A stretch of 64,000 nucleotides of DNA from Gloeobacterales cyanobacterium (GCA_038245785.1 JBBRSB010000007.1:32001-96000), one strand, 5' to 3'; shown: positions 1 through 64,000, counted from the first letter of the stretch. Notes: generated by a model not told the origin, from the letters alone. Program-made: numbers and translations.

Positions 1-1
1 C

Positions 2-925
2 CATAGCGTTGCACTCAATCCTGGTTTGAAAGACCTAAAACCACTCTTAGAAAGTGGCCAGCTAGCCGTCATTCAAAACGTAGGCTATCCCAATCCTGAC
101 CTCTCCCATTTTCGTTCCAAAGAAATCTGGCAGAGTGCACATCCTCAAGGTTCTGTGGATAGCGGTTGGCTAGCCCGTTATTTGGAAGCAACTAAGGCCA
201 AAACGTCCGAGGCTGTCTTCCTCGGAGATGAATACCCCTTGGCCTTAACGGGCAGCAGTACACGCTATTTAGAACTTTCTCCTAACTTGGGCCTGAAAAC
301 CCAGGGCAAGCTCGGTCAGGCTATCCAAGAAGCTTATCGAGTGCCCCAGAAGCAACCCATGGCCGAGAAAGTTCGTCAGACCGTGCTTGAAAGTACCCAG
401 GCCGTTCGTGACCTAGCCAAAGATGTAGACCAGCGGGTTCAGCGCCAAGGTTATCCCCCAGGAGACTTAGGTAGACATTTGGCACTCGTCAGTCGTCTGT
501 TAGAAGTAGGCCCAAAAGTAATCTATCTCACGATTGGAGGCTGGGATACCCATGTCAACCAAGTACAGCGTCATCAAAGACTTTTAGAACAAGTGGGAAA
601 AGGACTATCCGCCTTGAATCAAGACTTGAAAGCCCGAGGTTTGGATAAAAATATCCTGATCATGGTCCAGAGCGAGTTTGGCCGTAGACCGACAGAGAAT
701 GGTTCTGGTGGAACAGACCACGGTACAGCCGGACCTGTATGGCTGATCGGACCTGTCCGTGCAGGATTTTATGGGGGTGAGCCTGCCTTGGATAGCTTGC
801 AGAAAGGAAATCTACCGATGCACGTGGATTTTCGTAGCGTCTACGCCGAGATCCTGGACCGCTGGTTAGGCATGCCTTCTAAGGGGATTCTTTCCGGTAG
901 TTTTCCTGGGGTAGGAATTCTTTAG
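2..925 (+). CDS. DUF1501 domain-containing protein (5' end outside window)
   Basis: Frame is open from base 2. Motifs VGYPNPDLSHFRS, GGWDTHVNQ and SEFGRRPTENGSGGTDHG are typical of DUF1501. Confidence 0.85.
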   Translation, partial: HSVALNPGLKDLKPLLESGQLAVIQNVGYPNPDLSHFRSKEIWQSAHPQGSVDSGWLARYLEATKAKTSEAVFLGDEYPLALTGSSTRYLELSPNLGLKTQGKLGQAIQEAYRVPQKQPMAEKVRQTVLESTQAVRDLAKDVDQRVQRQGYPPGDLGRHLALVSRLLEVGPKVIYLTIGGWDTHVNQVQRHQRLLEQVGKGLSALNQDLKARGLDKNILIMVQSEFGRRPTENGSGGTDHGTAGPVWLIGPVRAGFYGGEPALDSLQKGNLPMHVDFRSVYAEILDRWLGMPSKGILSGSFPGVGIL

Positions 926-931
926 TGGTTT

Positions 932-1261
932 CTAATTAGTTAACACCCATATCAATGAACCAATCAAGCTAATCCAAACAATAAACAGAATAATTACAGG
1001 CAGATTCAACTCATCCTCTGCCTGATTCTCCTGAGCGCTATACTCAATCTCTCCCTCTCGGTAAAGATTATAGAAGATACGCGATTCATCATCATATAAG
1101 ATGGTGTACGCCATATTAATCTCTTCAAACTGTGCTTTTAATTTAGGATCTTTATTTACGTCAGGATAATATTTACGAGCCAAGTGCATATAGGCTTGCC
1201 GAATCTCCTCTTTATCCGTATCGGCTGGAATATCAAGAACACTATAGAAATCTTTTGTCAT
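932..1261 (-). CDS. Small J-domain-like protein with C-terminal TM helix (HPD replaced by YPD)
   Basis: DFYSVLDI...EIRQAYMHLARKYYPDVN...FEEINMAYTIL J-domain pattern and a hydrophobic C-terminus. Start moved to MTKDFY at 1261. Confidence 0.8.
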   Translation of the reverse strand: MTKDFYSVLDIPADTDKEEIRQAYMHLARKYYPDVNKDPKLKAQFEEINMAYTILYDDESRIFYNLYREGEIEYSAQENQAEDELNLPVIILFIVWISLIGSLIWVLTN

Positions 1262-1429
1262 TTGATGATTCTCAGAGAAGACTAAGTTTGAGAAGAAAAG
1301 ATGAGGCATTAAAGAAGAACATTTAATCCTTCGAACAATAAAAACTAACCAACTCAGCTACCTCGCGTGCTTGACCAGCTCAGGCAAATTGCTCGGCTGA
1401 TGACCCTACAGGGAGGAGAATCCGGGCTA

Positions 1430-1711
1430 CTACTTGCCGTAATGCTGTTCAAGTAACGTCCGCAGCATATCCACCATCGGAACGCCTTCTTCAACTGCTT
1501 GGGCTTTAATCGCTTTATGCAGAGGTTTTGGAATATCCAACGTGAGACGCTTCTGTTTCACGGCTTTTTCCAGTTCTAGCTCTTTCGGAGTAGGACGAGC
1601 CTCAGCAGTGGGGGCTTCTTCTGCGCTGCTCTGAGACAACGCTGGCTCCAGAACAGCGGGAACTGAGTCAGGCTTTCGACGTGAACTAAGTTTGGCTTTC
1701 TTTTCGACCAT
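1430..1711 (-). CDS. Ribbon-helix-helix (ParG/CopG-like) DNA-binding protein
   Basis: Disordered N-terminus followed by KRLTLDIPKPLHKAIKAQAVEEGVPMVDMLRTLL, an RHH pattern like plasmid ParG-type proteins. Confidence 0.7.
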   Translation of the reverse strand: MVEKKAKLSSRRKPDSVPAVLEPALSQSSAEEAPTAEARPTPKELELEKAVKQKRLTLDIPKPLHKAIKAQAVEEGVPMVDMLRTLLEQHYGK

Positions 1712-1816
1712 CGGTTGATCTCCAGGTAGGTGAGCGTTTGCACTGCGGATCGGGCGAGAGCTTTCAGGTGCGTCGCCCCATTCGCTGTTTGAAATGGGCA
1801 GAATCAGTCAGTCTGT

Positions 1817-1874
1817 ATTTACAGGTTACCCATATTTACAGGGTAATCACATTTACAGATTACCGTATTTACAG
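1817..1874. repeat. Four ATTTACAG direct repeats at 17/17/16-bp spacing
   Basis: ATTTACAG at 1817, 1834, 1851 and 1867, directly upstream of the RHH gene. Confidence 0.85.
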
Positions 1875-1999
1875 AAATAAGTTTTGACTGAATTGTTACA
1901 ATCTCAGCGCGTCAAGACTGCGACCTTTTGCCAGGCCCAGCAGCGGTTGTGACCTTCACCCAGAGGAGAGGAGAGAAGCCCAGTGCAGATCATGGCTCA

Positions 2000-2791
2000 C
2001 TAACCAAATAAATTAGCGTTCAAAGCCTCATAGCTTTTATTAAAAGGACATTGGACGCGACAGGTACGGCACCAACGACCATCCGTGTACCTGTTGAGAT
2101 TCTCTTTATTGAAAATGTAGGGTTTATGAGAGAAGTGGGAGCTGACCCACTGCCAGGAAAGAGCATTGGAAGCAATATCTCCATCTAACAGATATTCTCG
2201 GAAAAGTCGGTAGCCCGCTAACCAACTAATTCCTCGAAAATGACAGACATAGGCAGCGAACCAAAGCCGCTCATGATTGTGAAGATAGCCTGTGTCGAAT
2301 AGTGTCTCCAGAATGCCATCCATACACGGTAAGCCTGTAGTAGCAGTGGCAATATCTTCAGGAAGCTCTTCTGGAGCCTGATATTGCGTGCGCACTTTAG
2401 CCTCTTCGATCCCTTCCCAAATACCCTGGTTATAGTAGGCATAAGCGGCATAGAAAAACTCCCGCCAGGTGAGTTGTCGCAAAAACTCTTCCAGTCCTTT
2501 ATTTTGAGCAGGAGAGCCATGACGTTCGAGCAGAAAGGTTTGCACCTCTTTTGGGGTAACCATGCCATGACGCAAGTAAGGAGAGAGAAAACTCACAGCA
2601 TCACTAACATAGTTGCGCTGGGTATAGCCTTTAACCTCAAAGGCTTCTAGTTGCGCTAAGGCATGCACGCGTCCGCCAGGAGTATCTTCCACATAGGTAG
2701 GATTTCCTGTGTAATACTCCTGAAAATTTTCTTGAATATAGGCACAAACTTGCTCTCGGCTTTCTAAATCAGTGCGCAGTTCCATCGGCAA
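2000..2791 (-). CDS. Short photolyase-like protein (FAD-binding domain only)
   Basis: VSFLSPYLRHG, EFLRQLTWREF, GYLHNHERLWFA, LLDGDIASNALSWQWV. Only 263 aa, with no N-terminal antenna domain. Confidence 0.85.
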   Translation of the reverse strand: MPMELRTDLESREQVCAYIQENFQEYYTGNPTYVEDTPGGRVHALAQLEAFEVKGYTQRNYVSDAVSFLSPYLRHGMVTPKEVQTFLLERHGSPAQNKGLEEFLRQLTWREFFYAAYAYYNQGIWEGIEEAKVRTQYQAPEELPEDIATATTGLPCMDGILETLFDTGYLHNHERLWFAAYVCHFRGISWLAGYRLFREYLLDGDIASNALSWQWVSSHFSHKPYIFNKENLNRYTDGRWCRTCRVQCPFNKSYEALNANLFG

Positions 2792-2819
2792 TTATTTTAG
2801 AGACATTCCATATTATGAG

Positions 2820-3791
2820 TTAGACCTGATTTTGTAACTGCTGCAACTGTTCGGGAGATAGCCATTTTTGGCACTCTTTAATCACTTTACTTTGGAGCGC
2901 ATGGAGGATTTTAGCTTCAGAGGATCCAGACTGCTTCAAGCTCGTATACATGAGCCGTAGAGCTTTCAGGTTATGGAAAGAAGGGTCAATTTGATAAGCT
3001 TTTTCCAAAGCCGTATTGAATGCTGCCAAATCCCTATCTATCAGAGCATAGTAACCTGCCTGCTCATATTCTCTGGCCGATAGCTTGGACGGCGGCGTAA
3101 TAGGAGCAGCCGTAGAGGAAGTAGCCATGGGTGGAGACGGAACAATCGCTGCATTTGCGGTAGCTGCCACTATATTTTGCGGTGGAGCAGTCGGGGCAGG
3201 AGAGACTAGACTAGGGTAGGTCACTTGGGCCGTAACCTTAGAATCAGCCTGTGATAGAGAAGGCTGATAAACAATCTCTTTTGCATCAGGGGCCAATCGA
3301 GCCACACTAGACTTCGGACCGATAAGCGTCAGACCGTACCAGGTGACCAATCCGGGCATAATCACACAGGCCATAAGAGCCGCCGTACCAGAATAGCGCC
3401 TATAAAAAGCCTGACGGTTGCGCAGTACAATCCTCAGCGTTCTTAGCGCTTTGGCCGTTCTGTTAAGAGAAGCTCTCAGGGCTGGTTCGGGAGTATTCCA
3501 AATCGTTTCATCCGCATGGCAGAAGTTCTCGAAATCGCTATCTAATTTAGAAAATCGCTGTTCTCTTTCGGCAATCTGTAGTTTGAGGGCATCCAGCTGC
3601 CGTGCCAGCCGAGACACCTCCAAAGTAAGAGCCTGTTCTAAGGGCCGGACCCGCTTTTCTTGAGTGCCTAGAGAGGAATGTTCAGTATTTTTAGGCGGAA
3701 GGCTACTTAATTCCGAGGAAAAGACCTCTACCGCCGCAGTAGATGAATGATCCTCGGTCTCACAAGTGCTCACTTCGCTCTTAGTTTCCAT
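2820..3791 (-). CDS. Hypothetical membrane-anchored protein (coiled coil, TM helix, Pro/Ala/Thr linker, TPR-like C-terminus)
   Basis: 323-aa ORF with hydrophobic segment ALMACVIMPGLVTWYGL and ALEKAYQIDPSFH TPR-like end. Confidence 0.6.
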   Translation of the reverse strand: METKSEVSTCETEDHSSTAAVEVFSSELSSLPPKNTEHSSLGTQEKRVRPLEQALTLEVSRLARQLDALKLQIAEREQRFSKLDSDFENFCHADETIWNTPEPALRASLNRTAKALRTLRIVLRNRQAFYRRYSGTAALMACVIMPGLVTWYGLTLIGPKSSVARLAPDAKEIVYQPSLSQADSKVTAQVTYPSLVSPAPTAPPQNIVAATANAAIVPSPPMATSSTAAPITPPSKLSAREYEQAGYYALIDRDLAAFNTALEKAYQIDPSFHNLKALRLMYTSLKQSGSSEAKILHALQSKVIKECQKWLSPEQLQQLQNQV

Positions 3792-3983
3792 ATCCTGATC
3801 TTATTTTATCTCTGCCCGTAGTGAAACACTTAATGAGACCTATTTTGTTGGTTAGTGAAGGAGAGGTGGATGCACTAGCCTCTCCTATAAATGATTAAAT
3901 AAGCGGAGAAGAAGAGAATATGTCAAACACAGGATACCCATTTACTAGTGGCTCTGTAGATGTACGCTCGTAAAGAAATATTA

Positions 3984-4685
3984 TTACTCGAAACCAAAAC
4001 CCTTAACGTTCTTTAGATTGGCCCCTTCCAGGTTTGCACCGATAAGATTGGCTCCTTCCAGATTGGCCCCCTCTAAGTCGGCCCCAACCAAATTTGCGTC
4101 TGCGAGATTGGCAATGCTCAGGTCCGCACCCCTCAAGTTTGCTCCATGCAGATAGGCTGCATGAAGATTGACTCGGCTTAGACAAGCTTTGTGTAAATTA
4201 GCCTGATTAAAATCTGCAGCCCTCAGGTCTGCATTAAATAGATTGGTCCCACGGCAGTCAGCCCCCCCCAAATCAGCAGCACGCAGGTCTGCTGACCGCA
4301 AATCAACATTCCTAAGCCTCGCTCTACTCAAATTCGCCATGCTGAGGTTGGCATCAAAAAGATTAGCCTGGCTGAGGTCGCCATCACTGAGGTTAGCGTT
4401 ACCGAGATTGGCACCAAAAAAATTAGCCTGCTGTAAGCGGGCTTTACTTAAATTAGCTCCACGCAAATCCGCCCTCCGAAAGTCAGCCTGTCTGAGGTCT
4501 GACGAACTCAAGTTGGCAATCCGTAAGACCGCATAGAAGAAGTCGGCCGCGAAGAAATTAGAATTACTTAAATTAGCTTCGGATAGGTCTGCTCGATAAA
4601 AATAGAAGCCGGGTAAATCAAGCCCGGACAGATTCAAGCCTTGCATTCTCGGATACTTACTAAGAAGAGCATCACGGGTAATCAT
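3984..4685 (-). CDS. Pentapeptide repeat protein
   Basis: Continuous A(D/N)Lxx repeats along the whole ORF. Confidence 0.95.
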   Translation of the reverse strand: MITRDALLSKYPRMQGLNLSGLDLPGFYFYRADLSEANLSNSNFFAADFFYAVLRIANLSSSDLRQADFRRADLRGANLSKARLQQANFFGANLGNANLSDGDLSQANLFDANLSMANLSRARLRNVDLRSADLRAADLGGADCRGTNLFNADLRAADFNQANLHKACLSRVNLHAAYLHGANLRGADLSIANLADANLVGADLEGANLEGANLIGANLEGANLKNVKGFGFE

Positions 4686-4687
4686 AG

Positions 4688-5209
4688 TTATGCTTTTATA
4701 TTAGTAGGCTTGTAGTTAGGCTGTAGCTTATTAGCAGGATTGGGAGAATTTTGAAGATCTTGAATCTCTCGATTTTCTTTACGCTCTATATAGTCAGGCA
4801 GAGCAGGCATTTTGCTAGACAAAAAATCCTGAACAGAGAGGGCCGAACGTATTTGGATACGACGCCGGAAATCATCAAAATCAGCTTCTAAACTAAGAAT
4901 TTTTCGATCCTCTGCCTCTAGTCTTAAATTCAGATAATCCACTTCTCTCAGGAGGCTTACAACCTCATCTTTCAGCAAAAACTCTCTATCACTTTCCGGC
5001 TGACTTTCACTGGGCCATTCGAACAAGTCTTGATCATCAATTTCATCCAACTCAAGCGGCGATCTATTCGATTGACTTAGTGCAAGTGCAATATCATCCG
5101 TAAAGTCTTTATCGCAAGCAACGCAGTAGTAAGCGCCTCCTAAATAGCTCTCTTTAGAGACTACGGTTCTTTCACGTATAGAATTACTACCGCAATATGG
5201 ACAATTCAT
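4688..5209 (-). CDS. Hypothetical protein with N-terminal zinc ribbon and coiled coil
   Basis: CPYCGS...YYCVAC Cys pairs. Stop lies 2 bp from the pentapeptide gene start, so likely one operon. Confidence 0.65.
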   Translation of the reverse strand: MNCPYCGSNSIRERTVVSKESYLGGAYYCVACDKDFTDDIALALSQSNRSPLELDEIDDQDLFEWPSESQPESDREFLLKDEVVSLLREVDYLNLRLEAEDRKILSLEADFDDFRRRIQIRSALSVQDFLSSKMPALPDYIERKENREIQDLQNSPNPANKLQPNYKPTNIKA

Positions 5210-5299
5210 ATATGTACAAATTATCGAAAATTATATAGAAACTACTCTACTTTATAGGGTACCCAAAGATGCATCACCGCGTGCGTGGAATTAGGCTGA

Positions 5300-5854
5300 T
5301 TAGAAGATCTTCTGTTCTACTCCAAATCCTACCAAAACAAGATTTTCCAGAGGCTGATTGGCGGTTGGGCGTCGGTAGGTCAAGATCTTGCGAATCCTCG
5401 TGTTTGGGTTAATCAACGTAATCGAATCGACAGCGACAACTTCCGTATAGGTAGTAGTCATCAAGAGTTCTTGCTTTTGAGGATCGAAGCGGAAGTGGGC
5501 CACCATCGGCTTTGCTTCTTCGTAGGCCCGGTCTCTTAGATAGGCTCCTTCTAGGACAGGAGCATCTTGTTGGTCAGGGACAAAAAGCATATTGAGTTCT
5601 TGAGAAACTTCTTCGCCTTTCTCCGAAACTGTCTGGAAGGCTAAATAAAAACCCAAGAGGCTGTCCACGAGAAGAGAAGGGCGCTCGTTATCGCGAAGGA
5701 CTTTTTCCTTTAGCGTGGGGTTTAAGGTGCGGATAATAAATTCTGTGCGCGAACGCTCCACTTCCTGGCGCGTCAAATAGTGATAGGTGCGCTCAGTGGC
5801 CCAAGCTCCGATACAACAGTCAAAAAAATAGTGAAATTTATGTATGGCGTCCAT
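5300..5854 (-). CDS. Phycobiliprotein lyase, CpcS/CpeS family (CpcV-like)
   Basis: FFDCCIGAWATERTYHYL N-terminus, YLRDRAYEE, and C-terminal VGFGVEQK. Start moved to MDAIH at 5854. Confidence 0.8.
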   Translation of the reverse strand: MDAIHKFHYFFDCCIGAWATERTYHYLTRQEVERSRTEFIIRTLNPTLKEKVLRDNERPSLLVDSLLGFYLAFQTVSEKGEEVSQELNMLFVPDQQDAPVLEGAYLRDRAYEEAKPMVAHFRFDPQKQELLMTTTYTEVVAVDSITLINPNTRIRKILTYRRPTANQPLENLVLVGFGVEQKIF

Positions 5855-6033
5855 AGGGTCGTAGGCTGAGCTCCAGTGATCATTTTCTATTTTTAGGGCA
5901 GGTGCGGACAAGTAGAACACAAAAACCAGTAGAAGTACTCAGAAAACTGACTCTTTTTCATACGTCTAGTGTCGGAAGCGTTTACCCACCCCCAGGGTTA
6001 GTGCTACATTATCGCAAATGGTCAGGTGTTCAC

Positions 6034-7704
6034 ATGGTTAGCTTCTCCCGAGAACCAGAGCCGTTTAAGTCTAACGCTCCAAAATCTCTCGGCATCGTGG
6101 TACAGGGCTCTCTTAGTCTGGGATTGGAAGCCAGACTGAATGCCGATGTGTCTGTAGAAGATATGCGGGTAGGCAAATTTGTAATTATCAAGGGCCGTAG
6201 AACACGCTTTTTTTCGATGCTGACCGATGTAGTCCTCGGCACCTCTAGCCCCAAAATTTTGATGAATCCTCCAGACCATGATGATGATTTTATGTCTGAA
6301 GTTCTAGCAGGGACAGGCACTTTTGGTACAGTAAAGCTGACGCCGATGCTCATGTTCGAACCAGAGACCAATGAGTTGCGTCCGGTAAAGACAGTCCCTT
6401 CTCACTTTGCCCAGGTTTTAGATGCCACCGAGTTTGACTTTACCCAAGTTTTTGGGAGCGAGGCAGACCCTGAGCGCAAGAATTTCAACATTGGTCAGCC
6501 CCTCGATATGGATGTACCGATTTGTCTGGACCTGGAGCGTTTTGTCGAACGTTCTAATGGCATTTTTGGAAAGTCAGGAACGGGTAAATCTTTCTTAACG
6601 CGTTTGATTCTCAGCGGCGTGATTCGCAAGAAAGCAGCGGTCAACCTGATTTTTGATATGCATTCTGAATATGGCTGGGAAGCGGCCAAAGAAGGGAAAG
6701 AAAGCAGCACCGTAAAGGGCCTACGCCAGCTATTCACGGGTCAGGTGCAAATCTATACCCTAGACCCAGAAGCGAGTAAGCGGCGAGGCGTCCGGGATGC
6801 TCGTGAACTCTATATCAGCATGAATCAGATTGATGTGGATGACCTGAGTTTGATACGGGGAGAGCTGAATCTTTCCGATGCCAGTATTGAAAATGCAATT
6901 ATTCTACGCAATCACTTCGGCGAGAACTGGATTAGCCGTTTGATGACGATGAGCAACGGTGAAATTCAAGAATTTTGTCAAGAGAATATGGGCAACGCTC
7001 CCTCGATTATGGCCCTGCAGCGCAAGCTAAACCGATTGGAAGACCTGAAATATCTCAAGACCGTATGCCCCCATGACTATCTTTCGGAACTAACCAATAT
7101 TCTGTCCAGTGGAAAACACGTTGTCATTGAGTTCGGTTCCCAAGGTTCTCTGCTTAGCTACATGCTGGCCGCCAATATCATCACCCGCAAGCTGCATGGA
7201 GAATATGTCAAACGAGCAGAGCGATATCTCCAGTCTAAGGACCCTAAAGATAAGCCCCGCCAGTTGATGATCACGATTGAAGAAGCCCACCGCTTCCTGG
7301 ACCCAAAACAGGCCAAGCAGACTATTTTTGGGACGATTGCACGCGAGATGCGCAAGTATTTTGTCACGCTCCTAGTAGTTGACCAGCGCCCTTCTGGAAT
7401 TGATAACGAAGTGATGTCTCAACTGGGCACCCGGATCACGGCCCTTTTAAATGACGATAAAGATATTGATGCCGTTTTCACAGGCGTAGCCGGAGGCCAA
7501 GCGCTGAGGACGGTCCTCTCCCAAATGGACCCCAAGCAACAAGCGCTGATTCTTGGCTACGCCGTACCGATGGCGGTGGTCGTGCGCACCCGCGCCTACG
7601 ATGAAAAGTTCTATCGAGAGATTGGGGCAGATTTGTGGGAAGACCGCTCGGATGAAGATATTCGTTCAGCGGCAGAGTTGGCTAAATCGGATCTAGGTTT
7701 CTGA
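6034..7704 (+). CDS. HerA-like (DUF87) P-loop ATPase with N-terminal HAS barrel
   Basis: Walker A GKSGTGKS, IFDMHSEYG, Walker B ITIEEAHRF, AREMRKY, VDQRPS. Start moved to ATG 6034. Confidence 0.85.
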   Translation: MVSFSREPEPFKSNAPKSLGIVVQGSLSLGLEARLNADVSVEDMRVGKFVIIKGRRTRFFSMLTDVVLGTSSPKILMNPPDHDDDFMSEVLAGTGTFGTVKLTPMLMFEPETNELRPVKTVPSHFAQVLDATEFDFTQVFGSEADPERKNFNIGQPLDMDVPICLDLERFVERSNGIFGKSGTGKSFLTRLILSGVIRKKAAVNLIFDMHSEYGWEAAKEGKESSTVKGLRQLFTGQVQIYTLDPEASKRRGVRDARELYISMNQIDVDDLSLIRGELNLSDASIENAIILRNHFGENWISRLMTMSNGEIQEFCQENMGNAPSIMALQRKLNRLEDLKYLKTVCPHDYLSELTNILSSGKHVVIEFGSQGSLLSYMLAANIITRKLHGEYVKRAERYLQSKDPKDKPRQLMITIEEAHRFLDPKQAKQTIFGTIAREMRKYFVTLLVVDQRPSGIDNEVMSQLGTRITALLNDDKDIDAVFTGVAGGQALRTVLSQMDPKQQALILGYAVPMAVVVRTRAYDEKFYREIGADLWEDRSDEDIRSAAELAKSDLGF

Positions 7705-7765
7705 AATGCGGTGGCTAGCCCCAGAATGGAAGTAGGAGGCTTTTTCTTCTTGCCTAGACAATCCC

Positions 7766-8191
7766 ATGACTGACCTGACTGAGCGTGCGCGTTCCCTTTC
7801 TATCGCCTGTGGCCCTGAGGATAAAGGCTATCAATCTCATCTTTTGCTCTGCGCGGACCAAAGCAAGCCCCTCTGTTGTGACAAAGCTACGGGGTTAGTT
7901 GCCTGGGACTATCTTAAAAAGCGCATTAGAGAACTGGGACTGGAAGGACCAGAAGCGACGCAACCCGTTTTTCGCAGCAAGGTAAACTGCCTGCGGGTCT
8001 GTCAAAATGGTCCCATCCTCTTGGTTTATCCCGGCGGTTATTGGTACCACAGTGCTACGCCTGAAGTGATTGAGCGCATTCTGCAAGAGCATATCCTTCG
8101 CGGCATTCCGGTCCAGGAATATCTCTTTGCCGAAAATCCGCTCCCTTCGACTCCGCTCAGGGAGCCTATGCGGGGAGAAGGAGAAAAGTAG
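7766..8191 (+). CDS. Thioredoxin-like (2Fe-2S) ferredoxin
   Basis: HLLLCADQSKPLCC and KVNCLRVCQNGPILLVYPGGYWY motifs. Confidence 0.9.
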   Translation: MTDLTERARSLSIACGPEDKGYQSHLLLCADQSKPLCCDKATGLVAWDYLKKRIRELGLEGPEATQPVFRSKVNCLRVCQNGPILLVYPGGYWYHSATPEVIERILQEHILRGIPVQEYLFAENPLPSTPLREPMRGEGEK

Positions 8192-8213
8192 TTCTTAATT
8201 CCTTATCCACACT

Positions 8214-9287
8214 TTAAAGAATCAAGTTCAAGTCACCAAACTCATGCCAAAGATAGCGATCCTTTACCGCTTCCTGATACGCTTCTCGAATCACCGAGGG
8301 AGGTAAGAAAGCGGTGAGTAAATCAAGATGGCTGGCCTCTGGCTCATGCAATCCGGTTAATAGCCCCTCTACGGCTTTAAGGTGATGGTTCTCTGTAATC
8401 CGCAGCCGAGTGTATCCGTGCCCTGCCTGCACATTGCTTGCTTTATCAACCACTGACTCCAAAGCTCGAACTACGGTGGTTCCCACTGCAATGACCCGCC
8501 CACCTGCTTGATGGGTCTGGTTAATCTTCTGAGCCGTCGCCTCACTGATGAAGTACTCCTCTTCAGAAGCAAGATGCTCAGCATCAAGGTCGTCATCCAT
8601 GTAAGAAGAAAGTCCCGTGTGCAAAACAATCTGGGCGGTTTGGATTCCTTGCCGCTGAAGGTCGAACAACAGTTTCCAGGTAAAGGCTCGCCCTGCGGAC
8701 GGCATCTCGGCAGAACCCGGTTCTTTTGCGTAGACGGTCTGGTAATAGTCGAGGTCCCAAGGGGCAGACACATACTCATAGCGAATCGGTTGTCCCAGGC
8801 GGTAAAGCGAATTGATTAACTCCGTTCCTGATTGAGAGAACCGAAGTTTCCAGAGCCGTGGAATCGTGGGATCGCGCGACTCTACGATCGCGCTTAACTG
8901 CGGACTGAAGTGAAGATGCATTCCGCTTTGCAAGCCACAGGCAAAGGGTTCGCCCTCTTGGCACAACAAGAGTGCCAGCCAGGAGTTATCCGGTAAGTGC
9001 TCCGCTAAACGAACCTGCATACAGGCTCCAATGGGAGCTTCACACCCCTCAAGGGCAGCAGGAAGCGTTCGACTGGAGTTAAAGACGAGCAAATCGCCAG
9101 GGCGCAGAAAGTTGCCCAACTGATCAAAGCGGCTATGTTCTACTCGAAAAGTTTGGCGCTTCTCTGCCGCAGACGTTTCACGAGCAATAACCATTAACCG
9201 GACACGATCGCGAGCAATCCCTCTGCGCTCTGGTGGTTCTTTCGCAGAAAGCTCAGGCGGAAGCGTGAAGGAAAAGGGGGCAGACAT
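8214..9287 (-). CDS. QueA-like SAM:tRNA ribosyltransferase-isomerase family protein
   Basis: FSFTLPPELSA, YQTVYA, VIAVGTTVVRALES, YLWHEFGDLNLI. Divergent motifs GQPIRYEYV and PGSAEMPSAGRAFT indicate the QueA-like subfamily. Confidence 0.85.
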   Translation of the reverse strand: MSAPFSFTLPPELSAKEPPERRGIARDRVRLMVIARETSAAEKRQTFRVEHSRFDQLGNFLRPGDLLVFNSSRTLPAALEGCEAPIGACMQVRLAEHLPDNSWLALLLCQEGEPFACGLQSGMHLHFSPQLSAIVESRDPTIPRLWKLRFSQSGTELINSLYRLGQPIRYEYVSAPWDLDYYQTVYAKEPGSAEMPSAGRAFTWKLLFDLQRQGIQTAQIVLHTGLSSYMDDDLDAEHLASEEEYFISEATAQKINQTHQAGGRVIAVGTTVVRALESVVDKASNVQAGHGYTRLRITENHHLKAVEGLLTGLHEPEASHLDLLTAFLPPSVIREAYQEAVKDRYLWHEFGDLNLIL

Positions 9288-9335
9288 GGCTCAGTCCTTT
9301 TTTGTTGAGAATAAGCAACTTCATGGGTCCCGGAA

Positions 9336-9404
9336 GCCCCCTAAATCCCCCAATGCTGGGGGACTTTGAAGTCAGAACCCCCCAGCATTGGGGGGCAGGG
9401 GGGC
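9336..9404. repeat. Double-hairpin palindromic repeat (family A, empty copy)
   Basis: CCCCCAATGCTGGGGG and CCCCCCAGCATTGGGGG hairpins. The reverse complement aligns with 31158-31290. Confidence 0.8.
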
Positions 9405-9409
9405 GAAAC

Positions 9410-10171
9410 TCAAGCAACTTCATGAGGAGCTTCCTCAAAGTCATCCTCATCCTGTGCATGAAACCGTTGTCCACTCACTTCCTGGGACTCATCCGATGCT
9501 AGATAGACGAAGATGTCTGTAACTTCTTTGGGGTCAGCCCATTGATTCGGGTCTTCCTCAGGTTCAGCCGCACGGTGCATGGCCGTATTCATATTTCCTG
9601 GGTCAACCCAATTAACACGAACCTTGCTGTCTATAAGTTCGGCGGCCCAAGTTTGGGACAGTCCTTCTAGACCAAATTTCGAGATGCCATAAGCACCCCA
9701 ACCGGGATATCCGGTCACGCCTGCATCACTGGTGACGTTGATAATTGAACCACCCTGTTCAATCATGGCAGGCAACGCTTTCTTAATCAGCAGAAAGGGT
9801 GCAATCAGGTTCGTATTAAGCACGTTGTGGAAATCTACGAGCGGATAGTCGAGCAAAAAGGGCATGGGAGAAGGACCAATCGCAGAAGCATTGTTCACTA
9901 AAATATCCAGCTTCCCCTGAAACTCATTAAGCGTAGTCGCAATGACGCGCTCAACATCACTGGGTTGGCTAAGATCCGCCGCGATGGCTAACACTTTTGT
10001 TTCAGGTGCAGCTTCCTGAATGAGCTGGCGAGCTTTCTCCAGCAACTCAGCCCCACGCGCGACAATGGCAAGGCCTGCTGCTCCTTCTTGGGCAAATGCG
10101 AGCGCAAGCTGCAATCCCAATCCCTGTGAAGCCCCTGTAATTAACCCATATTTTTCTTGCAGTCTACTCAT
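9410..10171 (-). CDS. SDR family NAD(P)-dependent oxidoreductase
   Basis: TGASQGLG, LVNNAS, YGISK catalytic motif. Start at 10171 preceded by AGGAG RBS. Confidence 0.92.
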   Translation of the reverse strand: MSRLQEKYGLITGASQGLGLQLALAFAQEGAAGLAIVARGAELLEKARQLIQEAAPETKVLAIAADLSQPSDVERVIATTLNEFQGKLDILVNNASAIGPSPMPFLLDYPLVDFHNVLNTNLIAPFLLIKKALPAMIEQGGSIINVTSDAGVTGYPGWGAYGISKFGLEGLSQTWAAELIDSKVRVNWVDPGNMNTAMHRAAEPEEDPNQWADPKEVTDIFVYLASDESQEVSGQRFHAQDEDDFEEAPHEVA

Positions 10172-10547
10172 TGTTTGACTCCTAAGAACCCTGACCCTCT
10201 TGGCCAGCGGAGAACAGCTTATCTTTCTTATATCATAGTCATAATGAGCATGAGTTAGTGTCCACAAGATTTGAGCGCAAGTTGTGTCACTGCTTGAGAA
10301 GTCTTCCGCATTTCTCACTCATAAGACTTTTGAAGACTCGCTTGCCCCAGAGAATATGTCGAAATTTTCGCTTTTTTTTGACACATTCTACTGATATGTC
10401 GATACTGTCGACACCTTCTTGACATCCTCCCCATCGCATGGCTTGTGAGGATTCCTAAGCTTCAGCTCGAAAAGTGGATCTTTGCAAGCTGTTGTAGGTC
10501 ATGATTTATGCTGAAGATAGAATTTACTTTGCAATCGTTGTTTAACC

Positions 10548-10808
10548 GTGCGTCAATTTCTGAAGCCAATTAATCTGGAAATCTCTCCAGACTCTCTGAG
10601 CCAAGGCGAACAGGCAATCCGCCAAACGCTGGCTCTACAGCTCTATGCCCAGGATATTTTTACCTTTGGGCAAGCCCGACGATTAGCGGATTTGTCGGTG
10701 TGGGAATTCCAACAACTGCTGGCACAAAACAAAATCGAGCGTCATTACAAAGAAACAGACTTGGCCCAGGATGTGGATTCAATTGAGACAGGCACCTGGC
10801 AATCGTGA
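10548..10808 (+). CDS. UPF0175 family antitoxin
   Basis: LALQLYAQDIFTFGQARRLADLSVWEFQQLL. Overlaps the downstream PIN gene by 4 bp. Confidence 0.85.
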   Translation: MRQFLKPINLEISPDSLSQGEQAIRQTLALQLYAQDIFTFGQARRLADLSVWEFQQLLAQNKIERHYKETDLAQDVDSIETGTWQS

Positions 10809-11290
10809 CCGTCATCTGCAACGCTACACCTCTGATTAATTTCGCTGTCACTAATCGCCTAAATATTTTGCAAGAAACCTTCGGGCGAATCATCATCCCC
10901 CAGGCTGTTTATCATGAAACCACAGGGACTGGCTTTCCCGGTTCATCCTCTGTGAAGCAGGCGATCGCGGCAAAATGGTTAGAGGTTCGTCCAGTCTCGA
11001 TAGTAGGTGCCAATATTGCTCCAGAGCTGGATGACGGAGAGCGAGAAGCTGTCGCTCTTGCCCTCGAAACAGGCATTCAGCGTATTCTCCTGGATGAGCG
11101 TGAAGCCCGTCAGGTCGCTCAACAACTTGGCTTACAAGTTATGGGCACTTTGGGGATTCTTTTGCTTGCCAAAAACCGTCAGACGATTCCCCAGGTACGC
11201 CCATTACTGGATGCCATGATCAACACAGCCCAATACTGGGTCAGTGACACACTTTATCAGCAAGTTTTACGACAAGCTGGAGAGTTATAA
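10805..11290 (+). CDS. DUF3368 PIN-domain toxin
   Basis: VICNATPLI, LDDGEREAVALA, LLDEREAR, VMGTLGILL. Confidence 0.9.
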   Translation: MTVICNATPLINFAVTNRLNILQETFGRIIIPQAVYHETTGTGFPGSSSVKQAIAAKWLEVRPVSIVGANIAPELDDGEREAVALALETGIQRILLDEREARQVAQQLGLQVMGTLGILLLAKNRQTIPQVRPLLDAMINTAQYWVSDTLYQQVLRQAGEL

Positions 11291-11763
11291 GTTTGCCCAG
11301 CGACAGCGAGGGTGACCTCTACCAGCAATTCTTGTTTTGCCATGAGGGTATCAAGAAATGTCGGGGTACAGCACTAACTCTAGCCTGCGTCCTAATATTT
11401 TTGACCACTGCTCTCTCTTTAGAGAAAGAGCCTTAAATGTTGCACTTTATTTTTGAATCAGCGGAGAATAAAGTGCAAGTACTCATAGAAATAAGACAAT
11501 ACAAACCAATTCAAAGTATTTCTATGTACATGGAACTTCATCAACTCTTCATAAAAGAGGAGCATTCGTTTCCTCCTGTTTTCTCACATAAAATCTAATT
11601 TTTCGACGAACACAAGCAATATTTTAGGGATCGCAATAATCAGCTAAAGACTAACTAAGTTCACCGATAGATCTTACAATTGACATTCTCTTTTTCTACT
11701 CAGTATAATTACCCTTAGGTGTTTGCTTGCCACACAGCTAAAGTAAAACTCTTGTAAGACCAA

Positions 11764-11962
11764 GGAAATGTTAATGCAAGAATAGGTATGTTTGAGAATG
11801 CTTTGTCTCTTTGTGATTAAGGTATTGCTTTGAATGATAAGAATCCAGCACATTACAACAATCGTGCTGCTATCCTAAAGACACTGAGACAATTTCAGGA
11901 GGCTATTGAGCAATGTGAGGAGTGAGGAGATTATTCGAAAGTTTCCTGACTATGGGAAGGCC
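11764..11962 (+). pseudogene. TPR-repeat gene remnant
   Basis: Translates GNVNARIGMFENALSLCD*GIALNDKNPAHYNNRAAILKTLRQFQEAIEQCEE. A 7-bp duplication (TGAGGAG x2, 11916-11929) then shifts the frame before IIRKFPDYGKA. Confidence 0.7.
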
Positions 11963-12088
11963 ATTCTTTTTATGTATAAGTAGCCAAGCATTGAGGTTGG
12001 TCACTATAAAGGTTCTATTTCTACTTAAATTTATTTCGTTTAGCACAAAATGTTTAGCGATGCACAGTTTGCAACGGAAATACTGCTG

Positions 12089-14425
12089 ATGAAATCATTA
12101 TCTGGATTTATAGCGTATCCATCTCAGCCTATAGCCATTGGTTCAGTGATTTCACAAGCACTAAATTCACTAAAGCCTGACGCGGCAAAAATTCATCTCA
12201 CTTCTTGGCAAGAAAATGATATTGCAGGTCGTTTTCTAATTGATCCAATCCTTACCAACATCAGTATTTCTGATGTTTTAGTGGCTGATATTACACGCCT
12301 GAACTTCAATGTTATTTTTGAGATTGGATACGCCATTGGTCGTAAGAAACGGGTATATTTAGTCCGTAATGATGCGCTAACTGGCTCAGATACTCTGATC
12401 CGCGAAGTTGGTATATTTGATACGCTTGGATACAACCAGTATTCAAATTCTGATGAACTCGCAACTCTGTTACGAGCAATTGTGGATGTTAAACCACTAT
12501 CCTTTGATGCCAATCAAATTAACACGAGCGCTCCAGTCTATCTTGTTCTACCCCGGAAAAAGACGGATTTAGAAATTAGACTTGTATCCCGAATCAAGAA
12601 AGCACGCTTACAATTTCGCAGCTTTGATGCTGAGGAATTAGGTCGCCTCGCTGCAGGTGAAGCAATTGAGAATGTAGCAAAATCTCATGGCATAGTCCTT
12701 CCTCTTCTCTCAAAGGAACGAATAGATTTTGAAGTTCACAACTTCCGTGCGGCCTTTGTTGCTGGCTTAGCAATGGCACTTGATAAAATCTTACTACTTT
12801 TACAAGAAGGAGAAGATCCCGTTCCGCTGGATTACCGAGACCTTGTGAAGAGCTTTCGAGGCTTAGATCAAATTAATGTTTACATCGCTGACTTTGCTAC
12901 GGAAGTTGGTGCTCGCTTCCAATCCACTTCCTCTCCGATTGTTTCTGAACCTAAGACTTTCCTTGAGCGATTAAACTTAGGTGCATCCGCAGCCGAGAAT
13001 GAGTTACAGGATTTGGGTAATTACTACATAGAAACAGATGAATATAGACGTGCGTTAAGTGGAGAGGTGCGTGTAGTAACAGGACGTAAAGGAGCTGGGA
13101 AAACAGCATTATTTGCTCAAGTTCGTAATAAATTACGTCAAGATAGAAGTAGAGTTGTATTGGATTTAAAACCAGAAGGCTTTCAGTTACTTAAGTTTAG
13201 AGAAAAAGTACTTGATTACCTTGAAGAAGGTACCAAAGAACATACTATTACTGCATTTTGGGAGTACTTGCTATTATTGGAGATTTGCCATAAGCTCTTG
13301 CAAAAGGACGAAGAATTTCATTTGCGTGACAATCGGCTATATGAGCCATATCGCTTACTTGCGCAGGCATATAAAGAAGACGAATACGTATCAGAGGGTG
13401 ATTTCTCAGAACGTATGCTCAAGCTAACGCAGCGTATAGCTGATGACTTTGCTTCATCTCAAACTGATCGAGACGAACTTAAATATTTAAAAACTGGCCA
13501 GATTACAGAATTATTGTACAAACATAATCTGACTGCCCTACGTAAGCGTGTAATAGAGTACTTGAAATACAAAAAAGGATTATGGCTTCTCTTTGACAAC
13601 TTAGACAAAGGATGGCCAGCGCACGGAGTAACTCCAGAAGATGTTCTAACACTTCGATGTCTGATAGATGCAATGTCTAAGATTGAGAGAGAACTCCGTA
13701 AACATAACATTGACTGTCATGGCATCGTGTTCATTCGTAATGATGTATATGAGCTTTTGGTTGCGAATACTCCAGACAGAGGAAAGGTAGCCAGCATTAC
13801 ATTGGATTGGACTGATCCTGAGTTGATGAGGGAACTTTTGAGGCGTAGATTTCTTTACACCGACACAGGTATCGCTGATAACTCATCATTTGATGAGATT
13901 TGGCGACAAATTGCGACCACGCACATTCAAGGAGAAGAGACATCACATTACTTAATCGACCGAAGCCTTATGCGTCCTCGTGCCCTTATTGACTTAGTGC
14001 GCTTTTGTCGAAGCCATGCAGTAAACCTCAGACATGATCGTATCGAAGTTGCAGACATAGAACACGGAGAAGAAGCGTACTCAAATGAATTATTAAGCAA
14101 CATAGATTTTGAAATACAAGATGTTGAACCCTCAGCTGCGGGATTGCTGTATGAATTTATAGAATCCAATGAAGTACTTTCAGGAACCGATATTTACAAT
14201 ATTTTATCAAAAGCTGTTGGTGAAAACAAAGCAGGTCTAATGCTTTCACTCCTCCTATGGTATGGCTTTTTCGGTGTAATGCGTGAGGACGGAGAAACAA
14301 CATACATCTATTCGGTAAAATATGATATTAAGCGGCTTGAAGCAATGCTCAAAAAGCGTGGACTCGAGAATGCTTCATTCAAGATAAATCCTGCATTTTG
14401 GCGTGCCCTTGAAATACGAAACTGA
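12089..14425 (+). CDS. Tandem NDT/TIR-like domains fused to Sll1717/FunZ-like P-loop ATPase (candidate defence protein)
   Basis: DVLVADITRLNFNVIFEIGYAIG N-domain, Walker A VTGRKGAGKT, Walker B LWLLFDNLDKGW, RPRALIDL. Start could be 12050 or 12089. Confidence 0.75.
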   Translation: MKSLSGFIAYPSQPIAIGSVISQALNSLKPDAAKIHLTSWQENDIAGRFLIDPILTNISISDVLVADITRLNFNVIFEIGYAIGRKKRVYLVRNDALTGSDTLIREVGIFDTLGYNQYSNSDELATLLRAIVDVKPLSFDANQINTSAPVYLVLPRKKTDLEIRLVSRIKKARLQFRSFDAEELGRLAAGEAIENVAKSHGIVLPLLSKERIDFEVHNFRAAFVAGLAMALDKILLLLQEGEDPVPLDYRDLVKSFRGLDQINVYIADFATEVGARFQSTSSPIVSEPKTFLERLNLGASAAENELQDLGNYYIETDEYRRALSGEVRVVTGRKGAGKTALFAQVRNKLRQDRSRVVLDLKPEGFQLLKFREKVLDYLEEGTKEHTITAFWEYLLLLEICHKLLQKDEEFHLRDNRLYEPYRLLAQAYKEDEYVSEGDFSERMLKLTQRIADDFASSQTDRDELKYLKTGQITELLYKHNLTALRKRVIEYLKYKKGLWLLFDNLDKGWPAHGVTPEDVLTLRCLIDAMSKIERELRKHNIDCHGIVFIRNDVYELLVANTPDRGKVASITLDWTDPELMRELLRRRFLYTDTGIADNSSFDEIWRQIATTHIQGEETSHYLIDRSLMRPRALIDLVRFCRSHAVNLRHDRIEVADIEHGEEAYSNELLSNIDFEIQDVEPSAAGLLYEFIESNEVLSGTDIYNILSKAVGENKAGLMLSLLLWYGFFGVMREDGETTYIYSVKYDIKRLEAMLKKRGLENASFKINPAFWRALEIRN

Positions 14426-14699
14426 TGCCTTTCAGGGCTTTAAAATGCTAAGCGAACATATTATAGAGTGTCAATCTATATTGATATTTCTGAAGTGCTT
14501 ACCAGGGTTACCACCCTTTACTGTCAGTCATGAACAGGCGGTAGCAGCATTGAATCCCTGAGGTTGATGTCGAGAAAGTTTCTATATAATACGTATTTAG
14601 TCTGCAAGTATTGTTGGTGAAGGTGATATGTTGCTAAGTCTTCAGCATAGTTGACTATGTTAGAATTAGCATCATTTCTAGCAATATATAGAGATAGGT

Positions 14700-15563
14700 A
14701 TGCAACTAAAAAAGTCAAAATCTCAGATTGAACGTGAGTTGATAGATTTCATGAATTACGGATACAGCATTCTCACTACCATACAGTCAGAGTTTATAAG
14801 AAAAAAATGGAAGGGAATATTTTCATTTGAAGATGACCAAAGGCAATGTAATACCGTAGACCAGTGGACAGCAGATGCCATATCATTTATTTCTTCTGTA
14901 TTTCCTACTTACTTTGAAATTAAAGACTTCGAAATCTCGATGCATCCGGAGCCAAATAGTCTCTCTTTGCTCTCTTCTAATCATGCTCTTAGAAATTTAT
15001 TAAAGCATAGAATTAGACTACTTGATCAGGTTGTCAGGAATAATATAAATAGATATGATGATGCAAGAAAACTTAGAATTTTTATAGATGAGATTTATAG
15101 CTTCAAAGACGTAGAAAAAGTAATACCAGGAATGGTAATAGATTTACTTGACGATGGCTTGCTGAATCAGTCGGAAGATTTTATTCAAATTAGCCTGGAA
15201 GAAATTCTTACTGTTCCATTTCATAAAAAGGATTGGGGTGGAGAAGTAAATGATTTATATACAGCAAATATCATCATTACAGGGGTTAGAGTAGCAACTG
15301 CATTTCTTCTAAAAGGTAATGGACTTAAAAAGAAAATTCTCGAAGTAAGAGATTGCGGTAAGAACGGGAATCAAATTATAAGACTGTGTGATTCACCTGC
15401 CCAACTTTTTATCATTCAGTTTGTAGGTGAAATATCTGAGTACGTGGTGCGAGATATTGAAGGGAAAGTTAATGAACTACAACTACAAGGTAAGATAGCG
15501 CAATACTGCATAATGGATGGACAGGATACAGCACGTATACTACGGGCATATGGCAAGCTGTAG
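14700..15563 (+). CDS. Hypothetical protein with C-terminal restriction-endonuclease-like domain
   Basis: KKDWGGEVNDLYT...AFLLKG...GKNGNQIIRL...CIMDGQDTARIL resembles a PD-(D/E)xK fold. AT-rich gene. Confidence 0.55.
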   Translation: MQLKKSKSQIERELIDFMNYGYSILTTIQSEFIRKKWKGIFSFEDDQRQCNTVDQWTADAISFISSVFPTYFEIKDFEISMHPEPNSLSLLSSNHALRNLLKHRIRLLDQVVRNNINRYDDARKLRIFIDEIYSFKDVEKVIPGMVIDLLDDGLLNQSEDFIQISLEEILTVPFHKKDWGGEVNDLYTANIIITGVRVATAFLLKGNGLKKKILEVRDCGKNGNQIIRLCDSPAQLFIIQFVGEISEYVVRDIEGKVNELQLQGKIAQYCIMDGQDTARILRAYGKL

Positions 15564-15649
15564 TAAGCTTGTGGTTCTCGAAGATCGAAACTGGTGAAGA
15601 TACATCAGATATGATCAAGACAGTACGAAAAGCTACGCAAGACAGCAGC

Positions 15650-15928
15650 ATGAACATCAGTCTAAATCTGCCTTCAGAATTGGAAGATGAGCTATCCACT
15701 GAAGCATCCAAACTCAAATTGCCCTTGGATGAATGCATTTTACGTATTCTTTCTTTACGTCCTTTCCCTCAAAATCCGCCCAAAACAGGTGCAGAACTGG
15801 TTGCCTATTGGGAAAGTGCTGGGGTCATCAACTCACGTCCTGATATCACGGACAGCCAGGAATACGCTCGTAGATTGCGTCATGAAGCTAAAACTCGTGA
15901 GCGGGTAAAATCCGCCAGATGGCTTTAG
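15650..15928 (+). CDS. Orphan antitoxin-like small protein (RHH-like N-terminus)
   Basis: MNISLNLPSELEDELSTEASKLKLPLDECILRIL...DSQEYARRLR. No toxin follows. Confidence 0.6.
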   Translation: MNISLNLPSELEDELSTEASKLKLPLDECILRILSLRPFPQNPPKTGAELVAYWESAGVINSRPDITDSQEYARRLRHEAKTRERVKSARWL

Positions 15929-15973
15929 GTAAGAATTACTTTAAAGATTGGCAGTCAGTTGACTGAATTTGTT

Positions 15974-16198
15974 ATGGCATCTACATCCCGTATTGTTCAT
16001 AGCGACCCCGATATTCTGGGAGGAACTCCTGTTTTTGTTGGAACGCGCGTACCCATGAGAACCCTGCTTGACTATCTTGAAGCGGGTGATTCATTGGAGG
16101 TGTTTCTAGACCATTTCCCTAGTGTTAGTCGTGAACAGGCGATTGCGGCTCTTGAACTAGCAAAAGAAATGCTGACGGCCTATGCGAATCCTGCTTGA
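15974..16198 (+). CDS. DUF433 antitoxin
   Basis: DPDILGGTPVFVGTRVPM...FLDHFPSVSREQAIAAL. Confidence 0.9.
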   Translation: MASTSRIVHSDPDILGGTPVFVGTRVPMRTLLDYLEAGDSLEVFLDHFPSVSREQAIAALELAKEMLTAYANPA

Positions 16199-16241
16199 TG
16201 AATGTGCCCCACGACCTTTCAGCCTGTCTGAATTAGAATAG
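16182..16241 (+). pseudogene. Truncated DUF5615 PIN-like toxin (first ~12 codons only)
   Basis: MRILLDECAPRP overlaps the DUF433 end, as in intact DUF433/DUF5615 pairs, then stops after 19 aa. Confidence 0.75.
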
Positions 16242-16267
16242 CCATAGCAGGTTCGCCGGAGAGCAAA

Positions 16268-16495
16268 ATGGATACATCGATTCTTGACAAAGTGGTTGAG
16301 CAGTTACGCGGGATGCCGCAGAATTTACAGAAACAAGTCCTAGAATTTGCTAAAACTTTGACCGATTCAACCGTTCAAGGGGTTCCTGGTTCTCAACTTC
16401 TACGGTTTGCAGGCACAATCCAACCCGACGATCTTGTGTCGATGAGTGAAGCGATTGAGCAAGGCTGCGAACAGGTCGATACTAATGAGTGGTAG
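16268..16495 (+). CDS. VapB-like antitoxin (DUF2281-like)
   Basis: LRGMPQNLQKQVLEFAKTL...LLRFAGTI. Overlaps the vapC start. Confidence 0.75.
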   Translation: MDTSILDKVVEQLRGMPQNLQKQVLEFAKTLTDSTVQGVPGSQLLRFAGTIQPDDLVSMSEAIEQGCEQVDTNEW

Positions 16496-16874
16496 CTACT
16501 TATTGGACACGAACATCATCATTGCGCTATTTGCAAGTGAGGCGGCAGTTAGAAGCAGTTTTGCACAAGCAGAGGCAGTGTTTGTTCCAAGCATTGTGGT
16601 GGGTGAGTTGTGTTACGGTGCGAGAAAATCAGCACGAACAACTGAGAATTTAGAACGGATTGAAGAGTTGGTCGTTGAGAGCGCTGTGCTGGTTTGTGAT
16701 ACAGAGACAGCACAGCGTTATGGAGAAGTCAAAAATAAACTGCGCCTCAAGGGGAGACCGCTCCCAGAAAACGATATTTGGATTGCTGCGCTTGCTCTTC
16801 AATATAATCTAACGTTAGTGACACGCGATGCTCATTTTCAAGAGATTGAGAATTTGCAAACCATTGCTTGGTAG
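16485..16874 (+). CDS. vapC: VapC family PIN toxin
   Basis: YLLDTNIII, VGELCYGA, ENDIWIAALA, LVTRDAHF. Start moved to ATG 16485. Confidence 0.9.
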   Translation: MSGSYLLDTNIIIALFASEAAVRSSFAQAEAVFVPSIVVGELCYGARKSARTTENLERIEELVVESAVLVCDTETAQRYGEVKNKLRLKGRPLPENDIWIAALALQYNLTLVTRDAHFQEIENLQTIAW

Positions 16875-16897
16875 ATGACAGTGGTCGAACAAATCGT

Positions 16898-16955
16898 TGG
16901 AGCAGCTAGCAAACTTGCGCGTCTCGTTACAAGCACGTCAAAATTTGAATAAGGA
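16898..16955 (+). repeat. 58-bp direct repeat, copy 1
   Basis: Matches 19506-19563 with 6 mismatches by manual alignment. Confidence 0.9.
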
Positions 16956-17030
16956 GAGTTGACGGTAGATTTTGCGCACAACTGAGAATAATTGGTTGCG
17001 AATATAGCGTTTATTAACCATACTGAGGAC

Positions 17031-17528
17031 ATGAGCACGATTACAGATACCCATTTCAACCCATCTGAGCTGTCCGAAGAGGAGAAACAACGGCTTCAGA
17101 AAGTACTGGAGACTGAAGTCCGCCCCATACTCTTGAGCATGGATGGCGATCATGCTATCGAGTTACCGAAGCCCGTAAATGACCTATTTATCGAAATCCT
17201 ACAGGCGATCCGACGAAACGAAGCTGTATTTCTTGTACACGAAGACGAGGCGTTCACCACCCAGGCGGCAGCGGACTATCTAGGCGTTTCGCGGCAGTTC
17301 TTCGTCCGCCTCTTGGAAACTGGAAAGCTCCCTTTCCACCGCGTTGGTACTCATCGCCGGGTGCTCTTCAAAGATTTGGTCGCTTATCGCCAAACCCGGA
17401 GCCGCGAACGACTGGCCAAGCTCGACGAAATGACGGCGGAGCTGGTGGAAGCTGACCTTGATGCCCAATATGTAGATCTCACGCGCCCCGACCCGAAAAG
17501 CTACTCGGCCAGAGAGGAGGTTTTATGA
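17031..17528 (+). CDS. Excisionase-like HTH DNA-binding protein (antitoxin-type)
   Basis: FTTQAAADYLGVSRQFFVRLLETGKLPFHRVGTHRRV. Confidence 0.85.
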   Translation: MSTITDTHFNPSELSEEEKQRLQKVLETEVRPILLSMDGDHAIELPKPVNDLFIEILQAIRRNEAVFLVHEDEAFTTQAAADYLGVSRQFFVRLLETGKLPFHRVGTHRRVLFKDLVAYRQTRSRERLAKLDEMTAELVEADLDAQYVDLTRPDPKSYSAREEVL

Positions 17529-17541
17529 AGAAGGAAGTTGA
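17494..17541 (+). pseudogene. 3' remnant of a BrnT-family toxin
   Basis: An alternative frame reads RKATRPERRFYEEGS*, the typical BrnT C-terminus, overlapping the start of the following antitoxin. Confidence 0.7.
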
Positions 17542-17758
17542 GCATGAGATGGAAGACGAACTTCGTTCTGAGTATGATTTTGCTCAAATGGGGAAGGGTA
17601 TTAAGGGTAAGTATGTTGAGCGATACCGTTCAGGAACAAATTTAGTGCTTTTAGATCCCGATGTTGCTCAAGCTTTTCCCAATGATATGGCAGTGAATGA
17701 AGCACTAAGAATGTTAATCCAGATTGCCCAGCGCCAGCAGCCCAAAAATACACTCTAA
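17525..17758 (+). CDS. BrnA-like antitoxin (orphan)
   Basis: DELRSEYDF...GKYVERY...LDPDVAQAFP...VNEALRMLI. Confidence 0.75.
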   Translation: MKKEVEHEMEDELRSEYDFAQMGKGIKGKYVERYRSGTNLVLLDPDVAQAFPNDMAVNEALRMLIQIAQRQQPKNTL

Positions 17759-17822
17759 ACCTGACCATCTCGGTATCGAGTAAGCTGTACGTATGAACTT
17801 CTGAAATCTAGAGGCGCATGAT

Positions 17823-18038
17823 ATGACACTAGCTGAGGTGCTTCCTTCGGCGCGACAACTCTCCGCAACAGAAAAACTCAAGCTGATTCGGATTCTGATA
17901 GAAGATTTGGATATAACTGAGGATATTTCACCGTTAGAACCCTTCAAGACCTATGACCTACCGACTCCCTACGATAGTTTTGGGGCGGGTGCAGTTCTCG
18001 TGGAGACCCTCAAGTCACCAGATGCAGGCCACCAGTAA
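17823..18038 (+). CDS. Small antitoxin-like hypothetical protein
   Basis: LSATEKLKLIRILIEDL helix. Ends 3 bp before the aspartyl protease pseudogene. Confidence 0.6.
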   Translation: MTLAEVLPSARQLSATEKLKLIRILIEDLDITEDISPLEPFKTYDLPTPYDSFGAGAVLVETLKSPDAGHQ

Positions 18039-18041
18039 CGT

Positions 18042-18446
18042 ATGCGATTTAAGTATTCAACCACTCGTCCAACCCAAAACGAGTTTGATAGCCTGCCAAG
18101 ACTTCCACTTACATTGCAGCAAGACAATCGCAGCATTGAAACGATTGGTTTAGTGGATAGCGGAGCTACAGTTAACGTCTTGCCTTACGAACTAGGTCTG
18201 CAATTAGGTGCTGTTTAGGATGATCGCAAAGCCATTATTCGATTAGCGGGTAATCTCGGTAATCAGCCAGCGATGCCTTTTTCCGCAACCGCTCAAATTG
18301 GGAATTTTACACCAACCAAATTGGTGTTTGCCTGGGTGAGCAGTCCGAATGTACCCTTAATTCTTGGTCAAACTAACTTTTTCCTTGAGTTTGATATTTG
18401 TTTTTACCGCTCTAAGTCTGAGTTTGAAATTAAACTGAAATCATAG
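18042..18446 (+). pseudogene. Retropepsin-like aspartyl protease with one in-frame stop
   Basis: GLVDSGATVNVLP and PLILGQTNFF motifs in one frame. TAG at 18216-18218 in LGAV*DD, probably from TGG. Confidence 0.85.
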
Positions 18447-18545
18447 CCAGCTAGCTATGCCAGTGAGGCTGTCATTAGTACGTGTCTAATACGATGACTC
18501 CGACACGCTGTGCTAGAGTTCAGAGCTAAAGCTCAAGAGATTACG

Positions 18546-18833
18546 ATGACTTCACAAGTGGTTTATCCTCACATCGAGAAGCCAGAGGGTCAGCCTGCTC
18601 ACTTACAAAGGTTGCCCCGCATTCGGGTTGCTCAAATTGTGATGGACTACTTAGCCTATGGCTGGTCCGTAGAGGAGATGTGTCACCAGCATCCTTACCT
18701 CCGCCCCCCGGAAGCTTATGCAGCGATGGGTTACTACTTCGACTACCAGGAAGAAATCGATAGCGAAATTCGCAGTGAATGGGAACAAGCACAGCGAGAA
18801 AGAAAGCAAACTCTTGATTGCACAAACCTCTAA
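18546..18833 (+). CDS. DUF433 antitoxin (orphan)
   Basis: PRIRVAQIVMDYLAYGWSVEEMCHQHPYL...YAAMGYYFD. Confidence 0.8.
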   Translation: MTSQVVYPHIEKPEGQPAHLQRLPRIRVAQIVMDYLAYGWSVEEMCHQHPYLRPPEAYAAMGYYFDYQEEIDSEIRSEWEQAQRERKQTLDCTNL

Positions 18834-18949
18834 ATCTAAAGAGTGGTTAAATACTGTCGAATACTTGCCCTTTCGGTGAGTGACGAAGGAAATAGACTTT
18901 CACAGTATGTATGATAGATGTAAATAACTCAATTTCATTGCGCCGCTTT

Positions 18950-19174
18950 ATGGACTACCACGACATCATCACCATTGAGCCTGGAAAACGCAGTGGCAAG
19001 CCTTGTATTCGAGGAATGCGAATCACGGTGTACGACATCTTAGAATATTTGGCGGGTGGCATGACCGAAGCCAAAATTTTAGAAGATTTTTCTGAACTCA
19101 CCTCAGAGGACATCAAAGCTTGTCTTGCTTTCGCGGCTGACCGCGAGAAGAAACTATTTGTAGCATCGCTGTGA
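18950..19174 (+). CDS. DUF433 antitoxin
   Basis: IEPGKRSGKPCIRGMRITVYDILEYLAGGM. Confidence 0.92.
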   Translation: MDYHDIITIEPGKRSGKPCIRGMRITVYDILEYLAGGMTEAKILEDFSELTSEDIKACLAFAADREKKLFVASL

Positions 19175-19503
19175 AATTGCTATTAGATGAAAACTTGTCA
19201 GACCGGATTATTTACAAAATTATTGATTTATACCCCGATTCTGAACATGTCAAGACCCTGGCATTGATGAATACAGAAGACGTCATTATCTGGGAATATG
19301 CGAAAGTTAATGGTTTTGTGATTGTTTCTAAAGACTCTGACTTCCATCAGCGCAGTTTACTTTACGGTCATCCACCTAAGTTTGTTTATCTTCGGATTGG
19401 CAATAGCCCAACGTCAAAGATTACTCAAATTTTGAGCGATAACTTTGACACTATCATTCAGTTTGAAGAGAGAGAGGCAGAGAGCATCCTAGTGTTGGCA
19501 TAG
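19171..19503 (+). CDS. DUF5615 PIN-like toxin
   Basis: MKLLLDENLS, IVSKDSDF, GHPPKFVYLRIGN. 4-bp overlap with DUF433. Confidence 0.9.
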   Translation: MKLLLDENLSDRIIYKIIDLYPDSEHVKTLALMNTEDVIIWEYAKVNGFVIVSKDSDFHQRSLLYGHPPKFVYLRIGNSPTSKITQILSDNFDTIIQFEEREAESILVLA

Positions 19504-19505
19504 TG

Positions 19506-19563
19506 TGGAGCAGTTAGCAAACTTGCGCGTCTCATTTCAGGCACGTCAAAATATAAATAAGGA
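19506..19563 (+). repeat. 58-bp direct repeat, copy 2 (right edge of island)
   Basis: TGGAGCAGTTAGCAAACTTGCGCGTCTC...AATAAGGA matches 16898-16955. Confidence 0.9.
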
Positions 19564-19614
19564 TGAAAGGGGATTAATCATGAGCTTGTCACCTGAAATA
19601 CCAATACGCTCTTC

Positions 19615-21021
19615 CTAACGAACGTAGCGAACACTCTCGACCTGACGGGTAAACAGTTCTGTAAAGATACTCAAAACGGTGCGTTTGCGGGTGCGGATAT
19701 TCGCGGAAAGAGACATTCCAGATTGAAGGGTTACGGGCTGCTTATCAATAAGCAAGTCTTGCTGGTTCAGGCGAATTTCCACAGGGAAGCGATAGAAATT
19801 ATAGATCTGGTCCGGCGGTAAGGCATCGGAACCAATTTGGACTACCTTTCCTTTGACATCGCCGTACTCACTAAAAGGAAAAGAGTCAATGCGAACATCC
19901 ACATCCATTCCTTCTTGAATGAAGCCAATATCCCGATTGGTAATGAATACTTTGGCAACCAGGTTTTTATCAGGGACAATTTTGAGAATCGGCTCGCTGG
20001 TAGAGACCACAGCCCCAGGCGTATTCGATTGAAAATCAAAAACTTTGCCGCTGACGGGTGCTTTCAGCTCTTCGTACTGCATCGCCACCTTGCCCCGCTT
20101 TAGCTGACCTTCCAGTTCAGAAAGCTTCTTGTCGTTATCGGCTATCTTGGTTAGGAGTTCCTTGCGATTGAGGGCCGTTGTATTTTGTAAGCGTTGCTGG
20201 GCTTGGGTAGTCGAGGCCTGGAGTCGCTTTTGCTCTTCCCCTAAACGGTCCACTTCGGCCCGACGTTGACGGACTTCCTGTTCTTGACGTCGATACTGAA
20301 GCCTGGGAATACCTCCTTCATCGGCCACAGACTTCAAATCATCAAGGATGTTCTGATTGAGCGCGAGGACATCCTGGGCACTAGCTAAGGCAAAATTATT
20401 CTGGCTGAGTTGTCGTTCGGACTGCTGAATTTCTGACTGAACCCCGGCCAATCGAGAGTTTGCTTCGGCTTGACTGGCTAGGAGCAAGGCTTGTTTGTCT
20501 AGGCTGAGGTTGGGCGCTGGTCTTGAACCTTGCAGCTGGGCACGATAGAGCTGATTTTCTTGGGCTAAAGCATCCCGGATGGCGATGTTGGCGGTCATGT
20601 CCGCCTCAGCATTTCTAGGATCGAGTTTCAACAAAGGTTGGCCTTTCTTTACCTGCTGGCCATCTTTCACGTAGACCGATTTGATCACCCCATTGGCAGG
20701 AGCCTGAACTTTTTTGACTGCTCCCATCGGTTCCAGTTTGCCCTGGGCCGAAACCGCTTCATCGATCTGGAAGACTGCAGCCCAGATAATTACAAAACTG
20801 GTTATAGCTACCAATAACCAGATAATCAGCCGCGACCAAAGGGGAGACTGTCTCAGGATAATGGGCTGGTCAAACGCTTGAGACGAGGTCAAACTCCGGC
20901 TAGGTATGGGGGCTAGCGAAAGCGACACCTGCTTTTGAATAGTCCCTGAACTAATCGGTTGAATAGCCTTGCTGGATTGATTGTTTTGACTAGGCTCTTG
21001 GACTCGATGGTTCGAATTCAT
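19615..21021 (-). CDS. hlyD: HlyD family type I secretion membrane fusion protein
   Basis: N-terminal TM, VKDGQQVKKGQPLL, coiled coil, DIGFIQEGMDVDVRIDSFPFSEYG. Confidence 0.92.
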   Translation of the reverse strand: MNSNHRVQEPSQNNQSSKAIQPISSGTIQKQVSLSLAPIPSRSLTSSQAFDQPIILRQSPLWSRLIIWLLVAITSFVIIWAAVFQIDEAVSAQGKLEPMGAVKKVQAPANGVIKSVYVKDGQQVKKGQPLLKLDPRNAEADMTANIAIRDALAQENQLYRAQLQGSRPAPNLSLDKQALLLASQAEANSRLAGVQSEIQQSERQLSQNNFALASAQDVLALNQNILDDLKSVADEGGIPRLQYRRQEQEVRQRRAEVDRLGEEQKRLQASTTQAQQRLQNTTALNRKELLTKIADNDKKLSELEGQLKRGKVAMQYEELKAPVSGKVFDFQSNTPGAVVSTSEPILKIVPDKNLVAKVFITNRDIGFIQEGMDVDVRIDSFPFSEYGDVKGKVVQIGSDALPPDQIYNFYRFPVEIRLNQQDLLIDKQPVTLQSGMSLSANIRTRKRTVLSIFTELFTRQVESVRYVR

Positions 21022-21032
21022 ACGTTCCCTTT

Positions 21033-23987
21033 CTATAGCTGAGCTTGTTGTTGCTGATAGAGGCAGTAATAGCGGCCTTTGAGCGCAGTCAATTCGTCAT
21101 GAGTCCCTTGTTCTACCACCGCGCCTTGGTCCATGACGACAATCACGTCGGCATTCCGTATAGTGCTCAGGCGATGGGTAATAAAGAAGACGCTTCGTCC
21201 ACGGAAAACTTCGACCAGATTTTGGCAGACCTGACGCTCCGTGTTGTAGTCCAGGGCACTGGTGGCTTCGTCTAAAACTAAGAGCTGTGGATTTTGCAGC
21301 ACCATCCGGGCAATGGCGATTCGCTGCCGCTGCCCCCCAGAGAGCGCAGAACCCCGCTCCCCAACCCGCGTGTTGTAGCCATTGGGCAAGGACATGATGA
21401 ACTCGTGGGCTACTGCCACCTTAGCGGCATAGACGATTTCTTCTGGAGAAGCCTCAGGAGAGGCCAGAGCAATGTTTTCCTGAACAGTGCCATCGAATAA
21501 GAGCGGGTCTTGCAGGACTAAACCGATTTGCTGACGCAGAGAATACAACTCTACTTTGCTAATGTCATAGCCATCCACCAGAATTCTTCCCGCTTCCGCT
21601 TCATAAAGCCGAGGCAGGAGTTTCATCAAAGTGCTTTTGCCAGAACCACTTTGGCCGACGACACCAACAAAGGTTCCTACTGGAAAATCCAGGCTGACAT
21701 TGATTAACTGGGGAGCAGCACTGCCATTGCTGGCGAAGCGGAAGGTAACATTTTCGTACTTCACCGCACCTTGAATCGCAGGCATCGGGATGTTCTGACG
21801 GTCCAGATCTTCTGCTTCACGGGGCGTATCGACAATATCGCTCAGGCGCTCCAGAGACAAAGCCGTTTCCTGGAAGTTTTGCCAGAGCTGCACGAGCCGC
21901 AGTAGAGGACTGGTGGTATAGCCCGCAATAATCCGGAAAGCAATCAGCTGGCCCAAGGTTAACTGCCCTTTGAGGACGAGATAGGCTCCAACCCACAGCA
22001 GAAGCAAACCAGAGAGTTGATTGAGGAACTGACTGAAAGAGTTAGCCGCTGTAGCCGTGAGGACGGTATTAAAACCAGCACTCACGTAGCGGCCATAGCG
22101 CTCTTGCCATTGCCAGCGAGAACGTAGTTCGATATTTTGAGCCTTGACCGTCTGGATGCCGGAAATCGCCTCGACAAAATAGGATTGAGCTTCGGCATTG
22201 CGTTCTGCTTTGGTCCGCAACTGCCTGCGAATAATCGGTGAAGCCAGGAAGGTAACTAAGGCAAAGAGTGGAATCGTAGACAAGGCCACCAGGGTTAACA
22301 CCCAGCTATAGATAGCCATGACCACGATGTAGATTACGGAGAAGATGGCGTCTAAGACGACGGTGAGTGCGGTTCCGGTTAGGAATTGACGGATATTTTC
22401 GAGCTCATTGACGCGAGTGGATAACTCCCCCACCGGACGTTTTTCAAAATAACGAAGAGGCAGACGCAAGAGGTGGTCAATAATTTCTGCGCCCAAAGCC
22501 ATATCAATACGATTGGTTGTATCGACAAAGAGATAGGTTCGCAAAGCGCCTAGTAAGGCTTCAAAGACAGCTACGACGAGCAGGAAAATACCCAAGACCT
22601 GCAGCGTATCCAAACTGTTTTGGACTAAAACTTTGTCAATGATGATCTGGACGATCAGGGGATTGGCTAAACCAAAAAGTTGGACAAAGAAGGAAGCGAC
22701 CAGTACTTCAAACAAGACTTTACGGTAGCGCCAGAGGGAAGGCAAAAACCAACTCAGGCTAAATCGCTGCTGAGGAGTTTGGGGAGTGGTTTTCAGCAGT
22801 AGAACCTGGCCTTCCTCTCCCCAAAGCCGCATAAACTCTGCGGACTTACAGCGCACAATACCCTTGCTTGGGATTCCTAAAACCAATTCCTTGTCGCTGA
22901 TCCGAAAGAGTACCGCCAGGTGATCTTGCCAGCGCACTAGAGCAGGGGCCTGTAGACGAGCGACTGCTGTGGCAGGCACGGTCACCAGTTGTGCATTCAA
23001 CCCCATCAGTTCGGCAACCGCCCCGCAAACAGACAGGGGCAGCTCCCCCGCACGCTCAAGCTGCTGACCGAGCACCCGACGAATAACTTCCCTGCGGAAT
23101 GGAGTATCTAAGGACTTACTAAGCATCTGAAAACAGGCGAGGGCTTCTTCCAGCGCACCACGCCCCCGCACAAGGGGATATTGCTCCTGTTGCTTACGAT
23201 TTTCTACAGGCTCAGGCACTACTTCTGGAGCATAGGGAATGGTCTCTATGGGAAGAACAGCCTGGGTCAGCGCGGGAAGGGCCTGCATTGGTCGCAACCG
23301 TTCTCGAAATCCCACGAGCCGCGCCGGGCTTTCCACGTTTAGCTCAGAACGTCCATTATTAGGAACGAGTCGACTGCCCACGGGAAAATGTGTAATTACA
23401 CCGCTGCTGACCAACCAAACCCAGTCAGGGTCCAACTGCTGGGCCAATTGTTTGCCGGTCGGCAGAACGCGCACCTGGACTGCTGACCCAATTTCGGTAG
23501 CTAATTCTTTTAAATCAACGGTGCCATCGGCCTGCTGCGCTAGCTGTGCGCCTAATAGGTCAAATAGCTCAATAAAAGCGCACTGGTCTTGGAAGGCTGC
23601 ACGGAAAGAGGATTCCTGGGTGACTAATTCCAAAAAATCTGCAGCGGGTAGAGCAAATCCAATCAGCTCTGTCGAAGCGGTAACAGTTTCACAGGCAATA
23701 CCGCGCACAAGACCAGCCCAACCGATAACATCACCAGGCTCCAGAATCTGGAGGGTTGTTGGTATTTCTGTCCGGGGATCATAGCCGAGCAGTCGCGCTT
23801 GTCCTTCGTAGAGAATAAATACCTGGGTGGGAAGCTTCTCTCGGACCAGGATCGCTTGCCCCATTCGATAGCGCAGGGGTTGCAGCTTTTCGAGCAACTT
23901 TTCGAGCGCAGGAGCGGATAGTTGGTCAAAAGGAGTGTAGTTTATTAAAAAACTTTTGAGTGTATCGCGCGTAGAAATATAGGTCAT
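21033..23987 (-). CDS. hlyB: HlyB-like type I secretion ABC transporter with cNMP-binding and C39-like domains
   Basis: GQSGSGKST, LSGGQRQR, LDEATSALD, TM domain and an N-terminal cNMP-like domain. Confidence 0.92.
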   Translation of the reverse strand: MTYISTRDTLKSFLINYTPFDQLSAPALEKLLEKLQPLRYRMGQAILVREKLPTQVFILYEGQARLLGYDPRTEIPTTLQILEPGDVIGWAGLVRGIACETVTASTELIGFALPAADFLELVTQESSFRAAFQDQCAFIELFDLLGAQLAQQADGTVDLKELATEIGSAVQVRVLPTGKQLAQQLDPDWVWLVSSGVITHFPVGSRLVPNNGRSELNVESPARLVGFRERLRPMQALPALTQAVLPIETIPYAPEVVPEPVENRKQQEQYPLVRGRGALEEALACFQMLSKSLDTPFRREVIRRVLGQQLERAGELPLSVCGAVAELMGLNAQLVTVPATAVARLQAPALVRWQDHLAVLFRISDKELVLGIPSKGIVRCKSAEFMRLWGEEGQVLLLKTTPQTPQQRFSLSWFLPSLWRYRKVLFEVLVASFFVQLFGLANPLIVQIIIDKVLVQNSLDTLQVLGIFLLVVAVFEALLGALRTYLFVDTTNRIDMALGAEIIDHLLRLPLRYFEKRPVGELSTRVNELENIRQFLTGTALTVVLDAIFSVIYIVVMAIYSWVLTLVALSTIPLFALVTFLASPIIRRQLRTKAERNAEAQSYFVEAISGIQTVKAQNIELRSRWQWQERYGRYVSAGFNTVLTATAANSFSQFLNQLSGLLLLWVGAYLVLKGQLTLGQLIAFRIIAGYTTSPLLRLVQLWQNFQETALSLERLSDIVDTPREAEDLDRQNIPMPAIQGAVKYENVTFRFASNGSAAPQLINVSLDFPVGTFVGVVGQSGSGKSTLMKLLPRLYEAEAGRILVDGYDISKVELYSLRQQIGLVLQDPLLFDGTVQENIALASPEASPEEIVYAAKVAVAHEFIMSLPNGYNTRVGERGSALSGGQRQRIAIARMVLQNPQLLVLDEATSALDYNTERQVCQNLVEVFRGRSVFFITHRLSTIRNADVIVVMDQGAVVEQGTHDELTALKGRYYCLYQQQQAQL

Positions 23988-24748
23988 GAAGAAGTTCCTA
24001 TAAGCTCTTTAGTCTCAAAATCCTGGGCTTGCATAGGACCTAGGTTTTCCAGCTGTTCTTGAAGCCAGCTTTGGAATAATTCAGCTAAAAGCTGTTGCCG
24101 CATCGGTTCATCCAACTGTGCGGGAATAAACTTTTCTAAGCGAACAATCACCCACCATTGCCCTAGCTGCATCGGAGCCCACAGTTGCTCTGGCTGACTA
24201 ACTGCCAGCACTCTTGCCAGGGTGGGATGCAGCGTTCCCAAGGGGATAGGACCAACCAGTCCGCCCGTTTGAGCCTCGGGGCCTTGCGAGTATTCACAAG
24301 CCAGGGGCGCAAAGCTCTGTTCCTGGTCATAGATGCGAAAGTAGAGTTCCTGGGCTACCCCTAAGTCTTGGATGCGGATCAGGCTATAGACGGCTCGGTC
24401 CAGGTGAGATTTACGCTGGAGAAAGTAAGATTCCAACTTCTTTTCCCACATAGCCCGTTTATAGCGTTCCAGGCGTAAGGGTCTAGTTGCCAGGGTCGTC
24501 AATTGTCTACGGGTTATGTGCTGTTTCGCTAACCAGGCTTGTTGCTCTGTCTCAGAGCCGATTTGATGCTGCTCATAGAACTGCTGTAAGCACTGAGCCT
24601 GTTCTTCCACCGTGCAGCCTATTTCGGCAATCGCTTGGTCTGTGACAAGCTCCCGTAGAAGCTGGGGCAACAGTTGATAACCAGCCAGGAGCGGCACCAG
24701 CTCCCCAGCGGTGATGATCCGATTGCCTACTTTGAGGATTCCAGTCAT
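23984..24748 (-). CDS. PpiC-type peptidylprolyl isomerase (T1SS associated)
   Basis: VYSLIR...AQELYFRI...YSQGPEAQTGGLVGP. 4-bp overlap with hlyB. Confidence 0.88.
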   Translation of the reverse strand: MTGILKVGNRIITAGELVPLLAGYQLLPQLLRELVTDQAIAEIGCTVEEQAQCLQQFYEQHQIGSETEQQAWLAKQHITRRQLTTLATRPLRLERYKRAMWEKKLESYFLQRKSHLDRAVYSLIRIQDLGVAQELYFRIYDQEQSFAPLACEYSQGPEAQTGGLVGPIPLGTLHPTLARVLAVSQPEQLWAPMQLGQWWVIVRLEKFIPAQLDEPMRQQLLAELFQSWLQEQLENLGPMQAQDFETKELIGTSS

Positions 24749-24757
24749 ATTATTCCT

Positions 24758-26545
24758 CTATCCAGTCACAAGCGGTCCGTTGCTGACCCCGGCGACTAAG
24801 CCATTAAGGGCCACCGCAGTGTTCACGGCAAAAGGATGAGGCAGACTCCCCTGGGCAAAGTCACCTTTAGGATTGACTTCAAATTGGCTGACAATCTGGG
24901 GTTGGCGATGTCTAATTTCCTCAGGATTGGCTATTAGCTCCGCTTCGGTATAGGGAGCGATTCCATAGGTCGTTACCGTCAGTTTTTGGGTGCTGGGAGC
25001 AATTTCAAAGTCGGTCCAGCTGTAGCTATGGGCTGCTACATAATCTCCCTGGAGCAAGGTGGCATCAATCAAACCTTTCGCCACAGGTAAATTGGCATTT
25101 AAACCGATGGGGTCATAGCCCAAGGGAGCCAGCTGCGCATTGAGGAGCTGCTTCAGAAAGTCATCTTTATCATTGACAAGGCTGTCTAGATCGTTGGCCA
25201 CAGGTAGCGCGTCGTAAAAAGCTTTCTGCTCCTTAGAAAGAAGACCAAAAGCTGAGGAAAGATCCACGACTGTCGGACCGAGGGGCGCATCAAAGCCGAC
25301 AGAGCCTGTGGTGATTTCGAAGGCATTAGTCGCTTTCTGGTCCTGGCCTGGCCCTTCTTGATAGGTAAGGTTATTGACCAAGGTGCCGTGGATATCAGCA
25401 GCGACAAAGACCACGTTATTAATGTGGTTGTCATCAATAAACTTCAGCAGTTCGGTGCGCTCGGTCCCATAGCCTTCATAGCGGTCTCCAGCAGCCGTCA
25501 CCCCCAGATTTTGGATCGGCTCAGGCACCATCACGAACTTCCAGGTAATGCCCTGCTGATCGGCTTGGAGCAAATCTCGTTTCAGGTCTGCCAGCTGTTG
25601 ATTACCCAATAGGGTGCGACGAGTGGTTTGCTGTTCTGTCAGTGGGTCAATATCAAAAGAACGGGCCAAAAATGCACCGACTTGCGCTGGGTCCGCAGCA
25701 TTGCCCACAGGACTAAGCTCTTGATCTCGGAAGGACCGAGCATCAAGCAGGAAGGTCGCTGCGTCCTTGCCGTAGGTATTAGAGCGGTAGAGCTTTTGTG
25801 CTCCGGCGGTGCGTGGATCACCCGTATCGCCGTAGAACTCATTGCGGAGAGGATTGTACTCCTGGAAGGCCTGTACGCCATTTTTATAGAGGGTCGTATT
25901 GTTAATCAGCCCTGTGGTGGTCCCAAAGCGGGGATCGGAAGCAGCGGGGGCTCCTCCGGCAAAATCATTCGTTACTTCATGGTCATCCAAGGTGGACAGG
26001 ATTGAAGTAGAAGCCCTAAGGTCTCCGAAGGCATTCAGGCCTGAGCGGTCACTGTAGACTTCATTATGTTTGACCCGGAATTCATCGAGCGTGGTGGCTT
26101 GGGCCAGCGGTAGATCTGGAGAAGGGAAGTCAGCGTAAATCGTATCGCCATGCTCAATGAAGAAGTCCAGGTTTAGTTCAGGAGCGTTACGAATCGCAGG
26201 ATAGGGGCTCAATTCACCCCGCCAATCGCCTGCCACTCCGAAACGCAATCCAATACTCGTCCCCGGATCGGCTGCCGTCTTAAACTGACCTAGGGCCGTA
26301 TTTCCATTGGCATCGGTGACCCGATAAAAGTAGCGAGTGCCAGCAGTAAGCTCTTGCACTTCTTGCTTCACTGGCACTAGGGGCTCTGTGACCGTCTGGC
26401 TGAAGCTGCCTAGAATGCCGCTGAAGTCAGGGTCTGTCGCATACTCAAAGGTGACTGAGCCAGGAGTCGCGCTTCGGGTCCACAAAACCGTAGAGGATTG
26501 GGTCGTATCGCCGGAAGCTACTTGGTTTGGAAAGGCACTATCCAT
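24758..26545 (-). CDS. phoD: PhoD family alkaline phosphatase (no signal peptide)
   Basis: VASGD...VLWTR, HGDTIYAD, DDHEVTND, VFVAADIH. Confidence 0.88.
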   Translation of the reverse strand: MDSAFPNQVASGDTTQSSTVLWTRSATPGSVTFEYATDPDFSGILGSFSQTVTEPLVPVKQEVQELTAGTRYFYRVTDANGNTALGQFKTAADPGTSIGLRFGVAGDWRGELSPYPAIRNAPELNLDFFIEHGDTIYADFPSPDLPLAQATTLDEFRVKHNEVYSDRSGLNAFGDLRASTSILSTLDDHEVTNDFAGGAPAASDPRFGTTTGLINNTTLYKNGVQAFQEYNPLRNEFYGDTGDPRTAGAQKLYRSNTYGKDAATFLLDARSFRDQELSPVGNAADPAQVGAFLARSFDIDPLTEQQTTRRTLLGNQQLADLKRDLLQADQQGITWKFVMVPEPIQNLGVTAAGDRYEGYGTERTELLKFIDDNHINNVVFVAADIHGTLVNNLTYQEGPGQDQKATNAFEITTGSVGFDAPLGPTVVDLSSAFGLLSKEQKAFYDALPVANDLDSLVNDKDDFLKQLLNAQLAPLGYDPIGLNANLPVAKGLIDATLLQGDYVAAHSYSWTDFEIAPSTQKLTVTTYGIAPYTEAELIANPEEIRHRQPQIVSQFEVNPKGDFAQGSLPHPFAVNTAVALNGLVAGVSNGPLVTG

Positions 26546-26565
26546 CGAGGCTGGTTTCCTTTGAT

Positions 26566-29136
26566 TTAGGTGAAGACGAAACTACTGGTATTGATGGAAG
26601 AGCTCTGCACGCCTAACAGAACCGCCAGGTCTTTTCCCTGATTGGAGATAAAGGTATCTGCCCCTCGTTGACTTAGAGAAAGGTCCCGAAACGATAATCC
26701 CAGCCCGGAAATGCCAAGGACATCGGTGCCTACCTGGAAATCGGTGATGGTATTAGCCGTTTTAGGAATCACGCCATTGGCTATCCAGAATTGGTCGGCG
26801 CCATCGCCTCCAGTCAGGTTGTTGCGCCCCCCTTCCCCAACAAAGAAACGGTCATTGAGCGCTGTCCCAATTAGCGAATCGTTCTTATCTAAGAAGAAGT
26901 CTTTCCCTGCCTTTGGATCGGGATTGACGCCTGCACGGGGGTCCAGCTTGAGGGGATTCTCCAACTTCAGCAGAATGCTCTCGTTGTTATCAATGGCCGG
27001 GGGCCGACCGATGGAGAAAGGATAGTTGTTGTCATTGGCTACCAGGATCGTGTTTTTATCAAGGACCAGAACATCTTCGATGGTCTCGAAAGGGAATTTG
27101 AAGGTGGTTTTGCCATCTTTATTGAGGTCGTTGGGGTCCTGGATATTGAGCAGATCCACTACTTCCTCTTTGGCAAAAAAACCGTCGCTATCTTTCTTGG
27201 AGAGGTCCACCTTGAAGATTTTTTTGAATTTGGCAGCATCTCCCTGATTGGGGTCGCGCTCAATCACCAGATACTCATTGCTGTTGATAACGGTAAAGTC
27301 TCCAATCGCATTGCTTGGGCTTTCCAGGCGATAGTAGCCAAGCAGTCCCTGAAACTTACTGGAAGCAACATCAAACTCGTAGACCCTGAGGGCATTGGTA
27401 GGATCTCCCACCACAGGCCCTTCTAGTAAAGGATAGAGTTTGGTCCGATCTGGGCTGATTGCCAATCCCTCAAAGCCTTTAGAGCGACCGAGATTGGAAA
27501 GTTTCTCTCCAGAGAGGACATCCGGATTCTGGGGAGAACGGACCAGATCTTCGGTGGCCTGCGTCCGGACTTTAACGCCCGTGCCGGAGAAATCGGTAAA
27601 GTAACCATCTACCCCAAGCTGAATAAACTGGCGGTACTCTAACTCTGGGTCTCCCTTATAGTCGGCAGCCAAATAGCGGTCTTCGTTACGGAAGGTATAA
27701 GGATGGACCAGCAAGTTCGCAGCATGGGCATCCTTGACCAAAGACGTGGGAGAGAGCAAGGTCTTGTCGGCATCATTGACGGCTCCATCCCCGTTGATAT
27801 CATCTGCCTTTCCATCGCCATCAGCATCGGTGCCTTTGACAGAGACGATCATCCGTTTCCAGGGGCCAATTCCGTCAGCATAGCTAGCAATTTCTTTTAA
27901 GCCTTCGGGGGTCCGCAAGTCTCCATAGGTGCGAGGGTCTCCACTGACTACAAAATCGTAGGGTCTGGTTTCAATCAGCTTGCCATCGAGGGCCACATCG
28001 GTTGCATCCAGCAGTTGGATCAGGGGCAGATCAATCAGCTGATTGAGTTTCTTCAGATTGCCCACTTCAAAAGATTGGATAAATACTCGGCTTGGGTCAG
28101 TGAAGTTATTCTGCCTCAGGATATCGACGAGGGGCTGTTCGAGGGATAAACCGACGGAGGCATGATAGGTAGGATGTTTGGTTTCAGGATAAATGCCAAT
28201 TTTGCGTCCCGTTTCCGCTTCCACCTGCTTGACCAGGTCAATGATCTCTTGGAGGGTGGGGACTTCAAACTGACCATTGAAAGATTGGTCACGGAAAGGC
28301 AGACGCTCTTTTGCTTTCAATGTCTTAATTTCAGCCAGGGTGAAATCATCGGCAAACCAGCCTGTCTCCGCTACACCATCAATCGTTTTTGTGCTGAAGC
28401 GGTCTGCAAATTCTGGTCGGTCCGCAACGTCTGTCGTGTCCTTAATGTTGACTTCGTGGCGCGCAATCAGGACTCCATCCTTGGTCGAAACGAGGTCAGG
28501 TTCAATAAAATCAGCGCCTAGCTCAATCGCTAACCCATAGGAAGCCAGGGTATGTTCTGGCCGGAGTCCGGCAGTTCCTCGATGACCAATAACAATCGGA
28601 GGCTTTCCATCCAACGTATTGAGCTTTGGAACATTGGGAGTGCTAACCGGAGCATCTAAAAGTTTGCCTGTTGCATCGAAATGCAATAGATAGGGTCCAA
28701 ATTCATCGCCGATCCAGATTGTGCCATCCTTAGCCAAAACGAAGGACTCAACGTCAAAATCAGCCCCAGTCAGCAGACGGTCATTCGTCCCGTCATTGGT
28801 GATTTTAAAAGGAACCTTGCCATCGGGGTCTGAGAGCTGGATAAAGTCTAAAACCTTGACACTGCCATCTCCTGACTGCTCACGCTGAAAGTTGGGCTCC
28901 AGACGATACAGGCGCAATAGAAAGTCAGCACTGTTGTCTTTCGCTCCAAAGCCATTATCCGCAAGGAACCAGTAGGAATTCTGTCCTGCAGACTGAACGC
29001 CGCTAAAACCTTGAACAGGTTGCCCTGTAAAAGGTCCCGTCCGACCATTCGCAGAAATATTTTTACCTGCATCGGGACCTTCAGCAAAGGTATCGGCAGG
29101 CAGTTGAGCAAATCCTTGTAGCTGTACGTTTGGCAT
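26566..29136 (-). CDS. Phytase-like esterase with inserted GDPD domain and RTX-type C-terminus
   Basis: DNGFGAK and [15 protein letters not shown]...PEHTL...IEPDLV (GDPD); resumes at RSPQNP and VANDNNYPF; tail [10 protein letters not shown]...ITDFQVGTD...SSFVF. Confidence 0.88.
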
Positions 29137-29195
29137 GGGTGGCGATTCCTGGTAGCTAACAGTAGAAAATTCGTGGTTTGAGTTTGTATATGAAT

Positions 29196-29226
29196 AAAAA
29201 GGGCAGACTCAGCCGTGGGCCTGCCC
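29196..29226 (-). terminator. Putative intrinsic terminator after phoX-like gene
   Basis: Minus strand reads GGGCAGGCCCACGGCTGAGTCTGCCC (hairpin) followed by a T run. Confidence 0.65.
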
Positions 29227-29252
29227 AGGATCCCATTTGTCGCTTTGAAAAC

Positions 29253-30977
29253 CTAAATTCCAAGAGGATTAGGCTGAGTCCCCGGCAGTGCCACTAGGTT
29301 TTGGCTTAGGGGGTCACTGTTGGGTATCCCTAGACTTTCGCTACCTGTGCCCAAGCCCTGCTGCCAGTTAAGGGAAGAAAGCGTGTTGGCCGTAACGCTA
29401 GCATCACTGCCAAAATCTTCCACTACCCCTGTAACGCGAGCGTCCCGTGGTCTAGCGAGCAGGAGCTGGCCCCCTTCGACATAGCTGCCGTTGAGCCCAG
29501 CCTTGCCTGTGACGGTGTGAGCCTGAACAGCAAACAGGTAAGAAGTATCGTCTGCTTCGATAATTCCAGAAGTTTCCCATTCACCGCGTGCAGGGCCATT
29601 GAACTGTTTTCCTGCCGCGTTTTCATCAATCTCGATAATACGAGTAAGCGCCCCGGTAGCGATTTCATAGCGCCAGATAGAACCCTCGCGGCCTTCGGCG
29701 GCTAGGAGTTCACCTCCGAAAGCGGTTTCATCTTCCTGAAACAGAACATTCCCTGCCCGGTCTACCAGGACGTTGTCATAGCTGACACCCGTGCCGGGTC
29801 CCCCTTTGAGTACCAGCTCAAAATTATCGATCGAGCCCGTGGGGTCATGGGGATTAAGACTGAAACGATAGAGCCGACCGTAAGGATTTTCAGCCTCACT
29901 GGCAACTTTGGCATCATCGGTAGTGTCCCTGGGGTTACCGCCTAATTTCTCCTTGGTCCCCGTGGTGTTGAAATAAAAAGTTCCAGGATTACTGGGGTCT
30001 TCGGCAATGTCCTCAAGACGCTGGAAATTGGTGGATTTCCCAGCAGCATTAACGAACGTACTCAAGGCATCGCCGGTTGCCAGAGGTTTACCATCTGGAC
30101 CAAATACAGCCGATTTATCAACCTTGACCCATTGAGCAGATTTGGGAATCCCTTTATCAATTTGTCCTTCAAAATCTATCCCATCGACTCGGAGCGCGTA
30201 CAAATCACCGTTCTTGAAACCATTGGGGTCGTCTGCTGTCTTGGTCCCCACCCACATGTAGAGTTCGCCATCGGCATTGTCTTCAGTGGATAGCAGCACC
30301 GTCTTATCCGCATTGGTAGCCCGATATTGGCTAGCAGCAAGCACATTCTCTTTGGCAAAACGGCCCAGGCCCTCTAGGGCTTGGGCTGTACCATCGGGGG
30401 TAATGGCCCATCCTCGGCTCTTGGAGTCCGTTTCTTCTGCAGTGAAGAATACTGGAACCTCCTCACCGCTGGCATCAACAAAGCCATTTTGGGCGAGATA
30501 AGCGGAGCAGAAGCGCGTAAAGCTTAAAGCGGACCCTCCTGGACCAACATACTGTCCACTTTTCGTATCTAAAGAATAGGTTCCGGTGCTGTCTACAGCC
30601 CGTTCGATCAAGTTCTTACCGCCTATGGCGTTCCAGTCTTCATCAAAAACCAGGAGCGATACGCGGGCTCCCTGAATTTGACCCGGAACCGTGCTTGAAA
30701 TATCACTGGTAGTAGGAGCCCCGGAGCTGTTCACCGCCGAAATTTCATGATTTAAAAAAACGTAGTTAAAACCATTAGCTTTATAAACGCCCATGCCGTC
30801 AGGAATCCCAGCCAGAGCATAGGTTTTTGTCGCACTAACGGTAGGGTTCGACAAGTCACCTTCAAGCAGAGGGACTTCATCGCCGACTGTGAGCAATGGA
30901 GTTAAATCAAAACCATCACCATCTGCAGTACTCGTAGTGTAGGGAGCCGCAGTAGACTTACCGTTAACGACAGCCAT
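29253..30977 (-). CDS. PhoX/DUF839-like alkaline phosphatase (no signal peptide)
   Basis: [57 protein letters not shown]. Confidence 0.8.
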
Positions 30978-31059
30978 ACAATTTCATCTCCAATATTTCT
31001 GTTTGCTTATTTAATTGAGAAGAAGAGCTCACCTTGCCAAGAGGTAGCGTCTCACCCCA

Positions 31060-31089
31060 TGGTTAAGGCAAGGCTATTTAAACTTTAAG
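31060..31089 (-). promoter_or_regulatory. Pho box-like motif (SphR/PhoB)
   Basis: Minus strand CTTAAAGT-tta-AATAGCCT-tgc-CTTAACCA: three 8-mers with 11-bp period, upstream of the phosphatase cluster. Confidence 0.6.
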
Positions 31090-31157
31090 AAGCCAATAAG
31101 AAGTAGCTAAATTTTTTATGAAATAAAAAAGCCTTAAAAGTTAAAATCTCCCCTCTA

Positions 31158-31290
31158 GCCCCCCTGCCCCCCAACTTTGGGGGGTTCTGACTCAAAGTCC
31201 CCCTTAGCTTGCTTCTCGTTGGCGTTCGCGTAGCGTCTCTGTAAGAGACAGCCTGCCGGAGGCACAGAGTAAGTTGGGGGATTAGGGAGC
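31158..31290. repeat. Double-hairpin repeat (family A) carrying an inserted mini-element
   Basis: Aligns to the reverse complement of 9336-9404, with extra sequence (including 31221-31263) in the second hairpin loop. Confidence 0.8.
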
Positions 31291-31341
31291 GCATACTAGC
31301 AATGCTGCTGAGAGCTTAAAGTTACTTTTTTGCTAGGGGAG

Positions 31342-33264
31342 CTACTCCTGTACCAACACCATTTCTCTCCTCCGTCTTTCTGCTTCCAAATAGACGAGAA
31401 GAGCATTGACATCGGCTGGATTCACTCCACCAATGCGACTTGCTTGACCAATCGTTTGAGGGCGAATTTTAGTTAGCTTTTCGCGGGATTCTTTGGAGAG
31501 AAATTCTAGTTTTTGGTAATCTAAAGTATAGGGAATTTTCTGATTAGCATGTTTACTTAATTGTTCAATCTGGCGATTTTGGCGGTTAATATAGCCTTCA
31601 TACTTAATAGCAATTTCCGCTCCTTCTCGGATCGCTTGGTCTAGCCCAGGCAGGCTGTACCATTCTTGGGGAGTCGAAAGGCCAGAGGCTTCTAAGATTT
31701 CGTAGTGCACTCCAGGGCGGCGCAAGAGATCCGCTAAAGACATCCCCGGCTTGAATCCTTCTTTGGTCATTTCTGTGAATTTTTGACCAGCGATCGATTG
31801 ATCCTGGACCCGGATGGTCTGTAAGCGCTGGATTTCCTCGCCAATGGACCGATATTTATCCGTGAACAACTGCCAACGGCGGTCATCAATCAGACCAATC
31901 TCATGACCGATGGGCGTTAAGCGCTGGTCCGCATTATCGGAACGGAGAACCAAACGGTATTCTGAACGAGAAGTAAGCATCCGGTATGGTTCACGGATTT
32001 CCTTCGTCACTAGATCGTCAAGGAGGGTGCCGATGTAAGAACTTTCACGAGACAGGTGCAGCAATTCCTTGCCGTGCACCAAGCGAGCCGCATTGATGCC
32101 GCCGATGATTCCTTGAGCTGCCGCTTCTTCATAACCTGTGGTGCCATTTACCTGACCAGCACAGAACAATCCTTCCACCCGTTTGGTCATCAAGGTTGGA
32201 AAGCATTGGGTCGCTGGAATATAGTCATACTCCACCGCATAGGCAGGACGCAGCATCACACAGTTTTCCATCCCTGGCAAAGTCTGGAGCATTTTTAGCT
32301 GGACCGATTCGGGCAGACTGGTGGAAAAGCCTTGGACATAGAGTTCTGGGGTGTCTCTACCCTCCGGTTCGATAAAAATCTGGTGGGATTCCTTATCGGC
32401 AAAGCGGACAATCTTATCTTCAATACTGGGACAATAGCGGGGACCTTTAGCATCGATATCACCGCTAAACATCGGGGACAAATGCAGATTTTCCCTAATC
32501 ACCTGATGGGTCGCTGCCGTCGTATGGGTGAGATAACAGTTCATCTGCTCCCGCTCAACCCAAGCTTCCGGGTCAAAGCTAAACCAGCGCACCATGGCAT
32601 CGGGCGGTTGCTCTTCCATTACCGAAAAGTCTACGGTTCGGCGGTCTACCCGCGCAGGCGTTCCTGTTTTGAGACGTCCGGTTTCAAAGCCCAAATCATG
32701 CAGCTGTTGGGTGAGACCAAGGGCAGGAAATTCTCCAGCCCGCCCCGCATCCATCGATTTGCGTCCAATCCAAATCTTGCCTTGGAGAAAAGTGCCTGTG
32801 GTGAGCACCACAGAGCGGCAACGAATATCGACACCAAAATAGGTGCCCAACCCTTCAACCGCTTCGTTCTCATCCATATATAGGTCCGTGACCATACCCT
32901 GACGGACGGTGAGATTCGGAGTGCTTTCTAAGACCCGTTTCATCACCCGCGAGTATTCCAACTTATCCGTCTGAGCCCGCAAGGCCCATACCGCAGGCCC
33001 ACGGGAACTATTGAGAATTCTCTTTTGCAAGTAGCAACGGTCGGCCATTTTACCGATTTCACCGCCCAGGGCATCTACTTCATGCACCAACTGGGATTTG
33101 GCAGGACCACCAACCGCTGGATTACAGGGTTGCCAAGCCATAGTGTCCAAGTTCATCGTCATCAGCAGCGTGCGGCAACCAAGCCGAGCAGATGCTAGGG
33201 CCGCCTCACAGCCAGCATGTCCGGCCCCTACAATGACTACGTCAAATTTGTACAAGTATTCCAT
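31342..33264 (-). CDS. mnmG: tRNA uridine-5-carboxymethylaminomethyl(34) synthesis enzyme MnmG
   Basis: [56 protein letters not shown]. Confidence 0.98.
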
Positions 33265-33335
33265 AGCTTGATTTTATGCGTTTAGAGTTCTGCTTTGCGA
33301 GATAATACGGTCTGTTTCCCCCATGGTTATATAGG

Positions 33336-34013
33336 ATGCGTGTTTCCTTCTTGGCGTTGCCTCTCATTTTTCTATTAGGAGCTTGTGGCAAAGCCATCAT
33401 CTCAGAGGAACCGAAAGAAGTAGAACCAGTCACCTATACACCCGGTAAATCCGTTAGTTTCAACCAAGACCCTAATAGCTATTTCTTGCTCAAATCCGAT
33501 GGCACGCCCTTTAAAGATGCTGCAGGGAAAGAAGCAAAAAGCCTGACAGTCGGGGAATACACCACTAAACTGAATGTTAGTGTCCTTCAATTTAGTGCAA
33601 CGGGTGCGACTACGCCAGAAGAGAAGGCCCCCCGCTACGCTTTGCGCGTTGTGCTCAAACCGGTAGCGACCAATCATGCCCTGAGTTCCGACCCACAATC
33701 GGTTTTCCTCGATGCCGATGGCAAAGGATTGCAGTTTCCCTTTGACTATGACGTCACCACCTTCCGCGACGCCACAGGCAAACAAGAAAATATTGACGTT
33801 GAACTAAAGCCCCAAGGAATCAAAAAGATTTTGGCCGCTAAAGAAATAGCCTTGAAAGTACGTTTATTTTCAGAACCGATGGCCACCGCTGGAGAATGTA
33901 CCAAGGCGGCTGCAGGCTCAGCCAAGCAGTTATCCTGCAAAAATCCCTATACGGGTCAAAAACTGACGGCCAAGAATTTACAGAGTTTGCAGGCGTTTGT
34001 CTCAGGGAAATAA
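33336..34013 (+). CDS. Hypothetical lipoprotein
   Basis: Signal peptide with lipobox LLGAC. Confidence 0.7.
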   Translation: MRVSFLALPLIFLLGACGKAIISEEPKEVEPVTYTPGKSVSFNQDPNSYFLLKSDGTPFKDAAGKEAKSLTVGEYTTKLNVSVLQFSATGATTPEEKAPRYALRVVLKPVATNHALSSDPQSVFLDADGKGLQFPFDYDVTTFRDATGKQENIDVELKPQGIKKILAAKEIALKVRLFSEPMATAGECTKAAAGSAKQLSCKNPYTGQKLTAKNLQSLQAFVSGK

Positions 34014-34042
34014 TAGGTGGGCCTTGGGCAGTCCTCAAAAAT

Positions 34043-34069
34043 GAGGCCCCTGGGAAAAACAGGGGCCTC
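34043..34069. terminator. Hairpin between convergent genes
   Basis: GAGGCCCCTG-N7-CAGGGGCCTC, a perfect 10-bp stem. Confidence 0.7.
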
Positions 34070-34087
34070 TGTCATTGGATTGTTCAC

Positions 34088-34768
34088 TTAGTTAGTAAGA
34101 CCCCTACCCTTATTCTTAGACCCCACACTAACCGCGAGTCGTGCTAATACATTCTCCACTCCCCTGCGCGCTTGTGTCAGATGAATCAGGTCGTTCGACA
34201 TGACAAAGAAGAAATTCGCAGACAAGAGCATAGCCTCGATTTCAAAAACTGCCTGATCCACTTCCGCCTTGGAATCTATTTCTCCGATTTCTTGCGCTTC
34301 AAGAATGCATTGCCCCAATAATGAAAGCCATCTGGCTATCACCTCAAAGACCCGATCGCGGGCTCGACCGGGGCGCGTGTCAAGTTCCGCAGCGACCGAA
34401 GCAAAAAAACACCCACCCGGAAAAACTCTGCGTTCGAGATGGGAAAGGTAGGCATCAGCCGCAGCCCTGAGCCGCTCAGTTCCCCCGTTTGCTCTCATCG
34501 CAGGTTGAAGCACTTCATGATCAAAAATTACTGCCGCCGTTTCGATCATCGCTAGCTCCAATTCTTCTTTGTCTTTGAAATGGGCATAGAGACCACTCTT
34601 GCTCATGCCTACCTCAGCAGCCAGATCTCCTAACGACAAGCCACTCAGCCCCTTTATGGTAGCCAGCCTCGTAGCAGTAAGCAGAATGGCCTCGCGGCTA
34701 TTCTGCCCTTTCGATCTGCGAGGCTCTTTTCCTTCCAAGCTATTTTTTGATGACGAAACATTACTCAT
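34088..34768 (-). CDS. TetR/AcrR family transcriptional regulator
   Basis: LSLGDLAAEVGMSKSGLYAHFKDKEEL HTH and GGCFF C-domain. Start moved to 34768. Confidence 0.92.
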   Translation of the reverse strand: MSNVSSSKNSLEGKEPRRSKGQNSREAILLTATRLATIKGLSGLSLGDLAAEVGMSKSGLYAHFKDKEELELAMIETAAVIFDHEVLQPAMRANGGTERLRAAADAYLSHLERRVFPGGCFFASVAAELDTRPGRARDRVFEVIARWLSLLGQCILEAQEIGEIDSKAEVDQAVFEIEAMLLSANFFFVMSNDLIHLTQARRGVENVLARLAVSVGSKNKGRGLTN

Positions 34769-34771
34769 ATC

Positions 34772-34828
34772 TTGACAATAGCACGAACGGTCGTCATAAT
34801 CCAAGCAGGCAATAAAACGACCGTTCGT
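34772..34828 (+). promoter_or_regulatory. Sigma70 promoter with two TetR-type operators
   Basis: TTGACA(34772)-17 bp-CATAAT(34795). ACGAACGGTCGT (34783) and its exact reverse complement ACGACCGTTCGT (34817). Confidence 0.8.
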
Positions 34829-34896
34829 TTTTATGTACTTCCCTTAATGCTAAACAGACTGGAGAAAATCCAGAACCAACAAAGGAGGACTGAGAA

Positions 34897-35247
34897 ATGG
34901 CTTCGACGAAAGACGTGCTAGACCACCACTTAAAGTGCTTTGGTGAGAGCGACCTTAAGGGCATCCTCTCTGACTATGCGCCGGGTGCCGTCCTGTTTAC
35001 GCTGGACGGACCGCTCAAGGGAGCCGACGCGATTAGGCCGTTGTTCCAGGTGATGATTGCGGAGTTTGGAAAACCTGGCGCATCGTTCAGCATGAAGCAG
35101 CAGTTCGTCGAGGGCGACTATGCTTACATTCTGTGGACCGCAGAGACTGCCGATAACGTCTACGAGGTAGCCACGGACACGTTCGTTGTGCGGGATAGCA
35201 AGATCGTGGCCCAGTCCTTCACTGGCAAGATTACGCCCAAGGGCTGA
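34897..35247 (+). CDS. SnoaL/NTF2-like family protein
   Basis: DLKGILSDYAPGAVL...ATDTFVVRDSKIVAQ. AAGGAGG RBS. Confidence 0.85.
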   Translation: MASTKDVLDHHLKCFGESDLKGILSDYAPGAVLFTLDGPLKGADAIRPLFQVMIAEFGKPGASFSMKQQFVEGDYAYILWTAETADNVYEVATDTFVVRDSKIVAQSFTGKITPKG

Positions 35248-35334
35248 AAACACGCCTTCATTCCTAGAGGCCGCCCAACAATGCCTTGCAGCTGATTTAT
35301 GAATCATTTTTAAAAAGAAGTAGGGAGAAATACG

Positions 35335-36717
35335 ATGACAACGCTACTGAAAGAGACGATTGAGGGACTGAAGACCCAGGTGAAGGGTCATGTGCTGCTT
35401 ACTGATGATCCAAATTATGACGAAGTTCGCGAAATATGGAATGCGATGATCGATCGACGGCCTGCCGTCATTGTCCAGTGTGCAAAAGCCGATGACGTTC
35501 CCCCTATAATCACGTTTGCGAGAGAGAACGGGCTCGAAATCTCCATCAGGGGAGCTGGGCATAACATCGCGGGGAACGCTCTATGTGATAACGGTGTAAT
35601 GATTGATCTTTCAACCATGACAAATGTCCGCATTGATGCTCAGAACAGGCGTGCGTATGTCGAACCAGGTGCCACACTGGCTGATTTTGATAAAGCGGCA
35701 CAGGCACATGGATTAGCTACTCCAGTGGGAATCAATTCCACGACGGGTATAGCCGGTCTTACCCTGGGGGGCGGTTTCGGCTGGTTGACCCGTAAGTATG
35801 GACTGACGATCGACAATCTTGTCTCTGCGGAAGTGATCACAGCGGACGGGAATAAGATACGAGCAGGCGAAAATGAAAACACTGACCTTTTTTGGGCGAT
35901 TCGGGGGGGCGGCGGTAACTTTGGGATAGTAACTGAGTTCGAATTCGAGCTCCATCCTGTGGGCCCTGAAATATTGGCTGGATTGATCGTTTTTCCATTT
36001 AGCCAGGCCAAACAGGTGCTGACCCAGTATCGGAAATTTGCTGAATCCGCTCCCGAGGAGCTCAACGTGTGGGTAGTGCTTCGCAAGGCTCCGCCCCTGC
36101 CTTTTCTGCCTGAGAGTGTACATGGCCAAGAGGTCGTTGTACTAGCAGTCTTTTATGCAGGCGACATTGTAGAGGGGGAGAAACTGATTGAGCCGCTGCG
36201 CCGTTTTGGCGACGCCTATGGCGAACACATCGGTGCTCAGCCATACGTAGCGTGGCAGCAAGCTTTTGACCCCTTGCTTACACGCGGTGCGAGGAACTAC
36301 TGGAAATCTCATAATTTCACAGAGTTACAGGATGGTGCACTGGATGCAATCGTGGAATTCGCAGCCAAGCTACCCTCGTCACAGTGCGAAATCTTCATGG
36401 GATTCATTGCAGGGGCATCCAACCGCGTCTCGCCAGAGGCCATGGCCTATTTTCATCGGGATGCGAAGTTTGTGCTTAACGTTCACGGACGATGGGATGA
36501 TGCAGCGCACGATGCAACAGGGATTGCGTGGGCACGCGAGTTTTTCCAAGCTTCTGCACCCTATGCATCTGCGGGTGCCTATGTGAACTTCATGACCGAA
36601 GAGGAAGGCGGTCGCATCGCGGCGGCTTACGGAGCTAACTACGATCGCTTGATACAGATCAAGAAGCGCTACGATCCCGAGAACATTTTCCATCTAAATC
36701 AGAACATCAAACCCTGA
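35335..36717 (+). CDS. FAD-binding oxidoreductase (berberine bridge enzyme-like)
   Basis: IRGAGHNIAG, GLTLGGGFGWL, DLFWAIRGGGGNFGIVT, KKRYDPENIFHLNQNI. Confidence 0.93.
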   Translation: MTTLLKETIEGLKTQVKGHVLLTDDPNYDEVREIWNAMIDRRPAVIVQCAKADDVPPIITFARENGLEISIRGAGHNIAGNALCDNGVMIDLSTMTNVRIDAQNRRAYVEPGATLADFDKAAQAHGLATPVGINSTTGIAGLTLGGGFGWLTRKYGLTIDNLVSAEVITADGNKIRAGENENTDLFWAIRGGGGNFGIVTEFEFELHPVGPEILAGLIVFPFSQAKQVLTQYRKFAESAPEELNVWVVLRKAPPLPFLPESVHGQEVVVLAVFYAGDIVEGEKLIEPLRRFGDAYGEHIGAQPYVAWQQAFDPLLTRGARNYWKSHNFTELQDGALDAIVEFAAKLPSSQCEIFMGFIAGASNRVSPEAMAYFHRDAKFVLNVHGRWDDAAHDATGIAWAREFFQASAPYASAGAYVNFMTEEEGGRIAAAYGANYDRLIQIKKRYDPENIFHLNQNIKP

Positions 36718-36734
36718 GCTGGCTTAGATCAAAC

Positions 36735-36770
36735 AGAAAACCCGCAGAAACTAAATCCTACGGGTTTTCT
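36735..36770. terminator. Putative bidirectional terminator
   Basis: AGAAAACCCG...CGGGTTTTCT inverted repeat between convergent genes. Confidence 0.7.
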
Positions 36771-36796
36771 CTAAGTAGCCAGATGGAATACAGAAC

Positions 36797-36841
36797 ACCC
36801 CCTATAGTCCCCCTTTGAGGGGGACGGCGATAGCCGGGGGT
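36797..36841. repeat. Hairpin repeat (family B, empty copy)
   Basis: CCTATAGTCCCCCTTTGAGGGGGACGGCGATAGCCGGGGG; related to 41287-41378. Confidence 0.8.
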
Positions 36842-36855
36842 AGTTCAAAGAACGT

Positions 36856-37683
36856 CTACTTGAGGTTCAGTTGCGACTTGAAATTATCAAACTGCTTTTG
36901 AGTCAAGACTTTCTTCGCCACTAAATCATCCAAGGACTTATAGGGACGACCATCCACGATCTTCTTAGCGGTCACAGGGCCAATGCCTTTGACCTGCTGG
37001 AGGTCCTTTAAGGACTCCGTATTGACACTGATGATGGCAGTCGTGGACTTCTTCGTAGTTCCCTCAGTAGTTGCTTTGTCAGTGCCTGTTGCAGGAGCAG
37101 CCATAGCGGGAGCTGACTTCGAACCTTTTTCTGTTGTCGCTGGCTCCAGGGTTGTATTTTCTTTATCTTTGACGAGGGGAGCATCCGCCGGAGCTGTGGT
37201 TGCCTCGGCAGGTTTTTTAGTTCCTTTCTCGGATCCTTTCTCTTCCTTCATTGCCTTCTCGGGCGCAGGCGTAGTCGCGGTATCTTCAGCAGCCTTAGAT
37301 TTTCTGGTTTTTCTAGGTTTCTTCTCATCCGTAGAGCCCTTGGGGGTATCTGCAGCAGGAGTAGCAGAATCAGTTGCGGCAGGGGTAGCCGTAGCATCCT
37401 CTGTTTTCTTGATCTTTTTCGTTTTCTTGTCCGTAGAATCCTTCGAATCTTTCATTGCAGTACCTGAGTCTTTTGCAGGCTCAGTCGTGCTTGTTGCATC
37501 CGTGTTTTTCTCTTTACTTTTCTTAGTTCTAGTCTTCTTCGTTGTCTTACCTGCATCCTTCTCAGCAGCGGGAGCACTTGTGGCTGGCTTGTCGGGGGCT
37601 GCTACTGATTGAGCGATTACAGGCAGTGGCAAAAAAGTCGCCAAGGCAAGTAATAAAGCAGGGGCAAACTTCTTTAGGTTCAT
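36856..37683 (-). CDS. Secreted ComEA-like HhH DNA-binding protein with long Lys/Ala/Thr linker
   Basis: Sec signal MNLKK...VIAQ and C-terminal ISVNTES...VKGIGPVTAKKIVDGRPYKSLDDLV. Start moved to 37683. Confidence 0.85.
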   Translation of the reverse strand: MNLKKFAPALLLALATFLPLPVIAQSVAAPDKPATSAPAAEKDAGKTTKKTRTKKSKEKNTDATSTTEPAKDSGTAMKDSKDSTDKKTKKIKKTEDATATPAATDSATPAADTPKGSTDEKKPRKTRKSKAAEDTATTPAPEKAMKEEKGSEKGTKKPAEATTAPADAPLVKDKENTTLEPATTEKGSKSAPAMAAPATGTDKATTEGTTKKSTTAIISVNTESLKDLQQVKGIGPVTAKKIVDGRPYKSLDDLVAKKVLTQKQFDNFKSQLNLK

Positions 37684-37868
37684 ACCCATTCCTACACAAA
37701 AAGATACGCTGAAATATACCAAAGTTCGACATTTTATCCAAACAAAAAGACGACCATAGAGATGACACAACGGTGACACACACATATCAAATTTAGATGG
37801 CAAGGTTTAGATGACAAGATACAACTCACGGTCCTTGGGCACACTTCCCTCTAGATAGAAAATTCAGT

Positions 37869-40800
37869 ATGAACAAACTCCCTATTTTTCATGATCCTTC
37901 AGGCCAGCGCTGGCGTTGGATTTCCTCTCTTTCCGTCATAGTGGGAATCATCTCCGCCATACTCTTAACCAGCTTTACGGTGAGCCTCCTGACCACTCCC
38001 CCGCGAGCTTTGCTACCATTCAAACTAGCGCATGGTCCCCTAAAAGCCATTAATTTTGACACTTCAAAAGTAGAAATCTTCAATAGACACTTAGGCAAGT
38101 CTTCCATCGCAACTTATAAGAAGTTAGCATTTCCCAGTCCTTCCCCTGTTTCTGTTGGTTTCTATGTCAATTGGGATGATTCTTCCTATGCCTCTTTAGC
38201 AAAAAATATAAATTATTTAGATTGGCTGATTCCTGAATGGGTGCATTTGAAAACTGGAAAAAATTCTCTTAGTTACGACATCGACAAGAAGGTTATTGAT
38301 CTAGTTAAAAACAAGCAATCCAACATAAAGATATTGCCCCTTGTCAATAATTTTGAACAAGAAGAATGGAAATCAGAAGCATTAACACAGTGGATTGGCG
38401 ATGCCGAATCCCGCACTTTGCTTGTTGATAGACTTACCCAATTCGTTCAGAAAAACGGTTTTGACGGGCTAACGATCGATTTTGAGAATGTGCCCAAAGC
38501 AAGCCAGAAAGACTTGCTGGCATTCATGTCAGAGCTTCACCAAGTCTTTGCGGCCCATGACTGGCTCGTTGTTCAAAGTGTTCCCTTTAATGATCCTGAT
38601 TGGGTCCTGCCTCGCTACGCTGCCGTGACGGATGATCTGATTTTGATGGCCTACGACCAACACTACACTTCAGGGCAAGCAGGACCGATTGCTTCACAGG
38701 ACTGGTTCAATGACACCCTAGACCAGCAAATGAGCAAGTTGGATCCGGCGCATACAATCATTAGCTTGGGAAACTACGGCTATGACTGGAAAACAGATAA
38801 GCAAGGCCATACCGAGGGCAACGATGTAACGTACCAAGAAGCAATGCTAACTGCACGCGATTCAGAGGCATATATTCACTACGATGCAACGATGAATCCG
38901 CACTTCGCTTACGAAGAAGAAGGCGATGTTCACCATGTATGGTTTCTCGATGCTGTAACTGCCTACAATCAGGTGCAGGCCTCTAAGGACTATCATCCTG
39001 CGGGCTATGCACTATGGCGTATGGGTTCAGAAGACCCCTCAATCTGGCAGTTTTTTAGCCATCAAAATCTAGGAAATGTCCCGAATAAAGAACTCGTTTC
39101 TTCCCTCAAAGATATTCACTTTGACTACGATGTGGACTTTGAAGGTACAGGGGAAATCCTTCAAGTCGCAGCCTTACCTACACAGGGGAAGCGAAAGCTC
39201 TCAACCAATCAGGAAGGCTTAATTGAGCACGAATCCTATACAAAATATCCATCGGCCTATGTAATCCAACGCACCGGAAACCAAGATCCTAAGGCGGTTG
39301 CACTGACCTTTGACGACGGACCAGACCTCCAATGGACGCCTCAGGTGCTGGCCGTGCTTAAGCAGAAAAAAGTACCTGCCACCTTCTTTATTGTTGGTCA
39401 AAATGCCAATCGCGCCTCTTGGCTGCTCAATCAGATTGTTCGGGACGGTCATGAACTCGGAAATCACACCTACACCCATCCAAACCTTGGGGCAGTGCCC
39501 AATCAAGTTACAGATTTAGAGTTAACGGCCACGGAACGCCTGGTCGAAAGCGTCACCGGACATCAAATGCGGCTATGGCGTGCTCCCTACTTTGGAGACG
39601 CAGAACCTAAAATTCCTAGTGAAGTAGAACCGATTCTTGAAGCACAGCGCAAACTCAATTACATTGCCGTCGGTTTGAGAGTTGATCCTGATGATTGGGA
39701 TACAGACAACCCTAATCCTGAGCTGCGAGCCAATCCAGGAAATATTACCCAGCGGACCATAGAGGGGATTACGTCCAAAGATCCGGACCAGCGGGGGCAG
39801 ATTGTGCTGCTGCACGATAGTGGCGGCGACCGCTCGGCAACCATAGCAGCCCTGCCACGCATTATTGACGAACTCCAGGCACGCGGATATCACTTTGTCA
39901 CGGTTGGTGCCCTGGCTGGACTCACCCCAGATGTGGTTAGTCCCACGGTTCCTAAAGATAACAGCATCACCAACTTCAGCAATGCTGTGGTCTTCTATGC
40001 AGGCGAGATATCTCAATGGGCGCTCTATTGGATTTTCACCGCTGGCATCATTCTGGGAATTACACGCATTGTCTTCATCACCACGATTGCCATTCTCCAT
40101 CGGCGGCGAGCAACCCCTTCTTTCTCCCCTACGTATAAACCCTACGTTTCGATCGTGGTGCCAGCCTATCGCGAGGAGAAAGTGGTTAATCGCACGATCA
40201 GCACCTTGCTAGCCAGCGATTATGAAGGTGAATTTGAAATCATCATGGTGGATGATGGCTCTCCAGACCGGACCTTTGAAGTGGTCAAAGAACAATTCAA
40301 AAACCATCCACAAGTTAGGGTCTATCAGAAACTAAACGGAGGCAAAGCTTCTGCCCTGAACTACGGCATCGAAAAAGCAAAGGGCGAAATTATTATTGCC
40401 TTGGATGCCGATACCCTCTTTCCTAAAGATGCCGTCCGTTTGCTCGTTCGCCATTTTGAGGACCCAAACGTAGGAGCCGTGGCTGGAAATGCAAAAGTGG
40501 GCAACCGGATCAATCTCGTCACTCGTTGGCAAGCTCTTGAGTACATCATTAGCCAGAATCTAGACCGGAGAGCGTTCGACTTTTTCAACTGCATCACTGT
40601 AGTTCCGGGAGCAATCGGGGCCTGGCGCAAAATAGATGTCTTGGCCGCAGGCGGATTCAGTTCTGACACCTTGGCGGAAGATCAGGACCTGACGATTGCC
40701 ATTCGCAAAAGGGGACAGGTCATTGCCTATGAAGAAAAGGCTCTGTGCTATACAGAAGCGCCCGATACCCTCACGACCCTTGCCAAACAGCGGTATCGCT

Positions 40801-41267
40801 GGGCTTTTGGCACCTTGCAGTGTGCCTGGAAACATCGAGATGCCATGCTATCGCCTAAGCAGGGGACTTTAGGTTTTATCGGATTGCCCAATACATGGAT
40901 CTTCCAAATTATCTTTTCTCTAATTTCACCGATCACCGATTTAGTGTTTATTGGCTCCATTGCCTCGATCTTCATCACCAAATGGCAACACCCCTATGAG
41001 TACTCGCCCGCCAATGCAATCGCCGTTCTGCTCTACTTTGTCCTCTTTATGGCCATAGATTTGGTGACATCTTTCATTGCCTTCCAGCTAGAAAAAGAAG
41101 ATACTTCTTTGATTATCTGGCTTGTTATCCAACGCTTCGTTTATCGGCAAGTGATGTACTACGTGATGATCAAATCTGTACTCAGTGCTTTGAAAGGATT
41201 AGCACCAGGCTGGGGAAAACTGGAACGCAAGGCTACCGCAACCAACATTTCAAAGAACTATGTTTAG
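37869..41267 (+). CDS. GH18 + NodB polysaccharide deacetylase + GT2 glycosyltransferase fusion
   Basis: FDGLTIDFE and LMAYDQH (GH18); ALTFDDGP, GNHTYTHP, VLLHD (CE4); DDGS, LDAD, LAED, QRYRW (processive GT2). Confidence 0.92.
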   Translation: MNKLPIFHDPSGQRWRWISSLSVIVGIISAILLTSFTVSLLTTPPRALLPFKLAHGPLKAINFDTSKVEIFNRHLGKSSIATYKKLAFPSPSPVSVGFYVNWDDSSYASLAKNINYLDWLIPEWVHLKTGKNSLSYDIDKKVIDLVKNKQSNIKILPLVNNFEQEEWKSEALTQWIGDAESRTLLVDRLTQFVQKNGFDGLTIDFENVPKASQKDLLAFMSELHQVFAAHDWLVVQSVPFNDPDWVLPRYAAVTDDLILMAYDQHYTSGQAGPIASQDWFNDTLDQQMSKLDPAHTIISLGNYGYDWKTDKQGHTEGNDVTYQEAMLTARDSEAYIHYDATMNPHFAYEEEGDVHHVWFLDAVTAYNQVQASKDYHPAGYALWRMGSEDPSIWQFFSHQNLGNVPNKELVSSLKDIHFDYDVDFEGTGEILQVAALPTQGKRKLSTNQEGLIEHESYTKYPSAYVIQRTGNQDPKAVALTFDDGPDLQWTPQVLAVLKQKKVPATFFIVGQNANRASWLLNQIVRDGHELGNHTYTHPNLGAVPNQVTDLELTATERLVESVTGHQMRLWRAPYFGDAEPKIPSEVEPILEAQRKLNYIAVGLRVDPDDWDTDNPNPELRANPGNITQRTIEGITSKDPDQRGQIVLLHDSGGDRSATIAALPRIIDELQARGYHFVTVGALAGLTPDVVSPTVPKDNSITNFSNAVVFYAGEISQWALYWIFTAGIILGITRIVFITTIAILHRRRATPSFSPTYKPYVSIVVPAYREEKVVNRTISTLLASDYEGEFEIIMVDDGSPDRTFEVVKEQFKNHPQVRVYQKLNGGKASALNYGIEKAKGEIIIALDADTLFPKDAVRLLVRHFEDPNVGAVAGNAKVGNRINLVTRWQALEYIISQNLDRRAFDFFNCITVVPGAIGAWRKIDVLAAGGFSSDTLAEDQDLTIAIRKRGQVIAYEEKALCYTEAPDTLTTLAKQRYRWAFGTLQCAWKHRDAMLSPKQGTLGFIGLPNTWIFQIIFSLISPITDLVFIGSIASIFITKWQHPYEYSPANAIAVLLYFVLFMAIDLVTSFIAFQLEKEDTSLIIWLVIQRFVYRQVMYYVMIKSVLSALKGLAPGWGKLERKATATNISKNYV

Positions 41268-41286
41268 TTCTAGGTGAATTAAGAAG

Positions 41287-41378
41287 ACCTCCTATAGTCT
41301 CCCTTTGCCAGGCGTTAGCGTAGCGTCTCTGCAAGAGGCAGCCTTCTCGGAGGGTGGGGGACGGCTATAGCCGGGGGT
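41287..41378. repeat. Hairpin repeat (family B) carrying the inserted mini-element
   Basis: Same flanks as 36797-36841, with GGCGTTAGCGTAGCGTCTCTGCAAGAGGCAGCCTTCTCGGAGG in the loop. Confidence 0.8.
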
Positions 41379-41388
41379 TTAAGCCCAC

Positions 41389-42261
41389 CTAACTGTTAGT
41401 TGCAGAGGAGTTCTCAAAGCCTAGCACCGTGTTGTATCCACCGCTATCAATAACAATTTCCCCCGTCAAATCGTAATTTCCTCTGTTTGCAATCGCTCGA
41501 AATACATCACAACGTCCTGCAGATATTCTCCATACGTCACGAGTTTTTTCATCGTCAGGGTTCGTTAGCGTTTCTCGACGCTCGGTCAAGAAACTATTGA
41601 GCCAAACTTTCTCATCTACTCCTTCTTTTGGAGTACCGCCTACCGATTGACGAGTACGTTCTAAGATAGCGAGTAGACCATCGGGATCATTGCCTCCCCC
41701 ATGCTGAATTATTGTATCGTAGACCGCTGCCCGAGCCAAAGCGGTATGAAGACCTAGCTCATTAGAGTACTGGACCGAAGGTTGGTAATAATATTGATCG
41801 GAAATAGCATCTTGAGCTTTTCTAAAAATGGGGTCTTGCGCTGCTGTCTTCCAGTCTTCGAAAAATCCATCTAGTCCTTCTTGGTCATTACTTCTTTCTT
41901 GATATAGTTCCTGCAGTCTCGGAATAAACTTTGTTAGTAAATTGTCTGGGTTTTGGCGAGTATATTCCTTCACTACAGCTAAGAGGTCTCCTGTAGCAGT
42001 AGTAAAACCTGCTCGACCAGCGGTAATGCCACGTCCATCACCTAGAGCTTCTACATAGGAATATCCAAAATCGAAAGAGCCGTTTTCAAAGAGATTAGTG
42101 AGTTGTTCCGCTCGATGTTTTTGAAAATCATCTAGGGGAGTATAATTTGTACCCGCGAGCATAGCTGTTAGTCGCCCAGAATTAGAGATTCCGAAGAAGA
42201 CCAAGAGACTAACGGCCACAATCAATACTCTGACGAAGGTCTGGTTATTTTTGCTAGACAC
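41389..42261 (-). CDS. Chitosanase, GH46
   Basis: TNLFENGS, LGDGRGITAGRAGFTTATGD, YDTIIQHG, and an N-terminal hydrophobic segment. Confidence 0.9.
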   Translation of the reverse strand: MSSKNNQTFVRVLIVAVSLLVFFGISNSGRLTAMLAGTNYTPLDDFQKHRAEQLTNLFENGSFDFGYSYVEALGDGRGITAGRAGFTTATGDLLAVVKEYTRQNPDNLLTKFIPRLQELYQERSNDQEGLDGFFEDWKTAAQDPIFRKAQDAISDQYYYQPSVQYSNELGLHTALARAAVYDTIIQHGGGNDPDGLLAILERTRQSVGGTPKEGVDEKVWLNSFLTERRETLTNPDDEKTRDVWRISAGRCDVFRAIANRGNYDLTGEIVIDSGGYNTVLGFENSSATNS

Positions 42262-42407
42262 TCCCTAGCTCCTCAATGATTGCACAGCGCACTATTCATC
42301 AATAACACACATAATTTCACTCTAGGTCAGAGCGATGTTACTGAAATCCAACTCAAGAGATAACTCTGCCCGCTAAGGTAGGAGAAGCTCCTAGGGATAA
42401 CGACGCC

Positions 42408-43571
42408 CTAACTCTTCTTCTGCAGGAAAGGATACTCAATATATCGATGGGCTAAACAAGAAACTCCAATCGCAAGTACCCCACAGAAGAAGGCGAACAG
42501 CCAGAAAAGAGCTATCGGCAATTCTTTGAAAGGAAGCACCCCATTCAGCATATGACAGGCGACATAGAGCAAAATGCCATGCAAAAGATAGACGTCATAG
42601 CTGATGGTGCCTAAGAGCCGAGCGGCAGGCGCGGTTAACAGACCCCAGAGATTATTTCCATAGAGGAAGATTGCAAAGGCAATGGAAAAGCAAAATATCC
42701 GTGCAGGATTAGGTAGTACATGGAAAATTTCTCCTAGAACAGCTATGGCTAGACATAGAAGAGCAACTCCAGAGAGGAGCGGTTGAGCGCACAGTTTCTC
42801 CCAACGGACTCTAGGGTAGAGATGAGCAATCGCCATGCCGCATAAAAAGGACAGTAACGCCCCAGCATGCAGGGTGGGCAACCCTCGACTAAAGGCTACA
42901 ACGGCGAGACTGAGGCCTACAAATCGAAGGGGAGTGGCGAGAAAGGCAAGCAGGGGCAGGATTAAATAGAAATTCACTTCATAGGCTAAAGTCCACGCCA
43001 CCTCAGCATTAATCTGCCAAGTTGAGGTTCCATTGACATTCGGAAACAGATGGTATCCATAGAAAAGCGGAAAATTAAAGCCTTGGACCGTTATCCAATT
43101 ACCCATTGCAGACAAAGACATCAGTAAAGGCGCTTTGACCGAGAAATGCGATTGCACAATCGTCACAAGCATGATCAAAGCTAGAGAAAACCAATAGAGC
43201 GGGAAAATACGAAAAAATCGCCCTTGATAGAACTTTTTTAAATTCAAGCGGGGAGAAACGATCGCCTTCGACCAGAATAAAAATCCTGTAATCATGAAAA
43301 AGAACCAGACGGCTCCTTGCCCTAGAGCGTAATAAAAGGGCGAGGCCGGAGACCAGTTTCCTTCTCTAAGAAGAATGTAATTACAGGAGGCATGCGTAAA
43401 GAAAACGCCTAAGGCAAGAAATCCCCGCAGTCCATCCAGGGTTGGATATCGGGTTTTCTCTGAGCGTTGAACAGCTTCTTGAAAAAACTCTGATCGTTGA
43501 ACGATAAGTTGAGCCGTCCAGAAAAACAGTGGACTCAGAATAAAGTATGGCAGAAAGCCACTAAGTCCCAT
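42408..43571 (-). CDS. Acyltransferase family 3 (membrane O-acyltransferase)
   Basis: LDGLRGFLALGVFFTH, FFMITGFL, WTLAYE, LGTISYDVYLLH, RYIEYP. Confidence 0.92.
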   Translation of the reverse strand: MGLSGFLPYFILSPLFFWTAQLIVQRSEFFQEAVQRSEKTRYPTLDGLRGFLALGVFFTHASCNYILLREGNWSPASPFYYALGQGAVWFFFMITGFLFWSKAIVSPRLNLKKFYQGRFFRIFPLYWFSLALIMLVTIVQSHFSVKAPLLMSLSAMGNWITVQGFNFPLFYGYHLFPNVNGTSTWQINAEVAWTLAYEVNFYLILPLLAFLATPLRFVGLSLAVVAFSRGLPTLHAGALLSFLCGMAIAHLYPRVRWEKLCAQPLLSGVALLCLAIAVLGEIFHVLPNPARIFCFSIAFAIFLYGNNLWGLLTAPAARLLGTISYDVYLLHGILLYVACHMLNGVLPFKELPIALFWLFAFFCGVLAIGVSCLAHRYIEYPFLQKKS

Positions 43572-43744
43572 AGGCTCTCTTGGGTAGTGTTTCAGGGTTT
43601 ATGGATTGACGCTCACAATCTAGGGGCCTACTCTAACTAGCCCTAAAGACTATCACAACAGAGGTGTAGCACTGACCCACTGGAAAATGCCCAAGCAAAA
43701 CTATGTAGGCTGTGCTGTCTAGCTACCATCCACGAATTCAACCC

Positions 43745-44617
43745 TCAGTTGGCCGACATCCAGGTAATACATTGCTCTAGCTGCTTATGCATAGTTTCTG
43801 CCGCTGCGTGATGACGACGGCCATGACCAGGGAGTACCCATTCAAAGGAATAGCTCGTAAGCTTTTTCATTGACTGGACTAGCATAGGCCAGGAATACCA
43901 GCAGGCATTTCGAAAAGCTACGAGCTGGTTATAGCGATCGGACCAAGCCAGATGGTCTCCGGTGAAAAGGAACTTATTTTTGTAGAGCAGAACCGTATGA
44001 CCTTTGGTGTGACCGGGTACTGAAATAATCAGCAAATCAGAAGCTAAGGCAACGGGTTCAGTGCCCAAAAGCTGATTTTCCACTTCACGGGTATTTGGCC
44101 CAATGTCGTCCTTGTGCAAAATGCGTTCACAGCCGAAATGCTGATGAAACTTCTGATGGTCTGCTACATCGTCTCGGTGGGTCAAATAGAGGTAGCGAAT
44201 GCCCCCCATTGCTTCTAGCTGTTTGACCAAGGGTGCAGCAAAACGAGGAGAATCCACCAGCACATTACCTTCTGGTCGCTGAATCAGATAGCTTGCGGCC
44301 CCGTAGGAACTTTCCGCATGATAGCCGCAATGATAAACGTTTTCGGCAACCAAAATTGGAAAACTCTGCTGGACTGCTTTGATATCCATCGGCTTCTCCA
44401 CCGTTCCAATCGAAGCCGTAGGACAGGCTAACAGAGCTTGCATTGCGCGCAATCGTTCTTTTTCATTTTCTGGTTGGTGATAGACCGCAGACTGATCCCC
44501 CGCTTCATGGAAAACCTCAGGGGCCATCCAACGGCAGGTATCACAATCAATGCAGGTACTGTCTACATAAAGGTCCCCACTGATATTTTCGGGGCGACGT
44601 TGTTCTAGACGAGCCAT
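43745..44617 (-). CDS. Ferredoxin-MBL fold metallo-hydrolase fusion
   Basis: CIDCDTC...CP ferredoxin, then LTHRDDVADH, PGHTKGH, FTGDH, PGHG. Confidence 0.9.
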   Translation of the reverse strand: MARLEQRRPENISGDLYVDSTCIDCDTCRWMAPEVFHEAGDQSAVYHQPENEKERLRAMQALLACPTASIGTVEKPMDIKAVQQSFPILVAENVYHCGYHAESSYGAASYLIQRPEGNVLVDSPRFAAPLVKQLEAMGGIRYLYLTHRDDVADHQKFHQHFGCERILHKDDIGPNTREVENQLLGTEPVALASDLLIISVPGHTKGHTVLLYKNKFLFTGDHLAWSDRYNQLVAFRNACWYSWPMLVQSMKKLTSYSFEWVLPGHGRRHHAAAETMHKQLEQCITWMSAN

Positions 44618-44803
44618 AGGTTTATGCCTCTCTGCTAAGGCTCTAGTCACTCCATTGTCGCTATTTCAGCCAAGAGCCGCCACTGCTTGTAGCCTGCATA
44701 GCCCTAAAAATCTTACCTTCTGGAACCCAACGCTAGAAACTCGCATCCAAGTGAATAAAGAAGCAGACTGGAAAGAATTTGAGTTCTTTAATTAACGCTG
44801 ACG

Positions 44804-46333
44804 ATGACAGTACTCCCGCCCCTCATTCAACACATGCTCAAACCGGAGTTTTATCCTCATCCGGTGACGGAGCCGATTGAATTGATTCAGACCCATATTT
44901 CCTATGTCTTGCTGACAGGAGAATATGCCTATAAAGTTAAGAAGCCTGTGAATTTTAGCTTTTTAGATTTTACAGTCTTAGAAAAACGCAAATACTTCTG
45001 TGAAGAAGAACTGAGGCTGAATCAGCGAGGAGCTCCTCATTTATATTTAGAAGTCTTACCGATTACCAAAGTGGACCATCAGGTATCACTTAATGGGGAA
45101 GGAGAGCCTATAGAGTACACCTTGAAAATGTGTCAATTTCCACAGGAAGCCCTCTTCATTCATTTATTCGAGAAAGGGGAATTGACGGAAAAATGGATGG
45201 AAGACTTAGGTCGGGTTGTAGCCAAATTCCATGCCCAAGCCCAAACCAATGAGGCTATTCGCAGCTTTGGCAGTATTTCTCAAATTCGAGAAGCGATTGA
45301 CCAGAACTATGCACAGACCAAAAAATATATCAGTGGTCCGCAAACCCAGGAGCAATTTGACCAAACCCGAAACTTTACAGATAAATTCTTTCAAGAGCAA
45401 CAAGCATTATTCAATAACCGAGTAGCCAATAACCGAATTCGTGAATGCCATGGAGACTTACATTTAGGCAATATTTGTCTTTGGAAAGACCAAATTCTAC
45501 TATTCGATTGCATCGAATTCAATCAGTCTTTCCGCTTTGTAGATGTCATGTATGATGTGGCTTTTGTGGTCATGGATTTAGAGGCCCAGCAACGACCAGA
45601 GTTAGCAAATGCATTCTTAAATACCTATGTAGAAGAAACAGGAGACTGGGAGGGACTACAGGTTTTGCCTTTGTATCTCATTCGTCAAGCCTATGTGCGC
45701 GCAAAAGTAACTTCCTTTCTCCTAGATGAACCAGAGATAGCAGAAGAGGCAAAAGCAGAGGCGAAGAAAAAAGCGGCTTATTACTACCAGCTAGCCTGGC
45801 AATATACCCAAAATCATCAAGGACAGCTAATCCTGATGTCAGGACTCTCTGGTTCTGGCAAAAGCACCGTCGCTCGCTATTTTTCTCGACGACTGCGGGC
45901 TGTTCATATCCGTTCGGATGCTGTACGCAAACATTTGGGTGGCATCGCTCTTTATGAAAAAGGAGGAGAAAAACTGTACACACCAGCGATGACCGAGCAA
46001 ACCTATAAGCATCTATTAAACTTAGGGATAAGATTAGCGGGTCAAGGTTATGCTGTGATTCTAGATGCAAAATACGATCAGCAAATTTTTAGAATAACCG
46101 CTCTAGAGCAAGCCCAAGTGAATCATCTGCCCTTTCGTATTTTCTATTGCACTGCACCCCTTGAAGTTCTACGTGATCGCCTACAGAGACGCAAAGGGGA
46201 TATTACGGATGCTGGAGCTGATCTATTAGCGCAACAATTACAAACAACACAACCTTTTAAAGAACTAGAACAGCCTTATATCAAAGTATTAGATACTACT
46301 CAGGGTTTAGAGGCATTATGGGATTGCATATAA
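44804..46333 (+). CDS. Bifunctional aminoglycoside phosphotransferase-like / AAA kinase protein
   Basis: QTHISYV, RECHGDLHLGN, FDCIEFN, GLSGSGKST. Confidence 0.9.
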   Translation: MTVLPPLIQHMLKPEFYPHPVTEPIELIQTHISYVLLTGEYAYKVKKPVNFSFLDFTVLEKRKYFCEEELRLNQRGAPHLYLEVLPITKVDHQVSLNGEGEPIEYTLKMCQFPQEALFIHLFEKGELTEKWMEDLGRVVAKFHAQAQTNEAIRSFGSISQIREAIDQNYAQTKKYISGPQTQEQFDQTRNFTDKFFQEQQALFNNRVANNRIRECHGDLHLGNICLWKDQILLFDCIEFNQSFRFVDVMYDVAFVVMDLEAQQRPELANAFLNTYVEETGDWEGLQVLPLYLIRQAYVRAKVTSFLLDEPEIAEEAKAEAKKKAAYYYQLAWQYTQNHQGQLILMSGLSGSGKSTVARYFSRRLRAVHIRSDAVRKHLGGIALYEKGGEKLYTPAMTEQTYKHLLNLGIRLAGQGYAVILDAKYDQQIFRITALEQAQVNHLPFRIFYCTAPLEVLRDRLQRRKGDITDAGADLLAQQLQTTQPFKELEQPYIKVLDTTQGLEALWDCI

Positions 46334-47211
46334 ATATTCTTGCCCTAGGCATAGTGCTTACTTTTTCACTATCAGCCCATGCTCAAAAAATATCGAGTCC
46401 AATCAAAACCGGCGACTTATCTCCTCAAGAAGTAATTCAGGATTTAGCTCAAGCAAATGTAGTCTATTTGGGAGAAACCCACGATAGTCCAGCAGACCAC
46501 AAAGCGCAACTCGATATCATTCAACAACTCTATCAAAAAGACCCTAAGCTGGCGATTGGGATGGAAATGTTTCAGCGACCTTATCAACCTTTCATCGAAG
46601 GTTATCTCCAAGGGAAGCTAACCGAAGAGCAGCTGCAGAAAGAGAGTGAATATGAAAAGCGTTGGGGGTTTTCTTGGGAAAACTATGCCCCGATACTACG
46701 ATTCGCTAAGGATAAGCAAATTCCCGTCTTAGCCTTGAATACACCCACAGAAGTTACCAAAAAGGTATCTCGCAAAGGATTAAAGAGCCTTAAGATTGCT
46801 GATAAAAAGTTTATTCCACCTTTGTCCGACATCCGTACCGATAATGCAAAGTACCGAGCATTACTGAAAGAATCCTATGAATCATTTCACGGCCATCAAC
46901 AGGGAAGTAAGACAAGTAAATCTAAAGACCCCCAGGCATTTGAGCACTTCTTCCAAGCTCAAGTTCTCTGGGATGAAACAATGGCAGCAGTCGTCGCTCA
47001 ATTTCTAAGAAATACTCCCAGCTCCTATGTTGTTGTTCTCGCAGGCCAGGGTCACATTGCTTATGGCTACGGTATTCCCAGCCGAGTGGCACGGCGAATT
47101 AACACACTCTCCATAAAACCGATCGCGCAGCGGTCTGTTCTCCTCAATCTGTCCGAAGAGCTTTCTCAAGCAAAGCCACGGATGGCAGATTATTTTTGGA
47201 GAACTCCCTAA
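46318..47211 (+). CDS. ChaN family haem/iron-uptake protein
   Basis: VVYLGETHD, GMEMFQ, QVLWDETMA, LAGQGH...GIPSR. Confidence 0.88.
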   Translation: MGLHINILALGIVLTFSLSAHAQKISSPIKTGDLSPQEVIQDLAQANVVYLGETHDSPADHKAQLDIIQQLYQKDPKLAIGMEMFQRPYQPFIEGYLQGKLTEEQLQKESEYEKRWGFSWENYAPILRFAKDKQIPVLALNTPTEVTKKVSRKGLKSLKIADKKFIPPLSDIRTDNAKYRALLKESYESFHGHQQGSKTSKSKDPQAFEHFFQAQVLWDETMAAVVAQFLRNTPSSYVVVLAGQGHIAYGYGIPSRVARRINTLSIKPIAQRSVLLNLSEELSQAKPRMADYFWRTP

Positions 47212-47248
47212 CTGCTATTTTCCATTGATTGTTGACTTGGGAGCAAAT

Positions 47249-48529
47249 CTAACCTGCCTTTGCTTCCTCGGTTTGTTGAGGAGACTGATTCTTCAGCATC
47301 GTATTGCCCTCAATGTAGCGTTCGTACCAGTTCATCAACGGCGTGGATGAGATGCCGTGCAGAATAACAGAAAGCACGATCGTCACAAATGTAATCCAGG
47401 CAATTTGTTCTCCAACATCCCCTTTCAAACCCTTGCCCAGAGCGTAAGCCAAATAGTAGATAGAGCCAACGCCGCGAATTCCGAACCAGCCATAAAGCCA
47501 GCGCGTGGCAGGATGAACAGGGAGTCCAATCGTGCTCATCCAGGCACCAAGCGGACGAATGAGAAACAGTAAGGGAATGGCTACAAGCAAGGCATTTCCA
47601 CCAAAGCGTAAAATGGGCTCGTGTCGCAGTAGCGATCCTAATAGCAGAATGGCACCAATCTCAGATAGCTTTTCAAGCCGCTCAATGAAGCGAAGTTGTG
47701 AGAGGGCTTTTTCTTGATCGCGGCGGCGTTGCATGGTCATTCCTGCAACAAATACTGCCAAAAAACCATATCCATGAACCAGTTCCGTCAGGGAGTAAGT
47801 GATGAGAATCGTACTCAAGGCGACGAAATCTTCGATCAAATCATCGGCGGGGCGATGAAGTTGAAGCCTGTAGTCAATCCATCTCACGGCTCTAGCGACG
47901 GCATAACCCATAACCGTGCCCGCAAAAATTGCCCATAGCAGGTCAACCACAACCCATTCTTTAACCCACTCTTGCCAGTTTGGATTTTCGAGTGCTCTCA
48001 GCCCAAAATAGACAAACGGAAAAGCGAGTGCATCGTTTAGTCCCCCTTCTGAGGTGAGTCCAAAGCGCAGTTCGTCTCGGTCGCTGGGGTCATATAACTG
48101 GACTTCCGAGGCAAGCACCGGGTCAGTCGGTGCTAAGATGGCGCCTAGCAAAATTGACGCTCCCCACTCTAGTTTTAGAATCCAATGTCCGATAGCGGCG
48201 ACCGCAAAAATCGAGATTGGCATCAACAGCCCAATCAGCCGTATCGTAGAGTCCCAGGCCCGAAGCTGTAGTGGGCGAGTCATCTTTAATCCACAACCGA
48301 AGAGAGATACCAGCACCACAAACTCTGCAGCGCGTTCTAAAAACTCGGCATCAGGGCGGATTTGAACCAGATTAAACCCGTACGGACTGAGGAGAATTCC
48401 GACGACAAGGTAAATCAGAGCATAGGAGAACGGTAGGCGAGAAATCCAACCTGACCCCAGGGTTATTGCGAGTAACAACAGACCGATAACCAGCAGATCA
48501 AGGATGTAAATATCCACAGGCAAATTCAA
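47249..48529 (-). CDS. Cation:proton antiporter (CPA1/NhaP-like)
   Basis: Many TM helices, LAPTDPVLAS, SEGGLNDALAFP, WFGIRG. Confidence 0.92.
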   Translation of the reverse strand: MNLPVDIYILDLLVIGLLLLAITLGSGWISRLPFSYALIYLVVGILLSPYGFNLVQIRPDAEFLERAAEFVVLVSLFGCGLKMTRPLQLRAWDSTIRLIGLLMPISIFAVAAIGHWILKLEWGASILLGAILAPTDPVLASEVQLYDPSDRDELRFGLTSEGGLNDALAFPFVYFGLRALENPNWQEWVKEWVVVDLLWAIFAGTVMGYAVARAVRWIDYRLQLHRPADDLIEDFVALSTILITYSLTELVHGYGFLAVFVAGMTMQRRRDQEKALSQLRFIERLEKLSEIGAILLLGSLLRHEPILRFGGNALLVAIPLLFLIRPLGAWMSTIGLPVHPATRWLYGWFGIRGVGSIYYLAYALGKGLKGDVGEQIAWITFVTIVLSVILHGISSTPLMNWYERYIEGNTMLKNQSPQQTEEAKAG

Positions 48530-48867
48530 TATATGAATAGGGATTCTACTTTAAAGCTTCGCCTTACAGAAATTCATCCATCCTTTGACGGATTTGTGAT
48601 GACACTCCCCATGGTTTGCAAAAGTAGCCACGTTTACTGTCAATCATCATTTGCTCCAATCCTTCAGCAAATCTACACATTTCGGACGTGTCGGAAGAGA
48701 TTATTTAGAGCAAGAAAGTCCTATATTGTATCTCTGAAATCAGCCTAGAAATGCTTCCATTTAAATAGATTAGGCTGTGTGGTCAGATACAGGAAGAGAC
48801 CCGTTCAGATAAGCACATCACTATTTGTTTACAGAACTACGTAAATAACTACTATCTTAAATCAAGC

Positions 48868-48897
48868 CATAACCCAAAATTATCCTTTTCTTAAAGA
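48868..48897 (+). promoter_or_regulatory. Possible Pho box-like motif
   Basis: CATAACCC-aaa-ATTATCCT-ttt-CTTAAAGA, 11-bp period, upstream of a phosphoesterase gene. Degenerate match. Confidence 0.4.
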
Positions 48898-48952
48898 AGG
48901 CCTCATATTGTGGCAATGTGCATCATCAAACTTCTCTATAACTAGGAAATTT

Positions 48953-51900
48953 ATGTCAGTTTCTAGGAAGAATCGGGGTTTACTGTACAGTCTACTATTG
49001 GCAATGACTTTCGGTGTCGGAATTGTTCAAGAAACAAGTGCGCGGACAGTGCGACCCGTGGGCGATTTCCCCGGTGGTGCACTGCTTCCTACTGGGCAAG
49101 TGATTACGCCTAGCGCCGCACCGGGTTCCACTTTTGCCCCCCTCTCGACAGGTCTCCGTCCTGATGGCAGTGCCGATGCGTCTGGAGCCGTATCAACCCA
49201 ACTCAGCCCTGATGGCAAGACGCTTCTAGTGCTAACCAGTGGGTATAATCTGAATTTCAATAAGCAGGATAATACCAAAACAGCTATTACCTATCCGGTT
49301 TTGGATCCAGTTACTGGTCAGCCCAGCGCGATAACCACTGGCAAGGCAGAATGGGTTTTTGTCTTTGACGTAAGCCAGGGCAAGCTGGTCAAAAAGCAGC
49401 AAATCAATATTCCCAATACTTATAACGGACTAAGTTGGGCAGCAGACGGGCAGCACTTTTATGTGTCAGGCGGAATCGACGATCGCGTCTTCGTCTACAA
49501 ACTAGAAGGGGACAAATTCGTGCCCGATGCTCCATTTATCTTACTCGGTCACAACTCAAACCAAACTGCTCCGTTTCCTAAATACGATGGTGGCTTGCTC
49601 AAGGGCACACCTGCTGACGTGGCAAACGATTTGTTAAAAACCGGCGCTGTGGTGGCTGGGGTTGCCATTAGTCAAGACGGTAAAACTCTAGTTGCTGCTA
49701 ACTTCGAAAATGATTCCATTTCCATTGTCAATACTGAAACCCGACAAGTTGTGCAAGATATTAAGTTTTTTGTCCCTGGTGGTGAGGTTGCGACTGGAGA
49801 ATTTCCCTTTGATGTCACTATTAAGAACGATGCCAACGGTGCAGCGGAAAAAGTATTCGTGACCAGTCAGCGCGACGACGAAGTGCTGGCGGTGGAGATT
49901 GCGAGTCAAGCTGTCACTCGCATTCCAGTTGGTGCTCAGCCCAACAAAGCCATCCTTTCTCCGGATCAATCTCGTTTGTACATCGCCAATGGTAACAGCG
50001 ACAACGTTTCGGTAATTGATACCAAGACGAATCAAGTGGTGGATACGATTCCTCTGTATCGCAAGAATGACGAAGAAGAAAAGTACAAAGGTGCCAACCC
50101 CAACTCCCTAGCACTCAGCCCCGATGGCAAGACGCTGTATGTAACCCTCGGTGGTGAGAATGCTGTGGCAGTCGTCAACCTCAGCAACCGTCGGGTTATA
50201 GGTCGCATTCCCACCGGATGGTATCCCAATTCCGTCAGCGTCAGCGCTGATGGTAGAAAGCTATTTGTTGTCAATGCCAAAAGCAACATCGGCCCGGCTC
50301 CAGCGGCAGGGCGCACCACAGCTGCTGGGAAAGCGCGCAATACGACATCAAGAGCAGAATACACGTGGGCACTGGAAAAAGCGGGAATTGCCGTGATTCC
50401 GGTGCCTGATCGCGGTACGCTTGCCTATCTCTCTAACCAGGTTAATCAGAATAACGGTTTCCAAAATCGGGGCAAAGACAAGATGATGAAGTTCTTAAAC
50501 AAGAAAATTAAGCACGTCATCTATGTCGTTAAAGAAAATCGCACCTACGACCAGGTCTTAGGTGATTTACCCATAGGAAATGGCGATCCGGCCTTAGCCC
50601 TCTTTCCAGAGAGAATTTCTCCTAATCACCACAAACTGGCGACAGATTTTGTCACCTTTGACAACTTCTATGACAGTGGAGAATCAAGCGGTGTGGGTTG
50701 GAATTGGTCAACCTATGGGCGAACCACCGATTACACCGAAAAATCTCAGTCCGTGCTTTACGGCAATGCTGGGTTCAATGGCTTAACCTATGACTACGAG
50801 GGCACGAACCGCAATGTCAACCAAGCACTGCCCCAGACAGGAACCGACCTATTAAATAGTCGAGTAACAGGTCTCCTGGATCCATCTGGCAACTCCTCCA
50901 TCCTGCCGGGGCCTAAAGATGTGGATGCACCCCAAGGAGATGGGGATCTGGATGCTGGCGCAATTGGCGGCTACCTATGGGATGCAACACTGAGAGCGGG
51001 GCAAACGGTTCGCAACTACGGCTTTTTTATTGATCTGGTCTATTACGATACGAGTACGCCTCAAGTTGATCCCACCAAGCCTGATCCGAAAAATCCTTTA
51101 TATATTCCGATTTCTACAACGCCGTTTGCAGCAGGAATTCCGCAGTCTGTTGTTGGCAAAGTGGCTTTACGAGATATTACCGATGTCTTTTTCCGAGGCT
51201 ATGACAACAAAGGGGCAGACATCGATCGCATCAATGAATGGAAACGGGATGTGGCTGAAAAGGGTCTGCCCAACCTCTCCTTGGTGCGGATTATGCACGA
51301 TCACTTTGGCACTTTTGCGCAAGCGACATCAGGACTGAACACGGCTGAGTTGCAGATGGCAGATAACGACTATGCCCTTGGGCAATTGCTGGAAACCGTT
51401 TCGCGGTTACCAGAATGGAAGGAAACGGCGGTCGTGGTAGTAGAAGATGATTCCCAAGACGGTCCGGATCACGTTGACCCGCACCGGTCGATGGCATACA
51501 TTATCTCGCCTTACACCCGTCGCGGTGCCCTTGTCAGTACGAACTACAACACTGTGAGCCTGATTCGGACGATGGAAGATATCTTAGGCATTGGCTACCT
51601 GGGCATCACCGACGCCAACGCCGAAGCAATGTCCGATGCGTTTACCCAAAATCCCGACTTCACCCCGTACACAGCAGTTGTTCCGGGCAACCTATGTGCC
51701 GCCCCCGTGGATCCCAACTTAGTACCAGATTGTGGTAATCCTCAAGTCATCAAAACGGCAGCCGTGCCCATTCTAAAAAATGTTGCCTGGTGGAAAGACA
51801 AAACCAAAGATTTCTTCTTTGGCAAAGAAGACTCACTCGATGCCCAAAAGTTCAATCGAATTGTTTGGGCAGGGATTCGGGGTGAGAAAACTCCCTATCC

Positions 51901-52000
51901 AGAAAAGCGCAGTCGGTTAGACTTGCGCCAAAACCGCACTCAACTCCTACGAAAGTGGAGTTTGAGCAATGCTCAGGCATCCGTGAACTTGAAAAAATAG
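48953..52000 (+). CDS. YncE/YVTN beta-propeller + phosphoesterase family protein (secreted)
   Basis: Signal peptide, repeated LSPDGKTLYV blades, IKHVIYVVKENRTYDQVLGD, EDDSQDGPDHVD. Confidence 0.88.
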   Translation: MSVSRKNRGLLYSLLLAMTFGVGIVQETSARTVRPVGDFPGGALLPTGQVITPSAAPGSTFAPLSTGLRPDGSADASGAVSTQLSPDGKTLLVLTSGYNLNFNKQDNTKTAITYPVLDPVTGQPSAITTGKAEWVFVFDVSQGKLVKKQQINIPNTYNGLSWAADGQHFYVSGGIDDRVFVYKLEGDKFVPDAPFILLGHNSNQTAPFPKYDGGLLKGTPADVANDLLKTGAVVAGVAISQDGKTLVAANFENDSISIVNTETRQVVQDIKFFVPGGEVATGEFPFDVTIKNDANGAAEKVFVTSQRDDEVLAVEIASQAVTRIPVGAQPNKAILSPDQSRLYIANGNSDNVSVIDTKTNQVVDTIPLYRKNDEEEKYKGANPNSLALSPDGKTLYVTLGGENAVAVVNLSNRRVIGRIPTGWYPNSVSVSADGRKLFVVNAKSNIGPAPAAGRTTAAGKARNTTSRAEYTWALEKAGIAVIPVPDRGTLAYLSNQVNQNNGFQNRGKDKMMKFLNKKIKHVIYVVKENRTYDQVLGDLPIGNGDPALALFPERISPNHHKLATDFVTFDNFYDSGESSGVGWNWSTYGRTTDYTEKSQSVLYGNAGFNGLTYDYEGTNRNVNQALPQTGTDLLNSRVTGLLDPSGNSSILPGPKDVDAPQGDGDLDAGAIGGYLWDATLRAGQTVRNYGFFIDLVYYDTSTPQVDPTKPDPKNPLYIPISTTPFAAGIPQSVVGKVALRDITDVFFRGYDNKGADIDRINEWKRDVAEKGLPNLSLVRIMHDHFGTFAQATSGLNTAELQMADNDYALGQLLETVSRLPEWKETAVVVVEDDSQDGPDHVDPHRSMAYIISPYTRRGALVSTNYNTVSLIRTMEDILGIGYLGITDANAEAMSDAFTQNPDFTPYTAVVPGNLCAAPVDPNLVPDCGNPQVIKTAAVPILKNVAWWKDKTKDFFFGKEDSLDAQKFNRIVWAGIRGEKTPYPEKRSRLDLRQNRTQLLRKWSLSNAQASVNLKK

Positions 52001-52093
52001 TTAATCTACGGGCAATTTTCTCAAAAATATCGGTTCCAGAAATGTCTTCTGTAGGCAATCTCTGAGTCTTGTAGCTAACTAAAGGAGTTTCTT

Positions 52094-52366
52094 ATGAAAT
52101 ACTGGCCTGCTCTACTGCTTGTCTTCATCTTGTCAGCACCTGTGCTTGCTAGAGAAAAAGTGAATATCAATAAAGCACCGATTACAGTCCTTGATACTTT
52201 AGAGGTGGGCGGGACTGGGGCTTTATTCTCTGAACGGATTCAGGGGGCACGCCCTTACCAGAAACCAGAAGACTTAGTGACCAAGAAAGCTATCAGTCCT
52301 GCAGAGTTTGAGGCTATTAAAAATTTGATCACCGTGGGCGAAACCAATAGCGAGCCCAATAAGTAG
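52094..52366 (+). CDS. Small secreted ComEA-like HhH protein
   Basis: Signal peptide, KVNINKA...RPYQKPEDLV...FEAIKNLITV. AAGGAG RBS. Confidence 0.75.
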   Translation: MKYWPALLLVFILSAPVLAREKVNINKAPITVLDTLEVGGTGALFSERIQGARPYQKPEDLVTKKAISPAEFEAIKNLITVGETNSEPNK

Positions 52367-52468
52367 TTCTCTACTCGGTTTTACACCTTTGAACTGAGTT
52401 GTTGTTTCGCAATCTCTAGGATCGCTGGGGGAGTCCTGGCTCTGGTAATAATCGTAAGGAAAAAGATT

Positions 52469-54094
52469 ATGGTTAAGTCTTGGCTTGTAGCCGCAGCCAC
52501 GGCCTATTTGTCGAGTACAGCAGTCTTGCCTGTTGCTGCGCTGCCAGATACTTCCGTATCTAACTTGTTAGGAGACCATGCTTCTGTCAGTCAGGTAAGC
52601 TCTGTTTCAGAATTGACAGACGTGGACCCGAGTAGTTGGGCGTTTCAAGCGTTAAAGTCCTTGGTAGAGCGCTATGGCTGTGTTGAAGGATATCCCAGCA
52701 AGAAATACTTAGGCAACCGTCCTCTAAGCCGCTACGAACTTGCAGCAGGTTTGAGCGCTTGTCTAGATAAAGTAGGTGAACACATTGCAGCGGCAACGGA
52801 TTCTCTGACTCGCCAAGAAGACCTAGCAACTGTGCAGCGCATGCAGGAAGAGTTTAAGACTGAGTTATCAACTTTGCGCGGTCAAACAGATGTTTTAGAA
52901 GCTAAGACTAGAGAACTGGAGCAGCGTAGCTTCTCCCCAAACGTTAGACTCACGGGCACAGCTCTATTTGCAGCTACAGGAGGAGGTGCTGGCGATACCG
53001 TTACAAAGCTCAATGAAGATAGTGTGGGGGCCTTTGGAGACGCCGTAGGGGCTGGCGGTGTGGAAGAAGATGAAGTTGATGGCAAAGCTGCTAACGCCAC
53101 AGTCGTATCACGGACTCGTCTTGGCTTTACGTCTGTTTTCCCAGATGGTGACTTTCTATTCATCCTTCTATCAGCCTCTTCAGGAACCACGAGCGCAGAC
53201 GTTTTTGGGGGCGCTGGCGGACTTGCTTATTCCGGCGAGACAACCAATGGCCTAGGTTCTCCTGAGATAGACAGATTAGTATATAGCGGCAGGATTGGGG
53301 ACAATTTTCGTTACTTTATAGGCCCTGCGTTAGAGGCCTTTGATTATGTTGACAAAAATAGCTTTGCTGGAGAAGAAGGGTCGCGCGATTTTTCTAGTTC
53401 GGTGTTTGTTAACAATCCCCTTCTGTTTACCGTCGGTGAAGCTCCGGGCGCTTCCTTCACTTATGACTTCGCAAACAATCTCATTTTTCGGGTTGTATAC
53501 TCGGCTGCCGAAGGGGGACAGTCTTTTGGATTCGGAAGTGGAGGGCTTACAGGTGGGGGCACTCAGTTATTCACAGAGCTTGAAGTTCGTCCCTCAGAAA
53601 GTACAGCGATTCGCCTACAGTATTCCAATGCCACTGAACAAAATAAGGTCTTTGGTGCCCGTCTGCCTGGTGAGAGCATCCTCAATGCTCATCGGGATGC
53701 TTTTGGCGTAAACGCAGAATGGTTGATTACCCCAGCCCTGGGCATCTTTGGACGCTATGGCACAGCATCGATCACAGTGGCCAGCAATACGGATAGCTAT
53801 AGTCCTCTACAGGCCAACACTTTCCAAGTAGGCATAGCCTTACCCGATCTATTTGCGCCCGGAAATACTTTATCCCTAGCTGTAGGACAACCAGCTCGTG
53901 TTACCTCAGGCACGCGCAACGACTTGAGCTTGGTCCCCAGCGGTAATGAAACAGATTTTGAACTGTACTACAAGTTCCTGCTAGATAACGGCATAACCCT
54001 GACCCCAGATCTCCAAGTTATTAGTCAACCCAACAATATTGCCAATAACCCAACTTTAGTTATTGGCGCTTTGCGGGTCGTTTATCCCTTTTAA
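52469..54094 (+). CDS. SLH-domain OprB-type cyanobacterial porin
   Basis: QVSSVSELTDVDPSSWAFQALKSLVERYGC, SRYELAAGL, C-terminal ITLTPDLQ...VYPF. Confidence 0.92.
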   Translation: MVKSWLVAAATAYLSSTAVLPVAALPDTSVSNLLGDHASVSQVSSVSELTDVDPSSWAFQALKSLVERYGCVEGYPSKKYLGNRPLSRYELAAGLSACLDKVGEHIAAATDSLTRQEDLATVQRMQEEFKTELSTLRGQTDVLEAKTRELEQRSFSPNVRLTGTALFAATGGGAGDTVTKLNEDSVGAFGDAVGAGGVEEDEVDGKAANATVVSRTRLGFTSVFPDGDFLFILLSASSGTTSADVFGGAGGLAYSGETTNGLGSPEIDRLVYSGRIGDNFRYFIGPALEAFDYVDKNSFAGEEGSRDFSSSVFVNNPLLFTVGEAPGASFTYDFANNLIFRVVYSAAEGGQSFGFGSGGLTGGGTQLFTELEVRPSESTAIRLQYSNATEQNKVFGARLPGESILNAHRDAFGVNAEWLITPALGIFGRYGTASITVASNTDSYSPLQANTFQVGIALPDLFAPGNTLSLAVGQPARVTSGTRNDLSLVPSGNETDFELYYKFLLDNGITLTPDLQVISQPNNIANNPTLVIGALRVVYPF

Positions 54095-54296
54095 GTACAA
54101 CTCATTAGGAAAAAGAGGTTATGGAGCAGCAAATCATTGCGAGCACTATCAGGAGGATATTGCCGACTTTCAATGCCTTTCATCTTTTGGGACGTAGTGG
54201 AAGTGATTCTATTCCTCACAGGTGAACAGGTAGCGTGGCTTATGGGTGCGATTCTAGTATCATTAGCAGATATGTCTATTAAGGTCTCACGACGCT

Positions 54297-54854
54297 ATGC
54301 TTCAAGGCGTAAACCTCTATCTAATCGGCATGATGGGCTGCGGTAAATCCACCGTGGGCCGCGTTCTGGCAGAGGAACTTAAGTACCAGTTTTTTGACAG
54401 TGACCAACTCATAGAACAGGTGAGTAAGCAATCTGTTGCTCAAATTTTTGATGAACAAGGAGAAGTAGAATTTCGGACTTTGGAAACAGAGGTTTTGTCT
54501 AAGCTTGCGCCCTATACCCGTTTAGTCATTTCTACGGGAGGGGGTGCCGTTTTAAAACCGGAGAATTGGTCCTATCTGCACCACGGCGTCGTAGTTTGGT
54601 TGGATGTGGCGCCAGAGCTCTTATTCCAAAGAATTAAAAAAGATCCCAAGCGTCCCCTGCTACAAACCGCAGACCCTCTCCAAACCTTAAAGAATATTTT
54701 GGAACAGCGTCACTGCTTCTATAGTCAGGCGGATGTCCGAGTCGAAGTCCGTACCGATGATCCCGCGCAAAAAGTTGCTCAGCAGGTTTTAGAAAGTGTA
54801 AGGGCGCGTATAGAGCAAGATGCGCCAAATCGAGCCCAATTCTACGGTCGTTAG
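54297..54854 (+). CDS. aroK: Shikimate kinase
   Basis: LIGMMGCGKST, GEVEFRTLE, ISTGGG, RPLL. Confidence 0.95.
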   Translation: MLQGVNLYLIGMMGCGKSTVGRVLAEELKYQFFDSDQLIEQVSKQSVAQIFDEQGEVEFRTLETEVLSKLAPYTRLVISTGGGAVLKPENWSYLHHGVVVWLDVAPELLFQRIKKDPKRPLLQTADPLQTLKNILEQRHCFYSQADVRVEVRTDDPAQKVAQQVLESVRARIEQDAPNRAQFYGR

Positions 54855-54902
54855 ATCATAGCTAAGGGCGTTAAATTATAGCTATGCACTCAGGCATGGC
54901 TA

Positions 54903-56426
54903 ATGACCACGGGTCCAGATAGCTTCTCGCTCTACTACCATCAACAGACCAAATACACTCCTGAAGGGATTGCACGCAGTGCGAAGCCTCTAGATTGGGA
55001 GAACCAGCCCTATCCCTTCAAGAGCTATCCGGTAGGCACTTCCCTCGATCTCAAGCCCTATCTCCTGCAAGCGGAGATACTCACCGAAGACCCGATCATT
55101 ATCGAAGAGCGCAAACGGATCTCAAAACTGCTCTATTTAAGTTATGGGGTAACGGCAGTCGTGCCCTATCCCGATAATCCCTTCTATATGCGCTCAGCCC
55201 CTTCTGCCGGAGGACTTTATCCAGCGGAAATTTACCTCGTCAGTCGGGGAACCCAAGGCTTTCCAGCAGGCTTATACAACTATCAAGTCAAAAACCATAG
55301 CCTGATCCGTTTTTGGGATAGTCCTGTCTGGGATAAATTTCTCCCCCCTTGCTTTTTACATCCTTATATCCGTCAAGCGACCTTAGCTTTAGTAACCACG
55401 ACCGTATTTGATCGGTCCCGCTGGCGTTACCAAGACCGAGCCTATCGCCGGGTCTACCTGGATACGGGTCACCTTTTAGGCAACATTGAACTTGCCAGTG
55501 CCTTGCTGGGGTTCCACGCTGGTCTGCTGGGCGGTTTCTATGACGATGGTTTGGCGGACCTTTTGTACCTGAATATTAAGGAGGAAGCTCCCAGTGCAGT
55601 GGTAGCTCTTCTAGAAAATCCTGGAGGAGAACGTACGGATTGGGAAGGAAGTTTAGTCCTTCCTTCTGAAAAATGTATCGATTACCCAGAGGTCGAATCG
55701 GGAGCGCTGTTGAACTTCATCCATAGCCACTCCAAAATTGGCCAATCTCCCAGGGGTCCACAGCCCGCAGAAGCTGAGCGGGATAAATACAATTTCCCCT
55801 TCTGCCTCAAAGTTTCCACAGAAGCAGAACCAATTATTTGGCAAGACAAACTGGAAGAAACGATTATTCAACGTCGCTCTACCCGCCAATTTACAGGGGA
55901 AGACCTGACAATCCGTGAACTGCAGCAGATTCTCAGTTTTACCTATCTACCCAGCAAATACGATAGCCAAGGATTCGATCCGAACCCGGAATACTTCGAC
56001 CTCTCGCTACTAGAAACTTTTGTGGCCGTCACCGGAGTTTTGGGCATTGATGAAGGTTGCTACTACTACGCCCCGCAAGCACGAGAACTGCGCCAAATTC
56101 GCTTTAAAAACTTCCGGCGAGAGATCAACTACCTCTGCCTGGGTCAGGATTTGGGACGAGATGCAGGAGCTGTCATCTTCCATACCGCTGACCTGAAAAA
56201 AGCCGTAGACCGCTACGGAGAGCGCGCCTACCGCTACTTGCATATGGATGCAGGACACCTGGGCCAACGCATCAACTTGGCAGCCATCCGCCTCGACTTA
56301 GGCGTGAGTGGGATTGCTGGCTTCTTTGATGACCAGGTGAATGAAGTCTTGGGCATCCCCGAAGACGAAGCTGTTCTATATATCACGGCGCTGGGCCGCC
56401 CATCTCGTCGGGGGAATGGCAGCTAA
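54903..56426 (+). CDS. SagB/ThcOx-family nitroreductase (two domains)
   Basis: RSAPSAGGLYPAE, RRSTRQF, YGERAYRYLHMDAGHLGQ. Confidence 0.9.
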   Translation: MTTGPDSFSLYYHQQTKYTPEGIARSAKPLDWENQPYPFKSYPVGTSLDLKPYLLQAEILTEDPIIIEERKRISKLLYLSYGVTAVVPYPDNPFYMRSAPSAGGLYPAEIYLVSRGTQGFPAGLYNYQVKNHSLIRFWDSPVWDKFLPPCFLHPYIRQATLALVTTTVFDRSRWRYQDRAYRRVYLDTGHLLGNIELASALLGFHAGLLGGFYDDGLADLLYLNIKEEAPSAVVALLENPGGERTDWEGSLVLPSEKCIDYPEVESGALLNFIHSHSKIGQSPRGPQPAEAERDKYNFPFCLKVSTEAEPIIWQDKLEETIIQRRSTRQFTGEDLTIRELQQILSFTYLPSKYDSQGFDPNPEYFDLSLLETFVAVTGVLGIDEGCYYYAPQARELRQIRFKNFRREINYLCLGQDLGRDAGAVIFHTADLKKAVDRYGERAYRYLHMDAGHLGQRINLAAIRLDLGVSGIAGFFDDQVNEVLGIPEDEAVLYITALGRPSRRGNGS

Positions 56427-57346
56427 TGCTCGCTCACCGCAGCAACTAGCACACGGTGACGAGGAGTATTACAGGTTAGCGTCGGTTTAGTGAAGCCATT
56501 ATCGGCAATCGCTTGCTCCAGGTCAAAGGAGAAGTAATCATCCATGTAGGGTTCCGTACTCTTGAGCAGCGTCAGGATATAGGGAGGCATTTTTCCGTAA
56601 ATTTCGGACTTAGGATTCATATCCATTAGGGCGAAGTGTCCACCAGGACGAAGTACTCTCCTTGCCTCTTGAATAATCTGGATGGCAGCGGTTCGAGGAA
56701 GCTCATGGAATAGGAGACACGCGGATACGAGGTCTACAGAGGCTGAGGGTAAACCGGTGGACTCAGCAGGAGCATGGAGCCAGGTGGGAGCCGTTCGATC
56801 TGTGTCCCGTTTCTGAGAACGATACTGGGCTACGGCCAGGAAATAGGGCGACAGATCCACGCCTGTGATTTTTGCCTGTGGATAGAGGGCTTGCATTGCA
56901 AAGGTGCTCATACCCACGCTACAGCCCAAATCCAAAATATCTTGGGGCGCATTCGCTAGCTGGGCTTTGAGAATATCGTGATAGCTCTGCCGGAAGCGGG
57001 CATCCCCTTTGGCTCCTTCCTCGGGCCAGATGCGCCCATGGACAGCATAGGCCGCCACTTCCACTTCCGTTGCTGGTTCCCAGCCCAGGTTGCCCTCTTC
57101 ATAGGCATGGAAAGAGCGCACATAGTAGTCAGGATAGGAAAGATTGGGATTGTTAACTTGGTTAAACTCGGCAGTCCAATCTCTAGCGCGTAAGGCCGCT
57201 GCTTCTTGAGTCCACTGCACACCAATCGACTCGGCCCGTTTGATCATCATTTGACGGGCTTGGTGCTTTGCCAGATTAGCCAGGGGTTTGATGGAGAGGA
57301 TGCCGTTGACAAGGCGGGAGGAAAGTCTGGGAGTGGAAGCAACCAT
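56423..57346 (-). CDS. Class I SAM-dependent methyltransferase
   Basis: ILDLGCSVG, GVDLSPY, LFHELP, RVLRPGG. Confidence 0.9.
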   Translation of the reverse strand: MVASTPRLSSRLVNGILSIKPLANLAKHQARQMMIKRAESIGVQWTQEAAALRARDWTAEFNQVNNPNLSYPDYYVRSFHAYEEGNLGWEPATEVEVAAYAVHGRIWPEEGAKGDARFRQSYHDILKAQLANAPQDILDLGCSVGMSTFAMQALYPQAKITGVDLSPYFLAVAQYRSQKRDTDRTAPTWLHAPAESTGLPSASVDLVSACLLFHELPRTAAIQIIQEARRVLRPGGHFALMDMNPKSEIYGKMPPYILTLLKSTEPYMDDYFSFDLEQAIADNGFTKPTLTCNTPRHRVLVAAVSEH

Positions 57347-57450
57347 AGTAGTCCTAAGAACTGCTTTATTTTAATCGAGGGCAAGGAAGTAAGCGGGAAG
57401 GAATTGACAACCAAAATTAATTTGGGTAAGCGTAGGGTTAGATTTAATTA

Positions 57451-60294
57451 ATGGATGGTCTCACTCAAGCGCTACAACAGCATTTTGGCTTTACGGATTT
57501 TCGGGCTGGGCAGCGGCAGGTTATCGAACAGGTGCTGGCTGGGCAGCACACCCTAGCCGTTCTCCCCACGGGCCGAGGCAAATCCCTTTGCTATCAGCTC
57601 CCCGCCCTGATGGCTCCAGGAACCACGCTAGTCATCTCGCCCTTGATTGCCTTGATGCAAGACCAAGTGCAGGGTTTAGCCCGTCGCGGTATCCACCAAG
57701 CTACTTATTTAAACAGTTCGCTGAGTGCCAGTGAAGTCTATGAACGGCTACGGGGTATCCGCCAGGGTCAATACAAGTTGCTCTATGTCGCTCCGGAGCG
57801 TTTTGGCGACCCCCGCTTTCAGGAACTGCTAAACGAACTAACAATCAGCCTCTTTGTGATTGACGAAGCCCACTGTGTCAGCCAATGGGGCCACGATTTT
57901 CGGCCAGACTACCGCAACCTCGCAGGCCATCTAGATTCCCTAGGAGAAACGACGGTCTTGGCCTTGACCGCCACGGCCACTCCCCGCGTCCGCAAAGACA
58001 TCATCGCGAACCTCAGACGTCCCCTTCAAGAAGTGAGTGCGGATTTCGACCGTCCCAACCTCACATTCATCTGCCGCCAACCCTCCGACCAAAAAGCAAA
58101 AGACCGCGAAGTCCTGCGTTTGCTGAAAGAAAATTCGGGTTCCGCCATTATTTATGTCAGTAGTCGAGCAGAAGCAGACCGCCTAGGCGTTTGGTTAGAG
58201 CAGGAAGGTATGCGCACAGGAGTCTATCACGCAGGTTTAAACAATGAGACCCGTGCCCGAGTACAGGAGCAATTTCAACAGGACCAGCTCAGAATTTTGG
58301 TAGCGACCGTCGCTTTTGGCATGGGTGTGGATAAACCCGATGTCCGTCAGGTTATTCACTACAACCTTCCTACTTCTTTAGAAAATTACTATCAAGAAGC
58401 TGGACGTTCTGGACGGGATGGAGAAGCCAGCCAATGTACTTTGTTTTATGTTCCTAAAGATTACCAAATCCAGAAGTTTTTGATTGACCGAGACTATCCA
58501 GAAGAGGGAGATATCCGCACGGTTTATCGCCGCATTCATCGCAGCCCAGAACCGATTTCTAGAGAAGATATCCGGGCTGATTTTGAAACTAAAGATGAAA
58601 CCAAGGCCAATGCAGCCTTAAAGCTTTTATTAGACCAGGACTGGATCACAGAGGTCACCTCCGGTCATTACAAGACAACTCGCGCCGTCAATAGTCCCAA
58701 GATAGACCGTCGTGCCTTAGACGCCCGCCGAGAACAAACCTATATCCGGCTCAATCAGATTGTGGACTACGCCACAGGGCCGCGCTGCCGCCGTCAAGTT
58801 CTTTTGTCCTACTTTGGCCAGGATTATCACCCTCCTTGTGCCAGCTGTGATATCTGCATGGAAGGGAGAGACACTACGCCCGCCGTCGGCTCCCAGGAAT
58901 CAGACCAGATGGCCCGTGGCCTTTTAGAAGCCGTATCCCAATTTGATGGAAAATTTGGTCGCTCCACCATCAGCAAGCTTTTAACGGGCAGTCAAGCCAA
59001 ACAGATTCAGCAGTGGAATTTGAACCGTTCCCCTTGGTATGGAAAATTCAAAAATCACAGCCTAAAAGTCATAGATGACTGGCTCAAATATCTTTGTGCC
59101 CAAAAGCTGTTAGGCGTCACGATTGGCGAATATCCCAAACTTTATGTCATGAAAGAAGGACGCCAAGCCCTTACAGAAGAAGTGTGGATTGCGCTACCGG
59201 GATTGGGAGGAACTTCCCCAAAAAGCGTTAAATCATCCCTGGTCGATACCTACAGTACGCTTGCTGAGCCTGCCTTAGTCGAAGCATGCCTGGAGAGACT
59301 GCGAGAATGGCGTGGTCAGAAAGCGCGGGCTGCTGATGTTCCGCCCTTCCTGATTCTGCCGGATACTACGCTACGCCTCTTGGCCGAAAAGCAACCGCAA
59401 ACCATAGAACAGCTGCCCCAGATCAAAGGTTTAGGGCCAAAGAAAATTGAACAGTTTGGGCAGGAACTTCTAGAAATCCTGAACAGCGAAGACTTTCCTC
59501 AAGAGGAAGAAGAGCTGCACCCAAGAGAAGAGCGAGTAAGCGTAGAAGTCAGTCAAGAATTGTCCCCACTCCCGCTAGTCCCCGTTAGACAGTCTCTACC
59601 CGTGCAAGCTTCTACAACCCCAACTAAACCTGTTCCTCGCGCTGTAGGGCTCGCTATGCTGCGTGCAGTGGCTCAAAAGAGCCAATCGCGGACTCTTTTA
59701 TGTACAAGCCTACGCAAAGCTAAACCCTGCTCAGCACTTCCGGAAGATGAAGTATACAACTGCATTCATCTAATGATGGCCAAGGGCTATCTAGACCTAG
59801 AAGAAGACACTGTAGTCCTTACAGAACAGGGATACCAGGCCATTGGCCTTCAGCCGGAAGCAGCACTGACCCAGCAAGAACTGTCACAGGAAGATCCTCT
59901 AATCGAGTTGGAACGGATGGCGCAAGGAGGAGCAGTCCCTCCGCAAAAGGTGCTAGAGACTTTGCTGGCATCCCGTAGCGAACTAACCAACGAGGACTAT
60001 CTCCTACTTATCGAAGGATTAGCTTATTACCAAGTCTTAGCCCCGCTCTATCACTGGCTGGCAGAAGAATCTCAGGACCCGCTTATTCTCCAATCGTTAA
60101 TCACGGTCCTAGGGCATTTTGGAGAAGAAAAACGACTTTTGCCTCTGTTACAGCATGTAAATCCAGGGATACGCTTACACACAGTCCGCACTTTGAGTAA
60201 ATTAAGCAAGATGGAATTCTTAACAAAGGCTGCAGAACATGAAACAGATCCCCAAGTGCGGAGAGCTTACCGAGTAGCCTTGAAAAAGTGCTGA
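57451..60294 (+). CDS. recQ: RecQ family DNA helicase with RQC, HRDC and extra C-terminal domains
   Basis: [50 protein letters not shown]...[24 protein letters not shown]. Confidence 0.93.
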
Positions 60295-60396
60295 AAACTC
60301 GTGCACAAATCTTATTAACTGAGGGCTACTAGCACATTGAAAACGCTCATATAGTGGTTTAGCTTGTAGATAACAAACCCGCTCCTAATCACGACT

Positions 60397-60633
60397 ATGA
60401 CCATGGTTATCATGCTTTATGGTGCAGCTACCCTATTTCTAGCGGTAGGTATAGGATTTTTATTGACCCGTACAGTTCGTATCTTTTCTGGGTCCCCCAA
60501 TCGTAGCGACTATCCGGAGCCCCCTACCCCTGTAAGTATGGTTAAGCCTCTTCAAAGTAGAGAAGAAGTGATTGCCATGCTCGAACGCCAGTTCCGAAAT
60601 AGTCCGTCTACGGATCCTAGGGACCGTAGATAA
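60397..60633 (+). CDS. Hypothetical small membrane protein
   Basis: N-terminal TM helix. TAATG stop/start overlap with the next ORF. Confidence 0.6.
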   Translation: MTMVIMLYGAATLFLAVGIGFLLTRTVRIFSGSPNRSDYPEPPTPVSMVKPLQSREEVIAMLERQFRNSPSTDPRDRR

Positions 60634-60938
60634 TGCGCCCAGCCCTTGACCCCCTTACATTCCCCGATGCAGCCTTCCAAGGTGACACGCTGGTAGTTAC
60701 GGTCGAAGGCCGTAATTTAGCTAACATTCATACCGCTCATGTTCGACCGGCTAAGGGGATGACGATTTCCTTAGGAGACCCCTTGGGCAAGGGCAAGCAG
60801 CCTATAAAGGCAAGTGCTGATCAATTAACCCTAACGCTTGAAATAGACCGCTCAACCCCGCCTGGAGAAAAATGGTTGTGGGTAGAGTCTGAGTATGGCA
60901 ATAGCCCTCAGCTAATGTTGATCGTCATGTTGCTGTAG
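60633..60938 (+). CDS. Hypothetical protein (Ig/IPT-like beta fold)
   Basis: QGDTLVVTVEGRNL...LTLTLEID...PGEKWLWVES pattern. Confidence 0.55.
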   Translation: MRPALDPLTFPDAAFQGDTLVVTVEGRNLANIHTAHVRPAKGMTISLGDPLGKGKQPIKASADQLTLTLEIDRSTPPGEKWLWVESEYGNSPQLMLIVMLL

Positions 60939-60957
60939 CATCCTTTCCCCAACCCCG

Positions 60958-61575
60958 TTAAGCTTTTCTTTTGAAAGAATCAAAAAACGTTTTGACTTCA
61001 TCACTTTCTAGATCTTTAGCTTCTTTGACGGTGTAGATAATCTGATAAAGCTTGTTTTTGTCCATAATGTAATCGACACGACCATAGAACTTTTCTTGGT
61101 CCCGAACTCCTTCTACCCGTAAACTCCGATGTTTTTGGCTATCTGGAGAAGTTATATCTTTTTGAGAAGTTATCTGCCCACCATTTTTCTTGACCCGTTC
61201 TGCCAACACGTTAAACAAGTCAGTAGAGGACTTATTTTTGAGTATTTTTGTGTTAGAAAGGTCTGACACAATAACCGTGACTAGGCTGACTCCTTTGGCG
61301 AGTCGAGTCGCATTAAACGTGCTAGAAACCGCTGACTCTTCGCCAAAATCAATGAGAGAATCAGTCTTAGGGACTAGACGAAATCCCCCAGGGTAAACCA
61401 AGCTAAAATCAGAGCCTTCTGGAGAAACCGTCTTTGATTCCACAGGGACAAGACTAGATAGGGCACCACAGCTGACACAAAGCAGTAACGTCATTCCACT
61501 CAGAGCCGTCCCTAATTTGTTGAAAAGTGGACTCTTCTGGCTCCTAATCCCCCGAATATTCCCTCTAACGCTCAT
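60958..61575 (-). CDS. Hypothetical lipoprotein (start uncertain)
   Basis: LLLCVSC lipobox-like motif and C-terminal NKLYQI...VKTFFDSFK. Confidence 0.65.
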   Translation of the reverse strand: MSVRGNIRGIRSQKSPLFNKLGTALSGMTLLLCVSCGALSSLVPVESKTVSPEGSDFSLVYPGGFRLVPKTDSLIDFGEESAVSSTFNATRLAKGVSLVTVIVSDLSNTKILKNKSSTDLFNVLAERVKKNGGQITSQKDITSPDSQKHRSLRVEGVRDQEKFYGRVDYIMDKNKLYQIIYTVKEAKDLESDEVKTFFDSFKRKA

Positions 61576-61597
61576 TTCCCTACGGCCCCAGAACCTC

Positions 61598-62569
61598 ATG
61601 ACAGAAGACTATCACGCATCCCCCACTGAATTTACGCCTATCCCCCAAGCCCCGAAAGGATTCAAATCGGGCTTTGTCGGCATTGTCGGCAGACCCAATG
61701 TCGGAAAATCCACTTTGATGAACCGCTTAATCGGCGAGAAAGTAGCGATCACTTCTCCGGTGGCTCAGACCACCCGCAATCGATTGCAGGGGGTGCTCAC
61801 AACGCCCAATGCCCAAATCATCTTTGTGGACACGCCAGGAATTCACAAGCCCCATCATCTTTTGGGAGAAGTGCTCGTCTTCAATGCCCAGCAAGTGATC
61901 AATAGCGTGGATCTGCTGCTATTCATTGTCGATAGCACCGAACCCCCAGGCCCTGGAGATCACTTTATTGCAGAGCAACTGCAACACACCTCGGTTCCGG
62001 TCCTGATTATTGCCAATAAAGTAGACCAGCGTTCTCCCAAACGCGCCCTAGACCTGCAGCAGGGCTATCGAGAATTATTAGAGCCCTATCGAGAACCGAT
62101 TCCTGTCTCCGCGAGAACGGGTAAGGGCATGGAGAAATTACTCACCGCCATTGGCAATCGCTTACCCAAAGGCCCCTATTACTATCCACCGGACTATCTC
62201 ACTGACCAGCCAGAACGCTTCATCTGTGCAGAACTGATCCGGGAACAGGTGCTCTTGCTGACAGAACAGGAAATCCCTCACTCCGTAGCCGTAGTCATCG
62301 AATCGATGAAAGTCCGGCCTGCCCACACCCGCAAAAATTCTCCAATGATTACGCATATCCAGGCGGCTATTCATGTCGAGCGAGATTCCCAGAAAGGCAT
62401 CTTGATTGGCAAAGAAGGCCGCATGCTCAAAGAAATTGGCACTCAGTCCCGCAAACGCATGGAAAAGCTGGTGGACGGCTCCATATTTCTAGAACTCTTT
62501 GTGAAAGTAAATCCCCGCTGGCGTTCTTCGAATCAAGCCTTGAAAGAATTTGGCTACAAGAAAGAGTAA
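61598..62569 (+). CDS. era: GTPase Era
   Basis: GRPNVGKSTL, QTTRN, DTPG, NKVD, SQKGILIGKEG KH domain. Start moved to 61598. Confidence 0.97.
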   Translation: MTEDYHASPTEFTPIPQAPKGFKSGFVGIVGRPNVGKSTLMNRLIGEKVAITSPVAQTTRNRLQGVLTTPNAQIIFVDTPGIHKPHHLLGEVLVFNAQQVINSVDLLLFIVDSTEPPGPGDHFIAEQLQHTSVPVLIIANKVDQRSPKRALDLQQGYRELLEPYREPIPVSARTGKGMEKLLTAIGNRLPKGPYYYPPDYLTDQPERFICAELIREQVLLLTEQEIPHSVAVVIESMKVRPAHTRKNSPMITHIQAAIHVERDSQKGILIGKEGRMLKEIGTQSRKRMEKLVDGSIFLELFVKVNPRWRSSNQALKEFGYKKE

Positions 62570-62672
62570 CCCCTCAGTCCCTCAACCCCTCAGTTCTAAT
62601 CTGGCACCCGCAACTTTCTCTTCCCAGAAAGGGCTCCCCTTGAGGGGAGCTGTCCCGCAGGGACTGAGGGGT
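62569..62672. repeat. 104-bp element bounded by 14-bp perfect inverted repeats
   Basis: ACCCCTCAGTCCCT (62569) and AGGGACTGAGGGGT (62659), with internal GCTCCCCTTGAGGGGAGC hairpin. Confidence 0.7.
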
Positions 62673-62747
62673 CAGAATTCACAAAATATTGGTTGGACGG
62701 AACCCGCTCCAGAAAGGCTAGATTAGGCTTATTGGTGTGACAGGGAT

Positions 62748-64000
62748 ATGGCGTCTGAATTTTCTCCTCCGCGTAACAAATTTTTGAAGTCCTTCTTCAA
62801 CCCCAAATTTCTCTTCTTCGCCTTGCTCATCTTTGGGGTCGCCTCATGGATCGGGATTACCTGGGATCTGCCCAGTGCAGACCAGATCCGCAACTATGTC
62901 CCAAAATCCAGCGTCAAAATTCAGGCTGCGGATGGCTCAACTATTTATAACGGCGGGGCAGGACCAACCCGTAGAGTTTCCTATCAGGAAATCCCCAAAG
63001 ATCTGCGTGAGGCGATCGTCGCCACCGAAGACCGTCGCTTTTTTGAGCACAATGGAGTTGACTTCTTGGGAATTGGACGGGCACTGCTCCGAGATCTGCA
63101 ATCGGGAGGGCTAAAAGAAGGAGGGTCTACAATCACCCAGCAGCTAGCCCGGAATTTATTTTTGACTCAGGAGCGGACGCTCTGGCGCAAACTCAAAGAA
63201 GCAGCCATCGCTGCGCGCATTGAACAGGATTTTTCTAAAGAAGAAATTCTGACGCTCTATCTAAACCAGGTCTATCTGGGTTCAGGAGCCTATGGCGTTT
63301 CCGATGCTTCTCTCCTCTATTTCAATAAACCTGTTCAGCAATTGAAGCTCACGGAGTCTGCACTTCTAGCCGGTTTACCGCAAGCCCCCAGCCGTTACTC
63401 TCCGCTCATCAACAAGGAATTGGCCCGTAAACGGCGGGATATCGTGCTGAAAAACATGGTGGAAGCAGGATTTCTTAAACAAAGTGACTACCTCAAGGCC
63501 AAAGCCAGGCCCTTAACCATCAATCCCCGGCCGCAACTGCTTAAGAATCAGGCGGCCTATTTTACGTCCTATATCCAGTCCTTGTTGCCAGAAGTTTTGG
63601 GCACTACCGTTCAAGGAGGGCTAACCGTAGAAACCACCTTAGACCCTTTCATTCAAGCCCAAGCCCAGAGTGCCTTGACCCGAGCCTTAGCTCGCAATCA
63701 AGGGCGCAAAATAGAACAGGGAGCGATTGTTTCGATAGACCCCAACACCGGTGAAATCAGGGCTTTGGTCGGGGGGGAAGATTTTCAGAAAAGTCAATTT
63801 AACCGGGCGGTACAAGCCCTCCGCCAGCCAGGATCTGCGTTTAAGGTTTTTGTCTATACCCATGCCCTGGAGACAGGCATTGATCCTGGCACCGTCTATG
63901 TGGATGAACCCGTCCGCTTTGGCAATTATGAAGTCAAAAACTATGACCGGGATTATCAAGGCCCGATGACCTTAGTGAAGGCTTTGCAGGAATCTCGCAA
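62748..64000 (+). CDS. Class A penicillin-binding protein (PBP1A family), truncated by window end; missing from ORF track
   Basis: From ATG 62748: TM helix, ATEDRRFFEHNGVD, GGSTITQQLARN, RKLKE, YLNQVYLG, RQPGSAFK. Confidence 0.93.
   Translation, partial: MASEFSPPRNKFLKSFFNPKFLFFALLIFGVASWIGITWDLPSADQIRNYVPKSSVKIQAADGSTIYNGGAGPTRRVSYQEIPKDLREAIVATEDRRFFEHNGVDFLGIGRALLRDLQSGGLKEGGSTITQQLARNLFLTQERTLWRKLKEAAIAARIEQDFSKEEILTLYLNQVYLGSGAYGVSDASLLYFNKPVQQLKLTESALLAGLPQAPSRYSPLINKELARKRRDIVLKNMVEAGFLKQSDYLKAKARPLTINPRPQLLKNQAAYFTSYIQSLLPEVLGTTVQGGLTVETTLDPFIQAQAQSALTRALARNQGRKIEQGAIVSIDPNTGEIRALVGGEDFQKSQFNRAVQALRQPGSAFKVFVYTHALETGIDPGTVYVDEPVRFGNYEVKNYDRDYQGPMTLVKALQESR

Follow-up and report, generated by a model that had tools for sequence, protein, structure and literature searches.

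In Avs and the other NLR-like STAND proteins a swappable N-terminal effector is followed by a STAND-like ATPase, its lid and winged helix, and an extended C-terminal sensor (TPR, WD40 or similar); the survey by Lee et al. (2026; PMC13581612) analysed sensors of at least 400 aa. In retron Ec86 (Eco1) the toxic enzyme has an NDT fold with catalytic Glu and Asp residues, is controlled by RT-msDNA and is reported to form an asymmetric dimer with one filled site and a pocket built by both subunits (10.1101/2023.08.16.553469). The type VIII Thoeris effector ThsI is a CMP hydrolase that contains a TPR and depends on a separate gene for the TIR signal; Yirmiya (2025) describes this effector and sets stand-alone TIR proteins aside. 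Swarozyc is a single-gene DUF4062 TIR-like NADase with a catalytic Glu and is reported to cause abortive infection by loss of NAD+ (Osinski, 2026; 10.64898/2026.05.01.722283), and DS-41, a validated ATPase-only protein, is listed as single-gene and defensive in Table S6 of DefensePredictor (PMC13092281). In the DefensePredictor tables searched (PMC13092281), WP_215440379.1, a protein of 790 aa named nucleoside 2-deoxyribosyltransferase, is predicted to be a novel defence gene with log-odds of 9.39; it appears in that prediction table only and is absent from the table of tested systems.

We analysed a 64,000 nt stretch of DNA (the window) from a Gloeobacterales cyanobacterium (JBBRSB010000007.1:32001-96000), in which an intact ORF of 778 aa encodes two NDT/TIR-like domains (D1 and D2) ahead of an Sll1717-type ATPase (Table 1). 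The frame is open to position 14425 from either an in-frame ATG at 12050 or the start at 12089, and the second is preferred since the frames of homologues begin at the residue that matches its methionine, several with a stop just before. An AlphaFold2 model of the full protein has a mean pLDDT of 85.8.

Table 1. Features of the NDT-ATPase gene and of the DNA immediately upstream (window positions)
Feature	Position	Strand	Basis
Promoter match, sigma70-type, TTGACA-18-TATAAT, perfect	11680..11709	+	12/12 consensus match, consensus match only; 380 nt upstream
Broken TPR-like ORF remnant, one internal stop	11788..11925	+	Translation, TPR likeness by eye; lies between promoter match and gene
Whole gene: D1 (NDT-like), D2 (non-catalytic twin), Sll1717-type ATPase, lid, winged helix	12089..14425	+	ORF and AlphaFold2
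D1, residues 4-129, NDT/DNPH1-like; Y10, W40, D67, N72, N74, putative nucleophile E78	12098..12475	+	Profile and fold matches
E78 codon	12320-12322	+	Within D1
D2, residues 148-280, TIR/NDT-fold, V224 at catalytic-Glu position	12530..12928	+	Fold match, conservation, predicted D1 interface
AAA+/STAND-like ATPase core, residues 297-591	12977..13861	+	NF047389, 312.9 bits; Cdc6/Orc1-type folds
Walker A GRKGAGKT, residues 332-339	13082-13105	+	Sequence
Large helical insertion in ATPase, residues 364-492 (~130 residues)	13178-13564	+	Secondary structure of model
Walker B LLFDNLD, residues 500-506	13586-13606	+	Sequence
Helical lid 600-680 (with R629-P-R631) and winged helix 681-776	13886..14416	+	Structural alignment to Cdc6/Orc1

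The protein does not match any named system in full, and PADLOC returned only partial matches, none of them to an Avs model, for it and eight homologues. The Sll1717 family label (NF047389) covers the ATPase alone and states no function, so that the D1-D2 head is extra. The ATPase is related to that of DS-41 (E-value 6e-9), although the 448-position model of the latter (NF053860) matches only from residue 301, at 35.3 bits against a cut-off of 370, and DS-41 has no NDT-like head; six diverse homologues score 33-52 bits, likewise under the cut-off. As in Avs, a putative effector that relatives exchange precedes a central NTPase with lid and winged helix, but the chain has no extended C-terminal sensor and ends with a winged helix of ~95 residues. 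The packing predicted between D1 and D2 is helix to helix, similar to that of Ec86, but the dimer would here be a single chain with a permanently Glu-less half, controlled by an ATPase rather than by RT-msDNA; no reverse transcriptase is a conserved neighbour, and the RT-named PADLOC matches are only to protease and helicase parts. D1 belongs to the enzyme class used by ThsI, but the gene has neither a TPR nor a TIR signal partner, and no conserved separate effector gene of the Thoeris type is present in 72 loci. As in Swarozyc there is a TIR/NDT-like enzyme with a catalytic Glu in one gene, although the partner domain is different and no DUF4062 match was found in the protein at E≤0.1. The earlier note had called the system undescribed, and the literature that we searched indeed yields no name, no experiment and no description of an NDT-NDT-Sll1717 family; neither 'deoxyrib', Sll1717 nor four homologue accessions occur in the main text and seven of the ten data files of Lee et al. 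(2026; PMC13581612), whose 589 clades may list the family elsewhere. That statement has nevertheless to be narrowed, since WP_215440379.1, whose first 400 residues, the part compared, carry the same motifs by eye, is probably a relative from E. coli and has been scored there as a likely defence gene.

We favour, with somewhat more confidence than doubt, a one-protein anti-phage system whose toxic enzyme would be a predicted single-chain NDT-type dimer, with a Cdc6/STAND-like ATPase as the likely infection-triggered switch. An anti-phage role as such is probable, and some role in defence or conflict highly likely.

D1 has the hallmarks of the NDT / N-ribosyltransferase clan, namely a flavodoxin-like fold with an Asp on strand 3 (D67) and a nucleophilic Glu on the next helix (E78). 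Both residues lie in ADITRLNFNVIFEIGYA (residues 66-82), the motif with a catalytic-type Glu that had been pointed out before, and are very well conserved (Glu in 304 and Asp in 311 of 312 aligned sequences). The similarity to PF05014 is 22.2 bits, under the gathering cut-off of 28.8, which one homologue (P0179) exceeds at 29.6 bits. The closest solved sequence is that of DNPH1, a nucleotide-monophosphate N-hydrolase, in a profile search (E-value 7e-5) that aligns E78 with the Glu of YELG, and the fold matches MilB (Z 9.3) and NDTs (Z 7.9-8.6).

D2 matches TIR domains best (4c6t, Z 10.4, rmsd 2.7 over 126 aligned residues; TIR-STING, Z 10.3) and is about level with MilB (Z 10.0), so the distinction between NDT and TIR is not sharp; although the fold matches TIR, the catalytic Glu that TIR NADases carry on helix C is absent. 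Both domains are five-stranded and flavodoxin-like in the AlphaFold2 model (residues 4-129 and 148-280). The claim that this second Rossmann unit lacks the catalytic Glu is borne out: a profile-profile alignment of D1 and D2 places V224 on E78 (E-value 0.0037, probability 9 %, weak by itself, and in a local hhalign register where global alignment gave none), and none of the 312 sequences has Glu in column 224, which is always occupied by a small or a hydrophobic residue. The word 'degenerate', by which D2 had been described, is misleading, as its conservation equals that of D1 (mean column identity 0.70 versus 0.64) and the domain is not decaying. Its conserved residues are E183, R186, H217, N218, G226 and P246-x-D248-x-R250, of which N218 and G226, both within HNFRAAFVAGLAMAL (residues 217-231), are kept in 312 of 312.

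The conserved helix of D2 is predicted to pack on that of D1. The two-domain model is rigid (pTM 0.91), and the interface comprises helix 73-85 on helix 219-230, with G80 against G226, together with loops 106-113 and 246-249. When D1 and D2 were folded as two chains the score was 0.87 against 0.00 for the best control (116 of 157 solved pairs attain this mark, but only 2 of 215 mismatched ones), although these are two halves of one chain and the score may reflect likeness to solved NDT/DNPH1 dimers; contact agreement between runs was at least 95 % and partner pLDDT at least 86. The model thus predicts likeness to an NDT dimer through the catalytic helices, and not a function. By analogy with Ec86, D1-D2 may be an asymmetric NDT dimer fixed within a single chain. 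Of the pairing of a catalytic with a regulatory pseudo-enzyme domain proposed in the earlier note, the non-catalytic nature of D2 stands, whereas 'regulatory' fits less well, D2 being more likely a built-in second subunit that completes the D1 pocket.

Residues 297-774 match the whole NF047389 profile (positions 1-454 of 454) at 312.9 bits against a cut-off of 75, in agreement with the Sll1717-type assignment made beforehand, and the Walker motifs are intact as had been reported, with G337, K338, D503, D506, R550, R587 and R631 invariant in 312 of 312 sequences. The best fold matches are Cdc6/Orc1 (2qby, Z 13.4, rmsd 6.0, 329 aligned), SSO1545 (2fna, Z 13.1) and TnsC (Z 12.5), with plant NLRs and Avs5 (Z 10.4 for Avs5) weaker; SSO1545 and Cdc6 are effectively tied, and the fold scores do not separate a STAND placement from a Cdc6/TnsC-type one. 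The full-length alignment to Cdc6/Orc1 covers model residues 291-776, so that what had been described as a helical C-terminal region is helical but is better defined as an AAA+ lid followed by a winged helix. Neither the model nor the fold search gives a sensor domain after the winged helix, and the chain ends at residue 778. Domain assignment by profile and fold search was productive for DNPH1 and for the MilB, NDT, TIR and Cdc6 folds, but Foldseek with both models gave just weak, mixed two-domain matches; a search of solved structures with the single protein sequence returned nothing under an E-value of 0.4.

We can suggest how such a protein might act. D1 would cut an N-glycosidic bond using E78 as nucleophile together with D67, in a pocket that the P246-D248-R250 loop and H217 of D2 may finish, and the ATPase would hold this enzyme off until a phage cue arrives. 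Since there is no TPR sensor, the cue, a protein or DNA, would be bound by the helical insertion or the winged helix. By analogy with Avs, Ec86 and Swarozyc, oligomerization of the ATPase might then open the D1-D2 site, and the active enzyme could drain NAD+ or nucleotide monophosphates and so bring about abortive infection; we lean slightly towards NAD+/adenine nucleotides over (d)NMPs as the substrate. If the family does defend, it would represent an NLR-like system that lacks the usual TPR sensor and whose trigger must therefore be read in another way. It would also offer an asymmetric NDT dimer fixed by the gene itself, so that either half could be mutated separately, which is not cleanly possible with homodimeric effectors such as Ec86.

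In seven relatives the chain begins with an additional domain, which is SIR2, caspase (two), PNP (two), a calcineurin-like phosphoesterase or CHAT, all of them typical conflict effectors. In part this is borne out by matches to ThsA, CBASS effector, DS-9 and EACC1-caspase models; the calcineurin domain resembles the validated DS-9 (114.9 bits, under the cut-off) and the caspase passes the EACC1-associated model. On a quick tree of the ATPase part the fusions require three changes, at least two of them forced, and a single origin is rejected (p-AU 9e-11), so that there were at least two, and probably three, origins. E78 is lost in five of the seven fused members but in only two of the 304 scorable others (one gapped row dropped), and each of these two is sister to a fused lineage. 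A Fisher test gives a nominal p of 2e-8, which overstates the association, as the losses fall in two lineages. The calcineurin/CHAT pair keeps both W40 and E78. Of the 14 conserved columns in D1 fused members have lost 2-8, and of the 9 in D2 they have lost 2-4 (H217, P246, D248 and R250), whereas of the 62 in the ATPase no more than 0-2 are gone; the background medians are 0, 0 and 2 respectively, with 95th percentiles of 4 for D1 and 2 for D2. The chemistry of E78 can thus be dispensed with once a second effector has been gained, which singles out D1 as the effector. Among the 312 sequences W40+E78 and D248 are both intact in 290 and both lost in 12, with 7 discordant and 3 gapped, and this tracking puts the D2 loop in one functional unit with D1. 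The loss of E78 together with D248 in fused relatives whose ATPase stays intact is new in this analysis, and the series of effector swaps provides ready natural controls.

The same series bears on the alternative that has survived best, in which D1-D2 is a nucleotide sensor or signalling unit that controls the ATPase by binding or making a small molecule (a phage-modified nucleotide or an ADPR-type signal, for example), with the killing done from elsewhere. The dead D1-D2 is kept whole after an effector has been gained, D67, N72, G80, E183, N218 and G226 being intact in seven of seven fused members, and eight unfused relatives of the PNP/caspase clade have lost W40, one of them E78 as well; the unfused homologues noted as W40-less are P0273-P0279, P0137 and P0342, of which two also lack E78 and most lack D248. 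It also agrees with such a role that the chain has no C-terminal sensor of its own and that the nearest solved relatives, DNPH1 and MilB, act on hydroxymethylated nucleotides. We nevertheless think it unlikely, since the ordinary form has no conserved effector gene alongside, the residues that are kept are partly explained by the predicted dimer interface, and the decay of the catalytic residues coincides exactly with the presence of a further effector, as it should if D1-D2 is itself an effector. The unfused W40-less homologues may rely on a separate effector gene; no member of this clade was found in the genome searches for gene neighbourhoods. A related and rather unlikely proposal combines the two roles, in a sensor-less NLR-like class whose single-chain NDT pseudo-dimer would have been the effector ancestrally while also doing the sensing for a Cdc6/TnsC-like ATPase, and would be kept as a dead sensor where SIR2, caspase or PNP effectors have been swapped in; the pseudo-dimer would then read a phage-altered nucleotide pool, and the family would, if this is true, be a natural series of an enzyme turning into a receptor.

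Returning to the one-protein anti-phage reading, the gene neighbourhoods of homologues give it some support. ORFs of at least 85 aa within 6 kb (300 of 321, from 63 of 65 loci, one locus, L005, being left out) were scanned against PADLOC together with 150 of 153 ORFs from 20 arbitrary regions in genomes of the host's class, a control that is not mobility-matched. At E≤1e-30 there are matches for 21 of the 300 neighbour ORFs and 1 of the 150 control ORFs (p 0.002), or 18 and none when helicase-only and ABC matches are omitted. Counted by locus the difference is modest, at 15 of 65 loci against 1 of 20 control regions for all matches (p 0.10) and 12 of 65 against 0 of 20 under the stricter count (p 0.06). 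The defence-island enrichment that had been anticipated is therefore seen clearly for ORFs and less so for loci; the effect is real though of moderate size, and part of it could stem from mobile cargo of whatever kind. In seven loci there is a gene from a system that has been named and validated (BREX, with pglX and pglZ on either side, Hachiman, AbiE, Hma, DISARM, PD-lambda-2 and type I RM), which gives p 6e-5 against the null of 0.0153 taken from Lee et al. (2026; PMC13581612), although the comparison is not like for like, and 3 of 65 loci have two genes of one named system (p 0.08 against the published null). We note a BREX locus (L036:3-7009) in which pglX and pglZ are separated by a homologue together with a DUF6932 gene, and a type I-F CAST (L080:3741-16404) where a homologue follows the Hachiman genes hamAB and precedes tniQ and cas8/5f, apparently carried as cargo of the transposon.

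No neighbour family occurs in more than 3 of 72 independent loci, those that do recur being of transposase, recombinase, ABC and SDR types, and the lack of a recurring neighbour argues that the protein works alone. The earlier suggestion of a single-gene defence system thus gains from the missing conserved neighbour, the defence and prophage contexts, the effector swaps and the lack of a full match to a named system, and it stays that of a candidate.

Members of the family are abundant and mobile: 2,016 proteins were found at E≤1e-20 among 8,000 scored, with 961 representatives at 50 % identity that match the profile at E≤1e-30 (a count that takes in fragments and relatives with the ATPase only), and the corresponding Atlas cluster has 2,182 members. 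Fifteen near full-length plasmid records carry a family member, and in seven plasmid regions the neighbours are integrases, transposases, a relaxase, AbiEi, RES and HEPN/Toprim genes. Five viral contigs contain intact copies in cargo positions, next to integrases, behind tail fibre genes or flanked by head genes. Among 61 relatives searched the full-length gene is present in one, the host itself, and the related-locus search in genome contigs gave one locus. Of 115 short D1-D2 homologues 112 are plain truncations and the other three have short non-matching ends and look frameshifted or started too far upstream, so no fusion of D1-D2 to another C-terminal domain was found among them; one homologue (P0056) has a 300-residue C-terminal extension of unassigned family, with its catalytic residues intact. 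The family is widespread, mobile and unnamed in the literature and databases searched.

This mobility could also mean that the protein acts against plasmids or other mobile DNA, or that it serves mobile elements as an addiction-type toxin; the ATPase and winged helix would then read DNA in the manner of Cdc6 or TnsC. The best folds are indeed those of DNA-binding initiator ATPases, Cdc6/Orc1 and TnsC, copies adjoin relaxases, integrases and transposases, and 9 of 87 fetched copies are broken. Some of the broken copies may be assembly errors, however, no conserved antitoxin gene accompanies the family, and the positions in BREX, Hachiman and prophage contexts fit anti-phage cargo, and we regard this explanation as distinctly unlikely. 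A metabolic or housekeeping role, as a nucleotide-sanitizing enzyme with a regulatory ATPase moved as neutral cargo, is the least probable, for although D1 resembles DNPH1 and 50 of 65 loci are without a strong PADLOC match in their short flanks (median 3.7 kb), the distribution is patchy (5 of 401 genomes of the host's phylum with P0275 as query, host included), there is no metabolic operon and the fused partners are all known conflict effectors.

Within the window the gene is AT-rich, with a G+C content of 0.40 (0.32 at third codon positions) compared with 0.49-0.53 (0.51-0.54) in three neighbouring genes. It is flanked at 10548-11290 and 15569-19503 by a dense run of toxin-antitoxin-type genes (UPF0175/DUF3368, PIN, DUF433, DUF5615, BrnA-like and excisionase-type HTH), and for the region from about 8140 to 19600 two genomes of the same genus, both fragmented assemblies (94 and 97 % complete), give just scattered toxin-antitoxin matches. 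No named defence system adjoins the gene in the window, its neighbours being toxin-antitoxin modules and a low-G+C ORF; HerA, at 5902-7704, was considered as a defence neighbour and ruled out, as it is kept in both same-genus genomes. The low-G+C ORF (14700-15563, + strand, 287 aa, G+C content 0.35) has no Pfam, PADLOC or NCBIfam match, belongs to a 93-member Atlas cluster and gives a weak lead (0.75) to Mrr-type restriction endonuclease domains. It is not linked to the NDT-ATPase gene in 87 homologue loci and is possibly a second, stand-alone defence gene.

Sll1717-type ATPases are also seen elsewhere. On the F plasmid (NC_002483.1; L128:3468-5564) the third gene of a Tn3-family transposon, which we take to be tnpX of Tn1000, encodes a 698-aa Sll1717-family ATPase (291.9 bits) whose C-terminal part matches PDC-M36A; no paper on it was found, and it is possibly a defence gene that has been overlooked in laboratory strains. 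Lactococcus phage CAP (L129:2926-4398) encodes a stand-alone Sll1717 ATPase directly after the lysin gene, a typical position for cargo.
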